Shown here in pieces: positions 1-64,000 of a stretch of 64,000 bases of DNA. Where the stretch lies: the NCBI GenBank assembly GCA_946965045.2, contig OX337240.1, forward strand, positions 1,674,001 through 1,738,000. The letters run 5' to 3'. This stretch comes from Epithemia pelagica. Its lineage: Eukaryota; Protista; Bacillariophyta. Numbering within the stretch: position 1 is the first letter of the stretch; the number at the start of each line of letters is the position of its first letter. Made by a program: the position numbers and the translations under genes. The notes under the pieces are model-generated. The model ran no database searches. It was not told where the DNA came from and saw only the letters and a program-made list of their open reading frames with translations.

Positions 1-1
1 C

Positions 2-841
2 TTTCTGATGGCGGTGAACATATTGTTGATACGAGAAACGACCGCGGCCTGTAAACTTTGCGTCGGCAATAGCAGCGTATGCTTCTTTCTTGCGGATGGT
101 GACAGCTGCTGTTCCAGTAGCTTGGCGAGTCAACGCAAGATACGCCTCACGGCCGTCCTTCTTCTTTTGGTGTGGCTTGATGAACGTCAGGCCAGGTCCG
201 CCAACAAGGAAAGGTTTCATCAGTGTGAAGACGCGTTGATTGTCAAGGGCATACTGATCACCTTGCAGGATAGTAGTAGCAATCAAATCGTCATCGATAG
301 TATCGTAGGCAGCATTCCTTGCTTCAGAACCGACAGGCTTAGTTTCACGAAGGACGTATGTCAAAGGGACACCCGTTGTGGGATTGCGATGCTGTGCGAG
401 GAACGTGAGCAAGGCATCGTTAAACACCTCCCACTGAGTAAACGAAGTCAACTCTTTCGGTGGGGTCAGTTCATCGGAGGCAACTTCCTTGTTGAGTGCA
501 AACAGTTCCTGGGTACGTTTGGTCCATTTCTTGATCAGGGGCGGATCAGAGAAAAGTGAGACTTTAAGAGCCTGACCACGAGACGAACGGTATTCGAGCC
601 ACATTCGGAAGCCGTGGAGCTGCAGGTTAGCACTGAAGGGAAAGGCCCCGTTCTCTGGAGGTGTCTTCGCCATCATCTTCAACATCGACGGCACTTGATG
701 GACCGCAACAGTCATGAACGATTGAGCATCATCAAAACCCTGCTCAATGATGTAGGTCACGGTGGCATCATTGTATCCACAGCGTTTAACGGCAGCCTTG
801 AAATCTTCCTTGGGATTTTCAGGGGCAGTGGATGAAGACAT
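2..841 (-). CDS. Gag (5' part of gag-pol) of a Ty1/copia CoDi-like LTR retrotransposon; runs off the left edge
   Basis: Manual minus-strand translation from ATG 841 gives ~280 codons with no stop: MSSSTAPENPKEDF...FTQWEVFNDALLTFL...TTGVPLTYVLRE...DNQRVFTL...KKDGREAYLAL...YQQYVHRHQK. These blocks resemble diatom copia gag. Not in the ORF track because no stop lies inside the window. The + ORF 8..559 is its antisense shadow. Confidence 0.75.
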   Translation of the reverse strand, partial: MSSSTAPENPKEDFKAAVKRCGYNDATVTYIIEQGFDDAQSFMTVAVHQVPSMLKMMAKTPPENGAFPFSANLQLHGFRMWLEYRSSRGQALKVSLFSDPPLIKKWTKRTQELFALNKEVASDELTPPKELTSFTQWEVFNDALLTFLAQHRNPTTGVPLTYVLRETKPVGSEARNAAYDTIDDDLIATTILQGDQYALDNQRVFTLMKPFLVGGPGLTFIKPHQKKKDGREAYLALTRQATGTAAVTIRKKEAYAAIADAKFTGRGRFSYQQYVHRHQK

Positions 842-3459
842 GGTGGAAGGCAAAAGGAAAGCAAGAGAGCCAGAAGCAGGAGAGGTTCAGAGCAAAACAC
901 AGGCAAAAAACACAGAAGTGTGGAGGCATTGCCAAAAGGTGATGCAGATCGCAGATTTCGCGATTCTACCTGGAATGAAGGTGCACAAGTAGTGTCGACT
1001 TGCGTTTGCGCTGCAGTCGGCAGAGAACAAATACTTAGGACGTGTGCGTCGGCACAGTGCAAAAGGAGGTATCTATATTTTCATGTATGGAGAAAAGATT
1101 ACCAAAACAATCGCGCACTTAAGCGAGTGCTCCCCGTCACGTGGGAGAGTGCCATGGGTCACACATCACGAGTGTGAACTATAAGTAGTGCCGCAAGCAT
1201 ACCGTGACGAGTAGCTTAGCGCGAACACTCCCAAGCGGTGATCAGCCGCTGCCGGTACGGGCAAAAGGCAGAGAGCAAGACTCCAAGGAGTTTCACATGA
1301 TGCATAGCTTAGCTAGCATAGTTGGTGAGTTAGACATAAAAAACATATTAGTTCCCCCGTGCATTGGCATATAGCGTATGTATAAGGCGGTGAACCCCTT
1401 CTAGCCCGAAGACCGGGGTCAATCTGCCACCCTTGAGAAGAACATGCACTTTTAACCAGCGGGGAAACGTCTTGTACCATACACCCCAAATATGGCGGCC
1501 CCCAGAAATTGGGAGTCTTAACTTAGAGCTGAGTCTGAGGGGACTCGAACCCCTGGCACCACGAGCCAACAGGTAACGTTTACCAGCTAAACCACTGCGG
1601 CTGTGCGATTTGGGTCTGATAAACTGTATAAATCCTGCCACTACACGCTACAACACGGTGTACACGGCGTGCAACAAGTGGCTAGATCAAAATTATGACT
1701 AGAAAACTAGATGCGTAGCAGCATATGTAGGCGATGCATATTCGCCAATATGCGACCATGTATCCGCCAATATGCGACCTGTTGGCGGGATTTATTCAAT
1801 GGCAAAGCGGCCGCCGACCAATGCACCTCCTAAAGCGACTAAAAAGCTTTAGATCAGCGATTCATGAAGCGACCCGATCGAATGCCAAAAATCCAAGATG
1901 CGGGGGTACCTCCCGTCTGTTCTCTATACGGCTATTACCAAATTTTCGAAGAAAATCTAAAAACTATCTCAGTCAAATTTCTTCTGATTTTGCAAAAAAT
2001 ATAACGTCCAAACCAACTGTAATAACTGGATTCGATGTAGCCGCTTGCGCACCTGCATGGGAACTTTGAGCAAAGAAATCTACGAGTCGGATCAGTACTC
2101 TGTAGTCTATACTGCCTCAGCAGCGAGTACTCTTCATGGTGCAGTGGCTCAAGCTTCACGGAACAATCGCAAATCGCACACCCCAACCATGAACTACACA
2201 CACATGCTTGATGCTTGGCAATGCACCTACCAACAAAAGCTCCTGGCACTTTGTCTATGGCTAAGATGAAGGCATAGTCCACATGCTCCTAATATCTTTC
2301 TACTCTTTTTAGTTAAGGCTTCCTGGGCTTCTCCATAGCAGGATGAAGCTGTCCTTCGTTTGACTTCGTCGTCCGAACTTCATTGCAGTGGTTGATTGTC
2401 ATGTTCTCATCCTTCCTTTGATGCATGCCGCGTTGACTTGTGATCTAGGAGGATTCTTTTGGCCACAAAGTTGTCACTGTGGTCGGTCATCCGGCTGGAT
2501 TGTTTTCTTTTGGTTTTTGGTGTGGCCATTGTGGTCTTTCATGGTGTTGCTCGAAAAGTGAGACGATTCATGCCACCAATAACCAATACGATTGGGGCGT
2601 GACCGACGTGACAGGCGCGTCGATTTGGAACGATTGAAGTCAGGCTGGCGCTTTGACACGGCTGGCGCTTTGGGAAAAAATACTACAGACAATTTTTCCT
2701 TTCGGATGACGGACGAACAAAGGTACCCCCCCCCAATCACACCCTTTTGTTACCTTTCTCTCGAGTCGTGACGAAGCAAAAGCACCATGAAGATTGGAGC
2801 ATGAAATCGTGAATGTCCCTCCATACGCCATACATATGTGAGTTACCCAAACACCAGAAGAGTTCCATCCCCTCCTTATCTTCTTGCGCAGAACCCATAG
2901 AACGATTTTGAACTCCCCAAAGCTTGAAGCAGGTTCTCTTTGTTTCGAACGCACTATAATTTGGAAATATGAGCACGGTTTTGCACCAAGTTTCGCACCA
3001 AGCATTGCCCCCTGGGATGAACAAGCACTTGCGGGATATTTCCAAAGTATTGTTGGGCTTGGTTGTACTTTTACTTGTCTCGAACCGAACCTGGTTTTCC
3101 TTCTTGGCCATGGTGTCCTCGGTGGGAGCAATATTTCATCTCAAGGAAGGGACCTTCCTCTCCACCAAAAATATCAAATGGATGACTTTGTCAGTAATAT
3201 CCTTTGGAGCCAGTTTAACATCCTTTATCATGCTTCACAATCGAGACTCGATCAATCCTGATAAAGCATATCTCTTGTCGTCCTTCTTGTGGATGGGGGC
3301 CAAATTCGTACAACTGGGATGGGGCATTCCCTTGTCACTCTTTCTTCTGTCAACATGGATGAGCTCGTCGTCGTTCACGGCCGTATCATCTTCCGAAACA
3401 ACCATGACACCTTTGCCTCCACCACAACCACGTCCACCACCGATTCCAGCCAAGAGTTA

Positions 3460-3846
3460 CTAGCAACAGAGAAGGCCTTGAACAGAAGGTAGAATCCAGA
3501 CTCAAGGGGTTATCTGTAGACCAGCTCTGACTGCCCTTGCAAAAGAGGCATAAGCATAAATTTCCAATGTCACAATTATGGAGTTCCGGTAACAATCGTA
3601 GGTATCCAAATTCAATAGAGAAGACTGCCAATAGCTCATTGTGGTCGCGGCCTTTGATTCGAGCCGAAAGCCAAACTGAGTGTCTTCAATCTTGGGAACG
3701 ACCCAATTGAGCTCAACAAAGAACCTCCCAATCTGACGTTCTCATCAAGTTGCATGCCACAAGCTTGTCTGGGTGTCCATCATTGACAAGGCTTTGAAGC
3801 AATGGTTGCAAGCCTCCCGTCAAACGTTTTTGTATGGCCAACAAAG
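3460..3846 (-). pseudogene. Frameshifted LRR remnants continuing the LRR gene
   Basis: After the TGA at 3847, other frames give ELTLLAIQKRLTGGLQPLL, QLDENVRLGGSLLSSIGSFPRLKTLSL and IEFGYLRLLPEL, separated by frame changes and stops. Confidence 0.6.
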
Positions 3847-6330
3847 TCAATTCAAAGGAAAACTGTCATTGAAGAAGTTTCCATTAAGATTTAAGGAATG
3901 CAGTTTGGTAAGCAACCCCAACTCTGTTGGGATTTGCCCAGTAAGCCCACATTGCGACATTTGAATGTCTCTTAAACTTGTGTACCTGCCAATGGTCGAT
4001 GGAAGAGTACCGCCCAGTTTGGGATTCTTTGAAAGGTTCAGGATCCGTAGTATCGGGGAATAATCAGTTGCCGTGCTCTCATTACTGGGAAAACTGAATA
4101 GTGAGACGAGCCCTCCAGTAAGATCAGCATTCGCAATGTTAAGTTCCTGCAGTTGTGGAAAATCGGGCAATTGAAGCGACAGAGTCCCATTCAACGGAAT
4201 GTTACTCAGCTTCAATATCTCAAGCTTTGGTAAAGGCGGCAAAAGTCCAAATGTCTTGGGCGTCATGGTCAAGTCGAGACCAGTGAGATCCAACGTCACC
4301 AGATTCGTCATATTCTCAAATATGTCAAAACCGTTCCAAGGCCCCGAGAAGAGTGAATTGGACAGATATGGCTCCACCAGGTTGGTCAATGACGCTAGTC
4401 CAGGTGGTAATCCTTGGTCATAGGCAAAACCAGTGTTCGGAAGACGGAGGTTGGTCAGCTGCGTCAACTCACCCAACCACCAAAGATTCTCCAAACCAAT
4501 GTTCGAGATGAGGTTGTTTCCGAGCTTCAAGTATAAAAGAGTTTCTTTCAACAAGATAACTTCCATCGGAAATGTTCCCATTATCGTACGTTCCCATATA
4601 CTAAAGGCCGAAACACGGCCTATTGCATGATGCCAATCACCTTCATATTCACAGTTAATCCCACCCCATTGGCATTCATTCTCTGTATCCGCGCCATCTA
4701 GCCATGTATGGCGTCGCATGGAGGTTCCCGTTTCAGCATTCGCCATAGAGTACGGAGTTTCCACACCGTCCGTGGCATAAAAGATACAAGCTATCGCATA
4801 CCGCTGAGCGATTCTCCAGTGCTCCATATCTTGCGAGGTTCTCTCAACATATCGTAAGGCCTTCATCCAGTACAATGACTCATCATGGTTCTCGTACGGA
4901 TCTCTATGTTCTTGAAACACTTGAGCGTAGTTGGTTCGTAACATTTGTTCCATCTCCGATATAGATCGTGTGGGAGCACTCGACGGTTTGGAGGATAGAG
5001 ACGGTGTCATGGTCGGTATCTGACTGTTCGAAGGCCTCGTGCTAGGAGTCAGGGTTGGCATGGATGAGGGAGCCATACTGACGGACGGTGTCACGCTCTT
5101 CAAGGGAGTGGGACTGGTAGAATGCGGCCCGTCAGTGTGTTTCCCTTTGGTTGCCATGAAGTTCTTTGTGTCCCCACCACCTCCACCAACAGTCATTGCC
5201 AGTGCAATGGATAACACAATGGATACCACCAAGATCACAAAAAAGACCCAAAGGGAGTTTTTCTGCTTGAGACAAGCCATTGTCGTGGACCAGCGTTTTT
5301 GGTTGGAAACAGATCCGTCCGCTTGCGGATCGGACGCGGAACTTGTCTCTGGCAACCTTTCTGGTTGTGGTGGTGGCCCATCATCATCATCATTATGATT
5401 GGTGTCGTGCCTGGAACGGGGTGTGTCGGGTAAGGTTCGTGCATCGACCAATGGCAACCGATAAAAGTCGTTCAGCACCCAACTGGTTGTTCTTGCTCTT
5501 TGTGGTGTTGGCCTCCTAGTAGGTGGATCCCATTCGTCCACCAATGTGGCAGAAATGAGACCCGAGTCGTCTTGGGTCGAGACTCGTTCCGGATCTTCCT
5601 CCATCGAAATGGAGTCCTCGTCGTCACTGGAAGAGAAAGACGAACCAAAGCGGTTTCTTGTTGTTGGTGGACTTGTCTCCTGTTCACTGGCGCAACGTTT
5701 GGCCACGTGACCCCCATGAAAATGAGGGAGCGGTGGTCGTCGTTGTGCATGTCGACCGGTGGATAATGAATGATGAAAGGCTCCTGGTAATCGATGATCA
5801 ATGTGTGCATCACGTTTCAAACTGACCAAGGAGCGAATCGATGCTCCCGGTGGTCTTTGTTGCGGGAGAGCATGACAATGATCCGATGCATCGTGGTCAA
5901 TGGCAGTCGTTGACGATGCGGATCCGGAGGAGATTGTTGTGGACAAGACTGTGGCTGTCGAGGCAGGATCATCTGTTGTACGTCTCTCGGTTCTGTCGGA
6001 ACGACTGGTATCGACAACGTTGAGAAGATCAGGCTCATGCTTGTCGGTTGGTATCCGTTCCATTGTTGCTGAGGAACACTCAACGAGATCCTCTTTCTTG
6101 GAAGAAGAGCCATGCAGCTCGACCGGATTCACATTCGTTGTGTTCATCTCATAATTTGGCGAGGAAACTTGTGCCGTGTCATCATTTCTCTTTTCAGTGC
6201 ATGTTGTTTCACAATGATTTTGGTCCGTCTCATTGTCCCGATCCGTCCAAGATGTCGTCAAAGAGTCGGGCCGTTTCTCGTCTGGACATTCTGGAGTTTC
6301 ATCCATGGTGGTATCAAGTGTGTTTGGCAA
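3847..6330 (-). CDS. Type II membrane leucine-rich-repeat protein (diatom expanded family), C-terminally truncated
   Basis: Disordered N-terminus, single TM (LWVFFVILVVSIVLSIALAMTV), PSxxP stalk, cap region QRYAIACIFYAT...ECQWGGINC, then LRRs (LGGTLPSTIGRYTSLRDIQM, LTGQIPTELGLLTKLHSLNLNGN). Confidence 0.85.
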   Translation of the reverse strand: MPNTLDTTMDETPECPDEKRPDSLTTSWTDRDNETDQNHCETTCTEKRNDDTAQVSSPNYEMNTTNVNPVELHGSSSKKEDLVECSSATMERIPTDKHEPDLLNVVDTSRSDRTERRTTDDPASTATVLSTTISSGSASSTTAIDHDASDHCHALPQQRPPGASIRSLVSLKRDAHIDHRLPGAFHHSLSTGRHAQRRPPLPHFHGGHVAKRCASEQETSPPTTRNRFGSSFSSSDDEDSISMEEDPERVSTQDDSGLISATLVDEWDPPTRRPTPQRARTTSWVLNDFYRLPLVDARTLPDTPRSRHDTNHNDDDDGPPPQPERLPETSSASDPQADGSVSNQKRWSTTMACLKQKNSLWVFFVILVVSIVLSIALAMTVGGGGGDTKNFMATKGKHTDGPHSTSPTPLKSVTPSVSMAPSSMPTLTPSTRPSNSQIPTMTPSLSSKPSSAPTRSISEMEQMLRTNYAQVFQEHRDPYENHDESLYWMKALRYVERTSQDMEHWRIAQRYAIACIFYATDGVETPYSMANAETGTSMRRHTWLDGADTENECQWGGINCEYEGDWHHAIGRVSAFSIWERTIMGTFPMEVILLKETLLYLKLGNNLISNIGLENLWWLGELTQLTNLRLPNTGFAYDQGLPPGLASLTNLVEPYLSNSLFSGPWNGFDIFENMTNLVTLDLTGLDLTMTPKTFGLLPPLPKLEILKLSNIPLNGTLSLQLPDFPQLQELNIANADLTGGLVSLFSFPSNESTATDYSPILRILNLSKNPKLGGTLPSTIGRYTSLRDIQMSQCGLTGQIPTELGLLTKLHSLNLNGNFFNDSFPLN

Positions 6331-7822
6331 CCCACAACGAATAGAACGAAGGCGTCCTCAATTGACTCGGTAAAAAGCGAGCTGCTGACTGTGCATGCAC
6401 CACACCGTTCCAGACGAGTCCAGATCATGTTACAACAGGGGAGCCATGATCCCACGAACGACCATCCGTTCGCTCACTATACTTTATGGAAATCATTCTG
6501 CTGGTGGCGGAGCGATGGAATGGATGGACTCTGCATACGGACCGGAAAAAAGTTCTTGGTTCGACGGAATAGACGTATGACGTCAGATGACCAATGTCAT
6601 TGTCAATGCGTCACGTGTCAGGTGGCGTCTGTATGTTGACGTTTTGACGTAACATGACAAATGCAGTACTCCTAGTTGTTACCTAAGTTACCTAATTTTT
6701 GTTGCTCGTTGTCCTCTGCAGTTATGCTCTCAGGAAGTGCCTTCTATTACAAACGACAACCGACGATTCATCTTTAGTGAAAGTATCAAAAAACACGAAC
6801 GACAATTCAAAGACTCTTCGCACGCAACCACGTGGTACAGCGAAATGGAGGTAGAGGATGGGGATGCAAATTTGACAGACGTCAGACTGATGTTGACGCA
6901 ACACACAAGGTATTGTTGGGTTTGTTGTTTTGTTTTGGGGGGGGCGGCATGAGGCGCAAGCGCCGTCACACCTTGTCAAAAATTATAGAGAGACTTGATG
7001 CTGAACACCAAGTGATGTGGGATCACGTACAACCTGGATCATGTAATCCGTGAACGGGCCAGCTCCTTCACATCGCCACCGGCCTTCATGATCACCGGCG
7101 AACGTCTCTAAGGTAAGTATGAGTAAGCAATGGGCGCGAAAGGCTGCGCAGATTCGACCACGCCATTGTTTCCAAAACCGAGGCATGGTCGAGCAAGACA
7201 TCCATGGGTCGCACATCACTCGTGATCCTATTGTTGGTATCATGATTGTGGAGACAGGCTTTGGGGCATGTTGTCTTTGTAGAGATGTCATGATGAATGA
7301 TTTTCAGATGAAACATCTCGAAAAGGATTCAATATAAAACAGTCGAAAACTTAGAGAGGGCGAGTTGAAAGGCAATCTGAAATAGGACATAGCTCTATTT
7401 GGTGGCATGGCGATGGGATCCCGGGAGGGAACGCGGACCAGACCCCAGACGTGTGTCACCGTGCCGCAATACGCCAACCCCAAACCAAAACTTGAGAGAC
7501 AAAGGAGAGAGCGACAAGAAGAGAAGAAGAAGAGGACGAAACCACGGCGACACAACAGAAAGAGACGACGTGACAAAAACAGAGAAATCAGGTGGTGTGG
7601 TTATTCTGTCCGTCCTATTTGTTCGTTCGGGCGTTTGGGGTTGCTACTCCATTGTCCTTCTTTTGCGGTTGTCATCATCATTCCTGTCTTTCTCCCTGTC
7701 GCTCTCGACGCTTTGTTCGTAATCGAAACGTAACTCGTTAATTTTGTTTGGAAGGGCGTGGATTTGGTTTTGTTCACACGTTGAAACGACACGGTTCCAA
7801 TCGCAACTATTCCAATTTTGGC

Positions 7823-10800
7823 ATGACGGTAACCACGGGTGGTGGTGGTGGGAAATCTTGGTCCACCTTGCAACAATCTCAACCTGCCACCAGTTCGAGT
7901 ACGAGTACAACCTTGCCGTCCAATTCGTTGGACTTTGAAGCACTACTGTCTCGAGATTATCAACCCTCCCGAGTGGCACAACTTCAATTGGCACCCCTTC
8001 AATCGCAAGAACAATTGTCCAATCATCATCATCACCCCCTCTATCACAATCAACATGCGCATTGGAAAAAGAAGAAACCCCACCACAAGAATATCAAACA
8101 TCAACAATCTGGACACGCATCAACAATCCGGACACGGAGGGGGAACTAGTGCCAAGAATTCTTCTTACAGTCATGCCTTTGATGTTGTAGTTCCACCCTT
8201 GGAGGAGGAGGAAACGGAACCCAATACGTCCCTTTCGTCATCTGTTTTCACTGCCTTGACGGATCCTCAACAACGCGAGTTTGTCCTCAATGTAATTTCA
8301 CAAACACCAGCTTTTCTAAAACATTTGACACCCGAAGAACAGGCTCAAGTCCTACAACAACAATCCAAACTCTTGGGCAGTAGTCGTCGTCAATCCACTA
8401 TTCCCCAAACAAACAAGCACCACACTAGTAGTATTATTGCACCGAAATTCAGTCCCTTGGAACTCATGGATTGGGAATCTCAAATTGATTGGGGAGATGA
8501 AACTGAAAATGACAATAGCAAGGAAGAAGAAAGAAATGCCTTGAGCAAACCGACTCTTGTGCAACCACCTTCCAGCAGCGACGACAACGATGACGACAAA
8601 TTTTTGCAGTCCCTCTCCCCCTTGGCACGTCAATTGTTACAAACTCGACGTAATCCTTTTTTGGATCAACTTGTCTTTGATGATGACGTGTTCGAAGAAA
8701 ATGACCAAGGCGGCGGTATGGCAGCCAAGGCGGCAGCCGCACCCTTGATTTTGGAATTGGGTGTCGCGGGTCAATCCGTGGCCCACAAGGTGTATCAAAG
8801 TACCATGGTCTCGGCTCAACATCCAACTCCAGCCGTTTTGCAATTTGCCTACCAAGCCCGGGTCGATCGCGAATGGGCCGGAGCTGCTGCCGCCGCAACT
8901 GGACGGGGTACGGGCGGCAAAGGGGCTCCCAATGACGACTTGGCGGCCGGTTTGTTGGACAGTGAATTGGCCAAAACCATGGATGCACGGAAATTAACCA
9001 AGGCACAATTGAATGCCTTGATTGAAGCCCGATCCAAAAAACGAGAACAAATGGCCAAAGACAAGACCAATCGGATTACCAATGCCCTGGGGACCTTGGC
9101 GGCTGTCATGGGTGTGGGTGGGAAGGGTCGAGCCATTACCAGTAGTTTGATGGGACCGGGTGGGACCGAACGAACCGGGCGACCCAGTCGAGGATTGGGG
9201 GGAGGTGCTGGGACGTTGGAAACGGAATACATGGAACAATTGGATATTGTCACTTCTCATTCCCTCGTCCGAGACTTGTCCAAAGTGTTGTTGCGCCAAT
9301 TTCATCGACCCAAATTACCACAATCCGTCGTTCGACAAGATTTGTCATGGCAATTTCAAATTCGGTTGCCGCGGTCATTGTTGAATAGCAATAATACAAA
9401 CAGCAATACCAGCAACAATGGAGGTACCAACAATGCAAACAATAACAATAAACAAGGTGCCATGTCAGGTGGAGGATATTATTATCATCGCTCGGGTATG
9501 ATGATGATGAACAATAATGGTGCCGGTGGTCCAACCGCCATGATTCGAACCGAAGCTGATTTGTCCCCGAGTAATGGAAAATTGGTGGTACTGGAATATT
9601 CCGAAGAACGACCGCCCCTTCAATTGAGCAAGGGTATGATGAGTAAAATTGTCAATTACTTTCGAGGAGACAAGGCCCATTGTCCCGTTTCGGCCGGTGG
9701 TGGAGATCGACCCGTACGTCGCAAACGCAACGACGAAGGCGGATCCGGTGGCGGAGGGGGCAGCGGCAGTGGAGGTGGTGGCAGCGGTAGTGGAGGCGGA
9801 GGTGGATCGGGAGGGGGCAGTGGTGCCGATGGAAGTGGCGGCGGTGGTGGTGGATCGGGCGATGGCGATCATGGCGGAAAGGGAAGTTCCGGAGGAGGGA
9901 GTGGTGGTGGAGGACGAAATGGCAGTTCTCGTGCCCAAGATCGATTGCCTCGACTTGTAACAACGGGACAGCATCACCATCATCACAATCAACACAATAA
10001 AAACAAGGATACAAATGGAACCGACAAGAATCAAAGTGATATTCTCGATTGGATTGGCCCGATACCCAAGAAACCCAAGCCATTGTCTTCGTCAGATAAT
10101 AACAAGGACCGTTTGTCGATTGATATCCTACCGGAAGGAGTGACGGAAAGTTTGCATCCGTCAGTACATGGTCCCTTCTTGGGGGAAGTACCGGAAGGGT
10201 CAACCTTGACAGGTTTGATTAGTAACTTGTTTGTTGCACCCATGTTCCGCCACGAGGCCGATTCGACCGACTTTTTGATGGTCTTGACACCACCTAGTGG
10301 AGCCACGCGACCGGGACAACGCGAATCCATGGGTGTGATTTTGCGTGATTTCCCACGTTCTGGCATATACACGGTTGGTCAAACGGAACCACGAACACGG
10401 TGTCATGCACCCAACTCACCGGGTGAAAAGGCCTTTACCGGACCGTACATTTCGTACCAAATTGCACGAGCCATTACCCGGGCGCAGTCACGAGAAGGTC
10501 ATGGGCTCCGATTGGATGACATGCAAGCACGAGTCTTGCCCAATTTGGAATTGCCCGGTGCTGCCTTTCGACAACGGCTCAAACAAGTGGCCATGTACGA
10601 TAAGAATACTCAAATTTGGACTACCAAACCGTTGGGGATGGATGCATACCCTGGTGTGGAGGCTTTGGGGAAAAGCATTGCACCCGAAGGCGTCGCCGCT
10701 TTTGAAACTGCGTGCGCCGCCTGTCGACGGTTGGCCGATTTGGGAATTCACCAATTATACGCAGGAAAGGATACAGCGGTGAGTGTTGGAGTGGCCATTG

Positions 10801-13145
10801 TCTATTTGGCCGGTCAGTTGAATTCGTGCCGTGAACTGTCGCGCAAACTCAAGAAGCTGGTGGAGATTAGTCGTTCGCGCCGCGATTTATCATCCTTGCA
10901 AAGCTTGTACTATGCTCGGGCGGCATCCGAAACAGAGTCCTTGTACAAAGTCTTGCGTCACAAGAATGATGTGGCACAATTCATCAACGAACAACTGCAA
11001 TTGGCGCCGTGGAATTTGACGGGAGAATTCATTGATGTGCACAAAAAGGCTGAAGGAACGGGTATGATGCGTTTGACTGGATTGGGTGACCCCAGTGGTA
11101 CAGGGGAAGGGTTTAGCTTTTTGCGAGAAATGGATTCCAAACCTAGCAAGGCCGTCGGCAATGCCGCGCTCAATGCGCAAGTCAAGAAAATTACTGGTAC
11201 GGAAGACGACTTGCGAAAATTGACCATGCAACAAATGGCCAGTTTGTTGCGGTCGTATGGAATGGCACAAAAGCAAATTGACACACTTAAACGTTGGGAT
11301 CGCGTCCATTGTATTCGCGATTTGTCCACCAAAGCTGCCAGTGATGGTATTGGGGATGGTTTGGAACGCTTTGCACGTGGGGAGAAACTCAAGCTATCGG
11401 AACAGAAACAAATGTACCGTGATCGAATTCAAGAAATTTGGCGTCGTCAATTGGCCGCCATGGCCAGCTCGGAAGGTGTGGTCATGGCGGGAGAGGGTGG
11501 AGCAAACAGCCACAACAACCACAGCAGCTCCAACAAGGCCGATGGGACATCGGGGGGAGGCATGGGTGGTGTGGATGGAGTCCCAGATGGATCAAATCAA
11601 CAAGCCTCGTCGCAGACGGCGAAAAAGTCGGATGATTCCGATTCGGAATCTGATGACGACGACGATTTGGCAGACGAGTTTGAACAGGAAATGATGGATC
11701 GTTCCGAGGCCAATCAGTTGGTAGCCGCTCATGTGGGTAACTCGAACAAAGAAAGTGAGGCCGGTTTGGGACAGTTGCGAGCGGCAGTAACACAAGATAC
11801 GGAAATGAGTAAAGATGCCCGTGAGTTGTTTGCCTTGCGTCGACAACGCGACGAAGAAAAGGCTGCGCAAGAAGGTTTAATGGCCACTACTGCGACGCAA
11901 AATGCGGCCGATGCCTTGGAACGCCATACGGCAGCCATGGCCAATCGCAAGGTGGTTCGGAAACGCATCACCAAGACCTATCCCGATGGACGCGTCACGA
12001 CAACCTTTAAGTTTATCTTACATCCCGAGGAAGTTGGCAAAATCGAAGCACGTTTGGCCCAAAAACAAAAGCAGCAACAACAAGAACAAACGAGGAAAAA
12101 GTCAGTTAAAGACGTTGGAAGCAACAAGGACAATGACGGTGCCAGTCTAAGTCGATTCCGCCCACGAGAATGGAACTATTCGTTCGGCGAAGACGAACGT
12201 GCACCGGGCCATGCCATGTTTGAAGATGAGGACAATTTCGAGTATTCTTGGCGCAGTCGGTTCTCGTCTTCGGGAGGGGGGCTGAAACGTCGCGGTGCCG
12301 GTGCGGGGCGCAAGTCGCGAGGTTCCGATGGCAGTGGCCGTTCCGGTGCCGCGTCCCGACAAGGCGGTGGGGGCGGTCCCCGCAGTGCCTTGCAATTTGG
12401 CAAGCTCAAGACCAAGGTTTCGAAAGAAGACCGGATGCGCAAACGGAAACGGGAAGAAGAGGAGTTGGAAGTGTATTCAGCGCAGGCCAAACTCAAGAGC
12501 ACCAACAATCGTCGCGAACGTGGTTCGATTCGCGATCGTCGACCCCATGTGATTTTTGCCACCAAACTCGAAGCCATTCGAGCGGCTGTCGAATCTCGTC
12601 CCTGTGCCGGTCCCTTTATGAAGCCCGTGAGTCGGAAGGTCGTCCCTCGGTATTACGAAGTGATTTCTAATCCGATAGATTTGCATACAATTCGCGACAA
12701 GATTAAGCGGTACGAATATCGGACCGCAACTGCCTTGATGGATGATTTTGAGTTGATGAAATCCAATGCCATTAAATTCAATGGTGAGGCACACAATATA
12801 GCGCAAGAAGCCAAGGCGATTGCTGAATTTGTTAGGGAGCAGATCCAAGCCAATCAAACGGAATTGAACCAATTGGAAGTGGCAGTCGAACATCAAATGG
12901 ATCCGAAAAAGGGTGGTGTCCCGGCCACGACCAAATCAACTCTCTTGGGGAGTGGCAAAAAGAAAAAGTCCAAAACTGTGGGTGCTGCAAACAGCGCTTC
13001 CTCGGCGTCAGCTGCCATGGCTCGGTTGGAGGGAGGTTCGGCCAACAACAATGCCATGGATGCCCAACAATTAATGGGTGACATTCAACAGTACATGGAC
13101 GATTCAGACAGTGGAGAAGATGTGGAAATTACATTGGGATTGTAG
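7823..13145 (+). CDS. TAF1: TFIID subunit 1 (TAF1); frame interrupted at 8099-8136 by a 19-bp duplication
   Basis: TAF1 core motifs (FHRPKL, LVVLEYSEERPP, ISNLFVAPMFRH, QLAPWNLT, GDPSGTGEGFSFLRE, DLRKLTM, RWDRV) and a C-terminal bromodomain (PFMKPVSRKVVPRYYEVISNPIDL...NAIKFNG). Upstream ORF MTVTTGGGG (ATG 7823) fuses in frame if one 19-bp copy is removed. An alternative in-frame ATG is at 8055. Confidence 0.92.
8099..8136 (+). repeat. 19-bp tandem duplication
   Basis: catcaacaatctggacacg / catcaacaatccggacacg, one mismatch. Confidence 0.95.
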
Positions 13146-14084
13146 TCGAACGATGGAAGGGATGTTGGCGTTCCTGTTGGGTTGTCATGGTTGTCAAAGG
13201 GCTTTCCACAGAAGATTTGGCTAGGACAGAAAACACCCGGCGTCCGCTAGCAAGTTGTTTCTTTTTTCCAGTTTCCAATCAATGTCTTGGTGGCGGCAGA
13301 GGAAACCGGCAACGATCTAGTACGATAATCCATCTTTAAATCAAATTGGATGGTTTTATCGCTCTTTTCCACCCAATGGTGCCTTTTAGGAGTATGATGT
13401 TTCCTTTTCCTCTTGTTTGGGGCCATTGCTATACTACTCGTAGACTCTATTAGCTAGCAATTCCGAGCAGCGCTCCAGCTCCAGTACCAACTCTTAATAC
13501 AACCGAGCTTGTGGAAGTTCATTGATAAGAAAACGGATCTACGCAAGAGTATTTTTGACGATAGGTAGTACAAATTAGCGTGACACAACGACACGCGTGC
13601 AGCGTCCCCACAAACGTAAGACCCACGCCAAAATCTCCACGACGAAACAACACGCCATTGGCATCGCGTCTCCCCCCAAAAGAGCATACAATAGGAGATA
13701 GTCGTCGAGAGAGGAACAAAGAAGAAACGATTGTTCTCCTCCGTTGTCGCTCTGGTTGATTTGAATCCATACGGAACTGCTTCATTGTGACAGCCAAAGA
13801 CAGAAGAACGAGAGAGAGAGAATACGGAGAGTTCGATTGAATCTTTGTACCAACGAGCTCATTGTCACACACAAAGGAATTTTACGTTTTCCCCGGTCTG
13901 TGGTCTTGTGTCTTCCGTTACTTCCTGAAACAATCTGGACCATCTCGGTTTCTTGGTTTGTCGGTCTACTTAAACAACCTACCAATCACGAAGGGTTTCC
14001 CACGAGGCGGCAACAACAAGACCAGCAAGGAGATTATCGTAAGAAAAATCACTCTCAAGATTCACCACTGAACACTGAACCGAC

Positions 14085-16108
14085 ATGAGTTCATTGTACA
14101 ATTATTTGGCCACCTCCTTGTCATCATCGACGTCGCCGACAAATGCTCGTCGGGAAATGGCAGAATCGGAAGGTGAGAATCCATCCGATCGACGAGTAAA
14201 TGGCAGTACGACCAATGGTCGAAAACAACGGTCTTTACCAACAACAGCACCAGCCGTACCGAACGAAACGACTTCCCTATTAGAGACATCGGCGACTGTG
14301 AATTCGACCAGCAACAGCCACAGTTCCGCAACACGGCCACCACGACCTTCGCCGGTGACGACGCCTTCGACAACTTCCCCCAATCACAGTAATGGTGCCA
14401 ACAACAATCAGCAGAAGAACAAGACGGGTAGTACGACTCCTAGTAGCAACGGCACGATACCTTCTACTGGAGGTGTCAGTCAAGATTTACCGTCGTCGAC
14501 AGACACGGCCGCTCCAACCAATCCATCGGTCCACGACTTTTTCTTTCCACCCACCTTCAATCGATCCATTCAGCGGTATTATCGCTTTACCAGCACGCCT
14601 CTAGCACCGATTGCCGCCTTGCATAAGAAACCCATTCATCCCAACAATGCCACGTCCTTAACAACGACGACTGGTACCTGTACTGGATTGTTGCGACGAT
14701 CGGCTGTCATTCCCTCGCATGGAACCGATGCTGCCACGGGCGAGTGGGTCTTGGTCTCGGTCGGAGGACGATCTGGATGGGCTCCCAAACAACAACCACA
14801 CGACGCTACATGTATCCCCGTATCCGCCTCATCTCCTCCCCCCTATGCTGGATTTACACCGGCCGATAGTTTTCGGGCCAGCGAAGCCTGGATGGGAAAT
14901 CACTTTTTCTTGTGCAAGGGCAAACTCATGTTGGGCAGTGATGCACCCTCGCTCTTTTTCACCAATGGTCTCTTGGTTGTTGGTTTATCCATTTACTTTT
15001 TGTACGTCTTGCCAAAGGCTGCCGAATTGGCTCACTTACAACAGCAACAAGGACAGTCGTGGGGTGGTTGGTGGTGTTGGTGGTTGGAAGATCCAGTCGC
15101 ATTATATGTTGCCAGCAGTACCTTGGCCGTGGCCACCTTTGTCACACTGTGGCGGACAGCCTTGTCGGATCCCGGCATTTTGCCACCCCTTTCTTCGCCC
15201 CTCAAACCACCGGCCCCACCCTTGTATCGCTTGGGAGGACCGGTCGGATACCGCTATTGCAGTACCTGCAATATTTTTCGACCACCCCGTTCCAAGCATT
15301 GCAATTCCTGCAATTGCTGTGTTTCCAAATTTGATCATCATTGTATGTGTTATCGTGTGCTGTTGTGAGCAGGAAAAGAAGTGGAGGAATGGCTGACTCA
15401 CATTGGTGCTTTCTGCGCTATTTTGTGTTTTGTGGTGCCGTGTAATGGTATGTTGGTTGGTTGGTTTCAACAGGTCCTTGGACGGGTAATTGTATTGGCG
15501 AGCGGAATCACCGCGTCTTTTTTTGCTTCTTGCTTTCCATCACATCCTTGCTTCTCTTGATCACGGCCGTGTCGGTCCGACTGTTGTGGAGCGCCTACCA
15601 ATATATTGCGGTGGCCGATACTCCTGGCATTGGTCCGGTCGTAAAAGTCAAGTACGAGGATTTGTTTGCCTACAGTGAACGTACATCACATCGGTTGTGG
15701 GATGCCATTCTCAGCATGCCATTGGTATGCTTGTTTGGCATTTTTATCTTGCTCTGTACCTGGTCCCTCCTCAGTTTATTGGGGTACCATGCCGCCATTA
15801 TTACAGTGGCACAAACGACCAACGAACGCGTCCGCGGTGTCTATCGCAATGGCGGTGTTGTGAATCCAGCTGATGAAGGATGTTGGCGGAATTGGTGTCA
15901 TGCCTTTTGGTGCAAACGACGGCCGGCCAGTCGGTTGCCGGCCGATTTTTCCGAGGTCGTTCATGCTCCCGAACGAGCCACGTTGGAACATGCCTGGAAT
16001 CCGTCGGCGGCTGCCACGGCAAGCAATGGTGGCAATAGTACCAATACCAGTCAGGCCAATCTGGCCGCTTCCGTTGTCAGCGAGGCCTCTTCGAGCAACG
16101 CCGTCTAA
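14085..16108 (+). CDS. DHHC palmitoyltransferase (ERF2/zDHHC9-like), join(14085..15342,15474..16108)
   Basis: Cys-rich domain YCSTCNIFRPPRSKHCNSCNCCVSKFDHH|CPWTGNCIGERNHR restored by the GT-AG intron 15343..15473. Four TM segments, SDPG and TTNE motifs. Confidence 0.95.
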
Positions 16109-16731
16109 GAGGGACCCAGCGGCATGTGGGAAAAAAAGAGAGAGCCTGTTCTTTCTGTGCATAGGGAAGCGGTGGATAAATATCCTCCTTGAGAAAGGAT
16201 TCTCGACTGTGTGGAACATGACAGTCCGATTCATGGAGGATCTGTGGAACCACAAACGCAAACCCAATCACCACCACCCAAATGAGCTTAAGCTTTCGGG
16301 ACGGACAGCGCTGGACGCTCCCGTTTCCGGACGAGACTGCATACTCTTGGGGTGGACACACAGCCCTTTTGGTTGATCATCCCAAAGAACTCGAGTTAAT
16401 AGTAGAGCAGTTTTTCTCTCCTGTCTATGGCTTTTCCTAGCAACTACGGTGACTCCCGTACTAGCTAGAGTGGCCTGGGTGCAGTCAAGGAACTCTAATC
16501 ATTCAATCATTTCTCTATAAAAGCTTACAGCAGCTTACTCCTGTAGACCACTAAAATACATCTGGATCAGCGACTGGCCCCCAACGGCTAGATTCTGTTT
16601 TCGATGTGTATGTGCTCTCGCTTTGTGCCTTTGTGGAGAATCTAGATCGCAAAAGAAGTTCCATCGTCAAAGAACCAGAAAGTGAATCGTCCTTAGAACC
16701 CCATGTCACGCGTATGGCCTGTGCCCTCTGT

Positions 16732-17445
16732 TTAGGATTCGTTGCACTTGACTTGATGTTCGGCCATCCAAAGACAAAAATCATCAAAGACGATATATCC
16801 CAGCATGTGTTCGTCCATTTGTTCAAAGACTGCTTCAGGATTGGGGACATTGAGAATATCGGCCGCGTTCAGAAATTCTTCTTTACTCAAATGTCGATCC
16901 TTATTGGTATCCATGAGAGTAAAGACTTGATACAAATTGTTGAAATAGGTAATCATGTTCAAAAACATAAAGAATTCCTCTCGATAGACGTAACCATCCT
17001 TGTTGGAATCCGCCTTTTCAAAGGCACGCAGTACAATGGCGGGTTTGAGATTAAACTTTTTCTTGCGATGACAAATGGCATGCTCGACTTCCGTCATACT
17101 GAGTTTGCCATCGCCATTGTCATCAATTTCGTCAAACAAAGCTTGCATATCGTCTTGTTTGGGCCCCACGGTCAAGGATGCCCGCAACTTGTCTTCCAAG
17201 GATTCTTCAGTCGTTGCTGATTCTGCCGTCGTCTTGGGCAACAATCGAGATTGTTCCGTCATAGGTTCCTCCTCCTTCTTTGCAAGATCCTCGATGGGCA
17301 AGGAACGAGATTGCGTCTTGTTGTTTATGTCGTCGCCAGCTTGTGGTGGTTGTTGAAACTGTTGATACAGAAACCAACCCATGACAATGGTAGCCATGGC
17401 AACACCGACCAGCCCTAACCACGCACTTAAAGAATCGGATTCCAT
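16732..17445 (-). CDS. N-terminal TM + four-EF-hand protein (calflagin/FCaBP-like module)
   Basis: TM LSAWLGLVGVAMATIVMGWFLY. EF loops DDNGDGKLSMTE, DSNKDGYVYREE, DTNKDRHLSKEE and a degenerate DEHMLGYIVFDD. Likely ATG at 17445. Confidence 0.85.
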   Translation of the reverse strand: MESDSLSAWLGLVGVAMATIVMGWFLYQQFQQPPQAGDDINNKTQSRSLPIEDLAKKEEEPMTEQSRLLPKTTAESATTEESLEDKLRASLTVGPKQDDMQALFDEIDDNGDGKLSMTEVEHAICHRKKKFNLKPAIVLRAFEKADSNKDGYVYREEFFMFLNMITYFNNLYQVFTLMDTNKDRHLSKEEFLNAADILNVPNPEAVFEQMDEHMLGYIVFDDFCLWMAEHQVKCNES

Positions 17446-19232
17446 GGCTCCAAAGTATACTTGTTGAGAAATGGGACGATATTCAATGCGGAACATGTGT
17501 GACAATGCTCGAGAGGGCTCTGATGAGTACGTTGGGTCGATGGTCAATCTCTCGATCCTAATCTCCTTGTCGTCGCGCGATACTACAGTCTTCCAGGAAA
17601 AGAGGACAACCTTAGGATTTTGCCAGCAACAAAGAAGAATGGACCCAATCTCACAACGACAAAGACAACGAGCTATTGCTCTTTTCGCAAAGTATCTTTT
17701 GGCTCTATCATGAAAACGTCATGCCACGATATGGAACGGAGCCTGGATCGAAGAAGGGGACAATAGGCCTATAATGAAACAGAAGTTTCCATGTTTTATG
17801 CAGTGTACCATGTCTTTCGTTGCGGACAATGCTGAATTAGTAAAAAAAACATATTAGTATCCAAGGAAGTGTACTTTATATTGCGATTCCCGGGACTGGA
17901 TCCGGGCTGCGCTTCTAACGCGAGCCGAATGACACCCTTTCACTTTCTCATTCTCACAAATTATTGTTTCTCTCCAATGCTGGCAGAAAGTTGAGCGCTT
18001 GTTCCAAAGTTGTTCATTACAATATAAAATATATACAGCATACTTGTTTTTAGTTTCTATTCAATACCTTGTGTTCGGCCATCCAAAGGCAAAAATCATC
18101 AAAGACAATGTATCCCAACAAGTGTTGATCCATTTCTTTGAAGACTGTTTCGGGTTCGTGCACGCCCAAAATGGACGCCGCATTGAGAAATTTGTCTCGA
18201 CTCAAGTGACGGTCATGATTGGTATCCATCAAGGTAAAGACCTTCTACAAATTGTCAAAATAGGTAATCATGCGCAAAAAGATAAAGAATTCGTCTCGAC
18301 CAATCGTCCCGTCCTGATTGACATAGGCCTTTTCAAAGGCACGCAAGACAATGGTGGGTTTGAGGGCAAATGTATCTTGTTTTCGATAACAAATGGCATG
18401 TTCTACTTCCTTCACACTCAAGTGACCATCGCCATCTTCATCAATTTCGTCAAACAATTCTTGCATATCATCTTCGTTCGGCTCTGTTAATGCTGTCTTG
18501 AGTCGGTCTTCAAACGCTTCTTCTTCTGTTGTTGCGGAAGGTGATTCCACAACAACGGGTTCTTGCGAATCTGGAATGGATGCTTTCTCGAGTGGTTCAG
18601 CAGCAGAGTATGAAAGCTCCCCTTCTTCGTCATGCGATGTAGGTGCCTCGACGGGTGGTACGGGATCTTCTACAGGCGTTGCTTGCTCTGGAGAAACACC
18701 TTTCGCTTCCTCCTCCGCAACCACCGAAGAAACTGGCAAAGGCTCGGTAGCCCTGTCTTTTGTCTTCTCATCTTCTTCCTCTTCCTGTTCCTCAATGTCC
18801 ATCGCATCCGAATGCTGCATCGTTTTGGCTTGGTGTTCGGCCATCCAAAGACAAAAGTCATCAAAGACAATGTATCCCAAATAATGTTCATCCATTTCAT
18901 CAAAGACGGTTTGAGGATCTTGTACGCCCAGTAGGGTGGCAGCCTGCGCAAATTCGTCTCGACTCAAGTGTCGATCGTGATTGGTATCCATCAAGTCAAA
19001 GACTCGATACAAGTTGGAAAAGTAGGAAATCATGCGCAAAAACAAGTAGAATTCTTCTCGATGAATGTAGCCATCCTGATTGACATCGGCCTTCGCAAAG
19101 GCCCGCAAGACAATGGCAGGCTTGAGATCCAAATGCTTTTTGCGATGACACATGGCGTGTTCCACTTCGGTTTGACTCAACATGCCATCGCCATCTTCAT
19201 CAATCTTGTCAAACAAGGTTTGCATGTCGCCG

Positions 19233-20015
19233 TGTTACAATTCTTTCTGAATCGTAGGGACATTGATGCTCGGTAGAGCAGACAATCAGGTAGGTCACCA
19301 ACCGATACAAGCTTCTCAGGGTCAGAGAAGCAAGCAAGTCGAAGTCTATCAGAAGGATAGTCGGGACACAAAAGAGGATGTGATAAATGGTGATATTGTT
19401 AGATTGTGTGTTGATTACTACGATAGGTCTACGTGAAATGTTCGGTCCTGCCAAGGGTCATGTATCATAGGTTCTTGGCGGCAACAGGTTTGGAATAGTT
19501 GGAGTTGATTCATGTGATGTATATGACATGTATATGTGGGCGGATAACATATACAGGGTCAACAGCTCTTGCTTTGGGTTGGCATAGTTGTTTTCATGGC
19601 GCGCAGCTTGTTGACAATTTGGAGATTGTGGGAATGGAAATATGGTCTCGCGTGATCATGTGTCGTGCTTGGGATACTTAGACCGTTGGATCGGATAGAT
19701 GCCGATAGCGCTCGGATGTCGCTTGGGCGCGCTCGATGATTTCGGGCGCGTACGCTTAGGGCGTTAGTACAGTGTCCGAGCAACGGCCAAATTTACGTCC
19801 GTTGTAATACCGCACGACCCAATTTAGTCTTGAGAGTGAGTTCGTCAATCTATTCTCACTTTTCATGATTTGCGAAGAAATATAGGTCGATATAGCGCGA
19901 AGCTAGGAAACATAGCTCGAAGCTAGAGGGCATGATGCGATAGCACGAGGCTATGTGACATGGGGAATCGATGAGATGTAGAATCTAACCACCATAGACG
20001 GTGAGAATTCTAACA
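19233..20015 (-). repeat. 3' LTR
   Basis: Direct repeat of 26834..27616; no difference found on visual comparison. Ends (element sense) TGTTAGAAT...GAATTGTAACA. Confidence 0.97.
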
Positions 20016-23000
20016 CTCCCCACAACTCGTCGTTTCAGCCTTGTCATCATTGGATTTGTTGAGGTCTTGAACTTCTCCTTTCCAAAACAACAATGGCTTG
20101 AGCATGGGCCAGATAGATACGAAATCCCAATGTTTGCTAAGGATATCGGCGGGGTTGGTCTTTCCATCTTTCCAGTAGAATGCAACATACTTTGCTGCGA
20201 TGGCTTCACGAACTCGGTGGTATGACAGAAGATGGTGTCTCTTGGATAGTATGGAATGAGGAACGGTTGCATTGAGCACAACAGATCTGTTATCTCCGTA
20301 CATGTAACTTCGCTCTCGGATAGGTACTCCAAGGTAGCGGAGAGAATGTCGTAATTCTGTAATCTGATCTATTGCTGTCCTTGCAGCCACGAACTCGGAT
20401 CCATAGGTAGCAGTTTCCACTGTGCTCTGTCTCTTGCTGTACCAGTCAATAGGTGTTCCGTTCAACAAATGTAGAACAGCAGTGACGGATTTACCAGTGA
20501 CTATGTCATGCATGAGATTGGCATCAACATAATGAGTTGTAGTAACATAGCGGCCAAGAGGTGTTGGGCAGTCTTCAGGAATACGTTCACTTGCATTCGA
20601 ATAGACAGTGCAAGTCCAATCAAATTCTTGGGTAGGAAGACTTGAATAATCAGGCTCTCCAATCCTAAATCTGATTGCGCCTTCTGGGAGATGTGCAAGG
20701 TATCCATAGATACGCTTGGCTCTATCAAGATGTCCTTTCCTCGGAGCAGCACGAAAGCGTGATAGCGTCATTGTAGCGGTGAAGACGTCGAAACGACCAA
20801 TAGTGATCACCCATTGAAGTTGTCCAATCAGAGTTTGGAAATGGTTAGTACCTTCTTCATCAAGGAGCTCAGAATCGTCCAATTCAGGATGGTCTCCACC
20901 AATAAGAGGTGTTTTGGCTTTCTTGGGTTTCTCCTTGAAGATTCGTTCGAAAGTGTCCATCATCTTACCAATGTAGCGTCTTGGATCTGCTACTAATGTT
21001 CCATCAGAATCCTTGGTGTAACAACATCCCAAGTGGAAATCAATAGGTCCATCTCCTTTGAGTTTGAAGTTGTATTTCTCCTTCAGGATCTTGCAGATAT
21101 TCCCAGGATCAGTAGAAATAATGGCTAAGTCATCAACGTATACGGCAATGTATTCGTAACAGTCTTCTCCAGGTGCCTTCCTCATCCAGATATCCGGATC
21201 TGCTTTGCTTGGTGAAAATCCCATGTCTGTCAAAACATCGAATAAGACATCATGCCAGCGTGCGCCTGATGACTTCAATCCATAAAGTGCCTTGTATATA
21301 ATCAGGATGTGACCTTCTAATTCCTTGAATTCAGGTCCTGCGACAATGAAAAGTTTCTCCCCTGTCAAGGCTTCCAGATATGCGTTTCCAATATCTGCTC
21401 CCCATATTTCCAAGTCATTCAAAGTACCCAGGAATAAGGCAATGCGGAGGTTGCGAATGGAAACAACACCTGAATAGATTGTCTCAACAGGTTCTTTTGT
21501 GAGATGTCCATCTGCGACAAGTCTTGCTTTATGTCGTCCATCATGTTTTACGTCAAAGACAAGATGTACACGTATCTTATGATATCCTTCAGGTGCATTG
21601 GATACTTTCCCTTTAATGAAGATGGCTTTCCCAAAATCCTTGAATGTCTTGTAGGACTGGATCTGTGACAATTCTAATTCTGTTGCATCTTGCCACTTTG
21701 TGTTGCCATGTTGTTTATCAAGAGTGACAGCTTCCTCATAATTGCGTGGTACTTGGAATCCAAACTTATACTTGACGGAATGGTGAACTTGTTTAATCCT
21801 TGACTGTTTGGCTGCTCGAATGAGACGTTTGCTTGTTTTGACATAACGTTTCAAATGCTTCCATCCAGGTTCGTTGAGTAAATCATGTTTCTTTCCATAA
21901 ATTGCTACAGTGATCGGATCATCATTGGCGATGAGTGATAAAGGTTCATAGGTAGTCTCCCCAGTTTCCCAATCAACAAGCAAATTATATTTGCTCCCCT
22001 TGTAATCTGGATCAGTTGTGTTCAGTGGGCCTTGATGGGCAATGACGTCCCTGAACCTGAAAAGATTATCTCCAGAGGTTTGAGCTTGGTTATCTCGTTC
22101 GATATACTCCATGAGTTGATTATAGGATATCATCTCATCAACATCAGAATTTGTCTTTCGGTAGATATACTTGACACGTTCTTCCTGTTTCGTTGCTTCT
22201 TCATTAAGATCAATGACTCGTTTGATGACACGTGCACGGTGTCGCTCCCCATTTTCTTCTGTGTCGCATAGGAATGTGCGTCCTATCATGTCGTCAAAAT
22301 CGATCGTGGGCATTGGTTTGGATGGATCTTCACTATCACTGCGAATGAAGACAGTGTCAGCTTGCTTATCATTGTCATCCTGGTCAGACGAATCCTCCCC
22401 TGAAGGTCGATCCACACGTAGGTTAGGTGTAGTGGATTCAACACGGCGAACGGCAGAACGGTAGATGATCTGGTTATCCTGGGTGAGAATCTTCCAAGTA
22501 AAAGAATCACCAACGTTGTGAGCAAAACCAACCCAGTGGCCAAGTTTCTCATCAGAAGAAGATGGATATGAACCGGAATTGGGTTCAGCGGGGTCGACAC
22601 GGTAGTAAACCTCATCCCAGAAAGGAAAGAACAAGAGATGAGTAATGTCGGGTGGGCGACCGGAGAGAGCCTCAAGAGGAGTGCGACCGGAGTGGGTGGG
22701 TGATGACGTATGGTTCAATAAGTCACAGACATACTCAAGGCAAAGAAGCCAGGTGTTGGCAGGGCAACCAGTGGCATTCATGAGAGCGTTGGTCATACGT
22801 TTAACGGTCTGATAACGGTTTTCAGCCTTATTCTGGTGTTGATGATAAGGTTCAGATCGATACTCCCCAATAAGCAAAGTGCGAAGAATGTCTTTGACCT
22901 TTTGAGAGATGAGAGATGAACCACCATCACTGATAAGGGTCTCCATGGCACCACGAAACCGGATGTTATCCTGGAGAGTATTGACAAACTGTTTGGTCGA

Positions 23001-25697
23001 CTTGATCCCATAGATATCAGTAACCAGAGTATCGCGACCAACAAAGATTTGTGCGACTTTACCGCCATGGTCAACAGCAGGGGTGTCGGAGAAAACCGAG
23101 TCAGTAGCAACGGGTTCATGACGTCGAGGTATATTAAGGACCGGATTGCGAGCCTTGAAATGTTTCTTGAGGGTGTCGTGGTCAAAAGTAATGCTACCAT
23201 TACGTGTAGTGTGCTTGAACGTATCGGCAATAACATCTTCAGATTGCCAACCAAAGAATGGACGGAACTTCTTCCAGTCATACGCTTCCTGGTAACGACG
23301 GTGGACAGAGGCATGAAGTGTAGGATCATTACCTTCTGCGTCAGCATAGATAGAAAAGAAGGGTGCGTCGTCAGGTCCATGATCATATGGGAGATCCAAA
23401 AGGAGATTGAGGTTACAAACAACACGATCAGTGTACTCCCCATAGTTGTCATATGGATGGTTCGACATACTACCATCAGTCTTGACGTGTTTCCAATCAG
23501 GATCATTGTCAGAGGGTGTGGGAGAATACGAATGGTCCAGAACACCAGGATCCCATGTGTCGGGTGACGTGAAGATGATCTGAGGTAAGGTATCCATGTC
23601 ATCGTCGCTGGGGATACCCAAGGAGTGGATGTAGGCTAACCCATCCTTGATGTGAAGGGGTATGGCACGACCATCAAGTGTAGTGATGCGTTGTTTACCA
23701 TCAACTTTAACAGATCGTTCATCAACAGCAAGTCCGAAATGCTCGAATTGACCAGGAGCATGGATAGATAAGCCCTTCCCATAATAAGCATATTCATTGA
23801 AGATGCCGACAATAGGTCCATCATTGGTCTCAAACTTTGCGGCACATGTGACGACAGGAAGCCCAGTAAGTTCATGGTTATCAATACCCACAATAGTGAT
23901 ATGACGGCCAGTCTTGGAAAGGATGCGCATGTCAGAACCAGCAAGTCCTCCATTAGCACCACGGTCAATCAATTGATTCCCTGGTAAAGTAGATTTCCTG
24001 GAAAACAGATAGCGTGGGACATGTCCTGCTTGTTTATGCATGTTGGCTTTGAAAGTAACCTTCTTGCTTGTCTTGGACTTGGCGTTAGAAAGAACACTAG
24101 TCAGGTCAGTTGCCGGGTGATTGATATCAGTCGTCATGGCTTGGTTGATAAATTGTGTAACCGGATCTGAATCATCTGAATGCTCAGGGACTACGCCAGG
24201 TGAGTCGTCATCAGATGCAACTTGGTTGGGGTCAGGATCAGGTTCCGGATCAATGTCGAGGGCATGTGTTTGCACTGTCCTCGGTGTTGTTGATGAAGGT
24301 GCTTGAATCATCTTGTTATACTCAATGATCAACTTGCGATCTTCTTCAGAAAGTTTGAACCATAGGTCACGCGGTAGACTAACCTTGGACGAAGAGGATG
24401 GAGATTCAGATGTCGCTTTGGTGTTGTGGACATGATACTCCATATCATCTTGTGAGGTTATGTCAGCATCTGTACCTTGGCCATATAGTGATTCATGTTG
24501 TTTGACATGTCGACGGCGACTATGAACAGATGACTGGGTTGCTTGATCATGGTCATAAGCTGCGTCTAGAAGGAGACGGAAGTATGATTGATAGCAAAGG
24601 GATTTTGCACCGGATTTGGTGTTCACCACATTATCCAAGATCTTGACTCGGCGGAGATCAGGTACCTTTTCTACAGCTTGCATGAGGAAGGTCATCCTGG
24701 TATGATCAGGGATGCGATCAGACAATGTCACTAAATTGTCTAGCAAACGTAGCTGCTCTTGAAAGTGTAGAAGAAATTGACGTGTTGTTCCGCGCCATGT
24801 GTCGTCAAGACGTAGATTGGAAATGTAGTTGGTTAAGCGGAGGACTTCTCGCTTTGCTAGGTCGGATTCGGTATGCAAAGAGTGTAACTTCTGCAATACA
24901 GCACGCGCATCTTCATCATGTTCATGTTCACGTACATAGGCTCGACCTTGGTCAGTCTGAATGATACGGACAAGAACGGAGTAAAGAAATACTTGTTGCT
25001 CTTGAAAAAGTTCTTCGGCATACTCATCATCATGGGGTGGTGTGTATTTGAAATTCAGGACGTTGGATAGGCCTTGAGCCTTAGCTGTAGTCTTGAATAC
25101 ACGCCAGAATGAATCGTAGTATCGTTCATCCTTGAATACCTCGTATGCAGTTGCGTCGCGCTTAGTTCCCTTTCTGAATGCTGTAAGGTCTTGTTGAGAT
25201 TGGGATGCGGCAGTAACTGTGCTGACAGATTTCACAGATGACGGTGACTTCATTGGCGAGACTGGGACTTGACTAGGTGGTCCCTTAGAGAAATCTGTGT
25301 TGATCCTCCAAGTGTTGAACTCTTTCCTCGTTAGGTTCATCCAGTCGCTATTGGATAGCTCGTCTTGAATTTCATTGGTCTTGTATGTGGCCCAATAAGC
25401 CAAGAGCTTGATCTGCTGTCTTGTGGGGCCTTGTAGATCATGTGTCTGTTTGTTGACCTTGTATTGTGTCAGTTCCTTCATGGATTCCTCGGTATTAGTT
25501 TGCATATACGAGATAACATGGGTAATGTTCTCAAAACCATGGTATTTCATCCACTTCATTAAGTAGTCGGCCCTTTCTTTGGTGAAGAATTGGCAGACAG
25601 TAAATATGATGTGGTCGAATAGGTCTGTGTCCGAGACATTGTCTTGGTTATCTTCTCCCTTAGGAGTCGTAGGTGTCTTGGGTGATTGAGGATCCAT
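20010..25697 (-). CDS. Gag-Pol polyprotein (1895 aa)
   Basis: Protease LIDRGANGG; integrase ATDSVFSD...ISDG...NKAENRY; RT RHKARLVADG, GADIGNAYL, KALYGLKSSG, YVDDL; RNase H YVDANL, YGSEFVA, GDNRSV, NPADILSK. IN precedes RT (copia order). Confidence 0.97.
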   Translation of the reverse strand: MDPQSPKTPTTPKGEDNQDNVSDTDLFDHIIFTVCQFFTKERADYLMKWMKYHGFENITHVISYMQTNTEESMKELTQYKVNKQTHDLQGPTRQQIKLLAYWATYKTNEIQDELSNSDWMNLTRKEFNTWRINTDFSKGPPSQVPVSPMKSPSSVKSVSTVTAASQSQQDLTAFRKGTKRDATAYEVFKDERYYDSFWRVFKTTAKAQGLSNVLNFKYTPPHDDEYAEELFQEQQVFLYSVLVRIIQTDQGRAYVREHEHDEDARAVLQKLHSLHTESDLAKREVLRLTNYISNLRLDDTWRGTTRQFLLHFQEQLRLLDNLVTLSDRIPDHTRMTFLMQAVEKVPDLRRVKILDNVVNTKSGAKSLCYQSYFRLLLDAAYDHDQATQSSVHSRRRHVKQHESLYGQGTDADITSQDDMEYHVHNTKATSESPSSSSKVSLPRDLWFKLSEEDRKLIIEYNKMIQAPSSTTPRTVQTHALDIDPEPDPDPNQVASDDDSPGVVPEHSDDSDPVTQFINQAMTTDINHPATDLTSVLSNAKSKTSKKVTFKANMHKQAGHVPRYLFSRKSTLPGNQLIDRGANGGLAGSDMRILSKTGRHITIVGIDNHELTGLPVVTCAAKFETNDGPIVGIFNEYAYYGKGLSIHAPGQFEHFGLAVDERSVKVDGKQRITTLDGRAIPLHIKDGLAYIHSLGIPSDDDMDTLPQIIFTSPDTWDPGVLDHSYSPTPSDNDPDWKHVKTDGSMSNHPYDNYGEYTDRVVCNLNLLLDLPYDHGPDDAPFFSIYADAEGNDPTLHASVHRRYQEAYDWKKFRPFFGWQSEDVIADTFKHTTRNGSITFDHDTLKKHFKARNPVLNIPRRHEPVATDSVFSDTPAVDHGGKVAQIFVGRDTLVTDIYGIKSTKQFVNTLQDNIRFRGAMETLISDGGSSLISQKVKDILRTLLIGEYRSEPYHQHQNKAENRYQTVKRMTNALMNATGCPANTWLLCLEYVCDLLNHTSSPTHSGRTPLEALSGRPPDITHLLFFPFWDEVYYRVDPAEPNSGSYPSSSDEKLGHWVGFAHNVGDSFTWKILTQDNQIIYRSAVRRVESTTPNLRVDRPSGEDSSDQDDNDKQADTVFIRSDSEDPSKPMPTIDFDDMIGRTFLCDTEENGERHRARVIKRVIDLNEEATKQEERVKYIYRKTNSDVDEMISYNQLMEYIERDNQAQTSGDNLFRFRDVIAHQGPLNTTDPDYKGSKYNLLVDWETGETTYEPLSLIANDDPITVAIYGKKHDLLNEPGWKHLKRYVKTSKRLIRAAKQSRIKQVHHSVKYKFGFQVPRNYEEAVTLDKQHGNTKWQDATELELSQIQSYKTFKDFGKAIFIKGKVSNAPEGYHKIRVHLVFDVKHDGRHKARLVADGHLTKEPVETIYSGVVSIRNLRIALFLGTLNDLEIWGADIGNAYLEALTGEKLFIVAGPEFKELEGHILIIYKALYGLKSSGARWHDVLFDVLTDMGFSPSKADPDIWMRKAPGEDCYEYIAVYVDDLAIISTDPGNICKILKEKYNFKLKGDGPIDFHLGCCYTKDSDGTLVADPRRYIGKMMDTFERIFKEKPKKAKTPLIGGDHPELDDSELLDEEGTNHFQTLIGQLQWVITIGRFDVFTATMTLSRFRAAPRKGHLDRAKRIYGYLAHLPEGAIRFRIGEPDYSSLPTQEFDWTCTVYSNASERIPEDCPTPLGRYVTTTHYVDANLMHDIVTGKSVTAVLHLLNGTPIDWYSKRQSTVETATYGSEFVAARTAIDQITELRHSLRYLGVPIRERSYMYGDNRSVVLNATVPHSILSKRHHLLSYHRVREAIAAKYVAFYWKDGKTNPADILSKHWDFVSIWPMLKPLLFWKGEVQDLNKSNDDKAETTSCGEC
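20016..20023 (-). other. Polypurine tract (GTGGGGAG) abutting the 3' LTR
   Basis: Minus strand reads gtggggag|TGTTAG. Confidence 0.6.
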
Positions 25698-26017
25698 GGT
25701 GTTATTTGGTTGGTTCGATGTTTATTTAATGTGCGGTGTGATGTGGTTTATTTAATGTGTGATGTGATGTGAACCCGGATGTACCACGTGTGCCACGTAT
25801 GTACCACGTATGTGATACCCGGATGTGTGTTGTGATGTGCGACTCCTGGAAATTTCCGTTGATTTCGACAAATTTTCGCCGAGTTTCAACAAATTTTCGC
25901 CGAATTTTCGCGATTTGACGGGAATGTGTGGCGTGTTGTGCGACCAAGGGTACCCGGATGTGCGTTGAGTTTAAGTCTTGGAAAGGTTTTGAGAGGACGG
26001 GAGTTAACTATGAGTAA

Positions 26018-26797
26018 TTAAGCTTCGGTCTCTGAATCCTCACCCTCTTCCGAATGATCAGAGTCGCTTCCAGGCTCAGATGGGGCAGCACAAGCAACAG
26101 AAGAAGGGGTATCACCTTCAGCCAGGTGGTTCTCGACCTCGGTACGCAAAGGGTAGATAGTTGCACGATGGTCCTCGATGGTATGGACCTCGTGGATGTA
26201 GGCAACGTAGTTATCTAGGCGTACAACGTTAGGAGGCAGAGGGCAAGTCGTCGCGTTCACGACGTAGATGGTATTGTAGTATCCAGTTGGGCGCTCGAAG
26301 GTTAGGAAGCGGAGGTGGACAGTACGGATGGGGTTGCCCGAGAGGGCGGCAAAGATGAGGCGACGCCTCGGAGAGCGGTGAAGTTGGTCGTTCAGACGGT
26401 CAATGTCTTCTTGGTCGACGATGTGGGTCACCGATTGGAACTGGCGTTCGATCTGGGTCTCCCCACGGATGATCTCGGGATCGAAGGTCGAACAAGTTGG
26501 TTGGCGGAAGTACTTGATATGATCAGCAATCAACCGGGTGGTACGACGGGATCGAGAAGGGACGAGCCGACGAGGCGGACTCGGGGGCCGAAGCAACGGC
26601 GCAGGGATCGGAGCGTGAGGCTGGGTTGGAGTCTCGAATGGGTTGCTGTTGGAACTGTCGACGGAGATGTTGACCGATGTGTTGGCTGCCTTCGGCGTCG
26701 GCACCAGTTCCTGCTGCACCAGGGTATCGGGCTGCCCGGGATGCAGGTTGGCTCGATAGATCTGTCGTACAGGAGTGATAATCTCGTTAGTATCCAT
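26018..26797 (-). CDS. Extra ORF (259 aa, unknown function) between the 5' LTR and gag-pol
   Basis: ATG 36 nt downstream of the LTR end, same sense as gag-pol, no stops. Pro-rich N-terminus, hydrophobic/aromatic core, acidic tail, no TM. Confidence 0.75.
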   Translation of the reverse strand: MDTNEIITPVRQIYRANLHPGQPDTLVQQELVPTPKAANTSVNISVDSSNSNPFETPTQPHAPIPAPLLRPPSPPRRLVPSRSRRTTRLIADHIKYFRQPTCSTFDPEIIRGETQIERQFQSVTHIVDQEDIDRLNDQLHRSPRRRLIFAALSGNPIRTVHLRFLTFERPTGYYNTIYVVNATTCPLPPNVVRLDNYVAYIHEVHTIEDHRATIYPLRTEVENHLAEGDTPSSVACAAPSEPGSDSDHSEEGEDSETEA

Positions 26798-26819
26798 GAA
26801 ACCACAAGGAAATAAGCTT

Positions 26820-26833
26820 TGAGACTGTTAATC
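26820..26833 (-). other. Candidate primer-binding site complementary to a tRNA-Asn(GTT) anticodon arm
   Basis: The + strand TGAGA-CTGTTAA-TC directly precedes the LTR. There is no TGG-type PBS. Confidence 0.6.
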
Positions 26834-27616
26834 TGTTACAATTCTTTCTGAATCGTAGGGACATTGATGCTCGGTAGAGCAGACAATCAGGTAGGTCACC
26901 AACCGATACAAGCTTCTCAGGGTCAGAGAAGCAAGCAAGTCGAAGTCTATCAGAAGGATAGTCGGGACACAAAAGAGGATGTGATAAATGGTGATATTGT
27001 TAGATTGTGTGTTGATTACTACGATAGGTCTACGTGAAATGTTCGGTCCTGCCAAGGGTCATGTATCATAGGTTCTTGGCGGCAACAGGTTTGGAATAGT
27101 TGGAGTTGATTCATGTGATGTATATGACATGTATATGTGGGCGGATAACATATACAGGGTCAACAGCTCTTGCTTTGGGTTGGCATAGTTGTTTTCATGG
27201 CGCGCAGCTTGTTGACAATTTGGAGATTGTGGGAATGGAAATATGGTCTCGCGTGATCATGTGTCGTGCTTGGGATACTTAGACCGTTGGATCGGATAGA
27301 TGCCGATAGCGCTCGGATGTCGCTTGGGCGCGCTCGATGATTTCGGGCGCGTACGCTTAGGGCGTTAGTACAGTGTCCGAGCAACGGCCAAATTTACGTC
27401 CGTTGTAATACCGCACGACCCAATTTAGTCTTGAGAGTGAGTTCGTCAATCTATTCTCACTTTTCATGATTTGCGAAGAAATATAGGTCGATATAGCGCG
27501 AAGCTAGGAAACATAGCTCGAAGCTAGAGGGCATGATGCGATAGCACGAGGCTATGTGACATGGGGAATCGATGAGATGTAGAATCTAACCACCATAGAC
27601 GGTGAGAATTCTAACA
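26834..27616 (-). repeat. 5' LTR
   Basis: 783-bp direct repeat of 19233..20015. Confidence 0.97.
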
Positions 27617-28062
27617 CGCCGTCATTGGGACGACTTTGAATGGCTGTCTTCAACTTTTGTTCAAAGTCTGTGCTGTTCGTGTCCTCTGTATCTGCAGTCA
27701 CCACTGTGGCCTTGTCCTTGTCTTGGTTGCTGTTGGACGATGGAGTAAGGGTGACAGGGGCAGCAACCATCGGAGGAGATGGGTCTTTGCTCTCGGAAGC
27801 ATCAGACACAACATTTGTATCTTGACTATTTGGTTCTATTTTGGTTTCCTCGGGCTGTTCTGGCTTTTCTTCCTTTCCCTCCTCCTCTAGTGAATCTTGG
27901 AACTCTTGTAGATTGTCGTCTGTTTCTTGTTGTGCTTCTTCTTGTTTGCTTTCGTCCTGGAGTCATGGTGGGAGCCCTCGTCATTGTCGTCCTGGTTTGT
28001 TTCTTCCCAGTCCGGATCCCCTGTCGAGGGCGGCGGCCCGGTACACTGGTTTCTGCCTCTCT

Positions 28063-28262
28063 NNNNNNNNNNNNNNNNNNNNNNNNNNNNNNNNNNNNNN
28101 NNNNNNNNNNNNNNNNNNNNNNNNNNNNNNNNNNNNNNNNNNNNNNNNNNNNNNNNNNNNNNNNNNNNNNNNNNNNNNNNNNNNNNNNNNNNNNNNNNNN
28201 NNNNNNNNNNNNNNNNNNNNNNNNNNNNNNNNNNNNNNNNNNNNNNNNNNNNNNNNNNNNNN
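28063..28262. other. Assembly gap (200 N)
   Basis: Run of N. Frames across it are unreliable. Confidence 1.
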
Positions 28263-29076
28263 TTTTCCAAAAAGACGGATCGTTCCTCTTCTTGTTGTTC
28301 CTTCTTTTTGGCTTGATAGGTTTGCCACAAACACCAACTCATTCCAGCCAGGACAATGGCACCCAACACGGCCAAGATACTCCCCACGGCGGCTCCCATG
28401 ATGCGATACACCAATGTGGATGTTCAAACACGAGGCAAAAGGTTTGGAATCTTTGAAAATGACGGGGAAGGAATGCTGCGAGTATGGGCGAAAAGACCAA
28501 CGTTGTGGTTGTCAACTGTCAACTGTCCTAGGAAAAGATTTGGAAGTTCGATGTCTCGACTCGACTCTCTCGACCGTGATTTGTGATGGGTGGAGTCTTC
28601 TCGACATTTTTTCTTCGCCTGGACGGCGAGCGCGTGCGCGACAACACGTGCCTTTAACGAAAGACAAGGATAGATAGTACAGTGTGGATGATATCTGGTC
28701 ACATGACTGATACTTTGTGTACTTTCAAAATGCTTCTGTGTGACACCCCGACTTATCGAAACGGAGGGCTATTCTGGAAAGAATATCACTGCCCTTTGAA
28801 CCATCTGTAATGCGACTCATATGCGTCTTATGAACTTAGGGTGCACGGACGGACGGCGCGTTTGAGAAGGGCGCAAACAGCACAAAGAACGAGACACGCA
28901 TAGCACAGCGTTGCCATTGCATTTCCCATTCCACCTCTGTACCCAACATCCGAATTCATTGAGAGTTTCCTCTTGGTTGTTTTGAAGCTAGAACCTCAAC
29001 AACAACATCATCATCCGATTGTTCCACTATCATAACAGCTTGGCAATCCATCGTTTGAACCTCGTTTTGGTGTACC

Positions 29077-32000
29077 ATGGCGGGTGGAGGTGCCGGAACG
29101 GCTCGGCAAGCCGGTGCCACAACCTTGACGCAATCGTCCGAGAATTTTGGCTATTCGGCCGTTCGATTGAGACGGATTGTCAAACTTCAATTTGGTATCA
29201 TCAATCCTCATGAATTGGTATGGTTGCGTTGTGTTTCTCGTTTTGTGTTGTTGTGTGTATGAATTCCTCACTCCTTGTTTCTTGTTTCACTCTTATCGAA
29301 ATTTCGGAATGTACTTTTCAAACGCATTTGAAAATATCAAACAAAATCCTCACAATGACAACCAATCTACTGGTGGGACAAAACATCCTCAATAATTCAA
29401 CTCACCACAGCGGCAAGCCAGTGTGACACAGGCCATTACGGTAAATGGTCGCAAAGTTCCAGCCGGTGTGACGCGGTACGAAACCCAAGTAAATGGTCAA
29501 CCCGTCTATGGGGGTGCCAACGATCCTCGATTGGGAAATTTACACGACAAATCCGATCCAGGATACTTTGGACACATTGATTTGGCCAAACCGGTCTACC
29601 ATCAAGGCTTTTTCAACATTACCCTCAAGGCACTCCGCTGTGTCTGTTATCATTGTGGACGCTTCCGTATGGCGGAAGATGAATTCAAGTTTCAAAAGGC
29701 AATTGGTATCAAACATCGCAAAAAGCGATTGGATGCCTTGCACGAACTATTACGAAACAAGAAAAAGTGCGATCATTGTCAAGGAATGCAACCCAAATAT
29801 ACCAAGGTCAATTTGCACATTGAAGCCGAATTTCCCGATTCTACCACGGCCGCAGCCGCTGGAACCTCCAGCAGCGATTCCAAACAATTCTTGTCGGGTG
29901 AAACGGCCGTCAAAATCTTGCGCAATGTTCGTGAACAAGATGTGGCCATTTTGGGATTGGATCCCAATTATGCTCGACCCGATTGGTTGTTGGTTCAAGT
30001 CATGCCCGTGCCGCCCCTCCATGTACGACCCTCCGTGTCGGTCGGTGGTGGAGCGCAATCCAGTGAAGATGACTTGACGCATCAATTGGTCAATATCATC
30101 AAGGCGAATTTGAGTTTGCAACAAGCCGTGGTCAACGGAGAACCCTCCATTGTCATTCAACAATTTGAATTGTCCCTCCAACACAATGTTGCCGCCTTTA
30201 TGGACAATGAAATTCGAGGCATGCCGCAAGTCACACAGCGAAGTGGTCGGCCCCTCAAGGCCTTGACGCAACGCCTCAAGGCCAAGGAGGGCCGAATTCG
30301 AGGCAATTTAATGGGCAAACGTGTCGATTTCTCCAGTCGAACCGTGATTACAGCCGATCCCAATCTTGGTATTCAACAAGTTGGCGTTCCTCGATCGATT
30401 GCCATGAACTTGACCGTTCCGGTCCGTGTGACGGCTTACAATGTTGCGGAATTGAGTGCCTTGGTCGCCAATGGTCCGACCGAACATCCCGGCGCCAAGC
30501 ACATTATTCGAAGCGATGGGACCCGTATTGATTTGCGTTACGTCAAAAACAAGTCGGAACTCTTGCTCGCCCATGGATGGATTGTCGAACGACATTTGCG
30601 CGACGACGATGTCGTCCTGTTCAATCGACAGCCCAGTTTGCACAAAATGTCCATTATGGGGCACAAGGCCAAAGTGCTGGATTGGAGTACCTTTCGATTG
30701 AATTTGAGTTGTACCAGTCCCTACAATGCCGGTAAGTGACAAAGAATGCGTCGTTTCATATTGTTTTGTATGTTTGGTCACTCATTTGCAGGTGATTGTT
30801 TGTTTATTGTTACGATTGCTCATTTTCTTCTATCATGGACTCTTTGGATTGTTCAACTCAGACTTTGATGGTGATGAAATGAACTTGCATGTACCACAGA
30901 GCTTGCCGGCACGGGCCGAAGCGGAACTCATGATGTTGAGTCCTCGTGTCGTTGTATCGGGACAATCCAATCGTCCTGTCATGGGTATTATTCAAGATTC
31001 TCTCTTGGCGGTCCAGAAAATGACCAAGCGCAACATTTTTATTGAACGCGACTTGTGCTTCAACATGCTGCTGTGGGTGACCCAGTGGGACGGTAAAATC
31101 CCCATCCCGGCCATTCTCAAACCCAAGGAATTGTGGACCGGCAAACAACTCTTGTCCATGATTCTGCCTCAAATCAATCTCAAAAGCAAGGGTAACAATG
31201 GACCGCCTAAAGATCCCAAAACGGGAAGTCCCATGCCCAATACATTTAACATGTACGATCACATGGTAACCATTCAAGAGGGAGAATTGTTGGAAGGGAC
31301 CATTGACAAAAAGACGATTGGATCATCCATGGGTGGATTGATCCATACCTGTTGGTTGGATGTCGGCCATGAAGAAACAGCTCGATTCATGAATCAGGTA
31401 CAACAATTGACCAATCATTGGGTATTGCATGCCTGTTCCTTCTCCATTGGAGCCACTGATGCCGTGGCAGACGAAGCCACGATGCGGCAGATTGAATCTA
31501 CCATTGACAAGGCCAAGAAACAGGTGCAGGACTTGGTGCGACAGGGCCAAACGGGGAAACTGGAAATCCAACCCGGTCGAACCATGATTGAATCCTTTGA
31601 ACAGCTTGTCAACAAAGTTTTGAATACAGCTCGTGATCATGCCGGAAAGTCGGCGCAATCGTCTCTGGATGAAAATCGAAACTCGGTCAAGGCCATGGTG
31701 ACGGCGGGAAGTAAAGGCTCCTTTATCAATATTTCGCAAATTATTGCCTGTGTCGGACAACAGAATGTGGAAGGGAAACGGATTCCGTACGGCTTCCGAA
31801 AGCGTACTTTGCCTCATTTTTCCAAGGATGACATTGGAAGTGAATCCCGAGGGTTTGTGGAGAACTCATATCTTAGAGGACTGTCACCTCAAGAATTTTA
31901 TTTTCATGCCATGGGTGGACGAGAAGGTTTGATTGATACGGCCTGTAAGACGGCTGAAACTGGTTACATTCAACGTCGTCTGGTAAAGGCAATGGAAACC

Positions 32001-34733
32001 GTCATGGCACGTTACGATGGTACCTTGCGTGTGAGTTCGGGACAAGTGGTACAATTTCTGTACGGAGAAGATGGTATGGATGCCGTCTGGATTGAGCGAC
32101 AAAACTTTGACTCGTTAACGTTGAAGAAAGCCGAACTGGAAGCTCGATATGCTCTTGACACATCGGATCCTGATTTTGGTTTGGACGATCAGGGAATGCC
32201 CTTTTTGCTAGCCACCATTATTGAAGATTGTCGCCGCGAACCCGAAATTCAACTGTTGTTGGACAAGGAATTGGAAACCTTGCGTGAGGATCAAGCTATG
32301 CTTCGCATTGTTATGCGCAATCGCGAGGCGGGCCGTGAAAGTGATGAAAGTTCGTATGCGCCAGGCAATGTTCGACGTGTTATTCACAATGCTATTCGTC
32401 AATTCCAAATTGATCAGGGACAGCCCTCCGATTTGCATCCGAAAAAAGTGATTCAAAAAGTCAATGCTTTGTTGGATCGACTCGTGGTTGTGGTGGGAGA
32501 CGACCCCTTGAGTGTAGAGGCCCAAGCCAATGCCACGACGAACTACCGAATCTTGCTGCGAAGTTATCTGGCGAGCAAACGAGTTCTCAAAGAGTTCCGT
32601 TTGACCGAGGCGGCCTTGGATTGGGTGATTGGAGAAGTGGAAACACGATTCCATGTCGCCAAGGTGAACCCTGGGGAAATGGCGGGTGTCTTGGCCGCAC
32701 AATCGATTGGTGAACCAGCCACACAAATGACACTGAATACTTTCCATTATGCTGGTGTGTCCGCCAAGAACGTTACACTTGGTGTACCTCGTCTCAAGGA
32801 AATTATCAATGTTGCCAAGACGCCCAAGACACCTGGCTTGACAGTCTACTTGCAACCTGAAGTCAGCGGTGATCGTAACGTTGCCGAACTTGTCGTGTCC
32901 ATGCTGGAATTCACCGTTTTGGGTGATTTGGTGAAGCGGACCGAAATTTATTACGATCCTGATGTGAAAACGTCCGTCGTACCAATGGATCGAGAATGGG
33001 TGCAGGAGTTCTATGAATTTTCGGAAAAGACAGAGGAAGACCTCCGTCGTTTATCACCCTGGGTATTGCGCGTCGAACTTGATAAGGTCCTTGTCTATGT
33101 CAAGAAGCTGAAAATGGACGAAATTATTCAAGAAATTAATTCGGAATACGGCAATGATTTGAATGTTGAAGTTACGGATGACAATGCTGACGATTTGGTT
33201 GTTCGAATCCGTATTGTAAACGATATGCCATCGGGAGCCGGAGAAGATGAAGAGATGTTGGGAACAGACGAAGATGATGTTTTCTTGAAGCGATTGGAAA
33301 AGAGTTTGTTGAGCAGTTTGAAATTACGAGGTATCGATCACGTCAAAAAGGTATACATGCGTGGTGGAGCAAAACGAAGTGTATGGGACGATGTCACAGG
33401 GTTTGGAACGAGAGATGAATGGGTTCTAGAAACGGATGGTACCAATCTCATGTCTGTGTTAGGTGTCGATTATGTCGACGCTACCCGTACTGTAAGCAAT
33501 GACATTGTGGAAGTGTTTATTGCGCTGGGAATTGAAGGCGTTCGAGGAGCCTTGCTCGGCGAACTCCGCAATGTGATTAGTTTTGATGGGTCCTACGTGA
33601 ATTACCGGCATTTGGCATGTCTGGTGGATGTAATGACCATGCAAGGGCATTTAATGGCCATTGATCGACATGGTATCAATCGCGTTGACTCAGGTCCGTT
33701 GCTGCGAGCCTCCTTTGAAGAAACGGTCGACATGTTAATGGACGCAGCTGTCTTTGCCGAAGAAGAGATTTTGAAGGGAGTGACAGAAAATATCATGATG
33801 GGCCAACTAGCACGCGTGGGAACGGGTGAAATTGACTTGTTGTTGGACGAAGACAAGGTGGTCCGTGAAGCCGTCGAAGTGGTGGTGGATGAATTTAATG
33901 CGACGGGTGACCCCAAAGATTTGGGAAGTACCACAGGGGTTGGCAGTGGCAGTGAAACACCATGGGCTGCCACTCCCTTTCAAAATTCCCCCATGGTGGG
34001 CGATGGCAGTGCGGCATCTCCCTTTGTTTCTGGAGGTGCAGCCTTTTCACCCGCCGTGGGAGCGGCGAGCTTTTCTCCTGCGTATTCACCAGACAGTGGT
34101 TCGTACGGAGCCGGAGGAGGCTTTGCCAGTGGAAGTTATGGAACTTCGGCGGAAAGCCCAGCCTACAGTCCAGCCTCCCCAGCCTATTCGCCAACGTCTC
34201 CAGCCTATTCACCCACTTCACCGGCATACAGTCCCACCTCTCCGCAGTATTCACCCACATCTCCGGCTTACAGTCCCACCAGTCCAGCCTATTCTCCAAC
34301 CTCACCCGCCTACAGTCCGACCTCACCGGCCTATTCGCCCACGTCTCCGGCCTATTCTCCAACCTCACCAGCGTACAGTCCCACCTCGCCCGCCTATTCC
34401 CCGACGTCTCCGGCTTATAGTCCGACATCTCCGGCGTATTCTCCAACCTCACCGGCCTATAGTCCTACCAGTCCAGCATATTCCCCGACGTCTCCGGCCT
34501 ACAGTCCAACCTCACCGGCCTATTCGCCTACATCTCCTGCCTATTCTCCAACCTCACCCGCTTACAGTCCCACTTCTCCGGCCTATTCGCCCACGTCTCC
34601 GGCCTATAGTCCCACCTCCCCGGCATACAGTCCCACCAGTCCAGCCTATAGTCCCTCGTCCCCGGCGTACTCGCCGGGAGCCTCGGGTAAGGATAAGAAA
34701 GACGGTGAAGAGGAGGAACCCATGGAAGAATGA
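29077..34733 (+). CDS. RPB1: RNA polymerase II largest subunit, join(29077..29217,29411..30731,30862..34733)
   Basis: KLQFGIINP, GKRVDFSSRTVIT, VLFNRQPSLHKMS, YNA|DFDGDEMNLH, TAETGYIQRRL, TLGVPRLKEIIN, heptad CTD. Two GT-AG introns give continuous frames. Confidence 0.98.
34164..34676 (+). repeat. RPB1 CTD: 24 complete heptads, mostly YSPTSPA, plus a partial
   Basis: 504 nt between first and last Tyr codons = 24 x 21 nt. Confidence 0.95.
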
Positions 34734-34883
34734 AAGAGATTTGAGGACGTTACTGCTTCTTTCGTTTGAATTGTTTTTCTTGGGCCATGCGAAAGCCATG
34801 TTCAACTTACAAACAACGAATATCTCTTTATATAAACTCTTCTAGACATGAACGTTGATACTGGGCACCGTCTTTGTTGATGG

Positions 34884-34907
34884 ATCTACCTACCTAGGTA
34901 GGTAGAT
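34884..34907. repeat. Perfect 24-bp palindrome ATCTACCTACCTAGGTAGGTAGAT
   Basis: Equal to its own reverse complement. Lies between the RPB1 stop and the next gene. Confidence 0.95.
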
Positions 34908-35079
34908 TTCTATATGGGTCTTCTCTTCTTTTTTTGTTATCTGCGATTTCAGTCGCCTTACGCATTACGAAAATTTTTGTGTGAACAGTGAACACGTCAG
35001 AATTTCCGAGCTGAGTCCAAGCAACCGACTCATCGATGGTTTCCTAGTTGCCAAACTTAAAGATCCTTGACCCTTGACC

Positions 35080-36831
35080 ATGAAGATCGCCTTGACTTGG
35101 ACCTCTCTGGTCGGCAGTGGCTTGCTGTCCACTTCGACAACTGCCTTTACATCGGTAACTCCAGGTGCAACCGAACGAACGGTCTTGGCGGCCAACACAC
35201 TGGTCAATGGAGATGGTAGTAGCTCGACCATTCGCACAGGCTCATCGGAGTTGATTCAACACCGTGACGAGTTTGATCGTGAGGCCTGGATCAATTGTTT
35301 TTCCTCGGCACAAGACGAATTGTGTTACCAACTCGATGGCCATGAGTTTCCCTTGGATTTGGAAGGCACCTTTTATCAAAATGGTGCCGCCAAATACAAG
35401 GTGGGCGATGAAATTGTCATTCATCCCTTTGACGGAGACGGTATGATATCGGCCGTGACATTTCACAAGGGCAAGGCCTGGTATCGGAATCGCTTTATTG
35501 AAACCAAGGGATTTTTGGACGAACTCTAGGCCAATAAAGTGGTGTATCGAGGCATTTTTGGGACGGCACGAAACAAGGGGAAATGGTGGTCCAATATTTT
35601 GAATGCCAATTTCAAAAATGTGGCCAATACACATGTTTTGTATCGTGCGGGAGACGGGCGCTTGTTTGCTCTCTGGGAAGGTGGCTTGCCCCACGAGGTG
35701 GATCCCGTCACGTTGGAAACCAAGGGAGAATCCGATTTGGATGGAACCGTCAAGGACTTGAAACGATATGCCGCTCATTACAAAATGGATCCCACGACGG
35801 GAACCATTTGCAACTTTGCCGTAGGTCCGGGCAAGAACGATCCTATTAAAGAACATACCCTGTTTGTCATGGAACACGATGCCGATGGAAACCTCTTGTA
35901 CCAGGAAGATTACCTCTTTCCCTGTGTCGGAATCAATCATGACTGTGCCATTACCGACAATTACTTTGTCTTTTTCCAAACCAAGGCCAGTGTGGATCCC
36001 CTACCCTTTATTTTGGGGACCAAGGGCATTGCTCAATGTTTTGAATTGGATGACAATTCACCGGCCTCCACCCTTGTCTTGGTCCCCCGGGGACCCAAAA
36101 CGGCCAACTCGATTCCCATTGAAATTGAAATTCCCAAAACCTTTACCTTTCATTCGGCCAATGCCTTTGAAGATGCCGTGGATGGGACGGTTGTCGTGGA
36201 TACCGTCATTGCCGATTCCATGAGCATGGCATCCGACGGCAAGGACGGCTACCCCGAACGTCCCATATGGGAAACGACCAAGTTGGAGGACTTGACACCC
36301 TACCAATTGCGACGGATCCGTGTCGACCCGAACACTCAATCCTTTGTCTCCCAAACAGTCTTGTCGCAAGAAAGCAAAAATGTGGAATTTCCCGTGATTA
36401 ACCCCTCCAACGTGGGCAAACCCTATCAATACGCCTACTTGCCAACCTCACCGAGCGACACGGTCATGAGTCCCCAACAAGGATTGGCCAAAGTGGATGT
36501 TCAACAAGGCCGGATTGTCCAAAAATGGGTGCCCGACGAACCGCACTGGTTTTTGAATGAGGTTAGTTTTGTCCCACGCAAAACGAGCCACGACAGCAGC
36601 AACAACAACAACAACGACGAAGACTATGGCTACCTCGTAGGGTATCTCATGGATGGCAAGGCAAAGACCACGTCGTTGGTACTCTTTGATGCCCAAAACA
36701 TTGCTCAAGGGCCCATTCAAACCTGTCTTCTCAAAAATTTTGTCCCGCAACAATTGCATGGTACCTTTGTTCCGGGATTGGTTCCGGAATTTACGGAACA
36801 AGTGGCCGCCTTGTATCCACCGCAACGATGA
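35080..36831 (+). pseudogene. Carotenoid oxygenase (RPE65/CCD family), likely plastid-targeted, with one in-frame TAG at 35527-35529
   Basis: ORFs 35074..35529 and 35539..36831 share a frame. HPFDGDGMI, NVANTHV, LWEGG, and four Fe-ligand-type His (AHYK, NHDC, FHSAN, LHGTF). Signal peptide then TAF motif. Confidence 0.85.
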
Positions 36832-37817
36832 TACTGATCGAAAATGACTTGGAAGAGAATCACAAGACCAACGATTCGTTGTAACTAGAATAGGAAAGCA
36901 GGGGTTTAGGCCTTAGATGCGTTAGAACATGTGACTCTGTGGTTGTAAGTAGACCCGAACAATACAGGATATTTGTCGGAAGAGATGTTGATTGCATCAT
37001 GGTTCATGGTTGAGTCTCAAAACAAAAAAAACTTTCCACACGCAGATTTTCTTTTCTACTAGAGGCTGGTGGTGTGCTATCAATTATCAACTGCTTCCAC
37101 TCATCATGAACCTGCTACGATGCACACGAGCAAAACTATACCATCCGTCTTTCCTGTAGATCTGGTACACGTTTCACCGGATCATTCTCGTTGGACTATA
37201 ATGTGTATGCAGCGTTGCCTCGAATCTCTTCTTACTCTTAGACCCCAATTCTCTCGGTGCGAGTAAAGAATAACGAGCATCGAATGCGTAGCAGCCCCAA
37301 TACGAAACACTATACTATCAATTGCTCCTTAGTCGTATTGTACTCGTACTGTATGACCTCTATTTCTACGAATAGGGCAATAAACTCAAGAAAATGTCAG
37401 GCTTAATATCGTAAGACAAGGCATAAGCCATGGGCAAGGTCCATTTGTATTGCCTAAGTGCGATGATGCTCGTGCGTGGTCTGAGCTTGAGCTTGGGCTC
37501 ATCAAAACGGGATCAAGACTAAACTGACAGGCCCAACACATTGGTCCCAAGGAACAACTGAGACCCAACCACAAAGCAGAGAGGTTGGCTTCTCTCTTGT
37601 TGTGTGAGTCGATTGCATCTTTCGAAGGAGGAGGTGCGAGCGAAAGGATCCCACCAAAGAGAGTAATTCTCTGTCTCGTTGGTTCGAGGTGTGGCATAGA
37701 ATCGGGGAGAGACGGTTGCTTGGACCGTCTCGAAACAAAGGGAGAGTGAACGTTTGTCGTTGTGTGGACCACCAAAGCAGCAACCGCCATTGCAACAACA
37801 CAACACAAGGTACCATC

Positions 37818-39734
37818 ATGATTAAAAATTTGATTTTGCGAGCTCCCTTGACGCCTTCGGCGGCACGGAGACGGCGACAACAATCGCACAAGCAACAACA
37901 ACAACCACCAGCCATGGACCAAGTTTCGGAAGAATTGTCCGCTCCGCAATTGCCACCACCGGAAGACAAGGACGACAACGAGGAAACCGCGACTCCCTTG
38001 CAGGGAGTGGAACAGTCCACTCTGGATTTGTCGTCCTTTAAGAACGCAGCAGGAGAAGCAGGAGGAGTCGAAAGCACTCAACTACCGCCAGCACCAGCAC
38101 CACAGCAGCAACAGCAACAGCAGACGGTTGTATCGACGAGCGAACAGGACCCGTGGCCGCACCACAAGGAAAAAATGCAAGATGTCTCCTGTTCCACATC
38201 CATGGAACAAGCAGGCAGTAACCACACCACCAGCAACACTAGCGTGGAACTCAAAACGAGCAGCCACCATAATACGCCCACAATCGAGAAAAGTCCCATC
38301 CATAAAGTGACCAAACCGGGAAAAGCAACAGCAGCAGCATCCAACGGCAAGCGTGAGAAAAAGAAGGAACGAGGAACTACGGAATGGTTGCGCTTTTCGC
38401 GTCGCAAAAAGAAGCAACCACAACAATTTGTCGATTTGAACGATGACGACGACGAAGAAGAAGAAGAGGAGGAGGAGGAGGAAAATCTTCCAGAAGACGA
38501 CCCTAACACTACTGACGACCTGGACTTGCCCGGCGCCAAGACGAAGGACCTGGTAGAAAATGGCAGCGAGTCATTTGAGGATGCCTCATCGTCTCATGCA
38601 GCCTCAATGAGAGGTTCTGGCAGCTTTTCCATGCCACCCGACACTGCGAATTCAACACCTTGGGTGGACGACAACACTCCAGTGGAGCAGGGTATCGAGG
38701 TTCCCTTGTCCCCAGTGCCCCAGCAACATCAGCAGCAACAGATGCAAGAACATGTATCATCTCTTCCTTCGACCCCCATCAAGTTTCAACCAGAAGGAGA
38801 CGCTTCCGAAGAACTGGACCTGTTTACGGCCATGGATCAAGTGTACAACAGTCCGTCGAAAACCAACAACAACAACAACAACAATAGCGTGGGCAATTTG
38901 GGCTGGTCCACCAGTGTCTTGTATCACAGTGACAGTGAGGACAGTGACGACGACGATGACGACAGTTATGACGAAGCTTGGGCACAATCGGCCATGGCCA
39001 ATGCGACGGGGGCCGTGTGGGTACAATCTCCCCGTGCGGGGGCCAAGTTGCATTTGGAATTGCACTTGTCGTTACCACCTCCCCTGGAAGATGGAGGATC
39101 GGACGAACCGGACACTTACAAGGAAGACGACGACGACGACAACAACAACAACATGATCAACAAGATGAACCAAGAAGGTATCCATCGTGCGTCTGAAGAC
39201 GGCGACGAGGAGCAGCCAACGGAAACAAGTGTTTTGGCAGTCTCGAATCATGCTTCGCCGACTACCACCGTTCCAACGGTGGCACCCCCATCACCCTCTT
39301 CCTCGTCGCATTCTTCTTCGTCTTCGGCGTCGTCGTTTTCATCACCCGTCATGCCTCCCGATCCACCTCCGTCGCCCAGTCGCCGTTCCATTACCCAAAA
39401 ATCCCCCTTGGCCAGTTCACAACCGCAGAGTCCTCCTCCACCGTCTCCTCGAAGCAGTTCCAAAAAATCGGGCAGCAGCAGCAACCGGGGATCTTCCTCC
39501 AGTCCCCGTAAAAGTCCTAGTCGACGGAGCAAAAACCGAGTGAACCTGTCGTCACCGTCAGCCTCCCAAACACCAACAACGCCACCACTTTCTCAAGACA
39601 AGAACATCGACAAGAACGACGACGATAAAGCTCTGCTTTTGGCACCTTCCTTGGACGACGACAACCACCAAGACGAGGAGGGCAATGCCAAGAACAGTCC
39701 GACCACAAAACGAAGAACACCCATTGACCCCTAA
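37818..39734 (+). CDS. Low-complexity acidic/Ser-Pro-rich hypothetical protein
   Basis: Long ORF with poly-Q/E/D/N/S tracts typical of real genes here. No recognised domain. Confidence 0.6.
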   Translation: MIKNLILRAPLTPSAARRRRQQSHKQQQQPPAMDQVSEELSAPQLPPPEDKDDNEETATPLQGVEQSTLDLSSFKNAAGEAGGVESTQLPPAPAPQQQQQQQTVVSTSEQDPWPHHKEKMQDVSCSTSMEQAGSNHTTSNTSVELKTSSHHNTPTIEKSPIHKVTKPGKATAAASNGKREKKKERGTTEWLRFSRRKKKQPQQFVDLNDDDDEEEEEEEEEENLPEDDPNTTDDLDLPGAKTKDLVENGSESFEDASSSHAASMRGSGSFSMPPDTANSTPWVDDNTPVEQGIEVPLSPVPQQHQQQQMQEHVSSLPSTPIKFQPEGDASEELDLFTAMDQVYNSPSKTNNNNNNNSVGNLGWSTSVLYHSDSEDSDDDDDDSYDEAWAQSAMANATGAVWVQSPRAGAKLHLELHLSLPPPLEDGGSDEPDTYKEDDDDDNNNNMINKMNQEGIHRASEDGDEEQPTETSVLAVSNHASPTTTVPTVAPPSPSSSSHSSSSSASSFSSPVMPPDPPPSPSRRSITQKSPLASSQPQSPPPPSPRSSSKKSGSSSNRGSSSSPRKSPSRRSKNRVNLSSPSASQTPTTPPLSQDKNIDKNDDDKALLLAPSLDDDNHQDEEGNAKNSPTTKRRTPIDP

Positions 39735-41414
39735 CAAAATATGGGGAGGCACAGGTGCACACAAAAGGAGACCAATCGCATCCTTGGTGTTTCAACCATG
39801 GGGAACAGACGGGGAAGAACAACTCAATCACGTTTCAAAAATCACTTTTTGGAAGACAACAAGCACAACACAAGTTAAATGAATTAAGATTATTAGAAAA
39901 GAAAAAAGAACGTTTCAACATTGTAGATCATCGTCAAAGTGCGGTTTGTATGCTCGAAGCTCGAACTCAACAAAGATCTACCCCCAAGCAGGGGTGAATA
40001 GTCGGGTCGCACATGTGTCGTGAATTCGAGGTGCAAAGTCTTATTCACCCCAACGGCGCGAGGGTCCAAAATTGGCGATTTCTCGACTTTGCCACAAACC
40101 ACAAAAACACACCACACATTCACCACGGAGCCAATCTTGAGAGTGTCATAACATCTCCCATGAACGTTCAATCCTTCACCCAAGATGACCAACATGTCTC
40201 CCTTGCCCCACCGGACCATCGTGAACCTGCGGTTGCCTCCGAAACCCGCCGCAACGAGTCTCTCCATGGTCTGCATACCACCACCAAGAACAACCACACC
40301 AACGAGACAGATGACCATCCTTTCCATCCATCCATGCAAGCTCTCCTTTTGATCCAACCATCCGCAAGCTTCCCTTGCACCTCCACAGACCAAATGGAAG
40401 CTTTGCATTCGCTCGAAACCACAATCAACCAGGCTTTTTCCGATTACAACGGCAAGACGACTCGTGCTTGGGGATTGTCTATTTGTTTGCTTATCACCAT
40501 CTATGTCATAAACTATGGTTGATTGTTGTCTTGTTGTCTTCGTCTTGGGGGAAGCTAGATGCAACAAACGAGAGGTGATTGCTGTGTGATCTTGGTGCTT
40601 CGTATCTTTGAGCTTAATTTGTGTCTTATCATTGTTGTGTGTGGAGAGTGAAGACCCCAATGTTGTTGTTGTTGTCGAGTGCTGAGGGCCTTGTTTTCCA
40701 TGGGATAAAGATAGGCCGATGCAATCAATGAAGGAAGGAGAGAAAGGAAGAGGGGGAACATCGTCAATGCCTGATAGAAAGGAATAATGGGTGAGAAGAA
40801 GGTTGTTTTGGGCGATGCTTCTGTTGCTGCCTACCATGGACCTTGGTAAGCCAATGTCAACCTTTCTGCACCACCATCAAGTCATACAGTCCACATGCGC
40901 CTTGTTTTGGATGATGGTGGCCTTTGGGCAGTGATGATGGGCCATGGACGATCGCATCACCTCCAGTGCCGTGGTGAATTTGCGAGGTTTGTGTCAAAGT
41001 CGAGAGCGGAAGGGACGCGCCGTGGGGGTGAGAAAGAGTTTGCACACCAGGATCGAATCACTAAACCTCATGACTCACCCCCGCTGGGGGGTAAACAAAG
41101 ATGGACATAGCGCTATTGTAGGTGGATGTCCATCCGGACGCATGCCGATCTGAGGGCGCGCGCGAAATCTGTTTTGGGGGAATGGCGGTCATCCAGATGT
41201 TGGTTGGTCTCACATTATTATTTGTCTGCGGACGGAAAAAAGACAGGTCATCATCAGAGCGAGCGTGACATTCTCTTTTTTTTGTCAAAGCAAGATCTCG
41301 TCGACGATCGACTCTCCATGGGACGGGAAAGATCAACACCATTCACATAAGCTTGATCTCAACTCGTGCCTCTCAAGTGACAGCTAACCGAAACGACTCG
41401 CCTATATCATCATC

Positions 41415-42026
41415 ATGGTCAAGACCAAGAATCAAGTACTGGAAGAAAAGCTGAAAAAGCAGTTGGATTTAAAGTACAGCGCAGCTTCCCGATTGTTGAA
41501 GGAAGCCCGACAAAACTTGGGAATTGGTGCCGAGGAAGAATTGACTCATGACCGAGAAGAAGAAGTATTGGACGAGGCCATTATTATTTATGAAGATGAT
41601 TTGACACCAGAAGAACAAGAAGCCATGAAACAGGGCAGTACCAGTACTATTACACCCCTGGCCTCCAATCCCAATGGCGGCGATGGAGGTGAACCTGTCG
41701 AAGATGAATGGCGCCGCAAGGCACGATTGGCAGCCGAACGACGTGAAAGGCAATGGCAAGAACAGCAAGAACAACAACGACAACAAGAGGCGGCCGCTGC
41801 TGCGGCTGCCGCTGCGCCTCCTCCAGGAAAGTATGCACCTCCACCCCCACAAGCCGCTTCACAGGAGCAATCGCCCATGCCGGAACAAGCCATCGAAGGT
41901 GGTGAATATGAGGACCCAGACATGCAACCAGTTGTGACTCGTGTGGTACGCAAAAAGGTGACCAAGGGCAAAGTGTCCAACAAGAAACCAGGTGAAGTAT
42001 CCACGTGTTATTGCGTCATTTTATAG
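41415..42026 (+). CDS. Small CaaX protein 1 (ends KKPGEVSTCYCVIL)
   Basis: 203 aa, clearly paralogous to 42954..43433 (LKYSxASRLxxEARQ; WxxKARLAAExRExQW). Confidence 0.85.
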   Translation: MVKTKNQVLEEKLKKQLDLKYSAASRLLKEARQNLGIGAEEELTHDREEEVLDEAIIIYEDDLTPEEQEAMKQGSTSTITPLASNPNGGDGGEPVEDEWRRKARLAAERRERQWQEQQEQQRQQEAAAAAAAAAPPPGKYAPPPPQAASQEQSPMPEQAIEGGEYEDPDMQPVVTRVVRKKVTKGKVSNKKPGEVSTCYCVIL

Positions 42027-42953
42027 AAGCGATATTCGTCAAGAACGGAGAGTCCCACCAGAACTCCAGAAAAGGTTTCCTGCTTGTCCAGGGGTGCCCT
42101 TTGTCATAATACATGACGTCTTTGGAGAGGATCGGGAAGGGTTTGAGGTATACAGGACCAGAGAGCGGTGGTAGCAACCGGTAGGGATATGGATACTATC
42201 GTGGCTCCCCAACTATATGATGATGATAGATTTGTGTGGGGGGTTTGTTCTGGATCATGTCAAGCCAACTTTCATACCAGGGCTGTTTTTGTTGTGTAAT
42301 TTCCATTTCGACTACATATTCATGATAAACTATGCTTTTCAATGCTATGATCCCATATGTTGTGTGAACAATGGTACTCATACAGAATCCACAATTTAAT
42401 GTCTTTTATTCATCCCAACAATGCTCATATAGGCAGTTCTTAGCAGAAAGAGTGATGTTAAAGCACATTGCAACAAAAGTTGGGTGATAGGCGTTTGTCA
42501 GAGCATGAGAATGTAAATGTGTTTGCCAGGCAGAACCCTTGCGATTGTTGCCGTTGAGTGAAATCCGTAAACCAACCATGTCTCCAATCTTTCTGCGAAA
42601 TGTCACGGACAGTGCGTCCGATGCCCCCAGCTTGTGCTCCTATTGCTGGCCCCTATATCCTATATGGAGCTGCGTCCTGCCTGCAAGGAGTAGTATCTAC
42701 GCTACCTTTCGGATCGAGAATCCATTTACTAGTAGAAGAGCGATCTAAAGGCGTTCAACTTGTATGATTTTGTTGGGATGGTCATCTGGTTGGAGCATTC
42801 TGGGGTCTCCCCACCCATTCACACAACGGACGATGACCACAATGACCAATCCCCAACAAACAAGCTGACATTTCTCCACATATCCTAATTCCACATAGTT
42901 GGTTGGTTGTGACATCCAACCTCCAAGAGCAATAACATCACCTATCCATCATC

Positions 42954-43433
42954 ATGGTATCTGCGTCAAATCGTGTCGAAGATCGGCTCAAGGAGGAGTT
43001 GAATCTCAAGTACAGTGGTGCGTCACGGTTGATTCAAGAGGCACGGCAAAAGGCTCCGGATCAGGTTCATGACGACGACGCCCTCATTCAAGTGGCGACC
43101 AACATTTTTCAAAACGACTTGTCGCAAAAGGAACGAGACGAACTGCTCGTGACTCCCGAGCAAGGGGAAAAGAAACCAGAACCCGAATGGCAAACCAAGG
43201 CTCGGTTGGCTGCCGAAAAACGAGAACAACAATGGATTGCCGAAGAAGCCGGATTGCCACCTCCCGAAGAACAGGCACCCAAACTACCTCCCAATGTCGT
43301 ATCGCAAACGGTTACGAAACGAGTGGGATCACAAGAACCAGCCGTCGTGGAAAGTTTGTCGCAAGAAGTCAAGTTGCAAGAACCCAACGACGAAAATACG
43401 CGTAAAACCACCTGTTATTGTGTCCTCATGTAA
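42954..43433 (+). CDS. Small CaaX protein 2 (ends RKTTCYCVLM)
   Basis: 159 aa, paralog of 41415..42026. Confidence 0.85.
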   Translation: MVSASNRVEDRLKEELNLKYSGASRLIQEARQKAPDQVHDDDALIQVATNIFQNDLSQKERDELLVTPEQGEKKPEPEWQTKARLAAEKREQQWIAEEAGLPPPEEQAPKLPPNVVSQTVTKRVGSQEPAVVESLSQEVKLQEPNDENTRKTTCYCVLM

Positions 43434-44065
43434 CACACACACACACGCAACATGATTCACCAAATCCCTACAATCTTTTTGATATTCCATCCAACAAGCA
43501 AGACTCCTGAATCAATTGCCCTGTAGTGCAGGCCAAATTGAGTTGAATATTCTCATTGACCTGACGATGGCAAGCTACGACGGGCTTGTTTGTACCATTC
43601 GTTGGATTGGAATGCACAATGACACCATACACTCTAGAGCCATTGCACACACCACGATAAGTGCCAAGCAAACCAAAACAAACTCATTCGGAAACAAGCA
43701 TTTGATTGTTGGTTTCTCGCTTTGAGGTCTCATTGGTTTTGTTCCATACGCGTGGTTCTTTGACGATGATTTCTTACCATTTTGTGTTGTAAAATAAACC
43801 AAACGAGTATAGTAGTAGAAACGAAACAAAAAAAGTCTTGCAACGGAGGCTTCCCATACGGCTCAGTGGATAAGTTATGATTCGTGGCCATTCGCTCCTG
43901 TCAAATATAGTTTTCATGTGGGACATTGGTTCAAACACAAGAAACAAAATGTTTTGGAATATCACAGTCACCAGGATCCGTCTGATCGGAACGTATTGCT
44001 AACGTTCTATTGCTGCATTTTAAATTAGACATGTTATAATTGTCCTTACAAAAAGTTCCATTTGG

Positions 44066-44929
44066 CTACCATTGGGCAATTTGATAATCGGCAAAGTATT
44101 CTCCCGTGGGCGGTTTCTCCATGGTGGCAGGAATGACGGCATTTTTGGCTCCCTCTCGTGGATCTCGGGGTCCCCGTTGACTCGTCATGTCGGTCTTACA
44201 GTATCCCGGACAACAACAGTTGACGGCAATGCCATTAGAGGCCAATTGCCGCGCCTATATCTTGGTCGCCGCCGTCACGGCCAATTTGCTCATGCCGTAG
44301 TTGGAGCTGCTCCATCCCTTGTCGGCATGGGTCCCATCTTGAACCGCGTCTTCAAAGTCTTGAATCAATTGATTCAATTCCGGTATCGTTAAAGAGGGAT
44401 CTTGAAATTTGGCTTGCAAGGCCGGAGAGACTTGATTGAGACGTCCCGCCAGGCTGGCGACACTGACAATGCGGGCATCTTTACCCTGTTTCAGCAAGGG
44501 AATGAGTTGTTCGGTCAAATCTGCCGTTCCTCGATAATTCACATCCAGCGTAGGCTTGGTTTGTTGGGCAAAGGGTGTCGGATCCGCTCCCTTGAAGGCC
44601 ATGCCCGCATTGTTGACCAAGACATCGACCTTGCCAAAGGAATCGCGAATGTGATTCACAAACGAAGTATGACTGTCCACATTGCCGACAATCAAGGGAG
44701 CCGACGAGACTTGTACGGGTTGTGACGACGACTGCAAAGAGGCCAATTCGCCTTGAATGGATTGGACGGCTTGAGCCGCTCGACTCGTATCGCGACAGCC
44801 CAACACAATGTGTTGAAACAACCCCGACAAGGCCAATTCCAAGGCAATAAAGTAGCCGATGCCCTTGTTCGCACCCGTCACAATGGCCACTCGACCCGTC
44901 GTACTACTCGAAGTCGCAGCACCGCTCAT
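44066..44929 (-). pseudogene. Short-chain dehydrogenase/carbonyl reductase (CBR1-like) with in-frame TAG at 44255-44257
   Basis: TGANKGIG, LVNNAG, YGMSK. After TAG the same frame continues ARQLASNGIAVNCCCPGYCKTDMT...EYFADYQIAQW to a TAG at 44066. Confidence 0.88.
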
Positions 44930-45575
44930 GATCATGACTCTGTCTCTCTTCGTTGCCTTGTTGCTGTATCAACGACAAGTGCACTGGAAGCAAGAGAACA
45001 ACAACGTCGCCTAAACAAGTTCGAAATTGTGCATGGAGCGCGTGATTTCTTTTTGCTTCTTTTGTGATCGTCTACCAGATGCGATCTACAAGCGACTAAA
45101 TCCTGTACGAGTCGCATTAAAGAGTCGCAGAAAATACGGATCCTCGAATGGCGTATTTTGTTGGGATTTTACGATATCATACCCAAGGCACTTGCAATAC
45201 TGCACCAGTTAAGTACTTATTGGGTTACTTAGACGCCCGACCGGCTCTCTGCTCGTGGGATCTCGGGACCCAAACTATCGGAAAAACTGTACAACCAAGA
45301 TGGACAAGAACAGAGTGGAAAGTGGAAGAACAGACGAAACGAACACCAGGATCAAGACCAGCCATAGCCCCCGTTGTCTCGTCTTTGTTGGGAGTGGCAC
45401 AACCAACAAGCGATTCTGGTGCTGCGATTGTGTCACAACTTTTGGTGTGAATTGACTTTGGTCATTGACCTGTTCCTCCCCTTTTCTTCGTGTCATCTTG
45501 CTCTTCTTGGGGTCTCCTAGCTGGATCCATTCTTTCCTTGTATTTACTGGTTCGCCATTCCATATCATCATCATC

Positions 45576-45929
45576 ATGAGTCCAGCCGATACAACTACCA
45601 TGGGAGTCGTTGAAGAATCGGACTTTCATCGTCGCATGCGATTGCAAGCGGAACGCCGGGAAAAGCAATTTGAAGAAGAAGAAGCGGCCAAGAAATGGTT
45701 TGAAGCCCAACAAGAACAGGAAAAGGAAAAATATGGCACCGTCTTGCCACCCGGTGCCCGCTTGACCACGACCATCATTCCCACCTATTCGGGTCATTCC
45801 ACAGCCACCAGTTCCACCACGTCCCGCAAACGCAAGACCCGGGTCTATGCCGACAATCCCAGTCGCAAGGCCCGAGCCGAAGATCCCAATGCGCACAGTT
45901 CCTCCTGTGAAGTTTGCACCATTATGTAA
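45576..45929 (+). CDS. Small CaaX protein 3 (ends SSSCEVCTIM)
   Basis: 117 aa from ATG 45576. Motif HRRMRLQAERREKQF. Same catcatcATG start context as proteins 1 and 2. Confidence 0.7.
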   Translation: MSPADTTTMGVVEESDFHRRMRLQAERREKQFEEEEAAKKWFEAQQEQEKEKYGTVLPPGARLTTTIIPTYSGHSTATSSTTSRKRKTRVYADNPSRKARAEDPNAHSSSCEVCTIM

Positions 45930-46836
45930 AAGGATCAACCACAACCAGAAGGGCCACCCATTTCGGAGTGACAATCACAAATCCAAGGGGGATTGGTCCA
46001 GTCTGGGCGTGTCTGGGAGTGTGGTGTGTAAAACACTGACACTCCTAGACCAACAACAATTCGTAAAAGACAAGTGTCTGGTTGTGCAAAGTCTGTTCTG
46101 GGTTGCAGTTGGAGAGGAGGAAGTGGATTCCTTCTTGCTCCATCCTGACATTTGCACAAGCCTTCCAGAAACGCTTGGAAACTTTTCGTGCGTTTTGTCG
46201 CATCTTGGTCTTTGTCGTTTTTTGGGTGGTGGGATCCGCTGTGATTGCATCCGAGTGGATCTGGTGCCTCCCAAAAGAATAACTATCACGTAATATCTCC
46301 TCTAATAATATTTTCATGTTCTAACGCACACACGCATTTCGATACGCAACGACATATGTGTGTAGTAGTACCTGTTTCTACCCAAAACATGTTTGGATGA
46401 TGACTATCATTCGAGCGATTCTCCTCTCTCGTTTTGTTAATAGTTGTCGAGAGATGATGGATGGAATGGTGCTCTTGTCGAATGCACCGCCTAGCTACCT
46501 ACCTAGCTACCTACGCCGTAGTCGTGAAAGAAGGTCCGCCCGTCTCCCGTTCCACGAACCTACTACAAAGGCGACCTTTCGACGACCAATTCGGAATCCA
46601 GAAGTTCGGACCGTTGTCCAAAACGGTCCGGATTCGGAACTCACACCATGACTAATAGGATGAACAGATACGACGGAGAGAGGGGCGAGATCTCGTTTCC
46701 GAGAACGGTCCATATGGAAAACTCGACTGGAACAAAAGAGGAAACTCGATGCTGGGGTGATCCAGAAGGAATGGTCTCATAAAAAACAAGAGAGAGAGAG
46801 TCAAAAGACGATAACTCGACAGTGACCGTACTCAAG

Positions 46837-48375
46837 ATGAACCACAAGAATCGCATCAAGACATCCAAACATTCAATGGCTGGATCCTTTGTCGGCGTCG
46901 TCATGATGAAGATGGCCTGCATGATCCTCTGCGGTGACTTGGTTTCGGGTGTGCCGCTCATGGAACTCAAAACGGTTCAAACCATGACTCCCTTGTTTCT
47001 GGAGGAATCCTCCTCGTCCTCGTGGGCAAGCCTTTCCGACAAGCTTGCTTCTTCTTCGTCGTCGTCTGATCAATTAGAAGATGATTCTCCTGTTTCCCCG
47101 TTGGTGACGTGGAGTCAATGGATCCACCCAGAGGATGCATCTCTGGAACACACCCTGTACGATGAGACCATGCCTGCTCCGCATTCAGGCATGTCGTCGT
47201 CGTCGTCGTCTTGGATGCACTACATCAAGCCCATTGGAAACATTCCGGTCGACCATTATCCCACCGACGAGAATCCCGACAAGATTCATCAAAATTGTAC
47301 GCATCACATTTTTTCCGTTCCCCTGTCGTTCCTGGACCAGGATGGTTCCACTACTACGCCAGGCATGACACCACCGACAGCTGCCGCTTCGACAACGACG
47401 ACTCCCATGGTACTTTTGGATGGAGACGAACCCGATACGGTGCATTCCATCAAACAGGGCGTTCAGGCACGCGTCGTTCTCGGCCAAGCCTTGGGACTCG
47501 AGTCGCTCTTCTCCCATACCATCCAGAACAAGAAGGTGACTACCACCACCGACAACACCAATAACAACAACAACAACGACAATGACGACGATAAGAATTG
47601 CTTGGTAGAGGATCTGATTCCCGACTTTGTGCAAGCAACGGAACCTTTCCCGTCCTTGCTTGCAGTAAATGCCATGACTGCAACCACTGTGGTGGATTTG
47701 GAATTGAAGCACTTTACCTGGTTGGTCTTGCAAGTGCCAGCCTCCTGTCACACAACGACGACGACGTGCCGTGTTCAATTGCTTGTGTACGAAGGCATGA
47801 TTACCCGTGTCCAAAATGCACAAGAGTATGAGGAATGGAGCAGCGGAACCGTGTGGGAACTGGATACCACCACCACGCATCCAGAAAAGAATGCTCTGAG
47901 CATGGAAACGCAATTTGGTGGTGCCAAGGTGTTGGTCATTATTACTTTGACGGCCAATGGTGTCCCACCCATGATGGGAACGGAACCCACGAACCGTGAG
48001 AAGGCTACTACTGGTTTGCGTACGCCAACTCCTCCCCCCGTCAAGGTTGTGAAACAGGCCGACCGGAACTGGGACGAAACTCCCGTGACCATGCTCCGAT
48101 CCAATCGCATCCATGATATCCACCCTCACGTCGTGGCTGTTCCACGCCATGATACCGTTCCCCAGAGCAACCATGACAACGACGACGACAACGACGACAA
48201 CAACAACAAGAAGAAGGAACAATTGTCCTTGGCCTGTTGTCCACCACCCAATGGATATGGGACCGATCGGACCTGTGGCTATACGAGCTTTAAACGGCGT
48301 GAGGATGTGGATTGTTTTGCCCCGAAACGTGCAGGATCGTACATTGTTACGGTCCCCCGGGACGCTCCCTTTTAA
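46837..48375 (+). CDS. Hypothetical, possibly secreted protein
   Basis: Long ORF with a hydrophobic N-terminal segment (VGVVMMKMACMILCGDLVSG), beta-like middle and Cys-containing C-terminus. Start uncertain. Confidence 0.65.
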   Translation: MNHKNRIKTSKHSMAGSFVGVVMMKMACMILCGDLVSGVPLMELKTVQTMTPLFLEESSSSSWASLSDKLASSSSSSDQLEDDSPVSPLVTWSQWIHPEDASLEHTLYDETMPAPHSGMSSSSSSWMHYIKPIGNIPVDHYPTDENPDKIHQNCTHHIFSVPLSFLDQDGSTTTPGMTPPTAAASTTTTPMVLLDGDEPDTVHSIKQGVQARVVLGQALGLESLFSHTIQNKKVTTTTDNTNNNNNNDNDDDKNCLVEDLIPDFVQATEPFPSLLAVNAMTATTVVDLELKHFTWLVLQVPASCHTTTTTCRVQLLVYEGMITRVQNAQEYEEWSSGTVWELDTTTTHPEKNALSMETQFGGAKVLVIITLTANGVPPMMGTEPTNREKATTGLRTPTPPPVKVVKQADRNWDETPVTMLRSNRIHDIHPHVVAVPRHDTVPQSNHDNDDDNDDNNNKKKEQLSLACCPPPNGYGTDRTCGYTSFKRREDVDCFAPKRAGSYIVTVPRDAPF

Positions 48376-49065
48376 ATCCTCGAGTAGCATACCAGGAACT
48401 ACAGCACGGATGGAGAAGCAAGAGGAGAAGGAGGAGCTACTGTGTGGATGGCTCTTTGTGGAGAAATGAAAACCAATGTAATGTGTGGACTTGGGGTGCT
48501 ATATCTATATCTTTTTTGATGAAAGTGTCGCTCCGTGTCGATTCCGATGAGTGTGCGCTGTTCCACCATCCGCCATGATGATTCCTATTGAAAGGTAATA
48601 CTACTATAAATGATCTTTTCGTATTCAAAACATTCCCCATGTGCAATTAGGTTGACCCTAGAGCAAGGTACTCTCATAAATGGCTACCCTGGTGGGTGGC
48701 TATTCGGTCCTGCTTCTTGGTGAGCAATTTGAGATTTTATGGGGAGAGGGGCAATTTCGAAGTGCGCGCCGGGGGACCGCGTCCGTACCACACAACGTAC
48801 GACTTTCAGTGGACGGAGATTGAATCTTGGAGTGTGTGCCACCCAATTCGTATAAACGAGAGGAATACGAACCACTCTACGAGTGCACCAGGGAGGAATC
48901 GTTTGGTTTGAGTCTTTTTTTGGTGGAGTTTGGCAGAATGGCGTGATGAGCAGACGGTGCCATGAGGGAGTGCTGCAGTGTCACGAAAACTTGCATCCTC
49001 TCCTCCCTTTTCCTTTGGGGCTAGCTTGACAAGCGACCCTTTTCTTCTCGTTGGACAATAAAAAA

Positions 49066-52000
49066 ATGTTGAATGTACTAATCTTGCACTTGCCAACTGT
49101 TCCATGCCACAATGGTCCATCGCGTTGGACCCGGGGTATTGGGATTGTTCTACTATGGTGCTGTCACATCGTCGTTGTCAACCTTGCCTTTGCTGCCGCA
49201 GTTCCCTCCACAACAAGAACAAGAACAGTTCGCGAACGATCGACGCTGTCGGACAGCGCACGGCCAATAAAGGATCCGACTGTTGTTGATCGAACAGAAT
49301 CATGGACTCGAAGAAAACAACAAGATCAAACAAGTCAATGGCTACAAACAACCGCCACTAAAACGCAGCAAACTGCCGCATCATCAACAACAACAAACAG
49401 TGATTGGCCAAGTTCCAGTCCCATAGAATCTGCACATGATCGAGCTCGTAGGGTCGTCGATACAGTCTCCTGGAGCGATTCTGTTCGTTCCGTTTCACGA
49501 TTTGCCAAACGCCACAGTCCGGCGGACGAGACGCATTCGGCACGGTCCCCCTCCATTGCACCTCCTCGTAGGACCAGCAGCCTACCACTCTTCAAGGACC
49601 GACCGTCACCAACGGCAATTACTAGCAATACTGACATGGCGTCACCGGTATATGATCCAGAATCCGAACCCGCCGCGGCACCCTTACTGTCATTGGACAA
49701 CAATGACAATGGTACGTCTACAACATGTTGCAATCGACAACCAGTCCATTGGAGAGTCTATCTAACGCATCTGGGGACCTCACGTCCATGGGTGGATTCT
49801 TGTGTCGTTCTTCTTCTTCTTCTTCTGTGCATACACAATATATAACAGGCTATGAAGTGGTCCCTCTCGATTTTACCATTTGTTATCACGGAATCCGTCA
49901 AGTCCTGAATACCATCCACGAAGATGACTTGGAACAAGTCGTTTCGTGGACCATCGATTTTGTGCAAGTGTATCTGGAAGCCAATGTGTGGAATTTCCAA
50001 TCCTTGACCACCACTTCCTATTACGGGACTGTGTACGAAACCAATACCTGCATCATTTTTTCCGCACAAGCCTTTTTTGATCCATTGGGGAATACATACA
50101 TTCCCACGGCCGATCAATTGTTCAATCTCATGACCGTCGTCATGGACGATGGTACTCGTCCCGATTCGTACTATTACCATCTCAAGGCGGAATTGCCTCC
50201 CACCAATGCCTTTGGTCAGTGTACCCATATCACTCTATTGGATGATTCGTCTCCCCTGGATTTGCAAGACGCGGCGGCCAACAACAATGCATCTTCCGAC
50301 AATGGTGGAGGACGGGAGTTTGCGGCGGTCTTGACCATTTTGGCGGGAATTACGGCCGGTGTGGCCTTGGTATTGGGAGGCTTTGTCTTGTACGAGCAAT
50401 ATTGCCGCACCGATTCCACCACCAAGGACGACCATCGTAAGAACCAAGAATCGGCGTCGGATCAACTACCCCCACCCTTGCGCATGCCTCCACGAATGGA
50501 GGATTCCGTCTTTTCTCCCACCTCCCATCCGAGTTTCCCCACTTTAAGTGCTCGATCGCGGACATCGTTTTCCAATGCCGCGTCGAAAGGGTCCAGTGGC
50601 ATTCGTCACCCCCATCGAAGCAGAATAACAAACGATGTCCACTCCAAGCATAGCGGGGGTGATTCCTCTCAGTTCCTCTCCACGCACTATGAAGATTCCA
50701 ACGTCGAAGACAACGAGGATGACCACGAAAATGATGGGCGATATCGCCGAGACAAGACAACACTGGGTGCCAAACGAAACTCGCCACCCTTCAAAACAAC
50801 AGGGGAGGAGGGAACCTCACGCACCCGCCGTAGAGAAATGGTTTTGGATGTCGCAGATATTGAGGATGCCTTCAAAAATGTGGATGACGACAACTCGGAT
50901 AGCTCGAGTTCTACCAACTTTGACGTTCCAACAACTTCCAACGTGCGAGACGCAAATCTTTGTTCCGGAACAAAGGAAACAGAACAACAGAATCATGACA
51001 GCACCGAGGAATGGCTAGAAGACGAACCGCTCGGATTCATTGATATTTTTCGAGCCGTCGACTCTTCATCCAGCCAGGGGTCGACGACAAGGAGTGTCAC
51101 GGAGGATCCACAAACAACAAAAGTTGCCACGGGTGGAAAGCGTCGACAGCCATCGACTAACAGACAGCCAAAGACAAAACCCAAAGCATGGCCAACCTTG
51201 CAGGAACGTATCGAGTCTCTGAGAGTATTTGCGGCTTTATCGTCCTCGTCCTCTTTATCGTCGATACGACCCGAGTCCTCCACATGCGCTTCCAAGGACA
51301 CTGTCATTCACCAAGAAGTGAAACCACCATCCAACAATCACAAGAAATCCAATGGTGGTAGACCAAGCAGAGCACCTTCGGACCAATTCTGCTCTTGTGA
51401 GCCACGGGAGCCTTTGGAGTGGCCATCTCGTTCTCTGCCAAAACGGAACCGAAACCGTGTCGATCGAAAGGACGGTGAGACTGTACCAGTCTCGATAATA
51501 CAAACAAACGATTATCGGGGAGGTGTTGTCGCGGTGCACAAACGGCGATCGCCACCAAGGCATTGCAGCAACGCCGCAACGCAAACAATTGGAACCAGTC
51601 CCTTTGTGTACCCTGACGAGGACGACATGCCTACGAGATCGACTAGGAAGAAACCAGAAGCAAGTTCTCTTGTCCGCAACGCACGCGCAATCTTTGAAAG
51701 TCTAGCAGAAACCTCGGGAATCAATTCCACGTCGGCTAATAAGAGGAGCAGTAGCACGGGCATCAATGCTGGAAAGAATCAAAGCCGCGTTCCAGAGAGA
51801 TACGAGATTGAGGCAACAGATGAGGCTGAATTGGAACCATCATCACCACATTCACAAAATCCTTCGACACCGCTACCGGAGGAATCCATCCAGCGACCCA
51901 AAGCGCCACCCAGAACCGTTCCAGAACTACTAATGAAACGGGATGTTTCTACGAGAGGCAAAGGTGCTACATCGACATGGTCGTCAGCGTCCGAGATCAC

Positions 52001-52151
52001 AAACGGTTCACTGTATTCCAAGGAGATGGCAACATCAGTTCCAAGTTGCATTCAGCGAATGGTCCAGAAAAAGAATTGTCAAGCCTGGGTCGAACCGGGA
52101 CAAGAAGTCCCGGTGGATACTCAGGACATGGAGTTTGAGCCCATGGCATAA
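49066..52151 (+). CDS. Single-pass membrane protein, join(49066..49711,49849..52151)
   Basis: GT-AG intron 49712..49848 joins the two ORFs in frame. N-terminal hydrophobic segment, folded ectodomain, TM AAVLTILAGITAGVALVLGGFVLY, long disordered tail. Confidence 0.75.
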
Positions 52152-52782
52152 CGACACAGCGCCTAAAACCATGCATGGGATGAGCGTCATAGTCACATCT
52201 GTTGAAGATTTTATGGGATTATATGGGGATAAATGAGCATACTTGGTAGAACGAAGGCCAATGGTCAGAGAAGCAAACTGAGGAGAATACTTACGAGAAA
52301 GTTTATCTCCAGCAGCAACCATCATAACACGAACTACCATCAGAGGTGAGACGGAACATCGTCAAAGAAAAAGAAAGCAGAACGATGCAGAAATAGCGTG
52401 AGGTCAACATGATTAGCGCGAGATCAACATGATCGGGCGGGGAAGACGAAGAATGAGCCTGAATGAAAGCCAGCCAGGGACGAAGCACGAAGGAAAGAGG
52501 GCCATGTGATCGCCACTGGTCGTCGTTATTCGTATGTAATCTTGCCGGTAGTTTAAGTACAAAGTCTTTTAATCATAACAATCGATCGCCGAGTGTTGTG
52601 ACCTTGCGTCTGGCGGGATCTGTGTCTCTTTTTCGGGACGCGTCGCTCTTAAGTCGCGTCGACACGCGAGATACTAACCGCGACTAACCGGTGCTTGTGC
52701 CCCCCCCCCGCGAAGCGAAGACGAGAAGAGGGGGCGATGCATTCCTTATTTGCCATGAGCCAAAAGATCCAAGCAACGCGAC

Positions 52783-53622
52783 ATGGACCATGAGAGCAAA
52801 AAGAGAGGTCCCAGGATTGGTGATTCATCATCCTCGTCCTCCTCCTCTTTGAGACTGTATTCGTCCACCGCACCAATGGGTGTTCATTGCATTCGACTGC
52901 ATCCTGGACAAGATTTAGTACCTGCCTTGTTGGAGGCAGCCTCTCAGGCAGCAGTCCAAAAAGCCACGGACCAAGAAGAACAATCCGTGAATCCTTGCAG
53001 CAGCAGCATGTCACCAGCATCGGCTGTCTTTGTCGTGACCTGTGTGGGAAGTCTCGACCAACTGACGGTACGATTGGCGGGGGCGGCTGCCAAGACGACT
53101 TGTTCTTCCAACACACCTAACACTAACACCAGCACCACCACCATTGCGGATGGTACAACCACCACCCAGTCTTTGACGGACCACAGTCCTTTGAAAACGT
53201 GGAACGAACCACTCGAGATTGTATCCTTGGTGGGAACCTTGGCTGTGACGCAGCCGTCTCTGGTGGCAAGGACGACCCCGACAACCAAAACCGAGGATGC
53301 CTCACTCACCACTGGTGGTTCCCTTACCAGTTCACAAGAAGAACAACAACAAGATTTTGTGGTACACAAACATTTGCATATTAGTGTCAGTACCGTAACG
53401 GGTGAGGTGTGGGGAGGTCATTTGATGGCAGGGCGTGTCTTGACTACGGTGGAACTCGTCTTGGGAACCGCACCAAGTCTGTCCTTTGATCGACGCCTGG
53501 ATCCACGGACCGGCTATCGTGAATTGCATATTCTAGAACAACCGCGAGGACCATCAAAGCGACTACTCCCAGCAAACCAAGCGGAACAAGAAACTCATTC
53601 GACAAGTGCCACAGCCAAATGA
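52783..53622 (+). CDS. PPC/DUF296 domain protein
   Basis: IRLHPGQDL, TCVGSL, EIVSLVGTL, HLHISVS...GEVWGGHL, TTVELVLG, DPRTGYREL. Confidence 0.9.
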   Translation: MDHESKKRGPRIGDSSSSSSSSLRLYSSTAPMGVHCIRLHPGQDLVPALLEAASQAAVQKATDQEEQSVNPCSSSMSPASAVFVVTCVGSLDQLTVRLAGAAAKTTCSSNTPNTNTSTTTIADGTTTTQSLTDHSPLKTWNEPLEIVSLVGTLAVTQPSLVARTTPTTKTEDASLTTGGSLTSSQEEQQQDFVVHKHLHISVSTVTGEVWGGHLMAGRVLTTVELVLGTAPSLSFDRRLDPRTGYRELHILEQPRGPSKRLLPANQAEQETHSTSATAK

Positions 53623-55957
53623 TTTTTGTACCATTCTATTGGTCGCCGTGACAACACACAAGATCGAGTACCAAATGCAAGACTGGTCCTCCTCGTACCT
53701 GCCTCTTGAAGAAATGGTTCTGAATGAGTCAGATATGGAGGATGCCTTTATAAGTGTGGATGACGACTCGGATAGCGCAAGCTCTCTCTTTTGTAACCTT
53801 CCAACTACTTCCAAAGGTCGAGCCATTAGTCTTTGTCCAAGAAAAAGAAATTGAACATCAGGATCCGTATCCATTACATGATCATCTGGAAGCGCAATGC
53901 TTTGGTGCCAAAAACGCTGGTGTAAGTCCCAGCACACAAAAATTCCGGTGAACAGAAACCATTCCGGTCAGGATTCTAGGTACAAATCTTGAAAAGCGGG
54001 TGATACAGGGACCATGCACGTGCCACAATGTCTTGGACAACCATTTCTGATAATTTTCCCGACTCCCATCGACGCAGACATAGTCCGTGCCTCCTACCAC
54101 ACCCAGGCTGTTCGTCATGAGTTTGGTCTTTGTTTTCATTTGGACAAGTTTCATGAGAACTTTTGCCTTTGCAGATTCCTCACTGACTTGCGGGAAAAGG
54201 GATTGGAGAAGCCGTTAAATTCGGTAACCCAGAAGACGAACTGGATCTTGCTCGGATGACAGAAGGTATCGGGTGTAGTGATGCGGAATCCTCCAACAGA
54301 TTGGCAGCGATGGAGGGTGTGCACTAGGTCCAGTTGTAACCGAACACTGGAGTTCAAACTCTTTTTGTCATGTTTGTGTTTTTGTGGCGTTCAGCGTTGT
54401 GGCAATGAACACCGTACCAAGATATTGATTTGGAATAGACGGAACAGAGAACGTGACTGAAACCTTGGTGTGCTAGGTAGAGCCCATACTAGATAGATAG
54501 GACAACTCAGATGCCCGCTATGACCATCTCGAACTTTATGGCACTCTTGCCCCGCATTCGTTCCAAGTCCTTCAGAGATATTGTGGCGGCCGAGACATCC
54601 CCTTGCTCGAGGTCGAAAATCGTACCACGTACCACGCCCAAGCGTTTGTTCTTGTTTGTGTGATTGGGGTGGGTGATGTGTGATTGGGCACCAAAGACCC
54701 AAGGTTCTCGCTCGTGCAACCAGTCAGTTTCTGCGTGACTCGGCTACGCCCTATCTGCTACTGATAGTACATAGTACCGATGGATTGTGGATAGGGCCAT
54801 GTTCACTTACGAGTTGCATTCTGTACTCTTACTCGTAGGAGTATGTGCCTTAGGCCACGGGCCACTACTCCTAGCTAGTACTCTATGACCTACTCCCACG
54901 AATAGAGAATAGAGTAGATCTTGAGTATTCGTGAGTGAACCTTGAGTCGCAACCTGGACCGACTTCCTATAGGAGTAGGAGTAGCTACGGTAGACCCTCT
55001 AGCTACTAGAATAGAATATTACTACTCGTACTCGTACTGTCGGACAGCAACAAACACAAAGTGGAATTATTTGAATGGCATCAAGAAAAGATAAGCCCAT
55101 GTTCCTTAGCTTCTCGTACTCGTAACAGTAGGGTACTCGTATTGTAAGCGGAAGAACGACATACATCAAGTGGAAATATTATTAAATAGTGTACAGAAGG
55201 CTCGGAAGTTTCGGGCTCGTATGTAAAAGTTCTAGAAGTGCCCGAGGCTTCACTGTTATGTCATTGGCTGATGATGGAATAATGAGTACCGTATGGTAGA
55301 CATCTGTCTACTACCTAGAGCGATCTCTATACACCACCCACCACCTTTCATACGATTGTTTACGTAGTTACCCTTTGCCTTTCAAAGTAGTAAGTTTTAG
55401 GAATAGTACACTAGCAAAAGATGGTTCCTACAATAACTCTTTGTGTAGACTGTACTTGTAGACGCATGTTGCGTCGTTTGCGGTCGCACTTTCTTACTTA
55501 AGTTCACACTCGCCATAATCCTCTGGATCCTTCTCGGAGTTTCTCTTTCTTTGCGAACTGCGAACCGACCAAACCAAAAACCAACCAACCAACTTTTGCT
55601 GGAGCACTCTTCGTTGTTCGAGAAAGTGCATTGATCTTATTTAATCAACCAAAAAGACCCACGACCCGTTCAATTCAGGGCAGCAAAAACACATTCATGA
55701 TAGAGACGACAAGGACCTAATAAGCAATTCGAGAGTGGTTGTTGTTGTTGTTTGAGCTGGACTTGATTGTAGTCTATTATTTCACCGATCGGTCCAGGTG
55801 ATCCATTGAGGTGCCCTCTCCCCTTGTTTCATTGTCGATCCAACGGATTCGCAAGTCAAACACACTCCAACCGAACCTCCCTCCACTACGGGTTACCTCA
55901 TCACAACACAACAGCAACACTCGACGATAAACAATAGCAACCAGAAACAACAACACC

Positions 55958-58906
55958 ATGGCATGGAGTACTTCGCAACAAGTGGCCTTGGCCATGTTGC
56001 CCAAAATTTCTTCCGTCTTGTCCTTGTTTGGTTCGATTTGGATTTCCATTGAAGTGGTGACGGATTCGGAAATTCCCAAATTGCGACATCCCTATCATCG
56101 ATTGTTGTTGGCCATGTCGGTCTACGATATTTTGGAATCGGTCTGGAATTTTATGAGTACCTGGCCCATTCCCCGAGACACGGAGGGGGTGTGGGATCCT
56201 CGCGGCACCACACAAACATGTACGGCGCAAGGCTTTTTCTTGACCTTGTCCGTGGCGGTTCCCATTTACAATGCCTTCTTGTCACTCTACTACATGTTGG
56301 TCATCAATTATAGTTATTCCGACCGCGTGTTGCGACGTCGCGTGGAGCCTGCCATGCATGTCACGGCCTTTGTGTGGGCCTTTGGTACGGCCTTGGTGTC
56401 GGCCTGGATGGGTTTGATCAACAATGCCAATTTGTGGTGTTGGATTGCTCCCTATCCGAGTGGATGCAAGGATTCACGACGCTATGGCAGCGATCAAGCC
56501 AATTGCGAACGGGGAGACAATGCCTGGATTTATCGATGGGCCTTTTATTTTGCACCCCTTTGGTTCTGTATCTTGGTAGCCAGTACGTCTTGCTTGTTGT
56601 GGTGTTTTGCGGCCGTGTCGTCGGTTGAACTAGCACACTGACGTTGTCGTTTGCGGCTGTTTTCCTTGCCCTTGCTTCTCTTTTTTCCTCTCTCGTAGCC
56701 GTTTGCACCGTCAAGGTCTATTCCAAAGTCCATCGGTACGATCGAAGAAGCTTGAAATATCGCAAACCAGAACGTGGATCCTTTATGGGAATGCGATGGA
56801 CCGAACAAAATCATCAGCAACGGCAACGATTCAGCTTTCAAAGTAACGAAATGGTGCCAGCCGCAAGTCGTCATGGTGGTGGTGGTCCTTCCCAATCCTC
56901 ATTGACACCCGCCACCCTTGCGGCGGCCGCACGCAAAGTTCGATTTGACGATGATTGTCGAAGTGAAAGTTCGGTGGATCCGGATTTTGCCTCTGGGGCG
57001 GCAGTCGGTGCTGCTGCTGGTGCCATTTCTGCCGTGGGAGCCACTCCAACTGCGGAAGGAACAGGCCATGATGGTCAACCAGAGACCTCCTCGAACAGCT
57101 GTACCAATCCATGCTGGTTGTGGGTGTCCTCCCTTCCACAACGATTTCGACCATGGAGAGAGAAACGGAAATTATTTGCGCAAGATAATCCTCGGACAGC
57201 CGAAGTGCGACAACAGGTTCGTCCTTGTCATGGTTTGTTTCGGGTATAGGCGCCGTCGAGGCGAATGTCATTTCTCTTACACCGTCGTTTGTTGTCTTGG
57301 TATGATTGTTCTTTTTTAGGCTCTGTGGTACCTCATTACATTTTATCTGACCCATGTCTGGTCCACCACCAATCGGATCATTCAACAATCGCGAGATGGA
57401 AAAACGTATTTTGGAATTATCATCATTCATTCCTTTTTCGATCCCCTCCAAGGCTTTTTGAATTTCCTCGTCTACCAACGACCCCGCTACTTGCGTGGAC
57501 GCAAAGAACATCCCGAGTGGACAACCTGGCAAGCCTTGACCCACGTTCTAAGGTTTTCCTTTCAACGATCCTCCAATAGCAAGGGGAGTACGAAACGTGG
57601 AACATCCAGTGTCTTGTCGCAGGGAGGAGGAGAAGACCGATGCACGCACAGCATCCATGAAGGACCTCCGGATGATGAGGAGGACCATGCTCAGAATCAA
57701 CAGTACCATCGCAATGACCATGACTACAGCAACAGCAACCAAACCTATTGCGAATTACCTGAGCTGTCTGTCTGCAATGTGATTATAGAAGAGACGGAAA
57801 AAGACTTTTCGTCGCGATCGTTGCTCGCAGCTCAATTCCGTGGTAGTATCAGCAGTAATAATGGTGGACTCGATGAACTCGTCACGGGGGAAGATTCCGC
57901 CACAGTTCCTCCCACCGAAACATCGACCGATCAAACATCGTTTCGATCCATTCTGGAAGCTCAATTGCGAGACAGTGTGGACGATTCCGAATCCGATGCT
58001 TCCATGGAGGAGACACCTGCTACTGCTGCTTTCGAACCAACAACAATCGAGGATGAGATATCTACCTCATTGGCTTCTCCCGATGAAGCTGCCTGTCAAG
58101 AAACAGATGTGAATGCTGAATCAACAACAAGCGAGAAGGAGAGCTCTACATCACTGCCTCCCCTCGTAGCTCCTTCTCACGAAAATAATGTGGATGCCGC
58201 TCCAATAAAGGATCTGGTTCCAGTTGAATCAGATGAAACCAGTGTCTCAAAGTATGAGGAAAAGAAGGATTCCTGGTCGGATTCTCTTGCGAACGAAAGG
58301 TCAACCCACAAAATCACTTCTCAAAATGATATGGAAGCAGAAACCACTATGGAACATGCCGTAGACGATGATCGGGCCACTGCTCTCTCTTCAGCTGCGT
58401 CCGTAGATCAAAGCTTGCTGAGACCAGAAAGAGATGATACGTCTTCCAATGGCCTAGAGGAGGAGGTAACGAATGCATCGAATGAGTTGGTTGAATCATC
58501 AGTCTCGACTGGTGCAAATATTCCACTTCCGACAGAAATGTCGACGGACCAAACTGCGTTCAGTTCAACGATAGATACTCCATTTGGCAATGATTTGGAC
58601 GCAGAGCCAAATAGCTCCACAGTGGAGGAAGGTCACGCCATTGCCCTTCACACAGCTGCTTTATCGGACCAAACCAGATCGGTGATGGATGCACCGTTTC
58701 TCCATACTGTGGATGAAACCATTGTCTTCAAAAACAATTCTAATACCACAGACCAGACATCGTCCAGATCCATTAGAAGCATTGATGGGGACGAACGAAA
58801 CGCCACTGGGTGGGGACAGGATTCCTCCGAGGCTCCTGAAACAATGACTTTCCGTCAGATAGAGCCAATAATAGAGGACGACAGCATAACGAGTGGTGTA
58901 GATTGA
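55958..58906 (+). CDS. 7TM GPCR-like receptor, join(55958..56582,56699..57216,57320..58906)
   Basis: Five TMs in exon 1 (YHRLLLAMS, CTAQGFFL, NLWCWIAPYP). TM6-7 are recovered after splicing (QQ|ALWYLITFYLT...FFDPLQGFLNFLVYQRPR). Long acidic tail. Confidence 0.88.
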
Positions 58907-59628
58907 CCACTCACACGGGAGATACCTAAATACACGCTACATACACAATGGAAAGACAAGGTTGGCTTTCCAAATTTCATAAATTTACTGTAATGTGTAG
59001 ATACAGACAAACGTGAAAAATAGGGCGAACAAAAATACACAACGATGCGGCTTGTTTCCCCATGTGCAATGACGATGATAGGCTAAAAGCAATAACAGCT
59101 TATCGTTTATGCTACCCACGAGTCGTTTCCTCCCACATTTGTATGTCTTTCCTTTTCCAGTTAAATTTGATGGCATTATTCCTTCTCCTGCCATTTCAGC
59201 GGCGAACTATTCTTTACCTTGGACGGATCGATAATTTCATCTGGAGAATGTTGTGTTGTGAATAAGGACGGCGTGGTATTGGTACCAAAACTAGAACAAA
59301 GTGCCACAACTCTTGCAACTTGCAACCGCTTATTTCATTCAACACATGCTAGGAGTAGTTTTTAGTTTTTGCTAGCTCAGAGCACAAAAAAGAACCGTGG
59401 TTGGGACGGGACATTCGGATGTCTTTGCCCAACACTTAATCTTGTCTTCTTGCCACTTCTATGGGAGCTTCGGTCCCCAAACTTCCGAGCTGCACTCCAT
59501 CCGCAGAACCAACATATATTTCGTGCTTTCCTCTTTGGTTGTAAGAGTTAGATGAAATGATTCTTCCACGATACTTTTGCTTTCTGCCGTCCCATGAGCA
59601 ACTGCACTTCGCAACTACACCCATAAAC

Positions 59629-61686
59629 TTAGTAAGCTTCCATCGGCATCACAGCTGTTCCATCAAAGCCCGAAGAAAGAGAACCATCGACGTCTCCGTA
59701 CTGCTCGTCGTCGTCATTATTGCTATCATGCTCGGTAGCGGACTCTTGGTTCGAACCACTACAGTTAGTGGTTTTCTGATTCGTTTGATTTGTGGAACGA
59801 ATAGTGCTCGGTTTAGATTCCTCCCGTTGAAATTTCCCATTCATTCGCTTGGCAGGAAAGAGAATCGATTTGACAAGGGATCGTTTCTCGGTCGTTTTGA
59901 GTTTTTGCATATCAAAAGTGTCGATTTGCTTAGCATTGATAGAAGACCAATCGTAGGGGGTGAATACGACCTTGACGGTAGCATTGTTCTTCTTGGCCGA
60001 TTCAATAATGCGTTCCAATTCTTGTTTCTTGACGCCTTGCAAAAACTGCAACAACCGTTGGGGGTCACAAAATCGACCTTGTACCAGGCAAAGATTTTGT
60101 TGAGTTTTAGTTCGTATCGTTTGGCATCCATTGCCAAATGAGCAGCATCTTCAAAGAAAAAGAGGGCCGCCAATCGCAACTCCTCCTCCAAATTCTCGGG
60201 AATATAAAAGGACACGGGAGGACATGACCGGGTCCCAAAGTTGAGGGCAAAATGAATGCGACAAGTTGGGTTGTGAATGGCGTAGGCCAGTCGAGGATCC
60301 GTCTTGCCAAATTGCAATGACAATGCGTAGGGGGCCTTGCGATTGCCTCGCAGAATTCCATTTTCCCAATCTTGAAGGTTATAGACATGACCTCCCAACT
60401 GAAACGAGACATTGTTGTAGAAAATGAACCGATTGTAATCGGTATCGCCGGTACCCACCTTGACAAAGGCATACTTGACCATGAGATTATACACATTGAT
60501 CCCAAACGCCTGTCTCATTGAACATGAAGAAACATTGAGAACCGACATGAGATGACAGTTTAAAATTGTCTGTTGCTGGTGTTTCCAGCGTGACGTACCG
60601 CTTTGGACCGATCGTCCATATCCTGCAATGACACAACTTGGAGGGCGCAGACAGCTTCTTCAAAGACTGGGTACAAGGGATGAGCACGTGCAGCAACGTA
60701 ATCAATCAACCCATCTTCATCACTGGTGACACCCATGAGAATTCGACTCATGAGATGACTCAACTGAGACAAGAGTTCAAAGGCAGGTGTCCAGGACGAG
60801 GACTCAGCCGTTGCTTTTGGAGCCGCCGTGAGCGTGATCCATGGTTCCAGCGCTTGGGTCCATATCCGATAGGAGTTCAACACAAGAGGTTCTGCATAGC
60901 ATTGCAATCGATACAAGGCTTGGTTGTCCCATTTCGCGGCTGTAGTGACCGAGGAGTTTGGGCTGCTGTGGACGGTTTCGTCCGTGACGGGAGCAAACAA
61001 TTGGTGTTGCATCATTAGCTGAATTGCCAATTCTTGGGCCAGAGACTCAGACACTTGATAATGACGTGACAAGGCTTGAATGCGTCCTTTCCGCAAAAGA
61101 CGTTGCGATGAACCGTCAATCGTTTGGTCGTATCTTGAATGGGTAGAATTTCTTGAAGCAATTGCGTCATTTCCAAAATGGTCTTGTTGTTGTCTGATTT
61201 ATTGCTACTCCACGGCAATTGAATGCAGTGCCGATCCGCTCCTCGTTGTTCTCGAAAAAATGTCAAAAAGTCGTCCTCGTTCTTCTCTTTACTGCCCTTT
61301 GCCTCTTTCGTTTCAGTTTGTTGTTCGTCTTCCTGTGACCGGTAATTCTCTTGTGTTTCCTCAGGCAATTGAAATCTTGGATTGGAGGGATCAAAATGTT
61401 GTTCTATTTCTTGTTGAAACCGATGATAGGCAGACTTGTAACGGGGATCGGCATCCCACTCTTCCAAGAGGGCCAAGGTATCGTCCATGCCACCCACATG
61501 ACGGGTATTGAAAAAGACTTGAGGCGTCGAAGATCGATGCTGACTTAGCACAATCATGTCATTGCGTTTCTGCGGATACTTGGTAATGCTTATCGTAACA
61601 TAGGGAATGCCTCGTGCCGTAAAGGCCGATTCCACTCGACGACAATACGGACAGTGTTCGGCAGTAAAAATCGTAATGCGGCCCAT
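59629..61686 (-). pseudogene. Class IV-type glutaredoxin (Grx-DEP-DUF547) with two 1-bp frameshifts; intron 60510..60598
   Basis: CPYC and STPQVFFN (Grx); FCGKDA/IQALSRHY (DEP-like, frameshift ~61080); AFGINVYNLM, LQDWENGILRGN, RIHFALNFGTRSCPPV (DUF547); second frameshift in the G5 run 60060-60064. Confidence 0.85.
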
Positions 61687-62477
61687 GATCAAACACAGAG
61701 GTAAAGGATACGAGCTGACATGAGGGAGACACTGAAACTCAATCAATGACTACAAGCCTTCACAGTAGATACAAACATCCACAATATATGCCTGTTGCAC
61801 GACTTGGTTGATTGTCGGTGGTTTGCTATTGTTATCTCTTGATTTGTTTGATGTACGAGTAAAATGAGAGGCCGTCAAGAACAAAAATGAACAAAATAAT
61901 GTCCAAACGTCGCTCCAAAGAACAAAAACGTACCCAACCGTCATCATAGACACTTGAAATGACTGGTCCAGCTGTAGTGGGGGAAACGAATAACACGAAT
62001 ATAAGAAACCAGTGTGTCATGGCCCCACAACGATCGAAAGAGTGGCGTAAAAAGAGTGCACCCCCAACCAAAAACGCTTCGCGCCAGGCCACTTTTACAA
62101 AGCAACGTACCGCCACATTTTCACTTTTCCTACATCTTGGGGTTGTCGTTCCCATTAGTCTATATTCGTACAGTAATGATTGTCAAGGACCCTTCTCGGA
62201 CACTCAGTTGATATCTTTTGCGTATTATAGTCGCATGTGGATGATACATGACGAAGTAGTAGTTGGGGACTCCATGATGTGGTGTGGCATTTCTACGGTG
62301 GTCGACTCTACGTTGTTGTTGTTGTTGTTTTCGGTCGTGACACCAGGAATTGGAATGAACGATGCCTTACCATGGCAAGAATCTCTGAACAATTTCGTTG
62401 TTGCTTCACTGGACGGTTTCTGCACAACCGGCAAAAAACAGATTCATGAAGGAATAATATTTACCACCCACAAAATC

Positions 62478-64000
62478 TCAGTGATGATAGGGCGGAACCT
62501 TTTGAATTTCCTGCGAAGTCGCAAACCAAAACGACACATGAGCGCCAGTAAGAGCACAGCGCCTTGCTTTGAAAGCGCATTAAATGCTTGACGGTCCAGT
62601 TCAAACGTACCGTTTTGAGATCAAGTATCTCTGCTTTCAAGTCTCTCTTGACATCATTCACTAAATCAGACACAACATGTTCCATATAATTCATTTGACC
62701 CGTCCATTCTTGTTCGATGGTTTCATGTTCCGACACAGACTCCACCTTTTCCTTCTCCAAACCAAACAAAAAACTCGAAATGGTACGAACCAACCCATGA
62801 TTGAATTTTCCAAGGGCATCGTACATGAACTCCGTGTTGTCGGGAAGTATCCAACGAAATGCATCGTCCAGGAGAAAGGTGGCGACCACCCACAATCCAG
62901 CTCCCAACAAGAGGGCAAGAACCACAACTGAGATAAAAGGTCAATGCAAAACACGTCAGTGCCAAACAGATATTGTGAGCGAGTACCACAGATGCTAAAT
63001 TTCTCTGTATCGCGACAGTTTCTCAAACTTACGAACCACAAAGTACGCAATGTCTTTTGCCTGAGACGACCCGCCCAAGGAAAAGGCCGCAGAGACAATC
63101 CATGCCTCTGTGAACAAGGCCGTGGTGAGAATTGCAATTAACACCAACCACCGTCCCAAATGCGTGATACGATTCCATCGCAACTGGTTGCCAGAAAGGT
63201 CCGTCTTTGGCCGGAGGCGCCGCCGCCGTCTTGGTTTCAAAAAGTTCTCGAGAGCTTCGTTTTGTGCGACAAACATGATTCGAGCACGGCCAAACAACAC
63301 TTGACCCCGCAACGTTGCCTTTTCGTACGAGTCGGCAATAATCGCAATGAGAACATTCAATAGAACAATCACTCCAAACATGGTAAAGACAACAAACAAA
63401 ATGGTTGTTCCATGTGTCGCAATCAAATTGTCCAACTCGACGTCACCCACCAGCATACCCTGCACATGCAACAATAATGGTACAGTCGAATAGGTCCTGT
63501 AAGCGACAATCGTAGTATCAAGTGTTAAACGGATTGCACATTACTTACATAGACTCGAATATAGGATTCCGAGGACGAGGAACAGAAATCTTCAATGGCC
63601 TCCGATTCAAACTCTCCCTTTTCACAGTAGTCGCCATTGTCTTTTTCGCTCACAGCCAAGTGAAGCATATCTATAGACACCAAAATCACTCAGATGATTG
63701 TCCCTGAAACTCCCGTAAAGGATTGACAAAACTAGAAAGGTACGTACCTCCAAACATAAAGACGCAGACTGCCAACACTAACACAAAGAATCGAATATCA
63801 TAGAGGATTTGCGACAGTGCCATGATAAAGGTTGCCATATCCTTGTTCACCACTTTCAGAAAGGCCAACACTTTGATCCAGAGCAATCCCACCACAAAGG
63901 CATTGAGGCCATTTCGAGATTTGCTATCATGTCCATTGAGAAAGGTTGTAATCACGGTAAGAACAATGGCATTGAAACCAAAAATGTTCCACATGTCGAG
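62478..64000 (-). CDS. 3' part of a TRP-like/ion-transport cation channel, multi-exon, runs off the right edge
   Basis: LLWIKVLAFLKVVNKDMATFIMALSQI, pore-like RVY|GMLVGD, S6/TRP-like IVLLNVLIAIIADSYE. GT-AG introns e.g. 63671..63747 and 63460..63548. Confidence 0.85.

Follow-up and report, generated by a model that had tools for sequence, protein, structure and literature searches.

Three clustered diatom genes encode members of an unannotated family of small CaaX proteins, probably lipid-tethered adaptors

Three genes of the diatom Epithemia pelagica, here called A, B and C, encode small cytosolic proteins that are probably held to membranes by lipids, a prenyl and, it seems likely, a palmitoyl group, in the manner of adaptors. 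By sequence comparison they belong to an unannotated eukaryotic family seen in diatoms and environmental assemblies. The genes are conserved, their CaaX box with an extra cysteine is near-universal in the family, the head of A and B is predicted with confidence, and the same genome encodes the modifying enzymes. Since a CaaX tail is nearly always found, together with a helical head and a conserved basic helix, the proteins are most likely membrane-tethered adaptors. The window analyzed is the whole stretch of 64 kb, and its features are as follows.

41415..42026, + strand: gene A, 203 aa, unbroken ORF ending in CYCVIL and then a stop
41415..41630, + strand: N-terminal four-helix domain of A (aa 1-72), UBA-like by predicted fold
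41709..41756, + strand: conserved basic helix of A, W99-W114, WRRKARLAAERRERQW; fits Rx5AAx2R and lies inside predicted helix 96-132
42006..42023, + strand: Cys-x-Cys-aaX tail of A, CYCVIL, X = L, with a polybasic stretch upstream
42954..43433, + strand: gene B, 159 aa, unbroken ORF ending in CYCVLM and then a stop
42954..43139, + strand: N-terminal domain of B, homologous to that of A
43188..43235, + strand: conserved basic helix of B, W79-W94, WQTKARLAAEKREQQW; weak Pfam SVIP match at aa 70-93
43413..43430, + strand: tail of B, CYCVLM; X is M in this species but L in four orthologues
45576..45929, + strand: gene C, 117 aa, ATG at 45576, ending in CEVCTIM
45624..45671, + strand: conserved basic helix of C, F17-F32, FHRRMRLQAERREKQF
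45906..45926, + strand: tail of C, CEVCTIM, X = M

All three genes lie on the + strand and none contains an internal stop; the co-oriented, uninterrupted reading frames and the tails CYCVIL, CYCVLM and CEVCTIM are present as an earlier note on this DNA had described them, and the single motif it had seen in all three was located at 41709-41756, 43188-43235 and 45624-45671. A and B are homologous over their full length (33% identity, E 2e-21), which bears out the N-terminal domain proposed for both. C can be aligned to A and B over the motif only (E 6e-6 and 5e-4, respectively) and is a head-less paralog, with the motif near its N-terminus, a disordered middle and the CEVCTIM tail. The common start context was also recovered: CATCATCATG occurs four times in the 64-kb window against 0.39 expected, and three of the four copies are the start codons of A, B and C. 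As a conserved regulatory element this context was rejected, because the orthologues of two other diatoms do not have it.

A, B and C are real genes, as shown by synteny in two other diatoms, pN below pS and an MMETSP transcript of a B-type relative, with suggestive contigs from run X4 besides. Epithemia clementina and one more diatom assembly have the same order, A-B-(reductase, SDR)-C. Orthologues of A in other diatoms are 184-258 aa long, those of B are 57-60% identical, and those of C are 114-117 aa long at the syntenic position, with N-termini consistent with a start of C at 45576. In orthologue comparisons, pN was 0.17-0.28 versus a pS of 0.65-0.82, and dN/dS was 0.12-0.15 for A, 0.13-0.19 for B and 0.09 for C (compared with Epithemia). 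A complete MMETSP transcript represents a more distant B-type relative (41% identical). Run X4 yielded one contig over gene A (∼41263-42415, with no joint) and one over gene B (42965-43431); because its contigs are confined to genic parts and adapter ends are present, the run, whose kind is not on record, looks suggestively like RNA. A profile search of the window's own genome for further paralogs returned A, B and C alone. Three distant family members (P0013, P0021 and P0026) are single genes with unrelated neighbors, and the A-B-C tandem cluster is therefore lineage-specific.

Searching 1.84 billion proteins with the family profile detected 58 clusters at E ≤ 1e-3 and 47 at E ≤ 1e-10, each cluster being a representative at 50% identity, so that the family comprises at least 58 such clusters. 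Their names in the source are "hypothetical protein" or absent. No Pfam family reached threshold in the three window proteins (searched to E ≤ 10) or subsequently in 13 and 55 members (to E ≤ 1), and the P-loop GTPase domain (Pfam Ras, PF00071) did not match A, B or C even at E ≤ 10, in agreement with the claim that no GTPase or other known domain is visible. Against PDB chains, the whole-family profile returned a designed helical repeat and a nonsignificant stretch of ataxin-3, and no solved relative. In the ESM Atlas, searches by shape gave TM values of ≤0.27 by query and searches by features gave no usable match. The view that the family is undescribed thus stands on all these counts. What is new is the family; the type of protein is already known.

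A (CVIL), B (CVLM) and C (CTIM) all follow the CaaX rule of a cysteine four residues from the end, an aliphatic a2 and a permitted X. The same holds across the family: 57 of 66 sequences end in the canonical C-x-(I/V/L/M)-(L/M/Q/S), a pattern that is therefore far beyond chance. Among these 57, 48 have I and 6 have V at a2, and the X residue is L (33 sequences), M (14), Q (8) or S (2). The outcome that the earlier note had named as refuting its reading, homologs without CaaX, hence did not occur, and retention of the box across 58 clusters makes a lipid anchor the probable defining feature of the family. Seven of the nine non-CaaX sequences resemble fragments, over-long reading frames or divergent C-termini; the C-termini of the other two, P0006 and P0061, appear genuinely different. 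An orthologue of C in L003 ends in CRFLF without a CaaX box, and this is a point counted against the anchor model.

The same CRFLF end favors reading the terminal cysteines as a metal- or redox-active CxC, or as chance, in proteins that are soluble. To this we give almost no credence: the cysteine stands exactly four residues from the end in 57 of 66 sequences, combined with an aliphatic a2 and no X other than L, M, Q or S, which is the recognition rule of a transferase and not that of a metal site, and prenylation enzymes are encoded in the genome. Specifically, there are three prenyltransferase (Prenyltrans) beta genes, counted together without a split into FTase, GGTase-I and RabGGTase, two PPTA alpha genes and ICMT.

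The last residue of a CaaX box directs the choice of enzyme, with L or F leading to GGTase-I and M, S, Q, A or C to FTase. The earlier note had accordingly proposed prenyl groups specific to each paralog. This part of its reading was rejected, because X flips between L and M among orthologues: the last residue of B is M here and L in four other species, and that of A is L here and M in P0007. The second membrane signals it had named, a nearby cysteine and a basic patch, fared differently from each other. A second cysteine stands 2 or 3 residues before the CaaX cysteine in A, B and C alike, and an extra cysteine at -1, -2 or -3 is found in 50 of the 57 CaaX sequences; a strong basic patch is confined to A, where the 20 residues before the cysteine cluster carry a net charge of +6, against -1 for B and 0 for C (family median, 0). 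The usual second signal in the family is thus the extra cysteine and not a basic patch.

Ras and Rho proteins likewise combine CaaX with a nearby cysteine as second membrane signal. The diatom family shares this with the tails of H-Ras, N-Ras, RhoB and TC10, but the polybasic stretch is common to A alone and the GTPase domain is missing from the diatom proteins. In the paralemmin family (PMC2148134), as in the diatom proteins, hydrophilic sequences without a GTPase domain or transmembrane segment carry conserved cassettes between poorly conserved linkers and a CaaX box with further cysteine directly before it; the upstream basic cluster is common to paralog A only. Paralemmin function needs the lipid anchor (PMC2148134). 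The likeness is limited to tail design, with no sequence homology detected: Pfam Paralemmin (PF03285) matched neither the window proteins nor the set of 13 members and was not among the best 25 of 67 families listed for the 55 members. Paralemmins, which are found in animals, measure ∼42 kDa and carry two extra cysteines; the diatom proteins, at 12-22 kDa, usually carry one, and A and B have the predicted UBA-like head as well.

AlphaFold2 predicts the N-terminal head, a domain common to A and B, as a confidently folded four-helix bundle that is UBA-like by its best structural matches. For A, pLDDT was 84-96 over the head, with helices at 5-17, 21-35, 45-62 and 65-71; the model of the head had a pLDDT of 86.7 and a pTM of 0.70. 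The best VIA matches were the UBA domain of NXF1/TAP (Z 6.9), Dcn1 (6.4), Mex67 (6.2) and TDP2 (6.0), and UBA or UBA-like domains made up ∼20 of the top 50. Every Z was below 8, a level that by the tool's own account may mean just a common helical arrangement. The predicted compact bundle superposes on UBA and UBA-like domains that include NXF1 TAP-C, Dcn1, TDP2, Rad23, p47 and FAF1, as well as the EF-Ts N-terminus and RuvA domain III (Z 4.7-6.9, rmsd 1.3-2.8 Å over 42-55 residues, 9-19% sequence identity). It differs from them in that its Z values stay under the discriminating level and in Pfam: UBA, CUE and TAP_C did not match the window proteins at E ≤ 10 and were not among the best 25 of 67 families listed for the 55 members. 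Foldseek searches of the PDB with both models gave no match at E ≤ 0.001 (E > 1 in one search), and the N-domain profile against PDB sequences gave chance-level matches only, none of them relevant.

The prominence of NXF1/TAP and Mex67 among these matches, in which 55 residues align with chains that are 59 and 57 residues long, raises the question of a nuclear role. A nuclear localization signal together with CaaX directs lamins, and the K-R-K-x-R core of the helix is kept in the family; KRKAR could accordingly work with the CaaX box to bring the proteins to the inner nuclear membrane, like the lamin B tail, with the head contacting FG-nucleoporins or export factors. This is unlikely. The basic core is part of a conserved amphipathic helix that has Trp on its flanks and in which Ala and Glu are invariant, unlike a linear signal, the Z values do not discriminate, and the extra cysteine suggests S-acylation, which typically goes with residence at the plasma membrane or Golgi.

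The basic helix itself has the family consensus E-P-E-W-K-R-K-A-R-x-x-A-E-K-R-E-x-E-W, with Ala, Ala, Arg and Glu each conserved in at least 90%. Being basic with bulky aromatics at both ends, it might serve as a coiled-coil or calmodulin docking helix, either pairing like G-gamma with a G-beta-like partner or binding calmodulin through two Trp residues 15 apart. G-gamma subunits are small helical CaaX proteins bearing farnesyl or geranylgeranyl according to the member, and in being small helical CaaX proteins the diatom proteins resemble them; they differ in domain layout and in a last residue that is unstable within orthologue groups. We nevertheless hold this reading to be very improbable: Pfam gave no G-gamma or other match of this kind for the window proteins at E ≤ 10 or among the best 25 of 67 families listed for the 55 members, the stretch between the Trp positions consists of Ala, Gln or charged residues and not of hydrophobic ones, B has a low net charge, and other support was not found.

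A further comparison is with the VCP-interacting motif (VIM) of SVIP and gp78. SVIP (PF15811) was the sole recurring Pfam match, at E ≤ 1 in 8 of 55 members (best E 8e-4), other families matching two members at most; all of these matches fall under the gathering cutoff of 27 bits. Charged Ala/Arg/Glu helices readily give spurious low-score matches. The match to B (14.3 bits, aa 70-93) covers SVIP profile positions 8-34 and overlaps positions 11-37, which are matched at 19 bits by the textbook VIM-like tail of a PPPDE-peptidase ORF in the same genome. In a six-frame SVIP scan of the genome, this ORF, which served as the positive control, was the top locus, and other loci outranked the A-B-C cluster.

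The published VIM consensus is Rx2h3AAx2Rh, its last Arg being pivotal (PMC5389986). A fits Rx5AAx2R exactly, within a helix predicted by AlphaFold2; B has Q at the first Arg, and C has H there and QA for AA. Across 54 family sequences, a basic residue occupies position i in 38; Ala is found at i+3 in 51, at i+6 in 21 and at i+7 in 51, and Arg at i+10 in 50. The family-invariant Ala, Ala and Arg fall on three key VIM positions, i+3, i+7 and i+10. The family consensus departs from that of the VIM at four positions. Most sequences have K or Q for the first Arg, 27 of 54 have Q for the first VIM Ala, hydrophobic positions carry charged residues, and i+11 is Glu instead of hydrophobic. Moreover, the VIM has no counterpart of the conserved Trp and Glu residues, and the motif-only profile found no VIM-bearing chain among PDB sequences.

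Lipid-anchored SVIP moves p97 to membranes (PMC3164199). Like SVIP (PMC3164199, PMC10716044), the diatom proteins are tiny, mostly disordered and, by prediction, lipid anchored, with one conserved Arg/Ala-rich helix, and C has the same minimal design. They differ in the anchor, an N-terminal myristoyl in SVIP and a predicted C-terminal prenyl in the diatom proteins, and in the consensus, where Q stands for the first Ala and either K or Q for the first Arg. It is possible, if doubtful, that A, B and C are SVIP- or gp78-like adaptors of Cdc48/p97, with the helix as a VIM in the N-domain cleft, the head binding a ubiquitin or ubiquitin-like ligand, and the lipid anchor placing Cdc48 on the membrane or sequestering it there. 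The standing of SVIP as the sole recurring Pfam match, the invariant Ala, Ala and Arg, the exact fit of A, the overlap with the canonical tail and a lipid anchor combined with a VIM, as in SVIP, favor this, as does the common pairing of a UBA or CUE domain with a p97-binding module, the UBA domains of p47 and FAF1 being among the head's matches. The subthreshold SVIP scores, the consensus departures, the PDB search and the ranking of the six-frame scan count against it. Slightly further from our expectation is the fuller proposal of lipid-anchored Cdc48/p97 recruiters in diatoms and their relatives, independent of animal SVIP and gp78, in which a divergent VIM-type helix docks Cdc48, a prenyl-plus-acyl anchor replaces the myristoyl or transmembrane anchor, the UBA-like head picks ubiquitin-like cargo and C competes.

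For the lipid-tethered adaptors that we favor, the following sequence of events is proposed. The CaaX cysteine would be prenylated, with geranylgeranyl for CVIL and farnesyl for CVLM and CTIM (cross-prenylation being possible), the last three residues would be cut off and the new C-terminus methylated. S-acylation of the cysteine one to three residues upstream would then give a stable two-lipid anchor, as in H-Ras, RhoB and paralemmin. A flexible tether of 60-100 residues would extend two conserved modules into the cytosol, the UBA-like four-helix head (A and B only) and the basic helix (A, B and C), and these would bring a soluble partner to the membrane. In view of the likeness between the helix and the VIM of SVIP and gp78, the N domain of Cdc48/p97 is the leading candidate for its partner, a lead that we consider more doubtful than likely; the genome has at least two Cdc48_N genes. 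With Cdc48/p97 as partner, C would be a mirror-image SVIP, consisting of lipid anchor and motif only, and A and B would be like membrane-bound UBA/CUE-plus-VIM adaptors.

To our knowledge, GTPases make up most of the known prenylated proteins, and just a few CaaX families are of another kind (lamins, G-gamma, paralemmins, some chaperones and plant proteins). A full-text literature search on diatom prenylation and CaaX returned no paper on the prenylated proteome. With a CaaX-plus-Cys tail kept across at least 58 clusters (50% identity), this unannotated family is a clean handle on the biology of lipid-anchored adaptors in diatoms. It has three short, conserved and mutable modules, head, helix and tail, and with a natural head-less paralog simple fusions are therefore enough to dissect its function. 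Under the fuller proposal of Cdc48/p97 recruiters, the head-less C might compete with the full-length forms in the manner of SVIP, and if that proposal holds, membrane-local control of Cdc48 would become testable in an alga with several Cdc48 systems. Should the helix prove to bind Cdc48, lipid-anchored p97 regulators would be known in a second design, independent of the first.

The three co-oriented reading frames that an earlier note had described, with their distinctive C-terminal ends and a common motif, were confirmed in both the ORF list and the DNA:

41415-42026, + strand: gene A, an ORF of 203 aa with the C-terminal end CYCVIL
42954-43433, + strand: gene B, an ORF of 159 aa with the C-terminal end CYCVLM
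45576-45929, + strand: gene C, 117 aa with the C-terminal end CEVCTIM
41709-41756, 43188-43235, and 45624-45671, + strand: the common motif in A, B, and C, respectively

The mechanical ORF of C opens at a TTG (45465); we took the gene as 45576-45929 because its orthologues begin at a Met corresponding to 45576. A and B match over their full length (33% identity, E 2e-21), and C aligns with each of them over the common motif only (E 6e-6 with A, 5e-4 with B). The common start context claimed for the three genes is present at all three starts: the window contains four copies of CATCATCATG versus 0.39 expected, and the fourth copy (25025-25034) is unrelated to A, B, and C. This context was not kept in the orthologues of two other diatoms, and we treat it as a local curiosity and not as a conserved signal.

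Word searches detected orthologues of B at 57 to 60% identity in a Logan-assembled sequencing run, in an ENA assembly, and in Epithemia clementina, together with a relative at 41% identity that is a complete MMETSP transcript. Orthologues of A and C were likewise found. The gene order is the same in Epithemia (L004 and L005) and in an ENA diatom contig (L003): A and B are followed by an oppositely oriented short-chain dehydrogenase gene and then by C. Codon comparisons of the three genes gave pN of 0.17 to 0.28 versus pS of 0.65 to 0.82, with dN/dS of 0.09 to 0.19 where dS was estimable; A, B, and C, including the short C, are therefore under purifying selection. None of the sequencing runs is recorded as RNA. 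Coverage by run X4, whose kind is not recorded, was confined to genic parts (approximately 41263-42415, 42965-43431, the dehydrogenase, and 45737 onward), intergenic stretches were silent, and the run carried adapter ends; this pattern resembles a transcriptome but is no more than suggestive. Its coverage showed no joint within any of the three ORFs.

Several features were observed around the three genes. The dehydrogenase ORF (44255-44935, - strand) lies between B and C and has a Rossmann TGxxxGxG start. Two other diatoms have this gene at the same position, with a product of 277 to 289 aa versus 226 aa for the window ORF, and a second exon past an intron is therefore likely. Runs X3 and X4 carry an in-frame 6-base insertion (GCGACA or ACGACA) at 44724 in its coding region. 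Between B and the dehydrogenase (43858-44139), runs X2 and X3 contain a second, strongly diverged form, with 20 to 26 differences and several indels in ∼600 to 700 bases. The genes on either side are almost the same in sequence, and the diverged form resembles a divergent haplotype. A (CA)n run directly after the B stop codon (43431-43447), with an extra AC at 43432 in one run, has the appearance of a length-polymorphic 3′ UTR microsatellite. Downstream of C, a 517-aa ORF (46822-48375, + strand) contains abundant Ser/Thr runs and Asn/Asp-rich low-complexity blocks.

A profile built from 13 sequences was searched against 1.84 billion representatives. It recovered 58 proteins at E ≤ 1e-3, 47 of them at E ≤ 1e-10, and the sources, where they give a name, call these "hypothetical protein." A profile search of the window's own genome found no members beyond A, B, and C. 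More distant members are lone genes amid unrelated eukaryotic neighbors; the tandem arrangement is thus peculiar to this diatom lineage. In a quick tree, A and B formed sister clades (SH-aLRT 94), and C sat on a very long branch with uncertain placement.

Homologues without CaaX would have refuted the reading in the earlier note, and this is clearly not what the family shows: 57 of 66 family sequences have a Cys four residues from the C-terminal end. The composition of these tails was as follows:

a2, the third residue of the box: I in 48, V in 6
X, the last residue: L in 33, M in 14, Q in 8, S in 2
second Cys at -1, -2, or -3: 50 of the 57 CaaX-ending sequences

Nine sequences are exceptions: seven appear to be fragments, reading frames extended too far, or forms with a divergent C-terminus, and two (P0006 and P0061) have genuinely different-looking ends. 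P0006, the C orthologue at L003:11386-11730, ends in CRFLF instead of CaaX, and no CaaX box was found in an alternative frame; this end is either a real anchor loss or a sequence error. The B-type homologue P0002, from a Logan assembly, continues for ∼30 residues beyond CYCTIL; a missed stop or an assembly error is a more probable cause than a real anchor-less form.

Under the established rules for the transferases, L in the last position directs a box to GGTase-I, and M, Q, or S directs it to FTase. The window's own genome carries genes for prenyltransferase subunits (three beta and two alpha) and for ICMT. Given this tail pattern and enzyme complement, the alternative that the terminal Cys motif has a non-lipid role finds little or no support. 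The proposal that each paralog carries its own prenyl group did not hold. The last residue of B is M in the window and L in four other species, and that of A is L in the window and M in P0007. Since this residue varies among orthologues of one paralog, prenyl type is no stable attribute of a paralog, although certain deeper clades of the family are uniform in it. A basic patch had also been put forward as a second membrane signal; such a patch occurs only in the A group (net charge +5 to +6), and the family median is 0. From sequence, the usual second signal is predicted to be the extra Cys rather than a polybasic stretch. The analogy to H-Ras, RhoB, and paralemmin (PMC2148134), the last of which has a similar tail design, makes this Cys a likely site of S-acylation.

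The N-terminal domain, or head, of A and B was modeled with confidence by AlphaFold2 (residues 1 to 72 of A, pLDDT 84 to 96; head alone with a 51-sequence alignment, pLDDT 86.7, pTM 0.70), with helices in A at aa 5-17, 21-35, 45-62, and 65-71. Foldseek returned nothing significant with either the A model or the head model. In an exhaustive VIA structure search of the head, UBA-type domains ranked top:

NXF1/TAP: Z 6.9 over 55 residues, 2.3 Å
Dcn1: Z 6.4
Mex67: Z 6.2
RuvA domain III: Z 6.1
TDP2: Z 6.0

Lower-ranked matches included the EF-Ts N-terminus, FAF1, Rad23, Ede1, UBAP1, and p47, and approximately 20 of the best 50 entries were UBA-like. Because all Z scores were below 8, where a match may mean just a common helical arrangement, the label UBA-like, as used for the head, refers to its predicted fold and claims neither homology nor ubiquitin binding.

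The common motif lies inside a predicted helix of A (aa 96-132). Its consensus across 54 sequences is E-P-(E/D)-W-K-R-K-A-R-x-(Q/A)-A-E-(K/R)-R-E-x-E-W, with W conserved in 47, the two A positions in 51 each, R in 50, and E in 51. Reading KRKAR as an NLS, in combination with the CaaX box and the NXF1-like head, would place the proteins at the nuclear envelope, and the helix could alternatively be a coiled-coil or a calmodulin-type docking helix; both readings have little or no support. SVIP (PF15811) was the sole Pfam family matched repeatedly (6 members in a set of 13, then 8 in a set of 55; best E 8e-4; positions 8-34 of the profile in B), no other being matched by more than two members, and every SVIP score of family members was below the cut-off. 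For the VCP-interacting motif (VIM), the consensus in the literature is Rx2h3AAx2Rh, in which the final Arg is pivotal (PMC5389986); the motif is a helix of ∼18 residues that occupies the N-domain cleft (PMC10716044). The sequence of A is an exact fit to Rx5AAx2R, and the family-invariant Ala, Ala, and Arg occupy VIM positions i+3, i+7, and i+10. However, half of the family has Gln at i+6, most members have Lys or Gln at position i, charged residues stand at the hydrophobic VIM positions, and the family's conserved Trp and Glu are foreign to VIM. A motif-only profile found no VIM chain among PDB sequences. The genome does contain Cdc48_N genes, and the N domain of a Cdc48 lies at G000:C5:3217480-3217722. 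Given the departures from VIM, the lack of a PDB VIM match, and the SVIP scores below the cut-off, we hold a possible Cdc48 link via a VIM-like helix as a lead, and a doubtful one.

As a control for SVIP matching, we used the best SVIP-model locus of the same genome (L008:803-1606; G000:C8:2541802-2542605, + strand). This 267-aa ORF has a PPPDE/Peptidase_C97 domain (E 5.5e-30) and an Arg/Ala-rich, textbook VIM-like C-terminal tail (aa 225-260) that fits the VIM consensus and matches SVIP profile positions 11-37 at 19 bits; the ORF is the best SVIP-model match in the genome, at 19 to 21 bits. Its product may be a deSUMOylase- or deubiquitinase-like enzyme docking on Cdc48.

We infer that A, B, and C would be cytosolic proteins whose CaaX Cys is prenylated and then processed, with the neighboring Cys probably S-acylated. 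The lipidated protein would sit on a membrane, where the UBA-like head and the basic helix, on a flexible tether, could act as an adaptor that recruits a soluble partner; C is a natural head-less form. SVIP follows the same logic of a lipid anchor plus one binding helix: it relocates p97 to membranes and needs both anchor and VIM to do so (PMC3164199). CaaX-anchored proteins that lack a GTPase domain are a kind already known. The family itself, its head-helix-tail layout, and its spread over 58 clusters have no description in Pfam, PDB sequences, the Atlas, or the literature search, and the family would be more notable if the Cdc48 link were confirmed.
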